Shown: positions 1 through 12,128 of the stretch, piece by piece | How the letters are laid out: every line of letters starts with the position of its first letter | How positions within the stretch are numbered: the first letter of the stretch is position 1 | From: a virus | DNA: 12,128 nucleotides | Direction: 5' to 3' (one strand) | Virus genome (UHGV): UHGV-0067634 | The notes under the pieces: generated by a model | The model's database searches: none | What the model was told of the DNA's origin: nothing | What the model saw: the letters and a program-made list of their open reading frames with translations, nothing else | Translations under genes and position numbers: made by a program

Positions 1-49
1 AAGCACAAAGCCTTGTTTGTCTCAGTTTTGTCTCATCAACCACAGCAAG

Positions 50-587
50 TCATCGATCGATTGAGGCTTGGATGATAGACTTCATGCCCTTCAGTACTTC
101 ATCCTCTATCGCTTCTCCGTCGCTCGTAATCAGCACCTTACCCTTCCGCCTGGAGAATTGTGTAAAGACGTCGCTCAGGATCAGTAGCACGTCACCAACA
201 GTTAGCTTAATAAACTGGTCAATTACGACATAGCTTTTAGACGTATCAAGGATACGGCCGCTCTCTGTCGTGCACATTTCATGATGGTTCAAGCAGTTAC
301 CAACAAAATCCTGCGCCGATGATGGAGATCCTATATCACAGCCCTCTACCGTAGTCGTAGAACATGAACAGGCGTTTCTCACCATCGTTAGGTGAGATAT
401 CTTTGAAGGTGGTGACATAGCTCTCGATCCACTTGTTGGCTTCGTGGAAAGACCAGTGCCAGTTGACATTTGCCATCTCGTTGACAAAGTCCTGCGTTAA
501 AACCGTCTTACTCCCGTCTGGTTGTGATTTGTTTGCTGCCGTAAAGCGCTTGGTATCTCGTATCTTCGTGCCATAATCATCTCCCCA
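50..587 (-). pseudogene. Frame-disrupted ORF remnant: protein-like translation in one frame over 336..587 (ends ...FMFYDYGRGL*) and in another frame over about 50..335 (ends ...KGMKSIIQASIDR*)
   Basis: Hand translation of the minus strand. The ATG at 572..574 has a GGGGAG RBS but its frame stops after 25 codons (stop 497..499). A second frame is open 336..587 with no in-frame start near its 5' end. The track ORF 50..487 begins at a TTG and its first ~50 residues look like out-of-frame junk. Family unknown. Confidence 0.3.
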
Positions 588-591
588 TTAT

Positions 592-611
592 TACTGTGTA
601 TAAACACAGCA
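592..611. promoter_or_regulatory. LexA-box-like (SOS box) palindrome TACTGTGTATAAACACAGCA
   Basis: CTGT-N8-ACAG with an AT-rich centre; 16 of 20 positions match the consensus TACTGTATATATATACAGTA as I recall it. It lies about 12 bp upstream (minus strand) of the GGGGAG RBS and ATG at 572..574, and about 87 bp upstream (plus strand) of the acyltransferase start. Confidence 0.4.
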
Positions 612-697
612 CCTACAGATATTGCTATCGATCAAGCCTTTCATGGGTGTTAAACTGCGCCCCTTAATACTTACTGCTATTTTTCTGAGTAAATATA

Positions 698-1846
698 ATG
701 ACTAACCAGTTTGCCATTACCATTGCTATATCCTGCTTCGTGATTGCGATGGTGATCTTCAGTTTGCCAGTCTTCAAATTCCTGGACGAAGAGGCTCAAC
801 CAAAGAGAACGAACAGTCTTGATGGGATGAGATTTATTCTTGCATCATTGGTAATATTTCATCACATGGACTGTTTTTATTCTTACTATACCACAGGTAA
901 ATGGGAGCCAGTTTCCTACTTTCTTTTCGCTGCCGGAAAGTATGGCGTTGCACTTTTTTTTATGACTACAGCTTACCTTTTTTGGGGCAAGGTAAGGATA
1001 AAAGATAGTGTTGATTGGGTTTCACTCTACAGAGGACGGTTTTTCAGGATTATCCCTTTAGCTGTATTCGCATCATTTGTCGCTATAATTTCATTGTTTA
1101 TTTTCACTAAGCCGTTCCCTCTGTATAACACCCCAATTTCAAATATATTTTCTTGGTTCGATGGTAGCTTATGGGATCACAAACCACCAGTAACAACGAT
1201 GCAGCGTCCAACTATAGCTTTGGCGGGTGTAACCTGGACTTTAAGATGGGAGTGGATGTTTTATTTTACTCTCCCTGCACTCTTTTTCTTTAGGAAACTT
1301 TCTTTTGAAATTTCAATAATTTTATTAGCATTTTCAATTTACCTCATGCCAAGCATAACCAAAGATGCATATCTTTGGTCATTTTTCTTCGCAGGAATGG
1401 TTTGCAGAGAGTTAAAGGAAAGAGTTTATATAACTGAGTCAAATGCAGAGTGGTTTTTATTAGCATCAATAATCCTCATCATAGTTGTCGACCCCACACT
1501 ATTTCGTGTTCCCGGAACGATATTCCTTGCCTTTATATTTTTCTCAATTTTGTCTGGAGGTAGCCTCTTTGGTTTACTCAAAACAAGAGCAGCTATTAGG
1601 CTTGGAACTATAAGTTATAGTCTATATATCACTCAAGGTTTAATTTTATTCCCTGCATACAACCTGTATATAAAAGAGTTTACGTTAAATCTTGATAGTT
1701 CATATTTTATATTCCTTTGCATGTCATACGCTGCCATTTGTTTTTTATCAGCAACAACCTATCATTTCATTGAGCTTCCTTTTATGAAAATAGGAGGTAG
1801 GAAAAGCACTAAGAAGCTAAACCAAGCCAATGTCTTAGATAAATGA
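698..1846 (+). CDS. Acyltransferase family 3 integral membrane protein, putative O-antigen O-acetyltransferase (serotype conversion)
   Basis: 382-aa ORF, hydrophobic throughout. Motif R-x3-LDGMRFILASLVIFHH resembles the acyltransferase-3 signature (R..LDGLRGIA....H) of Oac/OafA-type proteins. Sits in the slot between tailspike and phage end where P22 has gtrABC and Sf6 has oac. Visibly AT-rich versus the structural genes. The motif is preceded by a ~36-aa hydrophobic extension, so the true start is uncertain. Confidence 0.75.
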   Translation: MTNQFAITIAISCFVIAMVIFSLPVFKFLDEEAQPKRTNSLDGMRFILASLVIFHHMDCFYSYYTTGKWEPVSYFLFAAGKYGVALFFMTTAYLFWGKVRIKDSVDWVSLYRGRFFRIIPLAVFASFVAIISLFIFTKPFPLYNTPISNIFSWFDGSLWDHKPPVTTMQRPTIALAGVTWTLRWEWMFYFTLPALFFFRKLSFEISIILLAFSIYLMPSITKDAYLWSFFFAGMVCRELKERVYITESNAEWFLLASIILIIVVDPTLFRVPGTIFLAFIFFSILSGGSLFGLLKTRAAIRLGTISYSLYITQGLILFPAYNLYIKEFTLNLDSSYFIFLCMSYAAICFLSATTYHFIELPFMKIGGRKSTKKLNQANVLDK

Positions 1847-1855
1847 AATTACTTT

Positions 1856-1879
1856 CTGGGGTGCTGACATCCACCCCAG
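1856..1879. terminator. Hairpin between the convergent acyltransferase and tailspike genes (possible bidirectional terminator)
   Basis: Inverted repeat CTGGGGTG (1856..1863) / CACCCCAG (1872..1879) with an 8-nt loop, between stop codons at 1844..1846 (plus) and 1888..1890 (minus). Flanking U-tracts are weak on both strands. Confidence 0.4.
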
Positions 1880-1887
1880 CTTTGCTG

Positions 1888-3861
1888 TTAGTTAAGGACC
1901 GTCCAGTCAGAACTATTTAACCCGTGCGATTTCCACCATTTGCTTGTCCCTGGAAGCCATACCTCTTGACCAATAAATCGAGGTGTCACGTTACCAACAG
2001 GAGTGCTCATTCCGGCACTTGTAACAACATATCCATATTTTGCTGGGCCTGTTCCATTATTAAGGATTGTATCCTTTGTTATGCCTGTTGCCCCATTGTA
2101 CCATTCCAAATCACTACCGCTAGCACCGCTAATAAAGTCAGGCATAAAGTGTGAAAATGAATTATTGGCATCCACTCTGGCACCATTGTAAGCCATATAA
2201 CCGCTAGCTTGAGTATTACTCCATCTCCCTCCTTTTACACTACCAGCAGATGAAGAGAAAAATCTTGCCGCATATCTTGCAAAACCGGCTATATTTATAT
2301 TATTCAATTCATAACCAGAAAGAGACGCAATTGACATACCATCATTATTAGGAATACCTGATGCTATTTGTGGGTTTGATGCATATCCTGTTAATGTGGC
2401 TCCGTTAATATATATCCCTGTGCTTGGCCCAGTCTCTGATGTGTATATTCCAACTCCAGAACAGTTAAAAACTTGAAGATCTGTGATTCTAACATTTCTG
2501 GCATAATGAAAGCTCAAGCCTCGCTCAGCTGGTGAATAGGTCTCGCGCATAGGATATCCGACATCACGCAAGCGAACTCCGTTAATGCTAATGTTGCTCG
2601 GATTCATACCTGGTGTTACTGACTCAAAACCTTCAAATGTAATGCCATTACCAACATTGATTCCCACTACATTACTGACGTGAATATCTGAGACATACCT
2701 TTTAAATCCGATAACTCCATGGGCACAATTACGACCAACAACGTTGGTGATAATGCAATTACGCGTGCCTCCAGGCTCCCCTGCAGAACAATAAATTCCT
2801 AAATCCCGACAATTCTCTACGAGAAGACCGTCAATGACGGAATCTGTAGCGCTTGCATACATCAGGCATGAATCAGGCGCATTAACAAGTTCAACATTTT
2901 TTAGTGTGCAACGTGCTCCACCAAAAGTAAGGATATCAGCTACAGCATAAAGCTTGTTGTTTTCTTGATTACCATCAATGCGTAAATCACGTATATGAAC
3001 ATCATTAGCCCCCATGTTGTGAACAAGGTAGTAGGCCTGTGTTTTATCAACACAAATATCATCCGCAAATTTAAGCCATCCCCCAGCACCGATAAGTATT
3101 GTTTTCTCCTTGATCTGTAATCCAGTAAATATCCATGGATCTCCATCTTTATTCTTTGGAGTAATCTTTATTGCACAGTAACCAGGAACAGATCCAGAAT
3201 AATCAAGTGCTGCCTGTAGCGTCTGCTGATCTGTCATGCTACCAAACATAAAAGAACGCACATCAATACAGTCATCAACCTGTAATTCCAATTGTAGGCC
3301 ATCAGAACGGTCAACAATGACAATACCATCTGCAGTAATACCCGTATTTGGAGTTACTGAGTACTTATTATAACTCCCGGCAGAGTTTTTAACCGCCACC
3401 AAGCGTCCTTCAACAGTTGTGTTTATTGTCAGATCAGTCTGGTTATCCAACTCCATGGCAATGCCGCCAATAAGAGCGGCCCCTTCAGGCTGTGATAGTT
3501 TGTTTTTAAATGTGTCTAATGCTTGATCTGGGTCATACTTAAGAACGTCAGGAAAGTAATGCTGTTGCACCATATATGAATCATATACAGCCATACTATA
3601 ATTCTGTGTAGTAAGAAACTTACATATCTGCCCGTTGTGAACAGGGTAGCCACCAGAATTAATTATTATTGGCTGAGAAACCGGAACAGGAGTGCCATTC
3701 TCACCTTCAATATATACCTGAATTTGGTTTGAAGGTGATGTTGGATCTGTATCAGGTAATCCTATAAACATTTTGCCATTGGCTACGGCTTTAAAAGAGC
3801 GAGCCATAGTGAAGAGTTGCGATGGCATGCTTACCACAACATTGGCTGTGATGTTTGTCAT
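1888..3861 (-). CDS. Tailspike protein: P22 gp9-like N-terminal head-binding domain fused to a different beta-helix receptor-binding domain
   Basis: 657-aa ORF. The first ~110 aa (MTNITANVVVS...RSFKAVANGK...VLKYDPDQ) align by eye with the P22 tailspike head-binding domain as I recall it. The remainder is Gly/Asn/Ser/Thr/Val-rich like a right-handed beta-helix but does not resemble the P22 endorhamnosidase domain. RBS AGGA 7 nt upstream of the ATG at 3859..3861. Confidence 0.9.
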   Translation of the reverse strand: MTNITANVVVSMPSQLFTMARSFKAVANGKMFIGLPDTDPTSPSNQIQVYIEGENGTPVPVSQPIIINSGGYPVHNGQICKFLTTQNYSMAVYDSYMVQQHYFPDVLKYDPDQALDTFKNKLSQPEGAALIGGIAMELDNQTDLTINTTVEGRLVAVKNSAGSYNKYSVTPNTGITADGIVIVDRSDGLQLELQVDDCIDVRSFMFGSMTDQQTLQAALDYSGSVPGYCAIKITPKNKDGDPWIFTGLQIKEKTILIGAGGWLKFADDICVDKTQAYYLVHNMGANDVHIRDLRIDGNQENNKLYAVADILTFGGARCTLKNVELVNAPDSCLMYASATDSVIDGLLVENCRDLGIYCSAGEPGGTRNCIITNVVGRNCAHGVIGFKRYVSDIHVSNVVGINVGNGITFEGFESVTPGMNPSNISINGVRLRDVGYPMRETYSPAERGLSFHYARNVRITDLQVFNCSGVGIYTSETGPSTGIYINGATLTGYASNPQIASGIPNNDGMSIASLSGYELNNINIAGFARYAARFFSSSAGSVKGGRWSNTQASGYMAYNGARVDANNSFSHFMPDFISGASGSDLEWYNGATGITKDTILNNGTGPAKYGYVVTSAGMSTPVGNVTPRFIGQEVWLPGTSKWWKSHGLNSSDWTVLN

Positions 3862-4256
3862 ATTAATTTCCTATCTGATTATTTATATATTAAATAAATT
3901 CGGATAGCAGCAGGCGAAAGATGAAAGTGTTAAAAAATAACCTTTCATTCATTTTATAGTTAACAATATAATTGTCTCTGCTAACATATAACACGCGAGC
4001 ACGCTGATCAACCGCCATATAACATGTGTACTTAACTAACTGTTTGCAAAAGAAAAAACAGACAACGAAAAGCATTAAGAAATAAAAAAACAAAATATAA
4101 AATTACCATTCAAATAAAATCATTGCTTTTCTTATTAATATTAACAGTGATACCAACAATGTTTATTTTCAAATCAAAACCTGTTTACAATATCTGTCAT
4201 TTAATTTGCTCCAGATACAAGGAATCGCCGCGGCATGGCTACGGTGAATTTTGGGC

Positions 4257-4283
4257 ATAAAAAAACCCAGCCGAAGCTGGGTT
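4257..4283 (-). terminator. Rho-independent terminator downstream of ant
   Basis: On the minus strand: stem AACCCAGC, loop TTCG, stem GCTGGGTT, followed by a run of 7 U. It starts about 17 bp after the ant stop codon (4301..4303). Confidence 0.75.
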
Positions 4284-4300
4284 GTTGCGTTGGTTATCTG

Positions 4301-5203
4301 TCAGTAGTTATGTACTGAAGGAGGCAATTCTTTATTCTTAAGTCTCATCCATGCGGAAAGATTCGTTGGTCCGTCTGGCTCATTGATATCAACATCTCGT
4401 GTGTGATTGATTAAAACGTCTCTCGCCATTCCGATAACATACGAGAACTCATGACCATAGTCGTAGCATCTGCCGGAATAGTTCGATTGAATTTGTTTTA
4501 ATGCCGGATACAGTTCACGGAATAATGCCTGTGAACGGTTGGCATAATCCCATAACCATACAAGGCTGTTTGCTTCTTTTGCAGAAAGCTCGTTGGTTTT
4601 CTTCTCTTGTTTGCCAATGAACTCACCTTCAAGCACTACCCTGTGGATGTACTCTACGGCTTTCGGTATCTGAGATGCATCAAGCTCTTCAATACTTTCC
4701 ACATTGAAATGCTGATGAATCATTGCATAAGCTTCTGGGTACATTAGATGCTTTTTGCTGACCAGCATATTTACAGCATCACGAAGCGGAGTCCTGTCAT
4801 CAACAGATGTTTTCTTACGTGCATTTTCTGCCTTTCCCTTCGTCCAGCAGTCATGCAGCACAGTAAAGCATTCTTCCTGGTACTGAATCAGTTTATCACG
4901 GATGTCAGCACGAACTTTCTCAGGGTTGATGCTGAACAGCCATCCATTTAACTTCTTCAAAGGAAGGCAGAGTAGCTTACGAAGCTTACCATCAGCGGCA
5001 ACCATGTTCATATGAACACAGTTGAATTTGCTAATCTGCTTCATGAGTTTTGTTTGCTGCGTTGACCAGCTCATTCCAAGGTTTTCAACGATTGGCTTCA
5101 TCGCAACATATGCAACTCCGGCAGCCATGGCGGTGATAATTTGCTGACCGTTGAATGGTACGTAAGAGGTGTTCACTGCTTCTAAAATTGCTATACTATT
5201 CAT
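4301..5203 (-). CDS. ant: Antirepressor Ant (immI region)
   Basis: 300-aa ORF directly downstream of arc in the same orientation, matching P22 immI gene order. The longer track ORF (to 5269) starts at TTG; the ATG at 5201..5203 ([10 protein letters not shown]...) has a GGAG RBS and gives the expected size. Product assigned by synteny and length, not by remembered sequence. Confidence 0.8.
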
Positions 5204-5271
5204 GTTGGTTTTTCTCCACGGATTTACTGACAAACGAAGCCCTGACTGTTCCCGCAGTTGGGGCTTCAACT
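5204..5271 (+). ncRNA. sar: Possible sar antisense RNA locus (arc-ant intercistronic region); ends not determined
   Basis: In P22 a ~68-nt antisense RNA is made from the arc-ant intercistronic region and pairs with the ant RBS. Here that region is 68 bp and holds a 13-bp imperfect hairpin (5235..5266, two G-U pairs). Promoter and 3' end could not be fixed from sequence. Confidence 0.3.
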
Positions 5272-5433
5272 TTACGCGCCAATGCGCCCTTCCTTCTTAA
5301 AGCTTTCCATTACTCTCTGATAAATCTCAGAGTTAACAGACCGACCATTCTCTTCCGCCACCTTGCGTACCAAATCCAATACTTCTTTAGGCCACCGCAA
5401 ATTGAACTGCGGCATTTTGCTCATTCCTTTCAT
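5272..5433 (-). CDS. arc: Arc repressor (ribbon-helix-helix)
   Basis: 53-aa product [53 protein letters not shown] matches P22 Arc as I recall it, apart from one Lys where I remember Arg16. Start set at the ATG at 5431..5433; the track's upstream extension is not real. Confidence 0.95.
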
Positions 5434-5448
5434 GTTCACCTCATAATA

Positions 5449-5467
5449 TAGGTCCACGGTGGACCTA
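5449..5467. promoter_or_regulatory. Mnt operator (Omnt), perfect palindrome TAGGTCCACGGTGGACCTA
   Basis: 19-bp perfect palindrome containing the 17-bp P22 Mnt operator core AGGTCCACGGTGGACCT. It overlaps the predicted Pant start site. Confidence 0.85.
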
Positions 5468-5496
5468 TTGAGAATATAGTAGAGTGCTTCTATCAT
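5468..5496 (+). promoter_or_regulatory. Pmnt promoter
   Basis: On the plus strand: -35 TTGAGA (5468..5473), 17-bp spacer, -10 TATCAT (5491..5496). GGAG RBS 7 nt before the mnt ATG. Overlaps Pant back-to-back, as described for P22 immI. Confidence 0.6.
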
Positions 5497-5501
5497 GTCA
5501 A
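5473..5501 (-). promoter_or_regulatory. Pant promoter (arc-ant operon)
   Basis: On the minus strand: -35 TTGACA (5496..5501), 17-bp spacer, -10 TATATT (5473..5478). Predicted start falls inside Omnt. Confidence 0.7.
5476..5496. promoter_or_regulatory. Arc operator (Oarc), ATAGTAGAGTGCTTCTATCAT
   Basis: Exact match to the 21-bp P22 arc operator as I recall it, lying between the -35 and -10 elements of both divergent promoters. Confidence 0.9.
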
Positions 5502-5523
5502 TACACTAACTTGGAGTGATGGC

Positions 5524-5775
5524 ATGGCTAGAGATGATCCGCACTTTAACTTCCGTATGCCTATGGAAGTAAGGGAGAAATTAAAATTCAGGGCGGAGGC
5601 GAATGGGAGATCAATGAACTCCGAGTTGTTACAAATCGTCCAAGATGCTCTATCAAAACCATCGCCTGTGACTGGATATCGTGACGATGCAGAACGACTC
5701 GCTGATGAGCAGTCAGATCTTGTTAAGAAGATGGTGTTTGATACGCTGAAGGATTTGTACAAAAAAACCACCTGA
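5524..5775 (+). CDS. mnt: Mnt repressor (ribbon-helix-helix)
   Basis: 83-aa product MARDDPHFNFRMPMEVREKLKFRAEANGRSMNSELLQIVQDALSKPSPVTGYR...KKMVFDTLKDLYKKTT is near-identical to P22 Mnt as I recall it. Divergent from arc across the operator region. Confidence 0.95.
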   Translation: MARDDPHFNFRMPMEVREKLKFRAEANGRSMNSELLQIVQDALSKPSPVTGYRDDAERLADEQSDLVKKMVFDTLKDLYKKTT

Positions 5776-5874
5776 CGGTGAGTTAATTTTTGCATTTACC
5801 TGGGCCATATTGACTACTTATAAAATGAGATCAATATTTAATCGCCCAATAACGGGTGTATGTTGAGGTATATC

Positions 5875-6054
5875 ATGGCGAAAAAACCAGGTGAAAACAC
5901 AGGAAAAAACGGCGGAATATACCAAGAAGTTGGCCCACGCGGCGGTAAGAAAGACAATTTTGCCACCGTCAAGGACAACGAAAGGCTTCCACCAACAACA
6001 AAGCCAGGTCATGGCTGGGTATTGGATAAGCGAACTCCAGACAGCAAAAAGTAA
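5875..6054 (+). CDS. Small Lys/Gly-rich hypothetical protein (59 aa), in the position of P22 orf59a
   Basis: ATG at 5875 with a GAGG RBS about 8 nt upstream. Product MAKKPGENTGKNGGIYQEVGPRGGKKDNFATVKDNERLPPTTKPGHGWVLDKRTPDSKK. Same strand as mnt and followed by a terminator. Length and position match what I recall of P22 orf59a; homology not verified. Confidence 0.55.
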   Translation: MAKKPGENTGKNGGIYQEVGPRGGKKDNFATVKDNERLPPTTKPGHGWVLDKRTPDSKK

Positions 6055-6059
6055 TAATC

Positions 6060-6082
6060 AAGCCGGGTCACTCCGGCTTTTT
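6060..6082 (+). terminator. Rho-independent terminator after the 59-aa ORF
   Basis: Stem AAGCCGG, loop GTCACT, stem CCGGCTT, then a T-run ending at 6082. The hairpin overlaps the last four codons (KKPE) of the convergent minus-strand ORF 6068..6433. Confidence 0.55.
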
Positions 6083-6433
6083 GATATGTCGCTCGCAGAA
6101 CTCAACAAGCCTGCTCATTAAGTAGCAGTAAGTCTCGTTGGCTCTTCCTGGTTCAACATCAACACCTACCCTTGAGCAGATATCGAATGCCATGTGAGCG
6201 CACTCATGGGCAATAGTAGATAGTTTGCCATTGAACACGCCTATCACATGCAAAACACCATTCTCGCTACTCATTGTATGAGACGCTCCGTTGGCGTCCG
6301 AGTCATGCACGTCAACGCCAAGTTTTTGATGCAGGCGTTGCCATTCTGGAAAGTCTCTACAAAACACAATTGTACCGCTCTCAAAGAGCGGTACGAGCAT
6401 CTTTGGTACGTTTCCAATGTTAACTTTTTTCAT
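6068..6433 (-). CDS. Hypothetical protein with HExxH zinc-metallopeptidase motif (possibly ImmA/IrrE-like)
   Basis: 121-aa ORF; ATG at 6431..6433 with AGGA 4 nt upstream. Motif IAHECAHMAF, followed 14 residues later by E-PGR-AN-ETYCYLM, which resembles the HExxH...E..AN.FA..LL pattern of M78-type peptidases. A perfect TATAAT sits upstream on the minus strand (plus coordinates 6463..6468). Confidence 0.55.
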   Translation of the reverse strand: MKKVNIGNVPKMLVPLFESGTIVFCRDFPEWQRLHQKLGVDVHDSDANGASHTMSSENGVLHVIGVFNGKLSTIAHECAHMAFDICSRVGVDVEPGRANETYCYLMSRLVEFCERHIKKPE

Positions 6434-6467
6434 GGTATCCTGCGCAAAACTAAGGAGAGTTAATTAT

Positions 6468-6953
6468 ATGAAAAAATCACTGTTAATTATCCCGCTTCTG
6501 CTGGCTGGGTGCGCAAAAGTAAGCGACTATCAGGCAAGTTGCGAGCAACGCTATCCAAAGCTTAGCGATATGGCTAATTGCCTTGATGCCAGCTTGAAGA
6601 ACGACTCTCGCATGGCATCAGCACCAACACCTAAGCTGTATGTCCTTGCTGCGAAGATGCTCGGGCAAGGTGTCGATGAAGGCAAGATAAGTGACACACA
6701 GGCAAGACTTGAACTTCAGAATCTTTATGTTCAATTACAAAGCCAAGAACAAGCACAACAAATAGCACAAAGCCAAGCATTCCAGCAGGCTTTATTGAAT
6801 TATCAGGCTGTAAACACAATGCAAGCGATCGAGCAAAAAGCGCGCCAGCCTGTTATAACTCAACCTTACCCAACACGCGTTGACACATATACAAACTGCA
6901 ATTCAGGATTTGGAAACACGGTAACATGCAACAGTAGCAGTAATATCAGATAG
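6468..6953 (+). CDS. Putative lipoprotein (161 aa) with Gln-rich predicted coiled region; candidate superinfection-exclusion or moron protein
   Basis: ATG at 6468 with a strong AAGGAGAG RBS. N-terminus MKKSLLIIPLLLAGC is a lipoprotein signal peptide with lipobox LAGC, and Ala at +2 suggests outer-membrane sorting. Central Q/A/L-rich segment; two Cys pairs flank it. Occupies the gene16-proximal slot where P22 carries sieA; homology to SieA not established. Confidence 0.7.
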   Translation: MKKSLLIIPLLLAGCAKVSDYQASCEQRYPKLSDMANCLDASLKNDSRMASAPTPKLYVLAAKMLGQGVDEGKISDTQARLELQNLYVQLQSQEQAQQIAQSQAFQQALLNYQAVNTMQAIEQKARQPVITQPYPTRVDTYTNCNSGFGNTVTCNSSSNIR

Positions 6954-6966
6954 TTATATCTTATTT

Positions 6967-8814
6967 TTATTGCTGTTCTGCTGTAATTTGGCTTGAAAGT
7001 ATAGGGCGTATCGCATTTGCAGCATTATTTAGCGCTCTTTCATAGGCTGGTGTTCCTGCTTTGGTGTTTGCCAAACGTAAGAGAGCATTCCTTGCTGCTT
7101 TTGACTCATACAAGCGCATCATTGCACCGAAACCAGCCTCAAGCCCCATTGATACGCCAAGAGTCGTAGTTGCGCCAATCGTCCTTATCCTGTTGGCTTG
7201 CGATTGCCCCGTCTGAGTTACTACATTTGCGGTGTCTGATCTTGCTGTTTGCTGTAGAACTTCATGAAGAGCATCAAGTTCTTTCATGTGCTTTCCAGAA
7301 AAAATAGTGTTGTAAATTTCACCGCCTGACTGAGATTTCAGCTTATTAACTTCCGTGATGAACTTGGCTGGAGAGTCACCGGCCTTTTCCGCTATTTTGC
7401 TGACGTAAGCTGCACGCATAGCATCTTTCCCTTTATCATCCAATGCGCTCCAGATTCGTTTCACGTCAGATGGTTTTCTGCTTAATACAACAGTATTTAT
7501 AAGTTCAGGACTGGCTTCACTGCTTGCCTTGTTGAGCTTGTTAGCAATGTTTTTATTAAGCACCTTATTATAAACGTTTGCATAATCGGAATTTGCTTTA
7601 AGGTATTTTGCTGCGTCTGATGCACCGAGGTTTTTTGCAACTGCGTTACGAAGGTCTTTTGACATTGCATTCTCTACCATATTGGTAGCTGCTTTTGCCT
7701 GGTTGGGGAAGACCATAGCATCCCCCTGAACATTAGATCTAAATGCTGTTCTGTGCTGACGTAGGAGATCAAACGTAACATCCAAATCAGTTGCAGGGTT
7801 TGCTAATTCTTCACGTAGGTTACGCAAGGATGTAAGCAGGCTTTGATTGGCAGACGTCCCAAGCCGTTCCTGTCTTGCGATCGCTGTATTCAGAGCATTC
7901 ATGGTATTTGTGGTATCAACTGCGGCATTACCCATTTTATTGGTGACGTCATTGATAACAGCGCCAGCGGCATCCTTCCGTCCCCTTAACGTGGTGGTCA
8001 GAGATTTCACCACATCATCAGGGTTGTACTCACCAAAACGGTCAAAATAATTGCTTACCAGCTTACTACGCGTTGCATATTGCTCCGCTCGCTTTGAGCC
8101 TGTCCCGAGCAAAGCCCCCTCAGCATCCTGAGTAAGTCCGCGAGTGAAAGCATTTTTCGGCGGGATAACATCAGATGTCATTGGTGTCACGCCCATCGAT
8201 TCTGAGGTGGCAATTTTTTTCGCTACTTCTGGCGCGATATCGCCTTTTATAGCAGTTATTCCACGCCCTATTCCCTTTGCTGCTGCGGAAAGAACACCCT
8301 GAGCGGCAAGGTTAACTCCGGCGTTTATGGCTGCATTTTGCGCGAAATCGCCTTTCTGGTTCGCGGCTTCTGCCAGTGATCCAATAGCCATGCTTCCTGC
8401 CGTTCCAACTCCTGGAACTAAATACCCGCCAATTGTTTCTCCAGCTTGAGCGTAGGGGTCTGTCGGTCGATCGACTGGACGATAGACATCATCCAAAACC
8501 TTGGGGCCACCAAGCCCCTGACTGATTGCATTAATCAGACTTGCGCCGCCCTGTAATACGTCAAATGGTATGTTTACCAGACCACGACCAGCCTGTTCTG
8601 CAATTTGCCCTGCACTTTGACCACCAGTGAGCCAATCGCCAGCTTGTTGCATCAATGATGGTTCTTCCCGTGTTGGTGCATTATTGGCCTGATTAACTAT
8701 TTGTTGCTGAACAGCCTGACCAGCAAAATACTCATCAATGGCGGTGCCAATATCTTCGGTGCCCGTACCATCAGGAAAGGTAAATGTCTTACCGTTTGCA
8801 GTTACTTTCATCAT
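6967..8814 (-). CDS. Ejection (E) protein, P22 gp16-like
   Basis: 615-aa ORF, last gene of the 26-14-7-20-16 block. Start ATG overlaps the gp20 stop (ATGA at 8811..8814). Assigned by position, size and order in a P22-like context. Confidence 0.8.
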
Positions 8815-10217
8815 TCCACCGTAAATTGAATGCCTGATTTTGAGGTATATGATCCAACCTGATTCCGTGGTTCTCCTGAAGGTGTCGAATCTTGTGCTGG
8901 CGCTGCGTCAGTATTCATTGACATATACCGCTTAACGGCACTCCCCAATGATTCACCTTTTTTAACATCCAACCCCAATATCTGACCGCCATTACGCGAT
9001 TGTCCAGGGTTGCCATTCGCGCTCATCCACTCGGCTTTAAACTCATTAAACTGCGCGTTTCGTCGCTCAAGGTTTGCCATTGCATCAAGCCATCTTGCGA
9101 CCGTCTCAGGGTTATCCATGTCAGTTGGCGCACCCTGTCGAACGATCTCAACGTCTTTATCCGTTGCTGGGCCGGGAGGTAGGAATTTAAGAACCTGACT
9201 GTTAACAAGGGCATTTTGGCGAATGCGCAAATCACGCAATGTTGTATCGCTTCCGGTAAGTTTTGCGAACATGTTCTGTGCGTTACCGAACAAACCTGTC
9301 GTTGGTTTTTCTGCTCTGAACTGTTGAGCAAGCGCACTCATAGAATTGGCTGAGTTTGATGATGCTGTAGCATTGTTTACAGCCGTCTCGATGCCTTTTT
9401 CCATGTTTACTGACAGCTTAGGTGCTTCGCTAATCAACTGCTGAGCCTTTTCCTGCGCTTGCTGCATCTTAAACCCGAACTCTTGCTGATCCAGAGCCAA
9501 GCGTTGTGCTGCGATATTGTGCCCAGTCATTGCTGACTGATAGGAAAGGTTTTGCCCTCTCGCCTGAAGTGCTTCTCCAGCCTGATTGCTACGGATTGTC
9601 TCTGCCAGCCTGCCTCGGTCAATTTCACGACCAGCCATCTTGTCCTGAACATTGAAGTAGTCAATCGGACCGAGAGCAGCCATCCCAAGGTGATCAACAA
9701 ACTCACCAAATCCTGAAGGATTCTGCTGATACATCTGAGCAACGCTGTTAGGGTCAACACCGACGCGAGTCAGTTCCTTGGCGTTGTTTTGCAGCCATGA
9801 TTGCATTGCTTCTGGAGACGATGACGCAAGGCGTGCGCCAGCCGCTAAGGTGCCGATAGAATTACGCTGCTCTTCATCAATGAATCCCATGCCTTTACGA
9901 ACAGATTCAATCTGGTCTGGATATTGAGTAGCCAACTGACGCAAAGCACCGCGATCACCAGACGCATAAGCATTAGCGTATGCCTGCTGAAATTCTTTCT
10001 GCCGCTGAGCCTGCTTTTCCTGCTGAAAAACACCCGCAATACCTGAAAGACCTTGCAAAGCAGTCAGCCCAACATTTTTAGCGCCTGAACGCTCAATATC
10101 ATTGTTCTGCCTGATAAGCTGAAGCGTATTGCCGATGTCATTTACGTTAGGAGCGTTTGAGTTGACGCCACCGATACCAGCCAACAATCCGCCATTTGAT
10201 CCTTGCCAAGTAGCCAT
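8811..10217 (-). CDS. Ejection (E) protein, P22 gp20-like
   Basis: 468-aa ORF. AGGGG RBS 6 nt before the ATG at 10215..10217. Position and size fit gp20 between gp7 and gp16. Confidence 0.8.
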
Positions 10218-10226
10218 GATTACCCC

Positions 10227-10919
10227 TTAAAACAACGAGCCAAGCAATCCGATACCAGCGCCAATGCCAGCCCCCCACGGTGTTGATGTTCCAAGAAGGC
10301 TGGCAAGACCTGCACCGGCAATCGCACCAGACGTGCCGCCGCTAATTGCTGTCTGAAGACTTGATGGTTTATTGGCATTAGCAGCGGCAAGTGCTGCGCT
10401 TTGCTGTGCAATGCTGCTCATGTTGTTGGCGTATGTCTGCCCGGCGTTCGCCTGACCTTGCAGCGCACCAAGGCCAATGTTTGCCAGATTGTTGTAGTTG
10501 CTCATCTGGTTTGATAACCAAGACTGACCGAGAGTCGGCGCGATCGTAGCCAGTTGATTGCTTGTGGCTGTCGAACCAAGTCCTCCCGTAGCCTCCGCAG
10601 CAGCAAGACTCTGGTAACGAGCCTGACCTGCAAGGTCTTTATACTGCTGAGAGTTGTAATACTGATTAAGTGCCTGACCCTGTCCTTCTAAACTGGAAAG
10701 GTTCTGAAGCTGGTTAACATACTGCTCCGCAAGCGGCGTGAACGGAGCAAGGTTTTTCATGATTGTCTGCCACTGCTGATTTTGCAGGTCTGCGGCATAC
10801 TTCTGAGCTTCTGCTGCATACTTTGCGCTTTTATCAGAGCTGCCACCTTTCCCGCCTTTTTCAGGGCAATAAGGTTCCTCGCCGCGCAGTTTTCTGCCCA
10901 GCTTAAATGCATATAACAT
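10227..10919 (-). CDS. Ejection (E) protein, P22 gp7-like
   Basis: 230-aa ORF with AGGAG RBS. N-terminus MLYAFKLGRKLRGEE... and a Gly/Ala-rich hydrophobic C-terminal tail (…GAGIGAGIGLLGSLF) fit a membrane-inserting ejection protein. Confidence 0.8.
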   Translation of the reverse strand: MLYAFKLGRKLRGEEPYCPEKGGKGGSSDKSAKYAAEAQKYAADLQNQQWQTIMKNLAPFTPLAEQYVNQLQNLSSLEGQGQALNQYYNSQQYKDLAGQARYQSLAAAEATGGLGSTATSNQLATIAPTLGQSWLSNQMSNYNNLANIGLGALQGQANAGQTYANNMSSIAQQSAALAAANANKPSSLQTAISGGTSGAIAGAGLASLLGTSTPWGAGIGAGIGLLGSLF

Positions 10920-10921
10920 GG

Positions 10922-11377
10922 CTATCTCCTGTGATTCAGGAAGTCGATTAGTTCTTCGCGTGTGGCGCTGTAAAACGTCACGTCATCCACGCCTTTGAAG
11001 TATTTCTTGATGGTTCCTACACGCTTAAGGCCAATCATTGCGCAGTACATCTGCCCGTGGCGGAATTTGCGTGCAGCGAACGATGTGACGCACTGAACGG
11101 TGGTGTTAGTCAGAATGTATCGCCAGAACGCCAGCCCGATTTCCTTGCTGAATCCACGAACCTCTGGCAGGTACATGGCGTGGCAATCGAATGTCAGCGG
11201 CTGAATCTCCTGATAGTAAACAATGCCGCCGAACTGCCCGTGCACGTTCACCTCAAAGTAACGGCAATCAGGTTTGTAGTCGTATCCATCACCGTTGTTG
11301 CTCCCGGCAATAATGTCAGGGTAATTTCCTACTGCCTCTATCAGGTCGATGTTTCGCGTTGGTTTGAATGTAATCAT
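10922..11377 (-). CDS. P22 gp14-like virion assembly protein (assigned by position)
   Basis: 151-aa ORF between the gp26 and gp7 genes. Its start overlaps the gp26 stop (ATGA at 11375..11379). Function inferred from synteny only. Confidence 0.6.
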   Translation of the reverse strand: MITFKPTRNIDLIEAVGNYPDIIAGSNNGDGYDYKPDCRYFEVNVHGQFGGIVYYQEIQPLTFDCHAMYLPEVRGFSKEIGLAFWRYILTNTTVQCVTSFAARKFRHGQMYCAMIGLKRVGTIKKYFKGVDDVTFYSATREELIDFLNHRR

Positions 11378-12078
11378 CAGTCAATCAGCCCATGTAATCT
11401 AAGTGCTGTTTCAAGCGCCAGAATACGCTGCCGCGCCTGCTGCAAACCTGTAGCGAGAGCTGCGACTTCGGATTGTGTGTACGTAGTGCCGACCGTGTAT
11501 GACTGGTTAGCGTTGAATGAGCCAAGAAGTGGCGTACCTGTGGCTGCAGTCCATCCGGTATTTCTTGCTCCAACAACCTGAATTCCATCAACTGAATATG
11601 ATGTTTTTACATTCAGTGGTGACGCAAGAGACTGCGATTCGGTTACGGTTTTCGATACGTAATCACTCTTAATGTCAGATACATCGCTTTCTACGCCCTC
11701 CAGTCTTTTGTCAACAGTGACAAGATGCGCCTGAATATCGATAACCTCATCCAGCAAGTAATCAACATCGCTACGCAGTACGACTATCTTCCCTTCGGCG
11801 GTTGTTAACCTGACCTCAAGGAGATTTATCGCTTTTGTGTTTGCGGTGATTCTTGCATCGTGGTCATCGAGAATCACATCCTGCTCATCGTTCCTGACTT
11901 GTGCGTCATAAGCTCCCTGTCCGGCCTCGTTGGCCTTGTTAGCCACGTTACCAACATCAGTACCCTGTGCGATAACGTACAGCAGATATGACTGCGAGAA
12001 GATATTGCGTGGAAGGACTGATGTGTCGAGTCGTGTAGCCTGAATGATTACCGGCTCATTGAGATTCGAATCAGCCAT
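11377..12078 (-). CDS. Tail needle protein, P22 gp26-like
   Basis: 233-aa [21 protein letters not shown]...[14 protein letters not shown]-terminal region and length fit P22 gp26 as I recall it. AGGA RBS 7 nt upstream. Confidence 0.85.
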
Positions 12079-12128
12079 TACTCAATCCTTATCTGGCAGC
12101 CAGACAGAGTGACAGGTGACTTAGTGAT
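12078..12128 (-). CDS. 3' end of upstream tail gene (gp10-like), partial at window edge
   Basis: Only one minus-strand frame is open to the window edge (...[16 protein letters not shown]). Its TAA stop overlaps the gp26 ATG (TAATG), consistent with translational coupling. Confidence 0.4.

Follow-up and report, generated by a model that had tools for sequence, protein, structure and literature searches.

A probable pseudogenised two-gene cassette with a predicted LexA operator in a P22-like Escherichia coli prophage

The minus strand at positions 50-635 of the virus genome UHGV-0067634 (12,128 nucleotides, the whole stretch analysed here and called the window below) appears to hold the pseudogenised form of a LexA-repressed two-gene cassette, a reading to which we assign a probability of about 85%. 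The intact version of this cassette, which consists of a small protein with a predicted winged-helix fold and a UmuD'-like protein, is carried by many temperate phages of Enterobacterales beside the attachment site. Since the window copy is a mutated remnant of such a common prophage cassette, it is very probably an ordinary pseudogene, carried as dead cargo by a P22-like E. coli prophage. The original prediction had described a single frame-disrupted ORF, whereas we found two adjacent minus-strand genes forming an operon. The annotation of the window is therefore corrected from one enigmatic frameshifted gene to a real (predicted) LexA operator followed by two pseudogenes.

The LexA (SOS) box occupies positions 592-611, reads TACTGTGTATAAACACAGCA on the plus strand and TGCTGTGTTTATACACAGTA in gene orientation, and has the form CTGT-N8-ACAG. 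As a standard, we used the gammaproteobacterial box, i.e., a CTGT-N8-ACAG 16-bp core in a 20-bp AT-rich palindrome near TACTGTATATATATACAGTA. The bare pattern is not rare by itself: one occurrence was detected in the window versus 0.19 expected, and at least one was present in 37 of 200 shuffles. When scored with a position weight matrix, the box reached 21.3-21.6 bits and the runner-up site in the 12 kb only 5.3-10.8 bits, so that no other LexA-type site in the window comes close to the palindrome that had been noticed earlier. Because of this margin, and because a LexA box is kept upstream of the starts of homologous first genes (gene 1), the match is beyond chance and is predicted to be a genuine LexA operator. 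In a survey of 86 homologous loci, the box was found 11-45 nt upstream of the gene 1 start in 83, most of them in a main cluster at 14-23 nt, with a two-box class at 42-45 nt. The window box, 17 nt from the ATG at 574, lies inside the main cluster and matches the boxes of two intact relatives, L010 and L012, column for column in a DNA alignment. A chance palindrome in front of non-coding DNA is thus contradicted by the matrix score, by the conservation of the box and by the existence of family homologues.

The heterology index of the window box was approximately 5.3, calculated with a list of reference sites; functional Salmonella LexA boxes have indices of roughly 1.5-13 (PMC8072944). Compared with the boxes of other cassettes, the window box ranks near the bottom, with only 2 of 45 scoring lower. 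Its score still falls within the range of the listed chromosomal E. coli LexA sites.

In 32 distinct homologous upstream regions, TTGATC is located 17 nt upstream of the TACTGT found in the left half of the box, and in several others the distance is 18 nt. The left half of the box probably doubles as the -10 element of the cassette promoter. The corresponding candidate sigma-70 promoter in the window (606-635, minus strand) has a -35 element TTGATC at 635-630, an 18-nt spacer and a -10 element TGCTGT at 611-606, in which G replaces A at the second position, a change shared by only one intact locus (L017). Owing to this G, the window promoter may be weak or dead; a consensus scan found no promoter at 606-635. 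The GGGGAG Shine-Dalgarno sequence and ATG just 3' of the box on the minus strand were as originally described. The former is at 586-581, 6 nt upstream of the ATG at 574, an additional ATG is present at 580, and homologues have GGAGGG or GGAGG at the position of the Shine-Dalgarno sequence.

The gene 1 remnant extends from 574 to 336 on the minus strand and belongs to PHROG 3893, a family of 79-aa proteins with a predicted winged-helix fold. By homology to proteins beginning with MARRYEI, the ATG at 574 is assigned as its true start. The original frame is kept only in the first 10 codons from this ATG, whose product, MARRYEIPSA, is identical to the N-termini of the homologues P0001, P0002 and P0004. 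As now read, the 5' part of the gene (497-574) has 25 codons (MARRYEIPSALRQQTNHNQTGVRRF) and ends with TAA at 499-497, in agreement with the earlier observation of an ATG frame stopping after 25 codons. Comparison with intact relatives (DNA alignment of L010, L012 and L005) places the real frame disruption at a 1-nt deletion between 546 and 545, where the window has GCGC-TTTACG and the relatives GCGC(T/C)TTTACG; the window reads GCGCTTTACG across this site. Insertion of one base at 545/546 yields a 79-aa protein with 78% identity to P0001. The remainder of gene 1 (336-545, minus strand) comprises 69 codons followed by TGA at 338-336 and is out of frame with its own start. This remainder matched phrog_3893 with E = 3.7e-24 over profile positions 11-78, and in the HMM search of the joined translation that had been proposed, the joined reading matched positions 1-78. 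Coding is indeed split over two frames, as had been noted: past the deletion it runs in a second frame as far as the TGA at 338-336, and from 334 it is back in the first frame until the TGA at 52-50. The change at 335/336, however, is a normal gene boundary and not a lesion. The joined translation, previously considered unplaceable in any family, is assigned to PHROG 3893 in its gene 1 part and to PHROG 3469 in its gene 2 part.

Public annotation at this locus consists of just a 46-aa "hypothetical protein" (476-336, minus strand), which lies inside the gene 1 remainder. Searches with the window translations and with intact gene 1 homologues gave no Pfam match at E values up to 10, nothing credible in NCBIfam and no match to a PADLOC defence model. 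In the literature searched, no paper characterising gene 1 was found; one article contains just a passing remark on a hypothetical protein annotated "DNA polymerase V subunit" (PMC7317114). Intact gene 1 frequently carries the wrong label "DNA polymerase V" or is overlooked entirely, the latter for example in phages mEp390 and Eeyore.

Expression of gene 1 by a programmed -1 ribosomal frameshift, or a frameshift that fuses gene 1 to gene 2, had to be considered, as a shift by -1 directly behind codon 10 (GCT) would give exactly the homologous protein, and at another locus, L005, the loss of 1 nt generates the heptamer A_AAA_AAG in phase. However, no slippery X_XXY_YYZ heptamer is present around 545/546 (CCA AGC GCT TTA CGG), tRNA-Ala would be unable to re-pair at the -1 position, and the shifted frame in the window meets the TAA at 499-497. 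Furthermore, gene 1 is an intact, single-frame ORF of 79-80 aa in all 86 surveyed homologues, and the gene 2 frame is no more open across gene 1 than a control frame (median 30 versus 27 codons). With neither a slippery site nor a conserved open alternative frame, programmed frameshifting, one of the options raised originally, is rejected as extremely improbable.

The gene 2 remnant (50-334, minus strand) contains 94 codons followed by TGA at 52-50 and resembles the short UmuD'/HumD-like proteins of PHROG 3469. Its former start codon at 334-332 is now ATA (TGATATAGGATCTCC in the window versus TGATATGGGCTTTCC in L010), while the 80 homologous loci with gene 2 have ATG in 79 cases and GTG in one. 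Membership in PHROG 3469, whose proteins are ~105 aa long, was defined by a significant profile match, an invariant N-terminus MGFPSPA and a C-terminal V-x-V-x-G strand. The remnant matched phrog_3469 ("UmuD-like") with E = 2e-17, so that its descent from this family is clear; judged by its sequence, it is a member by ancestry and not an intact one. The N-terminal motif reads IGSPSSA in the window, including the changes F3S and P6S, and altogether the window loses M1, F3, P6 and E12, which are invariant in seven intact gene 2 homologues. Translation can be initiated at ATA at a very low level, and gene 2 also has an ATG in frame at position 377; a crippled protein may still be produced to some extent from either codon.

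The 3' end of gene 2 has been replaced. When window positions 1-160 were aligned with L007, L008, phage N7 and the gene 2 3' end of L010, the homology to the cassette gene ended, and that to the att side began, at a recombination junction located at 83-102 (megablast limits were 91 or 102). Positions 1-102 correspond to a conserved att-proximal segment of P22-like prophages, which was outside the original cassette and now supplies the gene 2 stop codon; the final ~13-17 codons of the present ORF are of foreign origin, and ~24 native codons have been lost from the end of the gene. This segment is 91-98% identical to the stretch directly after int in phages N7 and HF4s, and also to a stretch that immediately precedes gtrA in 114 E. 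coli chromosomes. Megablast of positions 1-700 against phages and complete E. coli genomes gave no match beyond 1-102.

Compared with the closest intact relatives, L010 (from E. coli) and L012, the window has thus accumulated the 546/545 deletion, the ATG to ATA change at 334-332 and a divergent 3' end from ~83-102. Codon changes on the window branch were 10 synonymous and 26 non-synonymous, versus 30 and 13, respectively, on the L010 and L012 branches (Fisher p = 3e-4). Pairwise omega between the window and L010 was 0.33 in gene 1 and reached 0.44 in gene 2, versus 0.06-0.17 for intact pairs. These values point to relaxed constraint on the window lineage. The non-synonymous excess would also fit positive selection, which is disfavoured because the frameshift, the start loss and the truncation occur together. 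Of the options originally offered, that of a decayed DNA-damage-inducible accessory gene is therefore the one supported, by orthologous boxes at homologous loci, by several independent lesions and by the non-synonymous excess.

If the cassette were functional, the frameshift and the ATA would have to be sequencing or assembly errors in a homopolymer-poor region. The deletion does sit in a short T-run (TTTT to TTT), and frameshifted or fused forms of gene 1 are present in public protein sets (P0288, P0303 and P0372), some of which may be errors. However, a run of 3-4 nt is untypical as an error hotspot, and the same truncated 46-aa ORF was found on nine E. coli contigs of different lengths from at least four NCBI accessions, which makes a sequencing error unlikely. 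In addition, the frameshift is only one of 4-5 defects, and an error there leaves the ATG to ATA change, F3S, P6S, the replaced 3' end and the 10:26 ratio unexplained. We consider the suggestion of a sequencing frameshift very unlikely on these grounds. The window is identical to one E. coli contig, L006, and an example of a genome carrying the prophage is GCA_023890495.1.

Outside the window, the pair of gene 1 and a UmuD'-like gene appears to be a standard, widespread LexA-regulated cassette. Of the 82 loci that could be assessed, 80 had a gene 2 start (ATG or GTG) no more than ~2 nt from the stop of gene 1. Phages mEp390, Eeyore, Midgardsormr38 and phiES15 each contain the adjacent gene pair between the tail-fibre genes and attP/int, preceded by a near-consensus LexA box; in mEp390 and Eeyore, the LexA-box region is common to the cassette and a divergent dinI-like gene. 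Other E. coli prophages show the same layout: the cassette of L094 is intact and flanked by a divergent gtrA and by int, and L093 carries a second truncated remnant next to a divergent acyltransferase. The family was represented on more than 580 viral contigs, with 544 protein clusters for gene 1 and 2146 for gene 2. A scan of species-representative genomes detected one locus only (65% identity), and no match was obtained when gene 2 of the window itself served as query against viral contigs, its relatives being reached only by alignment-based queries. Several long matches initially looked like natural fusions of gene 1 and gene 2; P0288, P0303 and P0372 proved to be frameshift read-throughs and P0257 a repeat artefact.

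With respect to genomic setting, the cassette resembles the moron locus that P22-like phages have between tailspike and attP (gtrABC, oac), both in position and in mosaic behaviour. At the int/att side, it is oriented divergently from a gene for O-antigen modification (in E. coli 1919D3, it is found beside gtrA) and is joined to the att-side segment common to N7, HF4s and many E. coli prophages. The difference is in the cargo, which here would be an SOS-regulated DNA-damage module rather than surface modification.

The predicted fold of gene 2 links the cassette to the SOS mutagenesis proteins. In an hmmsearch, the profile of the intact gene 2 family matched UmuD from PDB with E = 4e-7, covering UmuD residues 25-137, and hhalign gave a probability of 97.3%, the SGDSMIDGG loop falling into a gap of 11 residues. 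An AF2 model of intact gene 2 (pLDDT 78) had UmuD', the LexA C-terminal domain and the CI C-terminal domain as best Foldseek matches, with TM scores of 0.5-0.6. From these profile and model comparisons, the intact family is predicted to have an S24 beta-fold homologous to UmuD'. The ~105-aa class, to which the window copy belongs, has no catalytic-serine loop in the alignment, Ser60 being covered by the 11-residue gap, and the position of Lys97 is not conserved (R in both L010 and the window). The Ser60/Lys97 dyad is required for self-cleavage of UmuD and not for UmuD' function. The short class scored below the cut-offs of NF051876 (26 versus 120 bits) and NF007621 (20-22 versus 110 bits) and did not match Pfam Peptidase_S24; the window translation had no Pfam match. 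The sub-threshold NCBIfam matches of this class to HumD/UmuD fall on the N-terminal motif only. A second gene 2 class of 125-130 aa, found after the same gene 1, scored 177-219 bits with NF051876 (cut-off 120) and is, on this evidence, bona fide HumD.

HumD of phage P1 is the closest known parallel. It is likewise a phage UmuD' homologue made in the pre-cleaved form, starting with MGFPSPA, and has no adjacent umuC; furthermore, the 125-130 aa class that follows the same gene 1 passes the NF051876 cut-off. The window class differs in its length of ~105 aa, its score of 26 bits and its 11-residue deletion over the Ser60 loop; the 79-aa gene 1 invariably stands in front of it, and the copy in the window is a pseudogene. 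When gene 1 was used in tblastn against phage records, no P1-like phage was present among the organism names of the 39 matches. P1 HumD was reportedly described by McLenigan and colleagues in 1999 as a homologue of UmuD' that is functional and facilitates mutagenesis in the SOS response. With E. coli UmuD/UmuD' (umuDC, peptidase S24), the cassette shares a LexA box near the start codon and, as predicted from sequence, LexA repression, as well as a common fold and the N-terminal arm motif GFPSPAxDY. It differs from umuDC in that its protein has neither the 24-residue pro-peptide nor the Ser/Lys catalytic dyad, and in that no umuC partner adjoins the short gene 2 class, an upstream winged-helix-like gene being present instead.

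These features suggest how the intact cassette might operate. With the sigma-70 -10 element TACTGT within the left half of the box, LexA would be expected to block the promoter in undamaged cells. DNA damage activates RecA, which leads to self-cleavage of LexA and transcription of LexA-repressed operons. Genes 1 and 2 closely abut (TGAnATG) and are probably translationally coupled, and the gene 2 product would start exactly at the residue that is exposed in UmuD by RecA-mediated cleavage (MGFPSPA...). By analogy with P1 HumD, it would most likely join or mimic host UmuD' in the Pol V/RecA-filament machinery after damage. Upon SOS induction, the window copy would yield at most the 25-aa peptide and non-functional fragments. 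A more far-reaching and tentative idea, which we regard as rather unlikely, is that the intact relatives represent an uncharacterised, widespread SOS-induced module, in which a winged-helix protein and a protease-dead, pre-cleaved UmuD' mimic reprogram the Pol V/RecA-filament response. If so, the role of the module would exceed that of P1 HumD, for example if it titrated UmuD or UmuC, or competed with repressors on the RecA filament. Ready-made UmuD' analogues supplied by prophages under SOS control could influence damage-induced mutagenesis in Enterobacterales, and the interest rests with the intact cassette family and not with the decayed window copy.

The intact cassette might instead encode a LexA-controlled antirepressor or SOS modulator similar to Tum of phage 186 or to Gifsy GfoA with DinI, in which case the window copy would be a dead antirepressor. 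Enterobacterial prophages are well known to encode small antirepressors in small operons under control of host LexA, frequently in association with dinI homologues (PMC3121763), and the box region common to the cassette and a dinI-like gene in mEp390 and Eeyore would fit this arrangement. The predicted repressor C-terminal domain fold of gene 2 suggests that the protein could heterodimerise with a CI-type repressor. However, neither cassette protein showed similarity to the Ant or DinI families (Pfam, E up to 10), and the cassette is found at the att/tail-fibre end, whereas Gifsy antirepressors are in the early region near replication genes. The sister class of gene 2 is also true HumD, and the P22-like prophage of the window already has its own Ant/Arc/sar immI system. 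An antirepressor function is thus unlikely, and a UmuD'-like function of gene 2 is preferred. In Rfam and tRNA scans, the sar RNA at 5204-5271 was the sole match, with nothing in 1-700.

A final consideration is that the genes may be dead and the LexA promoter kept for a new use, either in SOS-dependent control of the divergent O-antigen acyltransferase (698-1846) or in read-through into the neighbouring toxin-antitoxin locus ibs/sib. Beside its decayed ORFs, the window copy has retained the box, -35 element and RBS, and the L093 remnant also retains a CTG-N10-CAG box beside its divergent acyltransferase. However, the window and L093 share no conserved sequence on the upstream side of the box, and over short times short elements are expected to outlast decaying ORFs by chance. 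Moreover, the box precedes the acyltransferase ATG by 86 nt, which puts it farther upstream than any plausible -35 element, and it is therefore not placed to repress this gene. Such reuse is distinctly unlikely compared with simple decay of the whole cassette. On the other side of the cassette, a matching contig contains an Ibs toxin gene ~280 nt past the stop of gene 2. The toxin gene is oriented like gene 2 and has SIB RNA on its antisense strand, and only one weak terminator-like hairpin separates it from the cassette. A surviving window promoter, with neither functional genes nor a strong terminator behind it, could give rise to read-through past the prophage end into ibs/sib.

The DNA at 50-611 holds the remains of two genes. 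The original prediction, one ORF split across two frames and fitting no family, was correct in that two coding frames are present, but these belong to two PHROG families, which also supply the missing assignment. The frame at 336-566 (minus strand) matched phrog_3893 (79-aa profile, E = 3.7e-24; the profile has no function assigned), and the frame at 50-334 matched phrog_3469, "UmuD-like protein" (106-aa profile, E = 2e-17). These are designated gene 1 (574..336) and gene 2 (334..50). Both were detected by tblastn in dozens of temperate phages of Klebsiella, Escherichia, Enterobacter, Erwinia, Cronobacter and Pantoea, adjacent every time and in constant order; in mEp390, Eeyore, Midgardsormr38 and phiES15, the pair is located between tail-fibre genes and attP/int. 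In intact relatives the boundary reads ...CTGTGATATGGGCTTTCC..., i.e. gene 1 stop codon, one base and gene 2 ATG, and therefore the frame change at 335/336 is an ordinary gene boundary, and the closely abutting genes are probably translationally coupled. At E <= 0.001, the searches retrieved 544 clusters of gene 1 and 2146 of gene 2; gene 1 comes down to 206 representatives when grouped at 50% identity. The cassette was confirmed on 581 viral contigs. Among 5426 complete genomes of E. coli, a nucleotide-level relative was detectable in just six; E. coli 1919D3 (locus L094) has an intact cassette between divergent gtrA and int. Gene 1 is unannotated in mEp390 (L001 2501-2737) and Eeyore (L002 2501-2731), where short opposite-strand ORFs are annotated instead.

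The predicted palindrome at 592-611 (plus strand, TACTGTGTATAAACACAGCA) was present, followed on the minus strand by GGGGAG at the Shine-Dalgarno position (586-581) and ATG codons at 580 and 574. The bare CTGT-N8-ACAG pattern was only weakly informative: it was found once in the window against 0.19 expected, and in 37 of 200 shuffles. Score and conservation were decisive in predicting a real and orthologous LexA box. With two weight matrices, one from 45 distinct cassette boxes and the other from a separate list of E. coli chromosomal LexA sites, the box scored 21.3-21.6 bits, and the runner-up in the 12 kb scored 5.3-10.8 bits. This score is within the span of genuine chromosomal sites and among the weaker ones for the cassette (2 of the 45 boxes score lower). 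Among 86 homologous loci (80 viral contigs, four phages and two bacterial contigs), 83 had a near-consensus LexA box ahead of gene 1, at 11-45 nt from its start; spacings cluster mainly at 14-23 nt, which includes the 17 nt of the window. The left half of the box, TACTGT, is preceded by a TTGATC -35 hexamer at a distance of 17 nt in no fewer than 32 distinct upstream regions, and of 18 nt in several others. Because of this spacing, the -10 hexamer of the putative promoter is embedded in the operator, and the two overlap. The window has a candidate -35 TTGATC at 635-630 (minus strand) with an 18-nt spacer and a candidate -10, TGCTGT, shared with one intact locus only (L017); a simple consensus scan called no promoter at the cassette. 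In mEp390 and Eeyore, the LexA-box region is common to the cassette and a divergent dinI-like gene. Many upstream regions of the loci with a 129-aa, HumD-class gene 2 (L061-L092) have two tandem LexA-like boxes, the proximal one often degenerate (…TATCCGGTA).

The ORF from ATG 574 ends after 25 codons, as had been noted, at TAA 499-497 (minus strand); a second frame has protein-like character from ~566 to TGA 338-336, and the first frame regains it from 334 to TGA 52-50. The closest intact gene 1 proteins have 79 aa and start MARRYEI(P/S)GAFTAAIK..., with P0001 being 78% identical. Aligning the DNA with the loci of these proteins, L010 (in E. coli) and L012, as well as with L005, placed the first lesion between 546 and 545, where one base is missing (GCGC-TTTACG versus GCGC(T/C)TTTACG); codons 1-10 keep the ATG frame and the remaining 69 are displaced. 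In gene 2, the start codon (334-332) is ATA, versus ATG in 79 homologues and GTG in one; the N-terminal motif is IGSPSSA versus MGFPSPA, invariant in seven intact homologues, and the invariant E12 is G. Going leftwards, gene 2 homology stops at about 83-102, where a conserved segment (1-102) takes over. The native last ~24 codons, including a conserved V-x-V-x-G strand corresponding to the UmuD' C-terminal strand, are lost, and 13-17 unrelated codons now close the ORF. The window branch has 10 synonymous and 26 non-synonymous codon changes of its own, versus 30 and 13 for L010 and L012 together (Fisher p = 3e-4), and pairwise omega against L010 was 0.33 for gene 1 and 0.44 for gene 2, versus 0.06-0.17 for intact pairs; this is evidence suggestive of relaxed selection. 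The orthologous box, four defects and relaxed selection favour the proposed decayed, DNA-damage-inducible accessory gene: the window carries one pseudogenised member of a catalogued prophage cassette, putatively under LexA control. Under SOS induction, this copy could yield at best a 25-aa peptide and fragments. Such decay is recurrent: at its argW/yfdC locus, E. coli 21AR0133 (L093 2480-2740) has a second remnant, with just a degenerate box (TGCTGTGTATTTATTCAGTA) and ~44 gene 1 codons, followed by intS and flanked by a divergent acyltransferase. The gene 1 deletion also puts the gene 1 start in frame with gene 2. After the TAA, a chimeric frame is open for 145 codons, from TTG 487 to TGA 50 (minus strand); with its in-frame ATG at 377, it could pass wrongly for a gene.

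A frameshift introduced by sequencing had been offered as one explanation. However, the residual 46-aa ORF (476..336, P0003) is recorded on nine E. coli contigs of differing sizes, under at least four NCBI protein accessions, so a one-off error is unlikely, and the other lesions would stay unexplained by it. Programmed frameshifting, also proposed, was rejected: the junction CCA AGC GCT TTA CGG contains no X_XXY_YYZ heptamer, -1 re-pairing is impossible for tRNA-Ala, gene 1 is single-frame in 86 of 86 homologues, and across gene 1 the gene 2 frame is not unusually open (median 30 codons versus 27 in the third frame). Natural gene fusions were likewise dismissed, as frameshift read-through accounts for the long "fusion" proteins of the representative library. 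In Enterobacter bugandensis (L005, ~3040-3060), an independent 1-nt loss in a gene 1 A-run has produced an A_AAA_AAG heptamer, in phase and of the dnaX type, where slippage by -1 would give back the full-length protein; this could be a coincidence or a slippage-tolerated lesion.

Gene 2 is a UmuD' homologue in which the catalytic loop is missing. The family profile aligned to UmuD residues 25-137 in solved structures of UmuD and UmuD' (E = 4e-7; hhalign probability 97.3%), with an 11-residue gap where UmuD has the SGDSMIDGG loop with catalytic Ser60. The nearest structures to an AF2 model (pLDDT 78) were those of UmuD' and of the C-terminal domains of LexA and the lambda/186 repressors. In UmuD, RecA-stimulated self-cleavage exposes exactly the residue where the gene 2 protein starts. 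The 125-130 aa class of gene 2 found behind the same gene 1 consists of bona fide HumD members (NF051876, 177-219 bits), whereas the ~105-aa class of the window scores 26 bits, below the cut-off of 120 bits, and contains no Pfam domain. By established SOS biology, LexA would repress the operon and DNA damage would lift this repression; gene 2 would then probably supply a UmuD' analogue or mimic, already in finished form, that acts on UmuC or the RecA filament, with gene 1 as its putative obligate partner. The precedent is P1 HumD, reportedly described by McLenigan et al. in 1999. The main functional rival is that the intact cassette encodes a LexA-controlled antirepressor or SOS-modulator, of the kind found in Gifsy phages and phage 186 (PMC3121763). 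Consistent with this, some cassettes and a divergent dinI-like gene have an operator region in common; however, the cassette differs in genomic position, and true HumD makes up the sister class of gene 2. While the window copy itself is of little interest, the intact cassette family deserves experiment.

The remainder of the window is the late, right end of a P22-like (Lederbergvirus) prophage, with ejection proteins and an Ant/Arc immI region in which ant (4301-5269, minus strand) and an arc-like gene (5272-5496, minus strand) adjoin the sar antisense RNA (5204-5271, plus strand; RF00262, 92 bits). A tailspike with a Head_binding domain (1888-3861, minus strand) is followed by a 382-aa Acyl_transf_3 O-antigen acyltransferase (698-1846, plus strand), which is divergent from the cassette and has the LexA box 86 nt upstream of its ATG; no promoter was identified for this gene. 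An E. coli contig (GCA_023890495.1, locus L006) is identical to the window across this region, and there the prophage end abuts an ibs/sib locus (L006 4469-4836, just past window position 1). The Ibs type I toxin gene has the orientation of the cassette and lies ~280 nt beyond the gene 2 stop; the antisense SIB RNA was also detected (RF00113, 143 bits). As only one weak terminator-like hairpin intervenes, SOS-driven read-through from the cassette into ibs is conceivable. Segment 1-102 has counterparts of 91-98% identity in two settings: phages N7 and HF4s carry one directly behind int, and 114 E. coli chromosomes, with prophages at differing integration sites, carry one 10-20 nt upstream of gtrA. 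It contains overlapping GATC sites at ~53-62 (ATCGATCGAT) and may be a gtr promoter or phase-variation region, here antisense into the cassette remnant.

Follow-up and report, generated by a model that had tools for sequence, protein, structure and literature searches.

An OacB-like acyltransferase-3 gene in the gtrABC slot of a P22-like Escherichia coli prophage probably encodes an O-antigen acyltransferase

The gene at positions 698-1846 of the UHGV virus genome UHGV-0067634 probably encodes a stand-alone membrane O-acyltransferase of the OacB type, carried as lysogenic-conversion cargo by a P22-like E. coli prophage, which would acetylate the host O-antigen and limit superinfection. O-antigen acetylation had already been proposed in an earlier note on this DNA and, as judged from the family to which the protein belongs, it remains the best reading. 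All coordinates below refer to the window, that is, the whole stretch of 12,128 nucleotides that was analysed, unless another sequence is named. The features used in this study were as follows.

50..588, minus strand: decayed two-gene SOS operon, divergent from the acyltransferase-3 (AT3) gene, recognized by tblastn and PHROG matches.
592..611, no strand assigned: LexA-box-like palindrome TACTGTGTATAAACACAGCA (CTG-N10-CAG), found by pattern search 88 nt upstream of the AT3 gene.
648..656, plus strand: candidate extended -10 element TGTTAAACT (TGnTAnACT), inferred from its alignment with TGCTACACT upstream of an Enterobacter mori AT3 gene and of gtrA in E. coli 1919D3.
698..1846, plus strand: AT3 coding sequence, 382 aa, an intact open reading frame with an ATG start, stand-alone and with no SGNH domain.
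698..805, plus strand, codons 1-36: extra N-terminal transmembrane helix (aa 3-20) and short helix (aa 24-30) with a conserved F-x-F-(L/I)-D, predicted from hydropathy, an AF2 model and a homologue alignment.
821..865, plus strand: TMH1 motif D42-x-x-R45-x10-H56 (acyl-CoA-binding Arg, catalytic His), assigned from alignments and equivalent to D44/R47/H58 of OacB.
1037..1048, plus strand: TMH3 motif R114-x-x-R117, assigned from alignments and equivalent to R116/R119 of OacB and R73/R76 of Sf6 Oac.
1856..1879, no strand assigned: G+C-rich hairpin between the AT3 and tailspike genes, found by a terminator scan (RNA fold -14.1 kcal/mol, z=-1.97).
1888..3861, minus strand: tailspike gene, encoding a P22 head-binding domain (aa 1-113; Pfam PF09008, E=2e-53) followed by a beta-helix receptor-binding domain (Beta_helix match).
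4301-5269: ant, in the immI region with arc.
5204-5271: sar antisense RNA, in the immI region.
5524-5775, plus strand: mnt, in the immI region.
6967-8814, minus strand: Phage_P22_gp16-family ejection protein, in the late operon.
8811-10217, minus strand: Inj_translocase protein of 468 aa, in the late operon with the tail needle and ejection-protein genes.

A Pfam profile search matched the protein to Acyl_transf_3 (PF01757; E=4e-21; 75.8 bits against a cut-off of 31) over residues 39-350, covering profile positions 2-323 of 326. The earlier description of the product as an AT3 membrane protein was thereby confirmed. The protein also matched PHROG 3333, 'O-acetyltransferase' (E=4.6e-38), and no named NCBIfam model was returned. 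The DxxRx10H and RxxR sequences are the core motifs defined for the AT3 superfamily (PMC12423673). D42, R45, H56, R114, and R117 were invariant in an alignment of 15 sequences (A1), and in a larger alignment of 93 sequences (A4) R45, H56, R114, and R117 were again invariant, with D42 conserved in at least 90% of the sequences. An AF2 model built from 93 homologues (pLDDT 93.8, pTM 0.92) contained 11 membrane helices, consisting of a ten-helix core and one N-terminal helix. To our knowledge, no AT3 structure has been solved; a sequence search of the PDB with the protein gave no match, and the only related match in a Foldseek search of the PDB with the model was human HGSNAT, which was weak (prob 0.96, E=0.08, TM 0.36).

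The window represents the late-operon end of a P22-like prophage, in reversed orientation. The AT3 gene has the tailspike gene on one side and the attachment end on the other, is transcribed towards the former, and is separated from this convergent gene by a 41-nt spacer. On an E. coli contig with the identical sequence (L004), homology to the host (yegL, ibsA/sibA) stopped approximately 910 bp upstream of the ATG, indicating that no intact gene separates the AT3 gene from the prophage/host junction. At 6944-7091 of L004 (213 bp left of the window), this junction directly adjoins a type I toxin-antitoxin locus, ibsA/SibA; related prophages were integrated elsewhere, at argW or at ybhB (lambda attB), the latter being the site of the PK8217-type prophage described below, which is not at ibsA/sibA.

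The slot itself is known from other phages. In other E. coli P22-like prophages it was occupied by gtrABC (L003 and L034) or by a gtrA remnant (L002), and it holds oac in Sf6 (L006) and oacB in Sf101 (L005). Both flanks of the AT3 gene were homologous to those of gtr-bearing prophages. In addition, the approximately 60 nt preceding the AT3 ATG were homologous to two other leaders, that of gtrA in E. coli 1919D3 (L034) and that of an AT3 gene from Enterobacter (L008), the aligned regions being 600-697 in the window, 3410-3478 in L034, and 5940-6003 in L008. Because both the flanks and the leader match those of gtrABC prophages, the earlier statement that an AT3 gene stands in the gtrABC slot is literally correct. 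It also appears, from these alignments, that different conversion genes have been swapped behind one promoter region. At the outer edge, positions 1-98 of the window (covering the 3'-terminal part of the UmuD-like remnant and the sequence past it) were 96% identical to L003 4001-4097, just 14 nt before gtrA, and this E. coli 2017.17.01CC prophage has apparently lost by deletion both the SOS operon and the leader usual for gtr.

Three small genes with no function assigned were present between mnt and the gp16-family gene, at 5860-6054 (plus strand), 6068-6433 (minus strand), and 6468-6953 (plus strand). One of them (phrog_6067) encodes a probable lipoprotein with the signal sequence MKKSLLIIPLLLAGC and is transcribed against the late operon. 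On the P22 map sieA lies at this position, making this gene a candidate for an exclusion or conversion function.

The signals around the AT3 gene were then compared with those of gtr operons. The candidate -10 element was not detected in a scan with a strict promoter consensus, which returned no promoter, and the Shine-Dalgarno sequence of the AT3 gene is weak. Downstream, the hairpin is predicted to act as a bidirectional terminator, which we consider likely; in Sf6, an annotated terminator is found in the equivalent place between oac and the tailspike gene. We also looked for the phase-variation signature of gtr operons. GATC pairs in OxyR half-sites were not found, a single GATC (630-633) being present between the LexA box and the ATG, and about 88 nt that are present upstream of gtrA in L034 were missing before the AT3 gene. 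As the multi-GATC signature is absent upstream of the AT3 gene, phase variation of the gtr type was rejected.

The SOS operon upstream has decayed. Its first gene (approximately 336-588) is a phrog_3893 homologue, 61% identical to the protein of L034, and carries a +1 frameshift caused by an extra G in the G-run right after the ATG (588-586). The second gene (50-334) is a UmuD-like remnant (phrog_3469) with ATA (334-332) where its relatives have the ATG of 'MGFPSPA'. No gene has been called at the operon in the public assembly. In E. coli 1919D3 an intact counterpart is oriented divergently to gtrABC, and in E. kobei (L011) intact versions adjoin AT3 homologues; the same arrangement of the LexA box was present in L008, L011, L018, and L034. 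Most probably the LexA box served this divergent UmuD-like operon rather than the AT3 gene, and regulation of the latter by LexA was rejected as the main reading, because the box belongs to a divergent operon that also occurs beside gtrABC; its position upstream of the conserved -10 element disfavours such control as well.

The mechanism that we propose follows what is established for AT3 proteins (PMC9558356, PMC9833829, PMC12423673). Acetyl-CoA would enter the pore from the cytoplasm, and His56, at the periplasmic end of TMH1, would pass the acetyl group to an undecaprenyl-linked O-antigen sugar in the periplasm, before its ligation to lipid A-core. The modified O-antigen would change the serotype and would be a poorer substrate for the phage's own tailspike, which may lead to less superinfection and to fewer released virions being lost on lysogens. 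Transcription of the gene in the lysogen probably starts from the gtr-type extended -10 promoter, at a site predicted to be about 662-665, and probably stops at the hairpin that the two convergent genes share. In this scheme the substrate sugar, the modified position, and the exclusion effect are putative; identity to any characterized enzyme is only 26-29%, so that neither the target sugar nor its modified position, nor indeed the acyl group, can be read across from such an enzyme.

The receptor-binding domain of the tailspike and the genes beside other AT3 homologues were considered together. Matches of the tailspike to solved structures were confined to the head-binding domain. The receptor domain (aa 121-657, window 1888-3500) was 46% identical to that of the spike encoded at 7184-9406 of L007, whereas the N-terminal adaptors of the two proteins differ. 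It was also 66.6% identical (window 1888-3516) to one of several spikes of the lytic Agtrevirus phages MK-13 (L035 4720-7614) and ChubbyThor; both phages were isolated on Shigella boydii type 1. This match to one spike among several is a possible lead to the receptor O-antigen. The spacer between the ant terminator and the tailspike start (3873-4188, approximately 316 bp, approximately 30% GC) was absent from HK620, CUS-3, epsilon34, and the E. coli prophages whose tailspike is 93% identical. Neither clear repeats nor a convincing ORF was seen in it, and no RNA family matched. In five other, unrelated prophage contexts, listed here with the identity of the AT3 protein, a tail-fibre or tailspike gene is convergent with an AT3 homologue of 54-71% identity.

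L007, E. coli: AT3 71%; convergent 740-aa beta-helix tailspike, with a holin/endolysin cassette adjacent.
L008-L010, Enterobacter mori: AT3 70%; convergent tail-fibre gene.
L011-L014, E. kobei: AT3 54% (53-55% by other alignments); tail fibre and assembly chaperone.
L016, Escherichia sp.: AT3 60%; P2-type fibre and chaperone, with a sheath gene adjacent.
L018, Enterobacter MAG: AT3 57%; truncated lambda-J-like gene.

There were exceptions outside phages. Homologues in L017 (Enterobacter asburiae) and L019 (Enterobacter sp. ECC-219), 5995-7137, with 53-57% identity, lie between trpA and ompW with no phage genes around them, and their GC content is about 36% against a background of 52-54%. A chromosomal homologue with 33% identity was found in Cupriavidus. 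The copies between trpA and ompW imply that the clade is not strictly tied to phage receptors.

These exceptions bear on a different function, which we consider unlikely: the protein may instead act on some other glycan of the envelope (capsule or O-antigen capsule, enterobacterial common antigen, colanic acid, or periplasmic glucans), or the acyl group that it transfers may not be acetyl. The range of glycans modified by AT3 proteins is wide (PMC9558356), chromosomal relatives without phage genes exist in Enterobacter and Cupriavidus, and the tailspike receptor domain matches only uncharacterized spikes, such as the one among several in MK-13. However, the closest characterized relative and the PHROG family are both O-antigen acetyltransferases, the slot is otherwise occupied by gtrABC, oac, or oacB, and the clade repeatedly adjoins genes for receptor-binding proteins. 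Furthermore, the tailspikes of P22, Sf6, and Sf101 act on O-antigen (PMC9558356). The balance of these observations favours acetylation of the O-antigen.

The base composition of the gene had been judged AT-rich by eye and taken as a sign of horizontal acquisition. The computed GC content was 36.9% for the AT3 gene, 44.4% for the window, 47.0% for 4301-12128, and 52.7% for the host flank, which bears out the first half of that statement. The second half needed correction. The AT3 gene is not the sole AT-rich feature of the window, as the tailspike gene has 41.3% GC (GC3 31%) and the spacer between the ant and tailspike genes (3862-4300) has 31.4%. Enterobacterial AT3 homologues have 35.6-39.3% GC in every genomic context, oacB has 33.7%, and gtrC genes have 32-39%. 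Low GC throughout the clade, oacB, and gtrC is thus the mark of a class of cargo and not of a recent acquisition by this phage.

Whether the gene is still in use can be judged from its conservation. Against the homologues with 70-71% identity, pN was approximately 0.18 and pS approximately 0.8, and on these values the AT3 clade is under strong purifying selection. An identical protein, 'acyltransferase family protein [Escherichia coli]', was present in public databases on at least 24 E. coli contigs, on which the neighbours were all the same; GCA_033644825.1 is one of the assemblies with this exact protein. The gene was found in none of 5,426 complete E. coli genomes. In E. coli strains whose prophage has a 93% identical tailspike, such as PK8217 (L001), a clean 1.56-kb deletion (window 89-1647 against L001 4995-5001) has taken out the SOS remnant together with 950 nt from the start of the AT3 gene, of which only the final 199 nt are left; this deletion in relatives with so similar a tailspike shows that the AT3 gene is dispensable.

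It could be argued from this deletion, from the rarity of the gene among complete genomes, from the inactivation of the adjacent SOS operon by a frameshift and a lost start codon, and from the weak expression signals that the gene is cargo, either silent or in decay, that currently serves no function in this lysogen. We regard this as improbable, because the ORF is intact with every core motif present, the protein is identical on all of those contigs, the clade is constrained, and a gtr-type -10 element is conserved upstream. A functional O-acyltransferase is the reading that we retain.

The N-terminal extension preceding the conserved motif, which the earlier note had put at about 36 hydrophobic residues, was examined at the level of the gene and the protein. 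Its existence was borne out: the Pfam match starts at residue 39, and D42, R45, and H56 follow. Residues 3-20 are strongly hydrophobic, with a hydropathy peak of 2.66, and the AF2 model placed helices at 3-20 and 24-30, both with pLDDT 95-98, ahead of the ten-helix core. F26 and D30 were invariant within the clade. For codons 1-36, pN was 0.20-0.24 against a saturated pS of 0.83-0.85 in comparisons with the two closest homologues (L007 and L008). Homologues align from the ATG onward (MTNxFA...), and the DNA similarity ends just upstream of it. Judged from these alignments, the extension is real, translated, and constrained, and it is predicted to form a transmembrane helix, its topology being that of the model. 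The same note had called the extension atypical. This is contradicted by the homologues, since a hydrophobic helix precedes the motif in 104 of 120 of them, with the Asp near position 42, and by Sf101 OacB, which also has one; the absence of an extension from Sf6 Oac probably explains the impression.

That the extension is an annotation artefact and that translation truly starts at an internal Met (M18 or M44) was rejected as scarcely credible: the Pfam model does begin only at residue 39, Sf6 Oac has no equivalent segment, and the Shine-Dalgarno sequence before the ATG at 698 is weak, but the start codon and the residues after it align among homologues up to the point where DNA similarity falls off, F26 and D30 are invariant, codons 1-36 are constrained, the helix recurs in most homologues and is modelled at pLDDT >95, and M44 sits within the essential DxxR motif.

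The N-terminal helix could have a role in, for example, acceptor recognition or the docking of a partner protein. How stand-alone AT3 proteins complete transfer without an SGNH domain is an open question in the field (PMC9558356), and the conserved helix is a candidate answer. The pair formed by the window and L007, with AT3 proteins 71% identical, receptor domains 46% identical, and adaptors that differ, suggests that the reader of the receptor and the AT3 gene travel together. We offer, as a doubtful and tentative extension, two further ideas: that the AT3 gene and the tailspike receptor domain form a co-transferred cassette of receptor reader plus receptor editor that moves across unrelated phage types, and, separately, that the clade-specific helix with its invariant F-x-F-(L/I)-D motif lets a stand-alone AT3 protein work without an SGNH domain.

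Modification of the O-antigen by prophages alters serotype, the epitopes used in vaccines and typing, and phage susceptibility, and accounts for O-acetyl groups that are unexplained by the O-antigen gene cluster. The gene described here extends the OacB-type AT3 clade, within a known class of serotype-conversion genes, by a member from E. coli, and as such it will not surprise specialists. The clade is a recurrent cargo beside receptor-binding genes in at least six prophage contexts, which could be used to predict which O-antigens are modified.

Compared with the known systems, the protein is closest to OacB of phage Sf101, its nearest characterized relative (28.8% identity over 89% by tblastn, 26% in the alignment). 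OacB performs 3/4-O-acetylation of rhamnose III of the Shigella flexneri O-antigen, but an identity of 26-29% and the difference in host do not allow substrate orthology to be claimed. Each is a stand-alone AT3 protein of approximately 380-390 aa in which an additional N-terminal helix precedes DxxRx10H. OacB has been described as an 11-TM protein with a periplasmic N-terminus (PMC8952252), and its N-terminus aligned with the extension of the window protein. R47, H58, W71, F98, R116, R119, and S146 of OacB were found to be essential by mutagenesis (PMC8952252). Six of these seven residues are kept here, as R45, H56, W69, F95, R114, and R117, and S146 is replaced by L142 in a variable loop. The two genes also share a low GC content and a position near the phage end, convergent to the tailspike gene. 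They differ in that the integrase gene adjoins oacB in Sf101, whereas here the decayed SOS operon and then the host junction follow, and in that the host here is E. coli.

Sf6 Oac (OacA), with which the gene had been likened in the earlier note, is likewise an AT3-only O-antigen acetyltransferase; its gene fills the same slot and converges on the tailspike gene, a terminator separating the two, and the R-x-x-R and D-x-x-R-x10-H motifs of the protein align. In this respect the likeness held; as a comparator for the protein, however, Sf6 Oac is poor and Sf101 OacB is closer, because the 333-aa Sf6 enzyme lacks the N-terminal helix, does not share W69 and F95, was only 22% identical in the alignment, and gave no tblastn match at 1e-5.

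The gtrABC operons of P22 and E. coli P22-like prophages share with the AT3 gene the slot, the orientation, the homologous leader of approximately 60 nt, and the SOS-box operon upstream (L034), together with the same presumed purpose of modifying the O-antigen receptor of the phage. In contrast, gtrABC encodes three proteins that glucosylate by way of a lipid-linked sugar, whereas one acyl-CoA-dependent acyltransferase is encoded here, and the signature of several GATC sites for Dam/OxyR is absent. OafA and OafB of Salmonella transfer acetyl groups across the membrane to the O-antigen (PMC7448272, PMC9833829) and share the AT3 core motifs with the window protein. They differ in carrying a C-terminal periplasmic SGNH domain, attached through an 11th, C-terminal helix, whereas the window protein has no SGNH domain and its extra helix is N-terminal. 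By its sequence and architecture, the AT3 gene belongs to the OacB-like architectural subfamily of the AT3 family, and it is the orthologue of no characterized enzyme.

Follow-up and report, generated by a model that had tools for sequence, protein, structure and literature searches.

Which receptor is recognised by a tailspike that resembles the P22 tailspike over its first residues only, and is the acyltransferase encoded next to it connected to this receptor? The question is raised by the window, a stretch of viral DNA of 12,128 nucleotides. The reading favoured here, to which a probability of about 75% is given, is that the tailspike of a Lederbergvirus prophage has acquired a receptor-binding module (RBD) for one rare O-antigen, and that an AT3-family acyltransferase is its partner and would mask this O-antigen.

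The prophage and its right end

The window, 12.1 kb in length, forms the right end of a P22-like prophage (Lederbergvirus). Its ejection-protein, tail-accessory and immI genes are 88–92% identical at the nucleotide level to those of P22, HK620, epsilon34, phiv205-1 and N7 (megablast), and positions ~100–3520 show no megablast similarity to these phages. The Pfam domains found in the neighbours of the tailspike gene are P22_gp7, Inj_translocase, Phage_P22_gp16, Arc/Mnt and P22_AR; sar RNA was also found in this region. The tailspike gene occupies the position expected in a Lederbergvirus: it is the last late gene, downstream of gp7/gp20/gp16 and of the ant/arc/mnt immI moron, and lies beside conversion genes and att.

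The exact tailspike protein is encoded on the NCBI contig DARLNV010000003.1 (GCA_033644825.1, E. coli), where the gene is surrounded by gp7/gp20/gp16, arc/mnt/ant and the acyltransferase gene, followed by the chromosomal genes ibs-yegL-pphC-yegI-yegD-alkA-dgcE. The mdtA-ibs-yegL site is empty, with no interruption, in another genome.

Architecture of the tailspike

The tailspike gene and its surroundings comprise the following features:

1888..3861, minus strand: tailspike ORF, 657 aa, intact
3523..3861, minus strand: head-binding (particle-anchoring) domain, aa 1–113, with the conserved VLKYDPDQ at its end (PF09008)
3475..3522, minus strand: junction/linker zone, aa ~114–129, where the anchor is joined to the RBD
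1888..3500, minus strand: RBD, aa ~121–657, and stop codon
aa ~121–200: neck/small domain of the RBD
2077..3249, minus strand: right-handed parallel beta-helix of the RBD, aa ~205–595
1891..2076, minus strand: conserved C-terminal domain of the RBD, aa 596–657
3873..4188, minus strand: AT-rich insertion of 316 bp, 27% GC, between the ant terminator and the tailspike start

The Pfam family Head_binding (PF09008) spans aa 1–113 over its full length (E 2e-53), after which the tailspike gives just a sub-threshold match to Beta_helix. When all PDB chains are searched with phmmer, the structures of Sf6 gp14 and P22 gp9, full-length chains included, align only over aa 1–114/118. Similarly, ~185 of 50,697 phage records searched with tblastn (HK620, Sf6, epsilon34, CUS-3, Sf101 and others) match the first 113–180 residues only, with 57–77% identity. 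The preliminary description had described the first ~110 residues (3532..3861) as P22 gp9-like, and this boundary is accurate; the alignment with P22 gp9 is confined to aa 1–118, and the identity to the P22 tailspike is thus not full-length. The head-binding allele of the window is divergent, with 73–77% amino acid identity to the common Lederbergvirus alleles, and is 98% identical to those of the homologues P0002, P0017 and P0018.

The 316-bp insertion upstream of the gene is flanked by an imperfect second copy of the start of the tailspike gene, the relic "ATGACAGATATT" at 4200–4189. It is missing in E. coli PK8217, L016 and 611R6, and has no match among 5426 E. coli genomes. No Rfam family was found in it, and its 67-aa ORF has no PHROG match.

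The monomer model of the RBD contains a beta-helix predicted with a pLDDT above 90, the N- and C-terminal parts being of low confidence. Its structural similarity to known beta-helix glycan-active proteins places it in the pectin-lyase-like right-handed parallel beta-helix fold. Its best structural neighbours are epimerases, hydrolases and lyases, which are alike in score and share 10–18% identity with it. [quoted passage not shown] The earlier proposal that the remaining residues form a beta-helix which is not the P22 endorhamnosidase holds as far as homology is concerned. As in P22-like tailspikes, the RBD may be a homotrimeric, O-antigen-cleaving module. A hydrolase is considered more likely than a lyase. 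The activity could possibly still be that of an endorhamnosidase, analogous to but not homologous with those of P22 and Sf6, because the associated O-antigen cluster (see below) carries rmlBDAC.

The junction and the spread of the RBD across anchors

The window tailspike is a mosaic, with an exchangeable sugar-binding module attached to an anchor of the P22 type. DNA similarity to HK620 and 611R6 stops at ~3524, similarity to the Uetakevirus-type gene of E. coli SCEC020022 starts at 3474–3500, and protein similarity to the tailspike of phage MK-13 starts at aa 113. The junction lies in aa ~113–121, directly after the conserved VLKYDPDQ. The comparison with the PK8217 tailspike gene, which has the same length, shows the exchange directly: nucleotide identity is 63–82% over codons 1–120, and 97–100% from codon ~121 to the stop. 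PK8217 and phage 611R6 share a head-binding domain at 99% identity, and the RBD of 611R6 is unrelated.

The same RBD is found on several anchors. In SCEC020022, a 752-aa protein is 95% identical to the window tailspike over aa 121–657 and carries a Uetakevirus N-terminus, which is 92% identical to that of TL-2011b and 80% to that of phiV10. The RBD is also found in Kayfunavirus ZH4 (70%), on the 964-aa tailspike protein (TSP) of Agtrevirus MK-13/ChubbyThor (66%), and on Tail_spike_N (PF18668) anchors, in contigs of 41–75 kb and in an Enterobacter hormaechei prophage. Conversely, the head-binding allele of the window, which is at most 80% identical to most alleles, is found again, at 98% identity, on P0002, whose RBD is 80% identical, and on the E. 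fergusonii proteins P0017 and P0018 (55% overall). The module exchange which had been proposed from the sequence is thereby seen on both sides of the junction.

This type of mosaic has precedents. P22-like tailspikes with a similar N-terminus and an unrelated C-terminus were described in 2008 (PMC2629481), and E. coli receptor-binding proteins (RBPs) in general show an equal mosaic pattern (PMC10408124).

Association with an O-antigen gene cluster

The O-antigen cluster of PK8217 has the order gne-galF-rmlBDAC-wzy-wzx-GT2-GT-GT2-gnd, with gne upstream of galF. Its specific part, from wzy through the last glycosyltransferase (GT) gene, is rare, being present in 19 of the 5426 complete E. coli genomes searched. 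Strains EC21 and GZEC065 are non-lysogens that carry this cluster. The RBD was found in 10 genomes of this set, nine of which (PK8217, six Res13 pig isolates, D7 and SCEC020022) have the PK8217-type cluster. The hypergeometric P of this association is 8e-23, or 1.4e-10 when the Res13 clone is collapsed. The exception, NZ_OZ261667.1, has an RBD of 93% amino acid identity on a Uetakevirus-type prophage, and a different O-antigen cluster (rml and GDP-fucose genes).

The same association is seen outside this set. The window's own contig carries the same O-antigen cluster at 34.7–56.0 kb and the tailspike at ~93 kb, the cluster lying ~47 kb from the tailspike. In three further assemblies, the accession of Wzy is 39 numbers away from that of the identical tailspike, and one E. 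fergusonii genome holds both the Wzy and the 752-aa RBD protein. The RBD tracks one rare E. coli O-antigen gene cluster, which is probably the source of its receptor. Together with the lack of homology to the C-terminal domain of gp9, this supports the earlier claim that the receptor differs from that of P22.

Attempts were made to assign an O-group to this cluster. In silico PCR with 137 published pairs of serogroup-specific wzx/wzy primers (PMC7403468), O149 and O51 included, found no site in the O-antigen cluster of the lysogens (L006 or L007) with at most 2 mismatches. The host of MK-13 had suggested S. boydii type 1/E. coli O149 as the receptor of the lysogens; this candidate was rejected, since a pyruvyltransferase gene is missing from the cluster and the O149 primers find no match in it. 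O51 was considered after an ST156 O51:H28 strain (PMC12474207) and was also rejected, the O51 wzy primers having no site even with up to 3 mismatches. The papers on strains SCEC020022, GZEC065, PK8217 and Res13 give no serotype, and the names of the Wzy clusters are only generic ("O-antigen polymerase").

The acyltransferase and the conversion slot

The region downstream of the tailspike gene contains:

6..98, plus strand: conserved left border of the conversion slot (92–95% identity to L002, L015 and L016, blastn)
50..487, minus strand: UmuD-like ORF or remnant in the conversion slot, upstream of the acyltransferase gene (phrog_3469 UmuD-like, E 6e-17)
698..1846, plus strand: AT3-family integral-membrane acyltransferase, 382 aa, GC 37%, putative O-antigen O-acetylase/lysogenic-conversion gene (PF01757)
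1856..1879, no strand: GC-rich hairpin between the convergent tailspike and acyltransferase genes, likely a bidirectional terminator (terminator scan)

The acyltransferase matches PF01757 (E 4e-21, 75.8 bits for a cutoff of 31) and PHROG 3333, O-acetyltransferase (E 5e-38). It is 29–32% identical to OacB of phage Sf101, with which it shares the motifs DGxR..HH (H55/H56), RxxR (R114-x-x-R117) and TWTLxxEW (TWTLRWEW). Together with its multiple hydrophobic segments, its domain and motifs are those of AT3 proteins of the Oac/OacB type. Its sequence has no match in the PDB, and no NCBIfam model matches the acyltransferase, the tailspike, the 752-aa protein or the ORF at 50–487. The hairpin which separates the two genes has an 8-bp stem with 6 GC pairs.

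The gene lies in a slot whose content varies. Homologues of positions 6–98 directly precede gtrA in other P22-like prophages and lie between intS and yfdG in K-12 CPS-53; the slot holds gtrABC in three relatives (L015, L016 and L027). The UmuD-like segment is missing in PK8217, and umuD/umuC-like genes flank acyltransferase homologues in Enterobacter prophages. In PK8217, the segment corresponding to positions 89–1647 of the window is cleanly deleted, and the final 199 bp of the acyltransferase gene survive as a scar. Its ancestor therefore had the same acyltransferase beside the same RBD. The prophage can be maintained without the acyltransferase, which PK8217 has lost by deletion and SCEC020022 does not carry.

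The acyltransferase and the RBD as a cassette

Homologues of the acyltransferase with 70–71% identity are found in E. coli, E. hormaechei and E. mori. In a Uetakevirus-like prophage of E. coli (L023) and in a siphovirus-like prophage of E. hormaechei (L024–L026), the homologue is again convergent with a tailspike, whose RBD is 45–46% identical to that of the window over aa 118/121–657. L023 and L024 have exactly one block in common, of 2730 bp and 93.6% identity, which runs from the start codon of the acyltransferase gene, through a palindromic hairpin, to the anchor/RBD junction. The palindrome is in a position matching the window hairpin at 1856–1879. Since two unrelated prophages carry the acyltransferase and the RBD as a single block of 2.7 kb, the pair moves together, and this co-mobility between different phage backbones is the sole observation that goes beyond the preliminary description. 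Compared with the window, the block has an amino acid identity of 71% in the acyltransferase and 45% in the RBD, and these values distinguish variants 1 and 2 of the cassette, Wzy being 65–72% identical in Enterobacter.

In E. mori, one genome combines a syntenic O-antigen cluster, with a Wzy of 65% identity, and a homologue of the acyltransferase (70%) that a prophage carries beside an unrelated tail fibre. Pairing the Enterobacter hosts of cassette variant 2 with the Wzy variant P0125 was also tried and was abandoned, as the samples differ.

Linkage, co-transfer and co-divergence of the two genes are the genetic signature expected if both proteins act on the same glycan. The earlier suggestion that the acyltransferase is linked to the receptor of the tailspike is supported by these genetics, namely the conversion-slot position and the homologous acyltransferase and RBD pairs moving as one block. 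On the basis of its motifs, genetic context and cassette linkage, the acyltransferase is a putative O-antigen O-acetylase, which may give serotype conversion or phage resistance. The balance is slightly in favour of a broader proposal, according to which the RBD and the AT3 acyltransferase make up a self-contained "recognise-and-mask" cassette that passes as a whole between temperate phages of no close relation (Lederbergvirus, Uetakevirus-like, and a siphovirus-like prophage of Enterobacter) and across genera, and co-diverges with the O-antigen type of the hosts. If so, host range and superinfection immunity would be inherited as one recombination unit, and not as independent mosaic pieces.

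Proposed function and alternative explanations

Sf6 Oac modifies the O-antigen and thereby blocks re-adsorption or cleavage by the tailspike of its own prophage. GtrC of prophage BTP1 likewise keeps the tailspike of its own prophage from acting on the O-antigen, and prevents superinfection (PMC4413052). By analogy, residues 1–113 of the window protein would attach the tailspike trimer to the tail hub in the manner of P22 and Sf6, and residues ~121–657 would be a horizontally acquired beta-helix that binds, and probably cleaves, the O-antigen produced by the rare cluster with rmlBDAC, wzy, wzx and three GT genes. This recognition would set the host specificity of the phage. In the lysogen, the convergent AT3 acyltransferase may O-acylate the same O-antigen, which would prevent re-adsorption or cleavage by this tailspike. 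The two genes would thus form a linked cassette that recombines onto different phage anchors.

The acyltransferase could instead be an unrelated moron in a permissive site, which acylates peptidoglycan or another glycan and is uncoupled from the tailspike receptor. AT3 proteins have diverse substrates, the slot also holds the UmuD-like remnant, PK8217 has lost the acyltransferase and kept the RBD, and the E. mori homologue lies beside a non-homologous fibre. This explanation is nevertheless unlikely, because the acyltransferase and the RBD are inherited as a 2.7-kb block on two unrelated backbones and have co-diverged (71% and 45%) from the window's pair. Moreover, among phage proteins the acyltransferase is most closely related to OacB, the O-antigen acetylase that Sf101 encodes in the same layout, and E. 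mori pairs its homologue with a syntenic O-antigen cluster. It is distinctly improbable that the RBD recognises another surface glycan (capsule, colanic acid or ECA) and that its association with the O-antigen cluster merely reflects the shared ancestry of the lysogens. The RBD and the same rare cluster occur together in at least five host backgrounds (PK8217 from chicken, the Res13 pig clone, D7 from a river, ST156 SCEC020022 and the window's host) and also in E. fergusonii. The association persists after clone collapse (P 1.4e-10), and the partner genes in the slot, AT3 and gtrABC, are classical O-antigen modifiers.

P22-like prophages are often degraded, and the relic tailspike start and the 316-bp insertion lie just upstream of the gene, so that the tailspike might be a non-functional relic of a defective prophage. 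Against this, the ORF of 657 codons is intact; at least 24 contigs encode the identical protein, which belongs to a 90% cluster of 71 members; homologues at 55–93% identity share more than 90 invariant columns; and the virion genes (gp7/20/16 and a gp26-like gene) and the immI region are intact alongside. A relic is the least credible of these explanations, and very improbable. A functional tailspike, specific for the rare O-antigen and coupled to its acyltransferase, is the reading retained here.

Significance

The analysis proposes a probable receptor for an uncharacterised RBD family: the product of a rare O-antigen cluster of E. coli and E. fergusonii, which has a syntenic relative in Enterobacter mori. 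The same family occurs in virulent phages (Agtrevirus MK-13 and Kayfunavirus ZH4), which makes the assignment useful for host-range prediction and RBP engineering. The locus is also a clear case from nature in which an RBD and the gene that modifies its receptor are swapped as one block between phage backbones. That modular P22-type tailspikes lie beside conversion genes is a principle established for decades, and the conceptual advance is therefore small.

Comparison with known systems

The window resembles P22 (gp9), Sf6 (gp14), HK620 and epsilon34 in its PF09008 head-binding domain (57–77% identity over aa 1–113), in the position of the tailspike gene after the ant/immI moron and in the anchor-linker-beta-helix RBD architecture. 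It differs from them in its RBD, which has no detectable sequence similarity to theirs and only the fold in common (10–16% identity), and in the unusual divergence of its head-binding allele.

The closest RBD in a cultured, sequenced phage is that of the Agtrevirus Shigella phage MK-13/ChubbyThor (MK13_00101, 964 aa), with 66% identity over aa 113–653. However, its anchor is the N-terminus of an Ackermannviridae TSP, and the phage is a virulent myovirus of 159 kb that has several TSPs and infects S. boydii type 1. Pas et al. 2023 (PMC10408124) described the same phenomenon, serogroup-specific RBP subtypes swapped across phage genera. Their genera overlap with those of the present RBD (Lederberg-, Uetake-, Kayfuna-, Gamaleya- and Kuttervirus), and the approach used here, which deduces the receptor from prophage RBDs and host O-types, is the same as theirs. 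The present pair of RBD and O-antigen cluster lies outside their 14 validated serogroups, and their main text makes no mention of an acetyl- or acyltransferase.

BTP1 GtrC of Salmonella ST313 (PMC4413052) provides the functional model, a prophage-encoded O-antigen modifier which protects the receptor from the prophage's own tailspike, but the modifier is of the GtrC type and not an AT3 protein, and the tailspike RBD and the host also differ. The layout is shared with Sf101 (and also Sf6 with Oac, and P22 with gtrABC): at the end of the prophage, beside att/int, the tailspike gene converges with that of an AT3 O-antigen acetylase, in the order tailspike, oacB, int in Sf101. The AT3 motifs are conserved, yet the acyltransferase of the window is only 29–32% identical to OacB and the RBDs are unrelated. 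The target O-antigen of the window would be of an E. coli/Enterobacter type, whereas that of Sf101 has the rhamnose backbone of S. flexneri.

Proximity of the prophage to the O-antigen cluster

In the window's own host assembly (GCA_033644825.1, contig DARLNV010000003.1, loci L004/L007) the prophage occupies a site in the mdtA-ibs-yegL region, and the O-antigen cluster that appears to be its target is only ~47 kb away. The two are separated by 39 genes in three other assemblies. This linkage between a prophage and its receptor locus could permit their co-transfer via large recombination events.

The sole exception to the association between the receptor-binding domain (RBD) and this cluster is NZ_OZ261667.1 (L013/L014), whose tailspike is a Uetakevirus-type protein of 752 aa with an RBD identity of 93%, and whose O-antigen cluster includes rmlBDAC and GDP-fucose genes. 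It is possible that the O-antigen was switched after lysogeny, or that the specificity of the tailspike has shifted.

The O-antigen cluster of Enterobacter mori (L021 / L018-L019; SRR33937245, GCA_050895235.1) has the same gene order as this E. coli cluster, and the two Wzy proteins are 65% identical. The E. mori genome with this matching cluster also has a 70%-identical acyltransferase, which terminates another prophage.

Region upstream of the tailspike

The following features lie upstream of the tailspike gene:

3873-4188: insertion of 316 bp (27% GC), between the ant terminator and the tailspike start
4200-4189: relic start 'ATGACAGATATT' (MTDI) of the common allele
4283-4264: ant terminator
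4301-5269 (-): ant gene
5204-5271 (+): sar antisense RNA, matching Rfam RF00262 with 92 bits and E 4.5e-19

The sar RNA overlaps the 5' end of ant and, together with the arc/mnt-like ORFs and ant, it forms a complete P22-type immI region.

The E. coli lysogen PK8217, the related prophage locus L016 and phage 611R6 all lack the insertion, and it has zero matches among 5426 E. coli genomes. A 67-aa ORF within it gave no family match. The insertion is flanked by an imperfect copy (a duplication) of the tailspike RBS/start, represented by the relic start at 4200-4189. It also contains a promoter-like site oriented with the tailspike strand.

Content and border of the conversion slot

Two features are found at the left end of the window:

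6-98: conserved element of ~90 bp
50-487 (-): UmuD-like ORF or remnant, upstream of the acyltransferase (phrog_3469, E 6e-17)

The acyltransferase homologues of Enterobacter prophages are likewise flanked by umuDC-like genes. Positions 249-597 are 82% identical to positions 11296-11645 of E. mori L018; the E. mori segment lies downstream of the acyltransferase, and the segment order is therefore permuted between the two.

The tailspikes of the relatives L015, L016 and L027 carry related RBDs (83%, 55% and 78% identity, respectively) and are followed by gtrA-gtrB-gtrC-type glucosylation operons, exactly in the slot that the acyltransferase occupies in the window. Their gtrC families are not uniform (GT_STM0557_N versus Glucos_trans_II).

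The 6-98 element, which includes a GATC inside ATCGATCGAT, is present in 739 of the 5426 E. coli genomes. In K-12 it sits within the cryptic prophage CPS-53, with intS on one side and yfdG (gtrA) on the other, and in other P22-like prophages it is directly upstream of gtrA. It is probably the conversion slot's shared promoter or regulatory border.

What the first reader, a model, noticed from the sequence alone, without database searches (positions are those of the whole stretch)
6068..6433. Small HExxH metallopeptidase-like ORF in the accessory slot between gene 16 and mnt
This 121-aa ORF has HECAH and a downstream E...AN...Y..LM pattern resembling minimal ImmA/IrrE (M78) or related zincin peptidases. 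Such peptidases usually pair with XRE-type repressors; here the nearest regulators are the ribbon-helix-helix proteins Mnt and Arc, and it is divergent from a lipoprotein gene. It could be a regulator-cleaving protease, an anti-defence factor, or part of an exclusion module. This is the most plausible candidate for an undescribed function in the window.
Basis: partly seen in the sequence, partly recalled or inferred. Interest (0 to 1): 0.65.

Follow-up and report, generated by a model that had tools for sequence, protein, structure and literature searches.

The report
Small phage zinc-protease gene hkcC
The ORF is a real, strongly conserved gene (hkcC of phages P22 and HK620) that most likely encodes a very small zinc protease found in many phages. 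Its target and role are still unknown, and it is not an ImmA/IrrE-type repressor-cleaving protease.

Summary
Window 6068-6433 (minus strand) encodes a 121-aa protein with HECAH at residues 76-80 and ANETYCYLM at residues 98-106.

It is 99.2% identical to the P22/HK620 gene hkcC, which the literature lists as of unknown function. All 80 related viral loci carry it intact, and 26 of 28 polymorphic sites are third codon positions.

An exhaustive HMMER search finds 546 cluster representatives, mostly about 120 aa. H76, E77 and H80 were required when choosing the 123 sequences compared; in these, E100 and G49 each fail in only one sequence, and Y104 is near-invariant.

The AlphaFold model (pLDDT 89) has minimal gluzincin topology. 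No Pfam family passes threshold, and there is no M78 signal. SprT-like is sub-threshold in 28 of 96 members. The best supported relative is the HExxH domain of N4-like virion RNA polymerases (hhalign probability 90-94%).

The gene runs in the same direction as the flanking phage operon in very different phages. Its own subclade usually carries a convergent YjzC-family gene (orf59a) and a shared terminator.

Most likely it is a stand-alone accessory metallopeptidase acting on another protein. The substrate is unknown; counter-defence is the leading guess.

The parts
6068..6433 (-). hkcC coding sequence, 121 aa plus stop; predicted minimal gluzincin-type metallopeptidase
   Evidence: ORF listed. 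It is 99.2% identical to hkcC of P22 and HK620. It matches phrog_1365 at E 1.7e-39. It is intact in 80 of 80 related viral loci, with 26 of 28 polymorphic sites at codon position 3. The AlphaFold2 model has pLDDT 89.
6194..6208 (-). Codons for H76-E77-C78-A79-H80: the HExxH motif, inferred to supply two zinc ligands and the catalytic base
   Evidence: Read from the sequence. H76, E77 and H80 are invariant in the independently chosen 96-sequence alignment A3. In the 123-sequence set the motif was a selection criterion. The motif lies in predicted helix 71-88.
6116..6142 (-). Codons for A98-N99-E100-T-Y-C103-Y104-L105-M106; E100 is the predicted third zinc ligand at the start of the 'glutamate helix'
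   Evidence: E100 is kept in 122 of 123 sequences, Y104 in 118, L105 in 111, C103 in 100 and N99 in 92. Helix 100-116 is predicted in the model. The roles of these residues are inferred from the general zincin mechanism (PMC5512222).
6286..6288 (-). Codon for G49, nearly invariant, just before strand 49-56
   Evidence: G49 is kept in 122 of 123 sequences. It aligns with the invariant Gly before the strand pair in the N4-like vRNAP HExxH domain.
6438..6441 (-). AGGA Shine-Dalgarno, 4 nt upstream of the hkcC ATG
   Evidence: Read from the sequence.
6060..6079 (.). Bidirectional intrinsic terminator hairpin (P22 't mnt'), shared by hkcC and the convergent orf59a. Its stem overlaps the last hkcC codons, K-P-E-stop.
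   Evidence: Found on both strands by the terminator scan. Annotated as t mnt in P22-pbi. A hairpin in the same place is kept, with base changes on both arms, in the Rosenbergiella, Klebsiella, Xenorhabdus, metagenomic and Pasteurellaceae copies.
5875..6054 (+). orf59a, 59 aa, YjzC family; convergent partner gene of the hkcC subclade
   Evidence: Matches phrog_3202 and PF14168 YjzC below threshold at E 0.0017. UniRef names relatives as 'YjzC family'. It lies convergent, 8-16 bp from hkcC, in P22-likes, siphovirus prophages and a Pasteurellaceae prophage. The AlphaFold2 model is a three-stranded all-beta protein with pLDDT 86.5.
6403..6433 (+). Equivalent of the P22 'P sieA' promoter, inside the first 31 nt of hkcC, pointing at the lipoprotein gene
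   Evidence: Coordinates were transferred from the P22-pbi annotation (locus L001 3604-3634 corresponds to window 6403-6433). The consensus scan did not detect it.
6372..6394 (-). Perfect 10-bp hairpin inside hkcC codons 14-21, with a U-rich tail on the minus strand; meaning unknown
   Evidence: Found by the terminator scan. It folds at -17.7 kcal/mol, and only in the P22/HK620/E. coli lineage.

Best explanation
The ORF is hkcC, a non-essential accessory gene of P22-like phages. It encodes a stand-alone, cytoplasmic, minimal gluzincin-type zinc metallopeptidase.

Inferred mechanism:
- H76 and H80 on the active-site helix, and E100 at the start of the next helix, hold one zinc ion.
- E77 activates the catalytic water.
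- The conserved G49 and the 49-66 strand pair form the edge that binds a substrate chain.
- Y104 probably lines the active site.

The protein is a free-standing relative of the HExxH ('MPTase') domain that N4-like phages carry inside their ejected virion RNA polymerase.

In this prophage no promoter of its own was detected. The gene lies on the late-operon strand between gene 16 and the tailspike, so it should be made by antiterminated late read-through rather than in the lysogen.

Its job is to cut one or a few specific proteins in trans. The most likely class of target is a host, resident-prophage or rival-phage protein that interferes with phage growth, that is, counter-defence or host takeover. 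In the hkcC subclade it travels with the convergent, lysogen-oriented YjzC-family gene orf59a and a shared terminator.

What is shown: gene identity, purifying selection, the motif conservation pattern, the predicted fold, the remote homology and the contexts.

What is inferred: zinc binding, catalysis, expression timing and the class of target.
For: Identity and selection:
- 99.2% identical to P22/HK620 hkcC.
- Intact in 80 of 80 loci; 26 of 28 polymorphic sites are at codon position 3.

Family:
- 546 representatives at E<=1e-3, nearly all about 120 aa.
- G49, H76, E77, H80 and E100 are invariant in the 96-sequence alignment A3. In 123 representatives pre-selected for HExxH, E100 and G49 are each kept in 122 and Y104 in 118.

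Fold:
- AlphaFold2 model, pLDDT 89, pTM 0.83, topology b-b-a-b-b-a(HExxH)-a(E). This matches the zincin MPTase core described in PMC5512222.
- BFVD gives 26 phage proteins at E<1e-3 with TM up to 0.83, a few labelled SprT-like or metalloprotease.

Sequence links:
- SprT-like is the only recurrent Pfam signal, in 28 of 96 members, best E 1e-4, always sub-threshold.
- hhalign against an alignment of the N4-like vRNAP HExxH domain gives probability 90.5%, E 1.3e-6 over 57 columns, and 94% with the insert removed. The control against Orf59a gives 0.1%.

Accessory, operon-embedded gene:
- Same orientation as the flanking operon in P22-likes.
- Between lysis genes and terminase in ST64T and epsilon34.
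- Next to terminase or portal genes.
- Between tail tube and tape measure genes.
- After replication genes in locus L099.
- In the block of small, unannotated genes beside the divergently oriented terminase cluster of N4-like phages, which I take from knowledge of N4 genome layout to be the early region.
- No sigma-70-like promoter upstream on its strand.
Against: - No biochemical or genetic data exist, and none were found in the papers searched.
- No curated family passes threshold.
- hhalign against E. coli SprT/YggI fails, with probability 6%.
- The vRNAP alignment covers only the part up to HExxH. The glutamate-helix segment alone aligns only at 'NE', with no significance.
- I could not inspect the model coordinates, so the convergence of H76, H80 and E100 on one site is assumed from topology.
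- The gene sits in different positions in different phages: late operons, what appears to be the N4-like early region, and between the DNA ligase and RNA polymerase genes of a T7-like phage. No single time of action can be inferred.
- The PADLOC search (a library of defence systems, not of anti-defence proteins) found nothing, and no neighbour links it to a particular defence system.
Confidence: 0.5

Rival explanations
1. HkcC and Orf59a are a functional pair. Orf59a (YjzC family) is made in the lysogen, either from P_mnt read-through or from its own promoter. HkcC is made late in lytic growth and removes or is restrained by Orf59a, as protease and substrate or protease and inhibitor. The cassette would then switch a prophage-state function off when the phage goes lytic.
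For: - Every hkcC copy at 46% identity or more that I examined outside the one deletion lineage, apart from two damaged or partial copies (L105 and L106), has a convergent orf59a 8-16 bp away with a terminator hairpin in the same place. This holds in podovirus, siphovirus and lambdoid contexts and in Salmonella, E. coli, Morganella, Klebsiella, Rosenbergiella, Xenorhabdus, Proteus and Pasteurellaceae.
- Orf59a is more conserved (64-81% identity) than HkcC (46-63%) in the same loci.
- The two genes are on opposite strands, so their expression states should be opposed.
- Orf59a is predicted to be a folded small beta protein.
- A candidate promoter lies upstream of orf59a at 5810-5838.
Against: - Ten of 80 near-identical loci keep hkcC and the terminator but have lost orf59a at one shared junction, so the phage tolerates hkcC alone.
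- Orf59a homologues at 68-74% identity occur with no HkcC-family gene within 4 kb.
- YjzC-family genes also occur in phages of Firmicutes.
- The rest of the HkcC family (identity 42% or less) has no orf59a.
Confidence: 0.2
2. HkcC is a virion-associated or morphogenetic protease. Either it is packaged and ejected with the DNA, like the vRNAP domain it resembles and like the neighbouring ejection proteins, or it trims a virion protein during assembly.
For: - It is homologous, at hhalign probability 90-94%, to a domain of an ejected protein (PMC13434306).
- Its position is directly after the ejection-protein genes 7, 20 and 16.
- In other phages it lies inside structural operons: between TerL and portal, and between tail tube and tape measure genes.
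- Some homologues carry long basic C-terminal tails.
- Iyer et al. propose processing roles for such domains.
Against: - The one known P22 virion-protein cleavage, removal of the first 20 residues of gp7, is done by host OpdA (PMC8402733).
- Many P22-like phages lack hkcC or carry only the paralogue elsewhere in the genome.
- The homologues in N4-like phages sit in what appears to be the early region, and a phiKMV-like phage has one between the DNA ligase and RNA polymerase genes.
- From my own knowledge, HkcC is not among the reported P22 virion proteins; I did not check this with a tool.
Confidence: 0.12
3. HkcC is an ImmA/IrrE-like anti-repressor protease that cleaves a phage regulator (Mnt, Arc, C2 or a rival prophage's repressor).
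For: - It is a zincin next to the immI regulators.
- In three contexts (P22-likes, Proteus L098, Pasteurellaceae L099) a ribbon-helix-helix gene lies just upstream of orf59a, facing hkcC.
- hkcC cassettes often sit near antirepressor-type genes of the Ant, KilA-N or Rha kinds.
Against: - There is no M78 Pfam signal in the protein or among the 25 families listed for 96 relatives.
- No XRE-type partner is present.
- Three siphovirus contexts have no adjacent regulator.
- The family is present in virulent N4-like and T7-like phages that have no lysogeny switch.
- From established knowledge, P22 immI control is fully explained by Mnt, Arc, Ant and sar; I did not test this here.
Confidence: 0.08
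4. The HExxH site is not a peptidase site. The protein binds metal for a structural or binding role, or catalyses a different hydrolysis.
For: - No activity has ever been shown.
- From my own knowledge, E. coli SprT and several small zincin-like proteins have no proven substrates.
- The N4 vRNAP HExxH domain also has no shown activity.
- HExxH also occurs in non-protease enzymes, as noted in PMC13434306.
Against: - The catalytic Glu (E77) is invariant along with the metal ligands in the 96-sequence alignment A3. That is expected for catalysis rather than for metal binding alone.
- The predicted topology is the zincin peptidase core.
Confidence: 0.08

Closest known systems
hkcC of coliphage HK620 and Salmonella phage P22 (SE1 gp64, UAB_Phi20 gene 40; PHROG 1365)
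   Same: It is the same gene: 98-99% amino-acid identity, in the same place between gene 16/sieA and orf59a-mnt, on the same strand. It matches phrog_1365 at E 1.7e-39.
   Different: Here the neighbouring sieA is replaced by an unrelated lipoprotein gene. The literature lists hkcC only as 'unknown function', and some P22 records do not annotate it at all.
HExxH / zincin-like 'MPTase' domain (C1 subdomain, residues about 2124-2375) of the virion RNA polymerase of N4-like phages; MPTase domains of phage and plasmid polyvalent proteins (Iyer et al. 2017, PMC5512222)
   Same: The profile-profile match has probability 90.5-94% over 56-57 columns. It covers a strand, the backing helix, the conserved Gly, the strand pair and the HExxH helix. 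Both have an 'NE' at the start of a later helix, followed by a small residue and an aromatic residue at +3 and +4. [quoted passage not shown]
   Different: HkcC is free-standing at 121 aa, with 19 residues between the last His and the Glu. The vRNAP domain has an insert of about 77 residues there and is embedded in a 3500-aa ejected protein. The Glu-helix match is not significant on its own. Neither protein has a shown activity.
SprT-like family (Pfam PF10263; SPRTN, Wss1, the ArdC C-terminal domain)
   Same: It is the only Pfam family hit repeatedly by family members: 28 of 96, best E 1e-4. Some structural neighbours in BFVD are labelled SprT-like. From general knowledge it is also a small zincin used by mobile elements.
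   Different: No member reaches the Pfam threshold. The window protein has no hit at all. hhalign against E. coli SprT/YggI fails. From my own knowledge, not tested here, SprT-type proteins use a third His and often a zinc ribbon, whereas HkcC has a Glu 20 residues after the motif and no ribbon.
ImmA/IrrE (peptidase M78), including CapP and PprI
   Different: There is no PF06114 signal, no XRE/HTH substrate gene alongside, no sensor domain, and a different register of the Glu motif. Family members also occur in virulent phages.
Minimal gluzincins (thermolysin-type HExxH plus Glu spacing; minigluzincins; zincin-like protein PDB 3e11)
   Different: There is no detectable sequence relationship, and all structural scores are weak.

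Membership tests
hkcC / PHROG 1365 | Sequence match to the family profile and to the named P22/HK620 gene, in the same genomic position | tested here: met
   phrog_1365 at E 1.7e-39 over residues 1-121. 99.2% identity to the P22 and HK620 copies. Same flanking genes.
Zincin / gluzincin metallopeptidase fold | An HExxH motif on a helix, with both His and the Glu conserved across the family | tested here: met
   H76, E77 and H80 are invariant in the 96-sequence alignment A3, which was not filtered on the motif. 170 of 177 family sequences match H[E/D]xxH. The motif lies in predicted helix 71-88.
Zincin / gluzincin metallopeptidase fold | A third metal ligand (Glu) on the following helix | tested here: inconclusive
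   E100 is kept in 122 of 123 sequences and starts predicted helix 100-116. I could not inspect the model coordinates, so its closeness to H76 and H80 is not verified.
Zincin / gluzincin metallopeptidase fold | A mixed beta-sheet plus backing helix ahead of the active-site helix, and structural similarity to solved zincins | tested here: inconclusive
Zincin / gluzincin metallopeptidase fold | Zinc binding and peptidase activity | not testable with these tools
   This needs purified protein, metal analysis and cleavage assays.
MPTase domain of N4-like vRNAP / polyvalent proteins | Profile-level homology to the vRNAP HExxH domain | tested here: met
   hhalign of A3 against A6 gives probability 90.5%, E 1.3e-6, and 94% with the insert removed. 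Against the single N4 sequence it gives 70%. The negative control gives 0.1%. The match covers only the part up to HExxH.
MPTase domain of N4-like vRNAP / polyvalent proteins | Being part of a large multidomain protein delivered with the DNA | tested here: not met
   HkcC is a stand-alone 121-aa protein. Most of the listed top 150 of the 546 relatives are 100-140 aa.
SprT-like (PF10263) | A Pfam match at or above the gathering score | tested here: not met
   The window protein has no hit. 28 of 96 relatives hit at E<=1, best 1e-4, all below threshold. hhalign against E. coli SprT/YggI gives probability 6%.
ImmA/IrrE (peptidase M78, PF06114) | A Pfam M78 match | tested here: not met
   No PF06114 hit at E<=1 for the window protein or its 17 close relatives. 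It is not among the 25 families listed for 96 relatives.
ImmA/IrrE (peptidase M78, PF06114) | An adjacent cognate HTH/XRE repressor gene as the substrate | tested here: not met
   The neighbours are ribbon-helix-helix proteins (Mnt, Arc) and a lipoprotein. Most family contexts have no regulator next to the gene.
Anti-phage defence systems (PADLOC) | A match to a known defence-system protein model | tested here: not met
   No PADLOC hit at E<=1 for HkcC, Orf59a or the lipoprotein.

The most novel reading that the evidence does not exclude
HkcC is a free-standing version of the protease domain that N4-like phages fuse to their ejected RNA polymerase. Made late, next to the ejection-protein genes, it would be loaded into the virion in low copy, or act at the moment of lysis or entry. 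There it would cut a host or resident-prophage protein that blocks incoming DNA. The lysogen-expressed Orf59a, encoded on the opposite strand, would be its built-in restraint or its prophage-state counterpart. That would make hkcC-orf59a a two-state counter-defence and defence cassette that moves between unrelated phage types.
Probability: 0.12. Interest if true: 0.7.

Novelty: new member of a known kind. Interest (0 to 1): 0.45.

Why it matters
P22 is one of the best-studied phages, yet hkcC has sat in its immI/sieA region as 'unknown' for over twenty years and is missing from several reference annotations.

This analysis places it in a family of about 550 clusters of 120-residue zincins with a conserved catalytic set. 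It links that family to the unexplained HExxH domain of N4 virion RNA polymerases. That gives two systems one testable question: what do these minimal phage proteases cut?

If the target is a host defence or exclusion protein, this would add a proteolytic class to phage counter-defence. It would also provide a very small, tractable model enzyme.

The conserved hkcC-terminator-orf59a cassette gives the widespread but uncharacterised YjzC family its first genetic handle.

Tried and rejected
- Curated libraries gave no assignment. Pfam, NCBIfam and PADLOC scans of the protein returned only chance lantibiotic hits caused by the 'HEC' string.
- Profile searches of PDB sequences gave nothing with the close alignment. 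With the broad alignment they gave only non-significant zincin and vRNAP hits.
- Foldseek against the PDB found nothing. The AFDB library was unavailable.
- hhalign against E. coli SprT/YggI failed.
The close alignment returned mostly near-identical P22-like loci.
- Obligate toxin-antitoxin or protease-inhibitor pairing with Orf59a: rejected, because each gene occurs without the other.
- Secreted or periplasmic enzyme: rejected, because I saw no signal peptide or hydrophobic segment on reading the sequence.
- Morphogenetic protease for gp7: rejected, because host OpdA does that cleavage.
- Literature searches for hkcC, phage metalloprotease counter-defence, SprT-like phage proteins and P22 accessory-gene screens found no functional data.
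- The P22 small-RNA paper did not cover this region.
Full report
**What is there.** The window is the late-operon end of a P22-like prophage of E. coli. On the minus strand, running from high to low coordinates, it carries:
- gene 14 (DUF2824), gp7, gp20 (Inj_translocase) and gp16;
- then the target ORF;
- then arc, ant and a Head_binding/beta-helix tailspike.

On the plus strand lie an Acyl_transf_3 gene, mnt, orf59a and a lipoprotein gene. The 1.2-kb region around the ORF is 99.8% identical to chromosomal prophages in 19 complete E. coli genomes. Parts of it occur in 298 of 5426 genomes.

The ORF at 6068-6433 (minus strand) is 121 aa. HECAH occupies residues 76-80, and A98-N-E100-T-Y-C-Y104-L-M follows.

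**It is a known gene with no known function.** Bases 5800-6461 are 98% identical to phage P22 itself. The protein is 99.2% identical to the P22 and HK620 product. HK620 names it hkcC, and UAB_Phi20, SE1 and others annotate it as hypothetical. Villafane et al. list 'hkcC, 59a' as the two P22 genes of unknown function in this region. The P22-pbi and RefSeq P22 records do not annotate it; they show only 'P sieA' and 't mnt' there. It matches phrog_1365, 'unknown function'. No functional report turned up in the library searched.

**It is a real gene under purifying selection.**
- All 80 related viral loci have an intact copy.
- Of 28 polymorphic sites, 26 are third codon positions, and only three residues vary.
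- Relatives at 43-78% identity keep the motifs.
- An exhaustive HMMER search with the alignment finds 546 cluster representatives at E<=1e-3 and 151 at E<=1e-10. Nearly all are 100-140 aa, so this is a stand-alone family.
- G49, H76, E77, H80 and E100 are invariant in the 96-sequence alignment A3.
- In 123 full-length representatives pre-selected for an HExxH motif, E100 and G49 are each kept in 122, Y104 in 118, G90 in 112 and L105 in 111.
- The few sequences without the motif are frameshifted or truncated fragments, plus one HKAAH variant.

**Fold.** AlphaFold2 with the 18-sequence alignment gives pLDDT 89.1 and pTM 0.83. The predicted elements are strands 11-13, 21-25, 49-56 and 59-66, and helices 28-37, 71-88 (carrying HExxH) and 100-116 (starting at E100). 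This is the zincin MPTase core as Iyer et al. describe it: a sheet, an N-terminal helix, an HExxH helix and a Glu helix.

Structure searches are only weakly informative.
- Foldseek against the PDB finds nothing.
- Foldseek against BFVD finds 26 phage proteins at E<1e-3, with TM up to 0.83. Most are uncharacterised, and a few are labelled SprT-like, metalloprotease or IrrE.
- AFDB was unavailable.

**Sequence relationships.** No Pfam, NCBIfam or PADLOC family is hit. Scanning 96 diverse members one by one, the only recurrent family is SprT-like. It appears in 28 members, best E 1e-4, always below threshold. M78 is not among the 25 families listed. hhalign against E. coli SprT/YggI fails.

A profile search of PDB sequences gives only non-significant hits. 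They are zincins (myroilysin, peptidyl-Lys metalloendopeptidase, BMP1) and, notably, N4-type virion RNA polymerases. I followed this up by building an alignment of that vRNAP region from eight Schitoviridae.
- hhalign of the HkcC family against it gives probability 90.5%, E 1.3e-6 over 57 columns. The match runs from strand 2 through the backing helix, the conserved Gly and the strand pair to HExxH.
- With the vRNAP insert removed the probability is 94%.
- A control against Orf59a gives 0.1%.
- The Glu-helix segment alone aligns only at 'NE', with no significance. Both families do have N-E-x-x-small-aromatic there.

This vRNAP region is the MPTase domain of Iyer et al. and the C1 subdomain in the 2026 N4 structure paper. 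Its function is still open.

**Context and expression.** hkcC lies on the late-operon strand. Only 34 bp separate its ATG from that of the divergent lipoprotein gene. By homology with the P22-pbi annotation, the promoter for that gene ('P sieA') lies inside the first 31 nt of hkcC. The scan finds no sigma-70-like promoter on the hkcC strand between 6434 and 7100. I therefore infer that hkcC is expressed by antiterminated late read-through and not in the lysogen. This inference is untested.

Across the family, the gene runs in the same direction as whatever operon surrounds it:
- between lysis genes and small terminase, in the 38%-identical paralogue clade that includes ST64T orf129 and epsilon34 gene 70;
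- after the lysozyme gene in mEp044;
- upstream of terminase, or between TerL and portal, in metagenomic phages;
- between the tail tube and tape measure genes in Rosenbergiella, Klebsiella and metagenomic siphovirus prophages;
- after replication genes in a Pasteurellaceae prophage;
- in the block of small unannotated genes beside the terminase cluster of N4-like phages, which I take to be the early region;
- at two different places in Autographiviridae.

Some P22-likes carry both paralogues. This is the pattern of a mobile accessory gene, not of a core morphogenetic or regulatory gene.

**The hkcC-orf59a cassette.**
- Every copy at 46% identity or more that I examined, except two damaged or partial copies and one deletion lineage, is followed 8-16 bp later by a convergent 59-61-aa gene homologous to P22 orf59a. 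This holds in podovirus, siphovirus and lambdoid backgrounds.
- The terminator hairpin between them overlaps the last hkcC codons (K-P-E-stop). It is kept with changes on both arms.
- Orf59a belongs to the YjzC family and is predicted to be a three-stranded beta protein with pLDDT 86.5.
- Orf59a is more conserved than HkcC in the same loci.
- The link is not obligate. Ten of 80 loci share one junction that removes orf59a but keeps hkcC and the terminator.
- Orf59a homologues at 68-74% identity also occur with no HkcC-family gene nearby.
- YjzC genes occur in phages of Firmicutes as well.

**Interpretation.**
- Well supported (about 0.8): the protein is a stand-alone minimal gluzincin-type metallopeptidase.
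- Supported at hhalign probability 90-94%: it is related to the vRNAP/polyvalent-protein MPTase domain.
- An inference from distribution only (about 0.35): it acts in trans on a host or competitor protein as a counter-defence or takeover factor.
- Rivals, with my estimates: a functional pair with Orf59a (0.2), a virion or processing role (0.12), an ImmA-like repressor protease (0.08), and a non-catalytic role (0.08).

The ImmA/IrrE reading fails its membership tests, and the presence of the family in virulent phages also argues against it. The processing reading is weakened because the known gp7 cleavage is done by host OpdA.

**Verdict.** The specific family and the partner logic are not supported. 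The gene is already catalogued but uncharacterised. I rate it a new member of a known kind, with interest 0.45.

Noticed in passing
window 6468-6953 (+), with 6403-6461: A 161-aa lipoprotein gene (lipobox LLAGC, phrog_6067, no Pfam hit) sits exactly where P22 has sieA. Homology to P22 stops 6 nt before its ATG, so it inherits the P22 sieA promoter and ribosome-binding region. In Morganella P22-likes the same slot holds SIEA-family, Rap1a-like or other small genes. It looks like a swap slot for superinfection-exclusion genes.
   Followed up: partly
window 6372-6394: A perfect 10-bp inverted repeat (GTACCGCTC-TTT-GAGAGCGGTAC) lies inside hkcC codons 14-21, with a U-rich tail on the minus strand. 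It is present only in the P22/HK620/E. coli lineage. Homologues that encode the same VPLFESG peptide lack it. It may be a terminator for transcripts that are not antiterminated, or an operator upstream of P sieA.
   Followed up: partly
window 6060-6079: The bidirectional terminator (P22 t mnt) is built partly from the last codons of hkcC (AAG CCG GAG TGA). A hairpin at this place is kept, with changes on both arms, in distant copies. This probably explains the conserved KKPE/KKPA C-terminus.
   Followed up: yes
window 5875-6054 (+); promoter-like site 5810-5838 (+): orf59a belongs to the YjzC family, which is otherwise known mainly from Firmicutes. It has 108 clusters of close relatives and is predicted to be a small three-stranded beta protein. 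A sigma-70-like site (TTGACT-17-AATATT) lies just upstream, so it may be transcribed on its own as well as from P_mnt.
   Followed up: partly
window 10227-10919 (-): gp7 keeps the N-terminal sequence ...YCPE|KGGKGG. This matches the mature N-terminus (KGGKG) produced by host OpdA cleavage in P22 (PMC8402733).
   Followed up: no
window 698-1846 (+): A 382-aa Acyl_transf_3 membrane acyltransferase gene lies downstream of the tailspike. It may be an O-antigen-modifying lysogenic conversion gene.
   Followed up: no
proteins P0049, P0063, P0067, P0116, P0133, P0150, P0170 (family members): A subset of family members carries 40-70-residue Lys/Glu-rich C-terminal tails. Two of them end in a similar motif (VPRIARYKRG and VPRVMSFKRW), which hints at a docking or nucleic-acid-binding extension.
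   Followed up: no
loci L086 and L087 (Pseudomonas phage phCDa, Klebsiella phage vB_Kpn16-P2): These two N4-like phages encode a free-standing HkcC-family protein among small, unannotated genes that appear to be the early region. N4-like phages generally also carry the related HExxH domain inside their ejected RNA polymerase, as seen in the eight I aligned; I did not check these two.
   Followed up: partly
loci L114-L118 (Salmonella prophage carrying an orf59a homologue): This orf59a homologue has no hkcC nearby. It sits in an accessory cluster next to GmrSD_N/HEPN genes or a HigB/HTH pair, between the lysis and terminase genes. The neighbourhood looks defence-rich.
   Followed up: no

Follow-up and report, generated by a model that had tools for sequence, protein, structure and literature searches.

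A predicted lipoprotein gene carried as moron cargo in the sieA slot of P22-like prophages

Introduction

SieA of phage P22 is an inner-membrane protein with several transmembrane helices (PMC10883804). Types A, B, and C are distinguished (family phrog_7745), and Leavitt et al. (2024; PMC10883804) found that upstream DNA of 85 bp in P22, or 106 bp in HS1, suffices for the exclusion function of sieA. The interval between genes 16 and 9 in which sieA lies is described by Villafane, Casjens et al. (2008; PMC2629481) as a rapidly changing "ant moron" holding mnt, arc, ant, sieA, and assorted genes to which no function has been assigned; the text consulted mentions no lipoprotein.

The other systems with which our locus can be compared involve lipoproteins. 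Cor (of N15, phi80, and HK022) and Llp (of T5) are phage lipoproteins that have a lipobox, are predicted to reside in the outer membrane, are encoded at moron-like positions beside tail or entry genes, and block FhuA. T5 Llp is a small protein. In Streptococcus phage TP-J34, the lipoprotein Ltp binds the tape measure protein and thereby prevents injection of DNA. Among P22-like phages, Sf6 uses OmpA and OmpC as secondary receptors.

Here we examine a gene in a 12,128-nucleotide stretch of virus genome UHGV-0067634 (the window). A preliminary description, made from the letters of the window, had read it as a lipoprotein gene at the position where P22 carries sieA. We found that the gene is prophage moron cargo in the expression socket of P22 sieA, within the region known as the ant moron in P22-like phages. 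From this position, we infer that the lipoprotein probably acts in the cell envelope, where its action is most plausibly directed against incoming phages.

Results

The lipoprotein gene lies at the end of a P22-like late region

Read in reverse orientation, the window comes from a P22-like (Lederbergvirus) prophage, of whose late region it covers the right end. Its features are as follows.

698-1846, plus strand: membrane protein of the Acyl_transf_3 family (E 4e-21), directly downstream of the tailspike gene
1888-3861, minus strand: tailspike with a P22 head-binding domain
4301-5775: Ant, Arc, and Mnt genes
5524-5775, plus strand: mnt repressor gene (Pfam Arc and Repressor_Mnt; P22 annotation), in the orientation of the lipoprotein gene
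5860-6054, plus strand: orf59a-like gene
6060-6079, bidirectional: terminator-like hairpin between orf59a and the 121-aa open reading frame (ORF), corresponding to the P22 mnt terminator
6068-6433, minus strand: 121-aa ORF with an HExxH motif (IAHECAHMAF), phrog_1365, divergent from the lipoprotein gene
6372-6394, minus strand: terminator-like hairpin within the 5' part of the 121-aa ORF
6403-6433, plus strand: stretch matching the annotated (putative) P22 PsieA (AF527608, "P sieA," 13861-13891), mapped via a 98%-identical match
6436-6457, plus strand: cargo leader TATCCTG-CGC-AAAACTAAGGAG, with a possible -10 element TATCCT (6436-6441) and a Shine-Dalgarno sequence (6451-6457)
6468-6953, plus strand: lipoprotein gene, 161 codons plus stop, phrog_6067
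6967-8814, minus strand: homolog of ejection protein gp16 (phrog_770, E 6e-279)
6967-12078, minus strand: ejection proteins gp16, gp20, and gp7, then gp14 and the needle gp26

The late operon is transcribed in the direction opposite to the lipoprotein gene; mnt, which belongs to the ant moron and is expressed from the prophage, has the orientation of the lipoprotein gene. It is convergent with the gp16 gene, with 13 nt between the two stop codons, and this arrangement is kept in every related locus. Seven complete E. coli chromosomes, such as that of strain Ecol_881, carry an identical lipoprotein coding sequence; there, the gene neighbors are the same and adjoin dacD and sbmC.

The 121-aa ORF on the other side is probably P22 hkcC; it is 98 to 99% conserved in P22 and relatives (99% in locus L083), and some P22 records leave it unannotated. 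Since the PsieA annotation and the start codon of this ORF overlap, the two divergent genes share part of their control regions.

An unrelated coding sequence takes the place of sieA

We compared window positions 5800-7000 with 50,697 phage records by megablast and found that similarity to P22 and its relatives (98% identity) was confined to positions 5800-6461. In P22-pbi (AF527608), the matching stretch holds orf59a, the mnt terminator, and "P sieA," and the sieA start codon falls at window position 6464. The 660 bp of 98% identity upstream of the lipoprotein gene include the annotated PsieA. A simple sigma-70 scan called no promoter at 6403-6433. In an alignment of the window with P22, VSe13, and Gally, all four have ...CTAAGGAG in common, and the similarity to P22 stops right after TAAGGAG, indicating that the sieA coding sequence was exchanged for an unrelated one of nearly equal length while the regulatory region was retained. 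The lipoprotein gene resembles sieA in lying between genes 16 and 9, in converging with the former, and in following the PsieA region and leader. The sieA position given in the preliminary description was therefore exactly right: the upstream region, PsieA, and the ribosome binding site are those of P22, and the coding sequence alone differs.

That description had also not recognized the product as P22 SieA, and our comparisons agree. BLASTP returned no alignment between the lipoprotein and SieA, hhalign gave a probability of 0.1%, and a scan of the PHROG families matched phrog_6067 alone and not the SieA family phrog_7745. The mature lipoprotein contains no hydrophobic or transmembrane helix and no FxRYPxEAxxFNK motif. 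SieA is polytopic in the inner membrane and carries this motif on its cytoplasmic side (PMC10883804), whereas the lipoprotein is predicted to have a cleaved signal peptide and periplasmic disulfides. What the two have in common is an identical slot, orientation, upstream region, and 22-nt leader, a similar length (161 versus 164 aa), and their nature as envelope proteins of P22-like prophages, which for the lipoprotein is a prediction.

The gene encodes a predicted lipoprotein and is under purifying selection

The lipoprotein gene has the following parts.

6468-6512, plus strand: signal peptide (residues 1-14) and lipid-modified Cys15 (predicted), with lipobox LAGC and Ala as the +2 residue
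6519-6767, plus strand: N-terminal four-helix bundle, residues 18-100, with Cys25 and Cys38 (AlphaFold pLDDT 90-97)
6717-6848, plus strand: Gln-rich helical stalk, residues 84-127, with 15 Gln and both copies of CAAAGCCAAG (pLDDT falling from 92 to 66)
6879-6947, plus strand: C-terminal beta-hairpin, residues 138-160, with Cys144 and Cys154 in the motif T-x-C-x3-G-x4-C

The signal peptide, MKKSLLIIPLLLAG, is predicted to be cleaved before Cys15 (codon TGC at 6510-6512). Read as MKK-SLLIIPLL-LAG-C15, it has the positively charged n-region, hydrophobic core, and lipobox ([LVI][ASTVI][GAS]C; here L12-A13-G14-C15) of an Lgt/LspA lipoprotein substrate, and at least 90% of 122 relatives, and likewise of the sequences in a 40-sequence alignment, retain Cys15. 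The Shine-Dalgarno sequence TAAGGAG (6451-6457) lies 10 nt 5' of the ATG. Cysteines occur at residues 15, 25, 38, 144, and 154. Cys25 and Cys38 are invariant among 122 family members, and Cys144 and Cys154, which presumably form a disulfide, are conserved at 90% or more in the 40-sequence alignment. The lipobox signal peptide, the strong ribosome binding site, and the cysteine pairs at both ends that the preliminary description had reported were thus all borne out. It had further described a Gln-rich, coiled-coil-like middle with a short repeat, and here its account held in part. The middle is Gln-rich (15 of the 44 residues at positions 84-127), but the coiled-coil label is not established, since heptad periodicity is weak (the best register has only 59% hydrophobic residues at a/d positions); in the AlphaFold model, residues 76-125 instead form a single long helix, an extension of the last bundle helix into the stalk. 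The 10-nt repeat CAAAGCCAAG does occur twice, at 6738-6747 and 6768-6777 with a spacing of 30 nt, but it merely reflects two Gln-Ser-Gln codon runs without significance of their own, and we rejected it as a functional element.

An upstream ATG at 6417, which would give 178 aa and is chosen in some annotations, is unlikely to be the start, because aligned full-length homologs begin at MKK with few exceptions and the upstream sequence varies between loci. In the Gally record, the gene is annotated at 3971-4486 from an upstream start (171 aa); the homolog alignment favors the MKK that corresponds to window position 6468.

Compared with the Gally and VSe13 alleles, the gene shows strong purifying selection (dN/dS 0.037-0.047; dS 0.23-0.62, dN 0.011-0.023). 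We conclude that the lipoprotein gene is real and under selection.

Structure prediction with AlphaFold reached a pLDDT of 64 from 29 close homologs and 83 from a 122-sequence alignment (model m0341034c7fa8). The bundle region coincides with the conserved core of a wider family, most of whose 240 distant relatives match profile positions 1-100, and a Pro-rich linker joins the stalk to the C-terminal hairpin. No specific fold relative of the model was found.

A 22-nt leader marks a slot with interchangeable cargo

We used the gp7 of the window to fetch 80 IMG/VR loci and classified the gene 16-tailspike interval in the 65 whose interval was complete. The slot contents were as follows.

Empty (154-483 nt, with nothing or mnt alone): 32 of 65 loci
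This lipoprotein (97-99% identical): 17 of 65 loci
SieA: 2 of 65 loci (type A in the first; in the second, a protein identical to HS1 type B, which has been validated by experiment)
Lipoprotein and SieA together: 0 of 65 loci

Four alternative cargo genes took the place of the lipoprotein gene exactly, orientation included.

phrog_2651: 129-aa secreted Cys protein
phrog_10450: 106/130-aa protein with an N-terminal transmembrane helix
phrog_8100: 109-aa protein with a transmembrane helix and a predicted helical region
phrog_21338: 62-aa membrane protein

Every other slot occupant in the 65 loci was thus a small secreted or membrane protein. The phrog_2651 cargo, which has a signal peptide and a Cys near each end, is the first gene after gp16, on the minus strand, in L030, L035, L067, L069, and L072, and its frequency in E. 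coli (147 of 5426 genomes) comes close to that of the lipoprotein.

The leader TATCCTG-N3-AAAACTAAGGAG (22 nt) precedes at least seven unrelated cargo ORFs, including SieA type A and HS1 type B, the HS1 sieA leader being a slightly divergent form. Loci with the leader include L021, L030, L035, L040, L046, L060, L067, L082, L083, and L086, among others; it was absent from all 32 empty slots, and the sequence farther upstream varies between loci. To judge from its letters, the leader may combine a -10 box with a Shine-Dalgarno site, and it is the junction where cargo is exchanged. The lipoprotein gene has the hallmarks of such socket cargo, being preceded by the leader, lying as the first gene past gene 16 on the opposite strand, and encoding a small exported product. 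In the literature, we found no description of the shared leader or of the signal-peptide or transmembrane nature of the cargo next to gene 16.

The gp16 versions beside the lipoprotein gene share 99%, 43%, 34%, and 32% identity with that of the window. Given these at least four very different neighbors, the lipoprotein is not tied to one ejection-protein type, and we rejected such a linkage. It is also dispensable for the phage, as it is missing from about half of otherwise near-identical prophages. Occupied slots were seen in phages and prophages of Escherichia, Salmonella, Proteus, Yersinia, and Morganella. The preliminary suggestion that a different envelope protein had been swapped into the sieA slot is supported by this context, namely the common leader and the lack of co-occurrence with SieA in the 65 loci.

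Other genes lie near the slot in some of these loci. L035, L072, L075, and L082 encode a further lipoprotein that is unrelated to the first (139-143 aa, MKRIIGVVAGAILLSGC..., phrog_6823, with a weak match to the PEGA domain). Its gene, on the plus strand of these loci, lies between mnt and the cargo gene and is transcribed in the direction of the late operon. Deeper in the L069 region, 430-765 nt past the gp16 stop on the minus strand, is a gene for a 111-aa secreted protein of the Rap1a type VI secretion system (T6SS) immunity family (PF18602, E 1e-14), which by its sequence looks like a prophage-borne orphan immunity gene.

Homologs are common in Enterobacterales and belong to a wider family

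The lipoprotein matches the phrog_6067 profile over its full length (E 2.9e-109, residues 1-161 on positions 1-161), a family without an annotated function. Profile searches of Pfam (E <= 1), NCBIfam, and the PDB sequence set gave no match, and none of the 5027 models of PADLOC-DB 2.0 matched at E <= 1. Of the proteins named in the preliminary description, SieA (by BLASTP and hhalign), Cor (by hhalign), and TraT (by Pfam) showed no homology; against N15 Cor, hhalign aligned only 22 signal-peptide and lipobox columns (probability 54%), and the Pfam families of TraT and lambda Bor/Iss (PF05818 and PF06291) were unmatched at E <= 1. Our literature search found no paper on this lipoprotein.

Only five sequenced phages carry the lipoprotein. 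The amino-acid identity is 96-98% in Gally, vB_EcoP-720R6, and VSe13 and approximately 54% in the other two, Proteus phage Brookers and Salmonella phage "MS2 LVA." A search of 5.8 billion proteins found 90 relatives of 153-162 aa; those with a named organism are all from Enterobacterales, and all are unnamed save one "lipoprotein" and one evident misannotation. The latter, P0023 from Cronobacter dublinensis (161 aa), is called "general secretion pathway protein GspK" at NCBI, almost certainly in error. Among 5426 complete E. coli genomes, the lipoprotein gene is present in 186, always on the chromosome, and the two SieA types together in 56. Carriers include human and animal isolates, among them an ST131 strain.

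A profile search of 1.84 billion representatives (E <= 0.001) revealed a wider proteobacterial lipoprotein family of 240 representatives, partly chromosomal and partly on other mobile elements. Most of its members are 125-140 aa long and have the first 100 residues as well as the C-terminal T-x-C-x3-G-x4-C hairpin in common; with the phage lipoprotein they share the lipobox, the Q-x2-C-E...C motif, the K-L-Y-x-L and D-A-R-x-E-L-Q-x-L-Y helices, and the hairpin, whereas they have a short linker where the phage lipoprotein has its Gln-rich stalk, which is approximately 35 residues longer than in the chromosomal relatives. No names and no Pfam family are attached to the wider family, and its short chromosomal branch was not found in IMG/VR. 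The contexts of the distant relatives are heterogeneous, ranging from ordinary chromosomal ones (housekeeping genes, an RND efflux operon) and a site adjoining a holE-like gene to integrase islands, phage-like genes, and assorted metagenomic neighborhoods, and no recurrent partner gene was seen near those sampled. The presence of relatives in ordinary chromosomal neighborhoods suggests that the ancestral role was probably a general envelope function.

One distant relative of 177 aa (P0136, in L097 and L098) is cargo on a small integrative element, where it adjoins a T5orf172/MUG113 gene. The element also encodes an integrase, AlpA, a DnaG-type zinc-ribbon protein (primase), and an AAA_25 protein, and it resembles a satellite-like island that gathers accessory genes.

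Discussion

Judging from context, we tentatively regard superinfection exclusion at the level of the envelope as the most likely function of the lipoprotein. Several observations argue for it: the exact replacement of sieA with its promoter region and Shine-Dalgarno sequence kept; a leader common to both validated SieA types and absent from empty slots; the sufficiency of 85 or 106 bp of upstream DNA for SieA function (PMC10883804); and the absence, among the 65 loci, of any with both lipoprotein and SieA, in a slot whose other occupants are all small secreted or membrane proteins. Occupation of the slot across five genera, the island cargo status of the P0136 homolog, and purifying selection together with presence in 186 of 5426 E. 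coli genomes point the same way, and the lipobox and conserved cysteine pairs are consistent with a periplasmic location. The lack of similarity to the exclusion and defense proteins that we searched argues against exclusion. An inhibitor specific for a phage protein is slightly disfavored, because the lipoprotein is highly conserved beside hypervariable ejection proteins and does not have the look of an arms race, and because distant relatives occur in ordinary chromosomal contexts.

We propose the following mechanism. By established rules, the product would be exported by Sec and lipidated at Cys15, and since its +2 residue is Ala rather than Asp, the Lol-avoidance rule predicts that the Lol system delivers it to the outer membrane, at the inner face. 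Both conserved cysteine pairs would be closed by DsbA, and the four-helix bundle would sit under the outer membrane, with the Gln-rich stalk and disulfide hairpin extending into the periplasm. The lipoprotein may be made in the lysogen, as the shared leader and the orientation of the gene suggest, although the lack of a clear sigma-70 promoter in a simple scan speaks against this. It could then exclude phages by disturbing penetration of the outer membrane or assembly of the trans-periplasmic conduit of gp7, gp20, and gp16, or by occupying a host component that the incoming phage needs, and would be the periplasmic counterpart of SieA action at the inner membrane. The ejection proteins are far more variable than the lipoprotein, so a conserved component of the host envelope, or of the phage tail tip, is a likelier direct partner for it than the variable parts of gp16 and gp20.

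Ltp offers a precedent by description, as a prophage lipoprotein outside the cytoplasmic membrane that can block DNA entry via the ejection apparatus, which is the kind of mechanism proposed here, although it acts in a Gram-positive host and is not known to have a related fold. The work on Ltp is among the references of PMC10883804.

Other functions would also fit a predicted outer-membrane lipoprotein encoded in a prophage slot. The lipoprotein could mask a receptor in the manner of Llp and Cor, binding the periplasmic side of an outer-membrane secondary receptor. The step blocked would then be irreversible adsorption or the triggering of DNA release, not the assembly of the conduit. High conservation across genera would suit a host partner that is itself conserved, and independence of the gp16 type also fits such masking, but homology to Cor ends with the signal peptide, no Llp-like family was matched in Pfam or the PHROGs, and a mature protein of 146 residues with a stalk is much larger than Cor (a 78-aa precursor in N15). 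The mature protein is about twice the size of those of Cor and Llp and is predicted to be built as a four-helix bundle with a stalk, and whereas Cor and Llp block FhuA, the phages that carry our lipoprotein adsorb to O-antigen via the tailspike. We consider receptor masking unlikely, while placing it ahead of the remaining rivals. Next in rank, and also improbable in our judgment, is lysogenic conversion that benefits host fitness or virulence (serum resistance or envelope robustness, as for lambda Bor, Iss, and TraT) with no anti-phage role. The frequency of the gene in human and animal E. coli, including an ST131 strain, and the general envelope role suggested by its chromosomal relatives would suit this, but the TraT and Bor Pfam families were unmatched and the only characterized cargo of the socket is an exclusion protein.

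We give still less credence to the idea that the gene is an orphan immunity gene whose periplasmic product protects against envelope-targeting toxins of competitors (T6SS peptidoglycan hydrolases or bacteriocins) or against attack by lysozyme or transglycosylase; in Pfam, the lipoprotein did not match the Rap1a T6SS immunity family PF18602. Least credible is a late or lysis function for the phage itself, in which the product would be o-spanin-like or would keep progeny from ejecting DNA into debris. Outer-membrane lipoproteins of the Rz1 type do act in lysis and the gene abuts the virion gene cluster, yet it is transcribed opposite to the late operon, outside the lysis cassette, and is dispensable, and both orientation and dispensability make this role unlikely; moreover, the protein is neither Pro-rich nor short like Rz1, and no partner i-spanin gene is present.

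If the lipoprotein excludes phages, this would explain resistance to P22-like phages in many lysogens of E. coli, Salmonella, Serratia, Klebsiella, Yersinia, and the Proteus group, with a bearing on phage therapy and transduction, and the protein would serve to probe, from the side of the outer membrane, how podovirus DNA passes through the periplasm, as a complement to SieA at the inner membrane. Of the occupants of the slot, only SieA has been studied, yet the lipoprotein is approximately three times as common as both SieA types together (186 versus 56 complete E. coli genomes). A bolder reading, which we hold as speculative and less probable than exclusion as such, is that the lipoprotein is the founding member of a new class of exclusion proteins that are anchored in the outer membrane and stop P22-like, and perhaps other, phages in the periplasm. 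Under this reading, the leader would be a cassette-exchange socket that shuffles at least seven unrelated envelope-defense genes, SieA being the sole one studied, and the chromosomal family would be a pool from which mobile elements recruit time and again. The leader TATCCTG-N3-AAAACTAAGGAG provides a sequence handle with which further candidate envelope-defense genes may be harvested from prophages.

The window also contains the Acyl_transf_3 gene at 698-1846, whose product is likely an O-antigen acetyltransferase for serotype conversion and would be a second prophage function, one that blocks the adsorption of related phages.

Follow-up and report, generated by a model that had tools for sequence, protein, structure and literature searches.

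In a working phage P22, the distal late genes from gene 10 to gene 16 are transcribed as a single unit, their stop and start codons lying close together or overlapping, and their products are built into the virion. During infection, the tail needle is released, and gp7, gp20, and gp16 exit the capsid and provide a DNA conduit across the periplasm and the inner membrane. Cryptic lambdoid prophages such as DLP12, Rac, Qin, and e14 carry int/xis and scattered intact phage genes, form no particles, and may donate genes by recombination.

Here, we have analyzed a stretch of 12,128 nucleotides (the window), which is an exact substring of the E. coli contig ERZ1310279 NODE_147 in ENA (L008) and is 1 SNP apart, in 12,128 bases, from NCBI assemblies GCA_033644825.1 and GCA_023890495.1. 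Positions 6967-12128 are the distal late operon of a P22-like (Lederbergvirus-type) phage. This cassette is intact in sequence but very probably stranded in a cryptic prophage that carries two deletions and is unable to make particles, rather than being part of a working phage. Compared to DLP12, Rac, Qin, and e14, the element is very young, and the block that it has kept is a tail and ejection module of the P22 type.

The needle and ejection-protein cassette

The cassette lies on the minus strand and comprises the end of gene 10 followed by full-length homologues of genes 26, 14, 7, 20, and 16 in the P22 order (ORF map and tblastn):

12078-12128, minus strand: 3' end of gene 10 (tail hub, 'packaged DNA stabilization protein'), with the last 16 codons (12081-12128) and the stop TAA (12078-12080)
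11377-12078, minus strand: gene 26 homologue, trimeric tail needle (plug), 233 aa, knob-less P22/HK620 type; phrog_1219 over 1-233/233
10922-11377, minus strand: gene 14 homologue (DUF2824), 151 aa; Pfam PF11039, E=3e-52; phrog_651
10227-10919, minus strand: gene 7 homologue, ejection protein, 230 aa; Pfam PF25688 (P22_gp7) over 1-230/230, E=2e-134; phrog_598
8811-10217, minus strand: gene 20 homologue, ejection protein (periplasmic tube), 468 aa; Pfam PF16928 (Inj_translocase) at residues 10-225; phrog_917 at residues 1-468
6967-8814, minus strand: gene 16 homologue, inner-membrane-associated ejection protein, 614 or 615 aa depending on which ATG (8811 or 8814, respectively) is taken as the start; phrog_770

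The conserved order 10(partial)-26-14-7-20-16, claimed in the original prediction from the sequence alone, is borne out by collinear minus-strand tblastn matches with the proteins of P22 (NC_002371, 6788-13313). Frameshifts or truncations, which had been named as contrary evidence, were looked for by blastp and tblastn alignment to P22, and none was found: frameshifts and internal stops number zero, each gene occupies a single frame, and the products are 0-5 aa off those of P22 and equal to, or no more than 2 aa off, prophage copies with 97-99% identity.

At the gene 10 end, 15/16 C-terminal residues equal those of P22 gp10, and the full gene (472 aa, 8583-10001 in locus L004) is matched by Pfam PF11134 over 1-469/469. 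The needle shares 95% identity with HK620 gp26 and 60% with P22 gp26 (233/233 aa), and lacks the knob of the Sf6 needle. Since its sequence matches PDB needle chains (5bu5 over its full length, E=1e-138, as well as the P22 gp26 structures 2poh and 3c9i), it is predicted to have the gp26 fold, with an N-terminal hub-binding domain and a trimeric coiled coil; the same PDB sequence search returned nothing for gp14, gp7, gp20, and gp16. Identity of gp14 is 91% to P22 (151/151 aa) and 96-97% to both HK620 (97%) and Sf6, whereas gp7 is 83% identical to P22 gp7 (230/229 aa) and 98.7% to Sf6 gp11, with the N-terminal 20-residue propeptide region kept in the N-terminal alignment. The gp16 homologue is of the P22 type (74% identity over its full length, 614/609 aa), while HK620 is similar only over residues 24-200 and Sf6 is 32% identical; PF26808 has been assigned to a protein identical to it.

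The largest departure from P22 concerns gp20 (468/471 aa, approximately 41% identical overall), of which BLAST aligns only the N-terminal half (residues 1-239, 48%) together with the last residues. The N-terminal half is kept, and in the C-terminal half a mosaic module other than that of P22 is present. Sf6 gp12 is 83% identical over residues 1-270, and two E. coli prophage copies (n=2) are 98-99% identical over all 468 aa, which shows that the protein is intact over its full length. These copies, in loci L002 and L006, also rule out the uniqueness of this gp20, which forms a cluster of one at 90% identity in a protein collection.

NCBIfam profiles gave no match for any cassette protein. The exact proteins are already present in public databases under the expected names, and the cassette is a textbook P22-type module whose mosaic of alleles (HK620-type needle, Sf6-type gp7, P22-type gp16) is typical. 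Such a mosaic pattern has already been described for this phage group (PMC10883804). Pfam, PHROG, P22 alignments, and junction spacings all agree with the earlier view that the cassette is ordinary for P22-like phages.

Overlapping start and stop codons had also been predicted at three junctions, and all three are present, with some refinement of two of them. At 10/26 (TAATG), the gene 10 stop shares 1 nt with the gp26 ATG, compared to a 3-nt gap (+3) in P22. At 26/14 (TGATGA), the first TGA ends gp26 and overlaps the gp14 ATG by 1 nt; the predicted ATGA is literally there, but its TGA is the second in-frame stop. Genes 14 and 7 are separated by 2 nt, and genes 7 and 20 by 9 nt. At 20/16 (ATGATGA), the predicted 4-nt ATGA overlap exists only if the first ATG of gp16 is used, and the second ATG (8811), which is homologous to the P22 start and was chosen by RefSeq annotation and other gene calls, gives a 1-nt TGATG overlap. 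The last four junctions (26/14, 14/7, 7/20, and 20/16) are spaced as in P22 (-1, +2, +10, and -1 there), and the layout is therefore inherited rather than a chance pattern.

The accessory region and SieA-type exclusion

Downstream of gene 16, the window continues with the following features:

6465-6953, plus strand: lipoprotein gene, 162 aa, lipobox LLAGC, phrog_6067
4301-6433, mixed strands: immI-like region (hkcC, orf59a, mnt, arc, sar, ant)
6068-6433, minus strand: hkcC homologue, 99% identical to the HK620 copy
5860-6054, plus strand: orf59a, 98% to P22 (tblastn)
5524-5775, plus strand: mnt, 98% to P22 (tblastn)
5275-5433, minus strand: arc, 98% to P22 (tblastn)
5204-5271, plus strand: sar antisense RNA, Rfam sar, 92 bits
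4304-5203, minus strand: ant, 86% to P22 (tblastn)
1888-3861, minus strand: tailspike gene, 657 aa, P22-type head-binding domain, Pfam PF09008
698-1846, plus strand: acyltransferase gene, 382 aa, divergent from the tailspike gene and adjoining attR, Pfam PF01757

P22 likewise has a convergent accessory gene followed by mnt-arc-sar-ant-tailspike, but that gene is sieA, whereas the lipoprotein gene and hkcC are found here. The lipoprotein gene sits in the slot and orientation of P22 sieA. It occurs in five phage records, and its product equals, over 161 annotated aa, the copy encoded by an E. coli prophage that is far more complete; it has no match in Pfam, PADLOC, or NCBIfam, and PADLOC gave no match for the accessory genes.

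The ejection proteins had been proposed as likely targets of SieA-type exclusion, which would add interest to the neighboring accessory genes. The first part of this proposal stands, considering that published SieA-escape mutations fall within the C-terminal regions of both gp16 and gp20 (PMC10883804); the SieA-escape position G532 of P22 gp16 is kept here as G535. However, the interval from gene 16 to the tailspike gene has no recognizable sieA: a tblastn search with P22 SieA (type A only) had no match anywhere in the window, and no ORF of at least 100 aa other than the lipoprotein gene and hkcC was found between gene 16 and mnt.

The surrounding element and its deletions

The element spans approximately 16.5 kb of E. 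coli DNA from attL to attR, in the order attL-int-xis-'cII-O-P'-'4-10-26-14-7-20-16-lipoprotein-hkcC-orf59a-mnt-arc-ant-tailspike-acyltransferase-attR. Its insertion site in this E. coli lineage is the ibs/sib repeat flanked by mdtA and yegL; the repeat is split at both ends, and a lambda-like attP arm sequence is present at attR. The lambda-type integrase (357 aa) and Xis (72 aa) are intact, and so is O, which has ori iterons. Nearly all surviving genes are intact ORFs; only cII, P, and gene 4 are reduced to stumps, and an ORF close to attR is possibly split.

A 50-mer taken from window positions 611-660 had no exact match among species-representative genomes, and the locus was traced by exact matches to its proteins. 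This locus was found in 24/24 contigs read for the exact gp26, and the same holds for the exact gp16 and tailspike; approximately 22 of the 24 continue through int-xis-O into the host mdtABC genes. The P and gene 4 stumps upstream of gene 10 are shared by the window-matching contig and 23 other E. coli assemblies. All carriers examined are draft assemblies belonging to a single near-clonal lineage, and the complete E. coli genome set, in which any single genome covers at most 57% of the window and 39% of the whole locus, offers no closed reference. A larger relative at the lambda att site, used solely to compare the layout, is present in strain D7 and is itself partly decayed.

Two internal deletions have removed approximately 24 kb in total. 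The first runs from just past xis, which is adjoined by a tI-like terminator, to about codon 23 of cII, and has taken the early-left genes, N, the repressor, and cro; the remaining cII fragment matches Pfam Phage_CII over 25-91/91, its first 22-24 or so codons being absent. The second runs from codon 33 of a lambda-like P to about codon 133 of gene 4; lost with it are the remaining replication genes and nin, the late activator with the late promoter, the lysis genes, the genes for terminase, portal, scaffold, and coat, and the greater part of gene 4. At this junction, the P' reading frame is MKNIAAQMVNFDREQMRRIANNMPEQYDEKPQV, then out-of-frame residues, with 33 codons of the lambda-like P left. 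The gene 4 stump (YPNRMPVGSG...GSE, then a stop) consists of the last 33 codons and aligns with the C-terminus of P22 gp4 (Pfam P22_Tail-4, 128-153/159). The blastn map of the merged locus agrees with these limits: 5789-7244 corresponds to lambda att-int-xis, 7242-7496 to P22 c1 from nt 67, and 7464-8483, at 98.7% identity, to lambda O together with 99 nt from the start of P, after which P22 homology starts again at gene 10. Only 194 nt, made up of the P and gene 4 stumps, separate O from gene 10, and the nearest deletion lies 100 nt upstream of gene 10, approximately 1.5 kb past the window edge.

Consistent with this map, terminase (genes 3 and 2), portal (1), scaffold (8), and coat (5) are absent between attL and attR in L004 and L007. 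The gene 4 product (head-tail adaptor) is incomplete, and a complete gene 4 is needed before gp10 can bind. Neither a late activator (gene 23 or Q) nor lysis genes appear in the locus gene lists, and blastn gave no match to P22 37186-39425; the immunity-C genes for repressor (c2) and cro were not found between attL and attR either. The original prediction that the intact, coupled cassette belongs to a probably functional element rather than a decayed remnant therefore fails just outside the window. Because head, packaging, lysis, and control genes are deleted, the element would be unable to form particles.

The same cassette has quite different surroundings in its relatives. P22 has a whole genome around it. 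The prophage at argW of E. coli 2013C-4991 (L002) has the same order, the same lipoprotein gene and hkcC, and gp20 and gp16 that are 97-99% identical, but its annotation also lists terminase large subunit, portal, scaffold, coat, gp4, lysis, and Q-type antitermination genes; it uses IntS at tRNA-Arg, whereas the element here has lambda-type int/xis/O at ibs/sib. The prophage of O111:H- 11128 (L006), again with 97-99% identical gp20 and gp16 and the same gene order, decays differently: it is riddled with IS elements, IS1203 having inserted, and a NUMOD4 gene separates gene 10 from gene 26.

The cassette has no cognate promoter: the late activator and late promoter are absent, and a simple consensus scan of the coding strand from xis to gene 10 found no sigma-70-like site. 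It is therefore most likely silent, although weak or read-through transcription may occur. The deletions are recent, as the isolates differ by 1 SNP in 12,128 bases, and it is this very recent origin, rather than any function of the element, that accounts for the intact ORFs of the cassette. The dN/dS values of 0.03-0.27 against close relatives give no sign of relaxed constraint yet; they reflect purifying selection during the common past with functional phages and say nothing on the time since the deletions.

Alternative readings and biological meaning

One alternative is that the remnant is a selected helper-dependent element, either a satellite-like supplier of needle, ejection proteins, and tailspike to helper capsids or a defense that poisons heterologous P22-like progeny by way of mismatched ejection proteins. 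What survives would suit such a role, with int, xis, O and its ori iterons, and the block from gene 10 to the tailspike gene and immI all intact, and the potentially host-toxic kil and lysis genes gone; in addition, single swaps of mismatched gp16 or gp20 have been reported to give non-infectious P22 particles (PMC10883804). However, the deletions end inside genes and out of frame (cII ~23, P 33, gene 4 ~133) rather than at module borders, the truncated P would preclude autonomous replication, and neither a pac site/small terminase gene (gene 3) nor a late activator, late promoter, or upstream promoter-like site is present. The element thus differs from phage satellites (PICI-like), which would have their own packaging signal/small terminase, or else capsid-redirecting genes, and autonomous replication, and it is confined to one near-clonal lineage. 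This reading is very unlikely, and equally small is the chance that selection has kept the remnant as a mobilizable allele donor to incoming P22-like phages or as a source of mismatched ejection proteins that spoil heterologous progeny. A second apparent short int-to-tailspike element, in ExPEC XM, turned out to be two tandem prophages and provides no evidence of recurrent selected remnants.

An extremely unlikely explanation is that the O-P'/'4-10 junction is a misassembly generated by lambdoid repeats shared with other prophages, for which it may be argued that two of the contigs, L008/L005 and L009, stop at the junction or close to it and that O, which shares 98.7% identity with lambda O, probably has further copies in the genome. 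Against it, approximately 22 independent assemblies, with contigs of up to 837 kb, join mdtABC, ibs, int, xis, O, and gene 10, and the rest of gene 4 is found upstream of the stump in no contig. Even in L008, the 154 nt upstream of gene 10 equal L004 8429-8582, which span the deletion junction, and include 55 nt of the P side past it, so that junction-spanning sequence was assembled there.

The view of the cassette as part of a P22-like prophage that is complete and inducible has virtually no chance of being right, despite six intact reading frames with P22-like coupling in the window and intact immI region, tailspike, int, and xis, considering the short interval of stumps between O and gene 10, the lack of terminase, portal, scaffold, coat, lysis genes, gene 23, P_late, c2, and cro from attL to attR, and the same structure in every contig with these exact proteins. 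A second, complete P22-like prophage may exist elsewhere in the same genome, which would not make the remnant functional.

The preferred reading remains that of a recently deleted cryptic prophage, and mitomycin or plaque work on the strain is predicted to yield nothing from this element. Intact, translationally coupled late genes are thus not proof of a live prophage, and in so young a lineage ORF integrity tells nothing about function. As an ordinary cryptic prophage, the element has small relevance beyond annotation. At most, incoming P22-like phages would find in the cassette a reservoir of alleles of the needle, the ejection proteins, and the tailspike to recombine with; if the remnant were indeed kept as such an allele donor, recombination would alter phage host range or sensitivity to SieA-type exclusion.

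Cassette genes and their junctions

Six consecutive minus-strand genes occupy 6967-12128 of the window (ORF map and minus-strand sequence), and the family assignments of their products are unambiguous.

Cassette genes
12081-12128 (-), 3′ end of gene 10, last 16 codons; stop TAA at 12078-12080
11377-12078 (-), gene 26, 233 aa
10922-11377 (-), gene 14, 151 aa
10227-10919 (-), gene 7, 230 aa
8811-10217 (-), gene 20, 468 aa
6967-8811 (-), gene 16, 614 aa; 615 aa with the ATG at 8814

Pfam matches were obtained for gp14 (DUF2824), gp7 (P22_gp7) and gp20 (Inj_translocase), the PHROGs labels of the cassette proteins were tail needle, head morphogenesis, DNA ejection, 'released upon infection' and DNA transfer protein, and the needle aligned along its entire length with needle proteins of solved structure (5bu5, E=1e-138; 2poh; 3c9i). 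The P22 proteins aligned with the window end to end, in a single frame and with near-identical lengths (blastp, tblastn), at identities of 60% (gp26), 91% (gp14), 83% (gp7) and 74% (gp16). For gp20, BLAST aligned the N-terminal half at 48%, plus the last residues, and all 468 aa are 98-99% identical to two E. coli prophage copies. The original prediction had described an intact cassette; frameshifts and truncations were looked for in its genes (P22 alignments; prophage copies for gp20) and none was found, so that this observation is correct, and ordinary.

Gene junctions in the window and in P22
10/26: TAATG, 1-nt overlap; P22, 3-nt gap
26/14: TGATGA, 1-nt overlap; P22, 1-nt overlap
14/7: 2-nt gap, preceded by an AGGAGA Shine-Dalgarno sequence; P22, 2-nt gap
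7/20: 9-nt gap; P22, 10-nt gap
20/16: ATGATGA, 4-nt or 1-nt overlap; P22, 1-nt overlap

The layout of these junctions suggests translational coupling. The ATGA previously proposed for 26/14 is present, but its TGA is the second in-frame stop; gp26 ends at the first TGA, which has one base in common with the ATG. At 20/16, the first ATG gives the 4-nt overlap and the second the 1-nt overlap; since P22 has ATAATG here, the second is the homologous gene 16 start, as also taken by the RefSeq annotation and contig gene calls. The P22 spacings are the same at four of the five junctions (7/20: 9 versus 10 nt), and the close packing is therefore inherited architecture.

Mosaic relationships and accessory genes

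The needle, of the knob-less type, has 95% identity to HK620 gp26, gp14 shares 96-97% identity with its HK620 and Sf6 counterparts, gp7 is 98.7% identical to that of Sf6, and the N-terminal 270 aa of gp20 show 83% identity to Sf6, whereas gp16 is of the P22 type (74%), unlike that of HK620 or Sf6. Intragenic and intergenic mosaicism is already known for the P22-like group (PMC10883804), and the mixed alleles are mosaicism of this kind. No phage record among those searched covers 80% of the cassette region; gp20 and gp16 copies in E. coli prophages are 97-99% identical. In the P22-like prophage of E. coli O111:H- 11128 (L006), a NUMOD4-domain, homing-endonuclease-like gene lies between genes 10 and 26 (L006 17090-17623), and three IS1203 copies lie in or beside the head-gene region, one of them splitting the scaffold gene; in this prophage, decay around the cassette has followed a separate, independent course.

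The earlier remark that ejection proteins are likely SieA targets is backed by published work, in which P22 SieA-escape mutants carry changes in C-terminal gp16 (G532W, P546S) and C-terminal gp20 (codons 338-350) (PMC10883804). The window gp16 keeps the G532 equivalent as G535 and has T549 in place of P546, and the C-terminal half of gp20 is too divergent from P22 for placing positions 338-350. No recognisable sieA was found in the element (P22 SieA gave no tblastn match in the window); the slot that holds sieA in P22 contains instead a lipoprotein gene, in the sieA orientation, and an hkcC homologue, neither with a PADLOC match.

Accessory features of the window
6465-6953 (+), lipoprotein gene, 162 aa, MKKSLLIIPLLLAGC lipobox; phrog_6067 (function unknown)
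6068-6433 (-), hkcC homologue, 121 aa, 99% identical to HK620 hkcC; phrog_1365 (function unknown)
5204-5271 (+), sar antisense RNA between arc and ant (Rfam RF00262, 92 bits)
1888-3861 (-), tailspike; P22-type head-binding domain, unrelated receptor-binding part
698-1846 (+), Acyl_transf_3 gene, 382 aa, adjoining the tailspike
594-609, perfect LexA-box-like palindrome CTGTGTATAAACACAG, upstream of short minus-strand frames

The lipoprotein gene has no Pfam or NCBIfam match either and is found in no more than five phage records (Gally, vB_EcoP-720R6, VSe13, MS2 LVA and Proteus phage Brookers); it is a candidate for an uncharacterised surface or exclusion function expressed from the prophage. 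The hkcC homologue has an HExxH-like motif (HECAH), and its start is overlapped by the longest lipoprotein ORF call (from 6417). The immI switch seems to be whole in spite of the immC deletion; a divergent Pant/Pmnt promoter pair lies at 5468-5501. The acyltransferase is presumably an O-antigen acetylase, and its pairing with this tailspike was found at the DNA level in no complete E. coli genome of the collection; strain D7 has a 657-aa tailspike that falls into one 90% cluster with that of the window. Short, apparently split minus-strand frames lie in the region of about 50-610, the last of which (50-418/487) matches the UmuD-like phrog_3469, and for 90-700 the phage collection gave no match at the DNA level. 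Located beside attR, the region could represent either a moron under SOS control or a pseudogene.

Two deletions upstream of the cassette

By exact-sequence look-up, the window tailspike, needle and gp16 were found in draft assemblies of E. coli, with 24 contigs read per protein, and NCBI likewise names E. coli as the host. ENA contig ERZ1310279 NODE_147 (L008) contains the whole reverse complement of the window as an exact substring, and one base differs from two NCBI assemblies (position 4079). Every contig read has one layout, mdtCBA-ibs-int-xis-O-10-26-14-7-20-16-lipoprotein-hkcC-orf59a-mnt-arc-ant-tailspike-acyltransferase-ibs-host genes (int 357 aa, xis 72 aa, O 299 aa); the host genes we take to be yegL, yegK, yegI, yegD, alkA and yegE, from Pfam domains and the gene order of the K-12 map. 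In the element, attL and attR lie about 16.5 kb apart and the att arms are lambda-like; its insertion splits an ibs/sib repeat. This toxin-antisense repeat, between mdtA and yegL, is the insertion site, which lies just beyond the window (5300-5860 in the E. coli source locus L004; 14060-14150 in locus L003); each flank has a predicted Ibs toxin ORF of 18 codons, and the arms are similar to lambda attP with a different core.

In the 5 kb of L004 examined on the upstream side of the window, blastn matched 7464-8483 at 98.7% identity to lambda O together with the initial 99 nt of lambda P. The O stop overlaps the ATG opening MKNIAAQMVNFDREQMRRIANNMPEQYDEKPQV, followed by out-of-frame residues and a stop, and from 8482 another frame, YPNRMPVGSGNQLAKWNGWNYFHRKEPCDNGSE and a stop, aligns to the P22 gp4 C-terminus (Pfam P22_Tail-4 positions 128-153 of 159); gene 10 is complete, with 472 aa and its start at 8583. 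The lambda-like att-int-xis sequence (77% identity) ends 113 nt beyond the xis start and abuts a cII/c1 gene without its first ~22 codons (Pfam Phage_CII positions 25-91 of 91). About 24 kb has thus been lost through two deletions whose endpoints fall inside genes. The first removed the early-left operon, N, repressor and cro, and the second the remainder of P, nin, the late activator, the late promoter, the lysis genes, terminase, portal, scaffold and coat, along with three quarters of gene 4. Recurrent misassembly at the P/gene 4 junction is very unlikely, because L008 spans it, ending 55 nt into the P side, and the 154 nt that precede gene 10 there are identical to L004 8429-8582, and about 22 other assemblies run through it unbroken into the host flank.

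Status and probable role of the element

The original prediction that the element is probably functional is wrong, as the two deletions removed head, packaging, lysis and control genes. Given its gene content, the element cannot package DNA, build heads, attach gp10 or lyse the cell; in the established P22 assembly order, gp10 attachment requires gp4 on the portal. The cassette is probably also transcriptionally silent, because its promoter and antiterminator are lost, a consensus scan of the coding strand from xis to gene 10 found no promoter-like site, and a tI-like terminator adjoins xis. The reading frames are intact because the element is young (one SNP in 12,128 bases among isolates), and low dN/dS versus close relatives (0.03-0.27) reflects a past spent inside working phages; ORF intactness here is no information on function.

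It is unlikely that the element has been selected for a helper-dependent or interference role, and nothing specific favours this reading: the deletions end inside genes and out of frame, the packaging signal and promoter are absent, P is truncated, and only one near-clonal lineage carries the element. A complete prophage around the cassette is excluded by the assemblies examined. Strain ExPEC XM, considered as a parallel short element, was rejected as tandem prophages.

A P22-type cassette carried by a cryptic lambdoid/P22-hybrid prophage, as found here, is a known kind of arrangement. Speculatively, the divergent acyltransferase, immI genes and lipoprotein could still be expressed and might favour retention of that prophage end. 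By analogy with defective prophages in general, the most plausible residual role would be that of a recombination reservoir for related phages.
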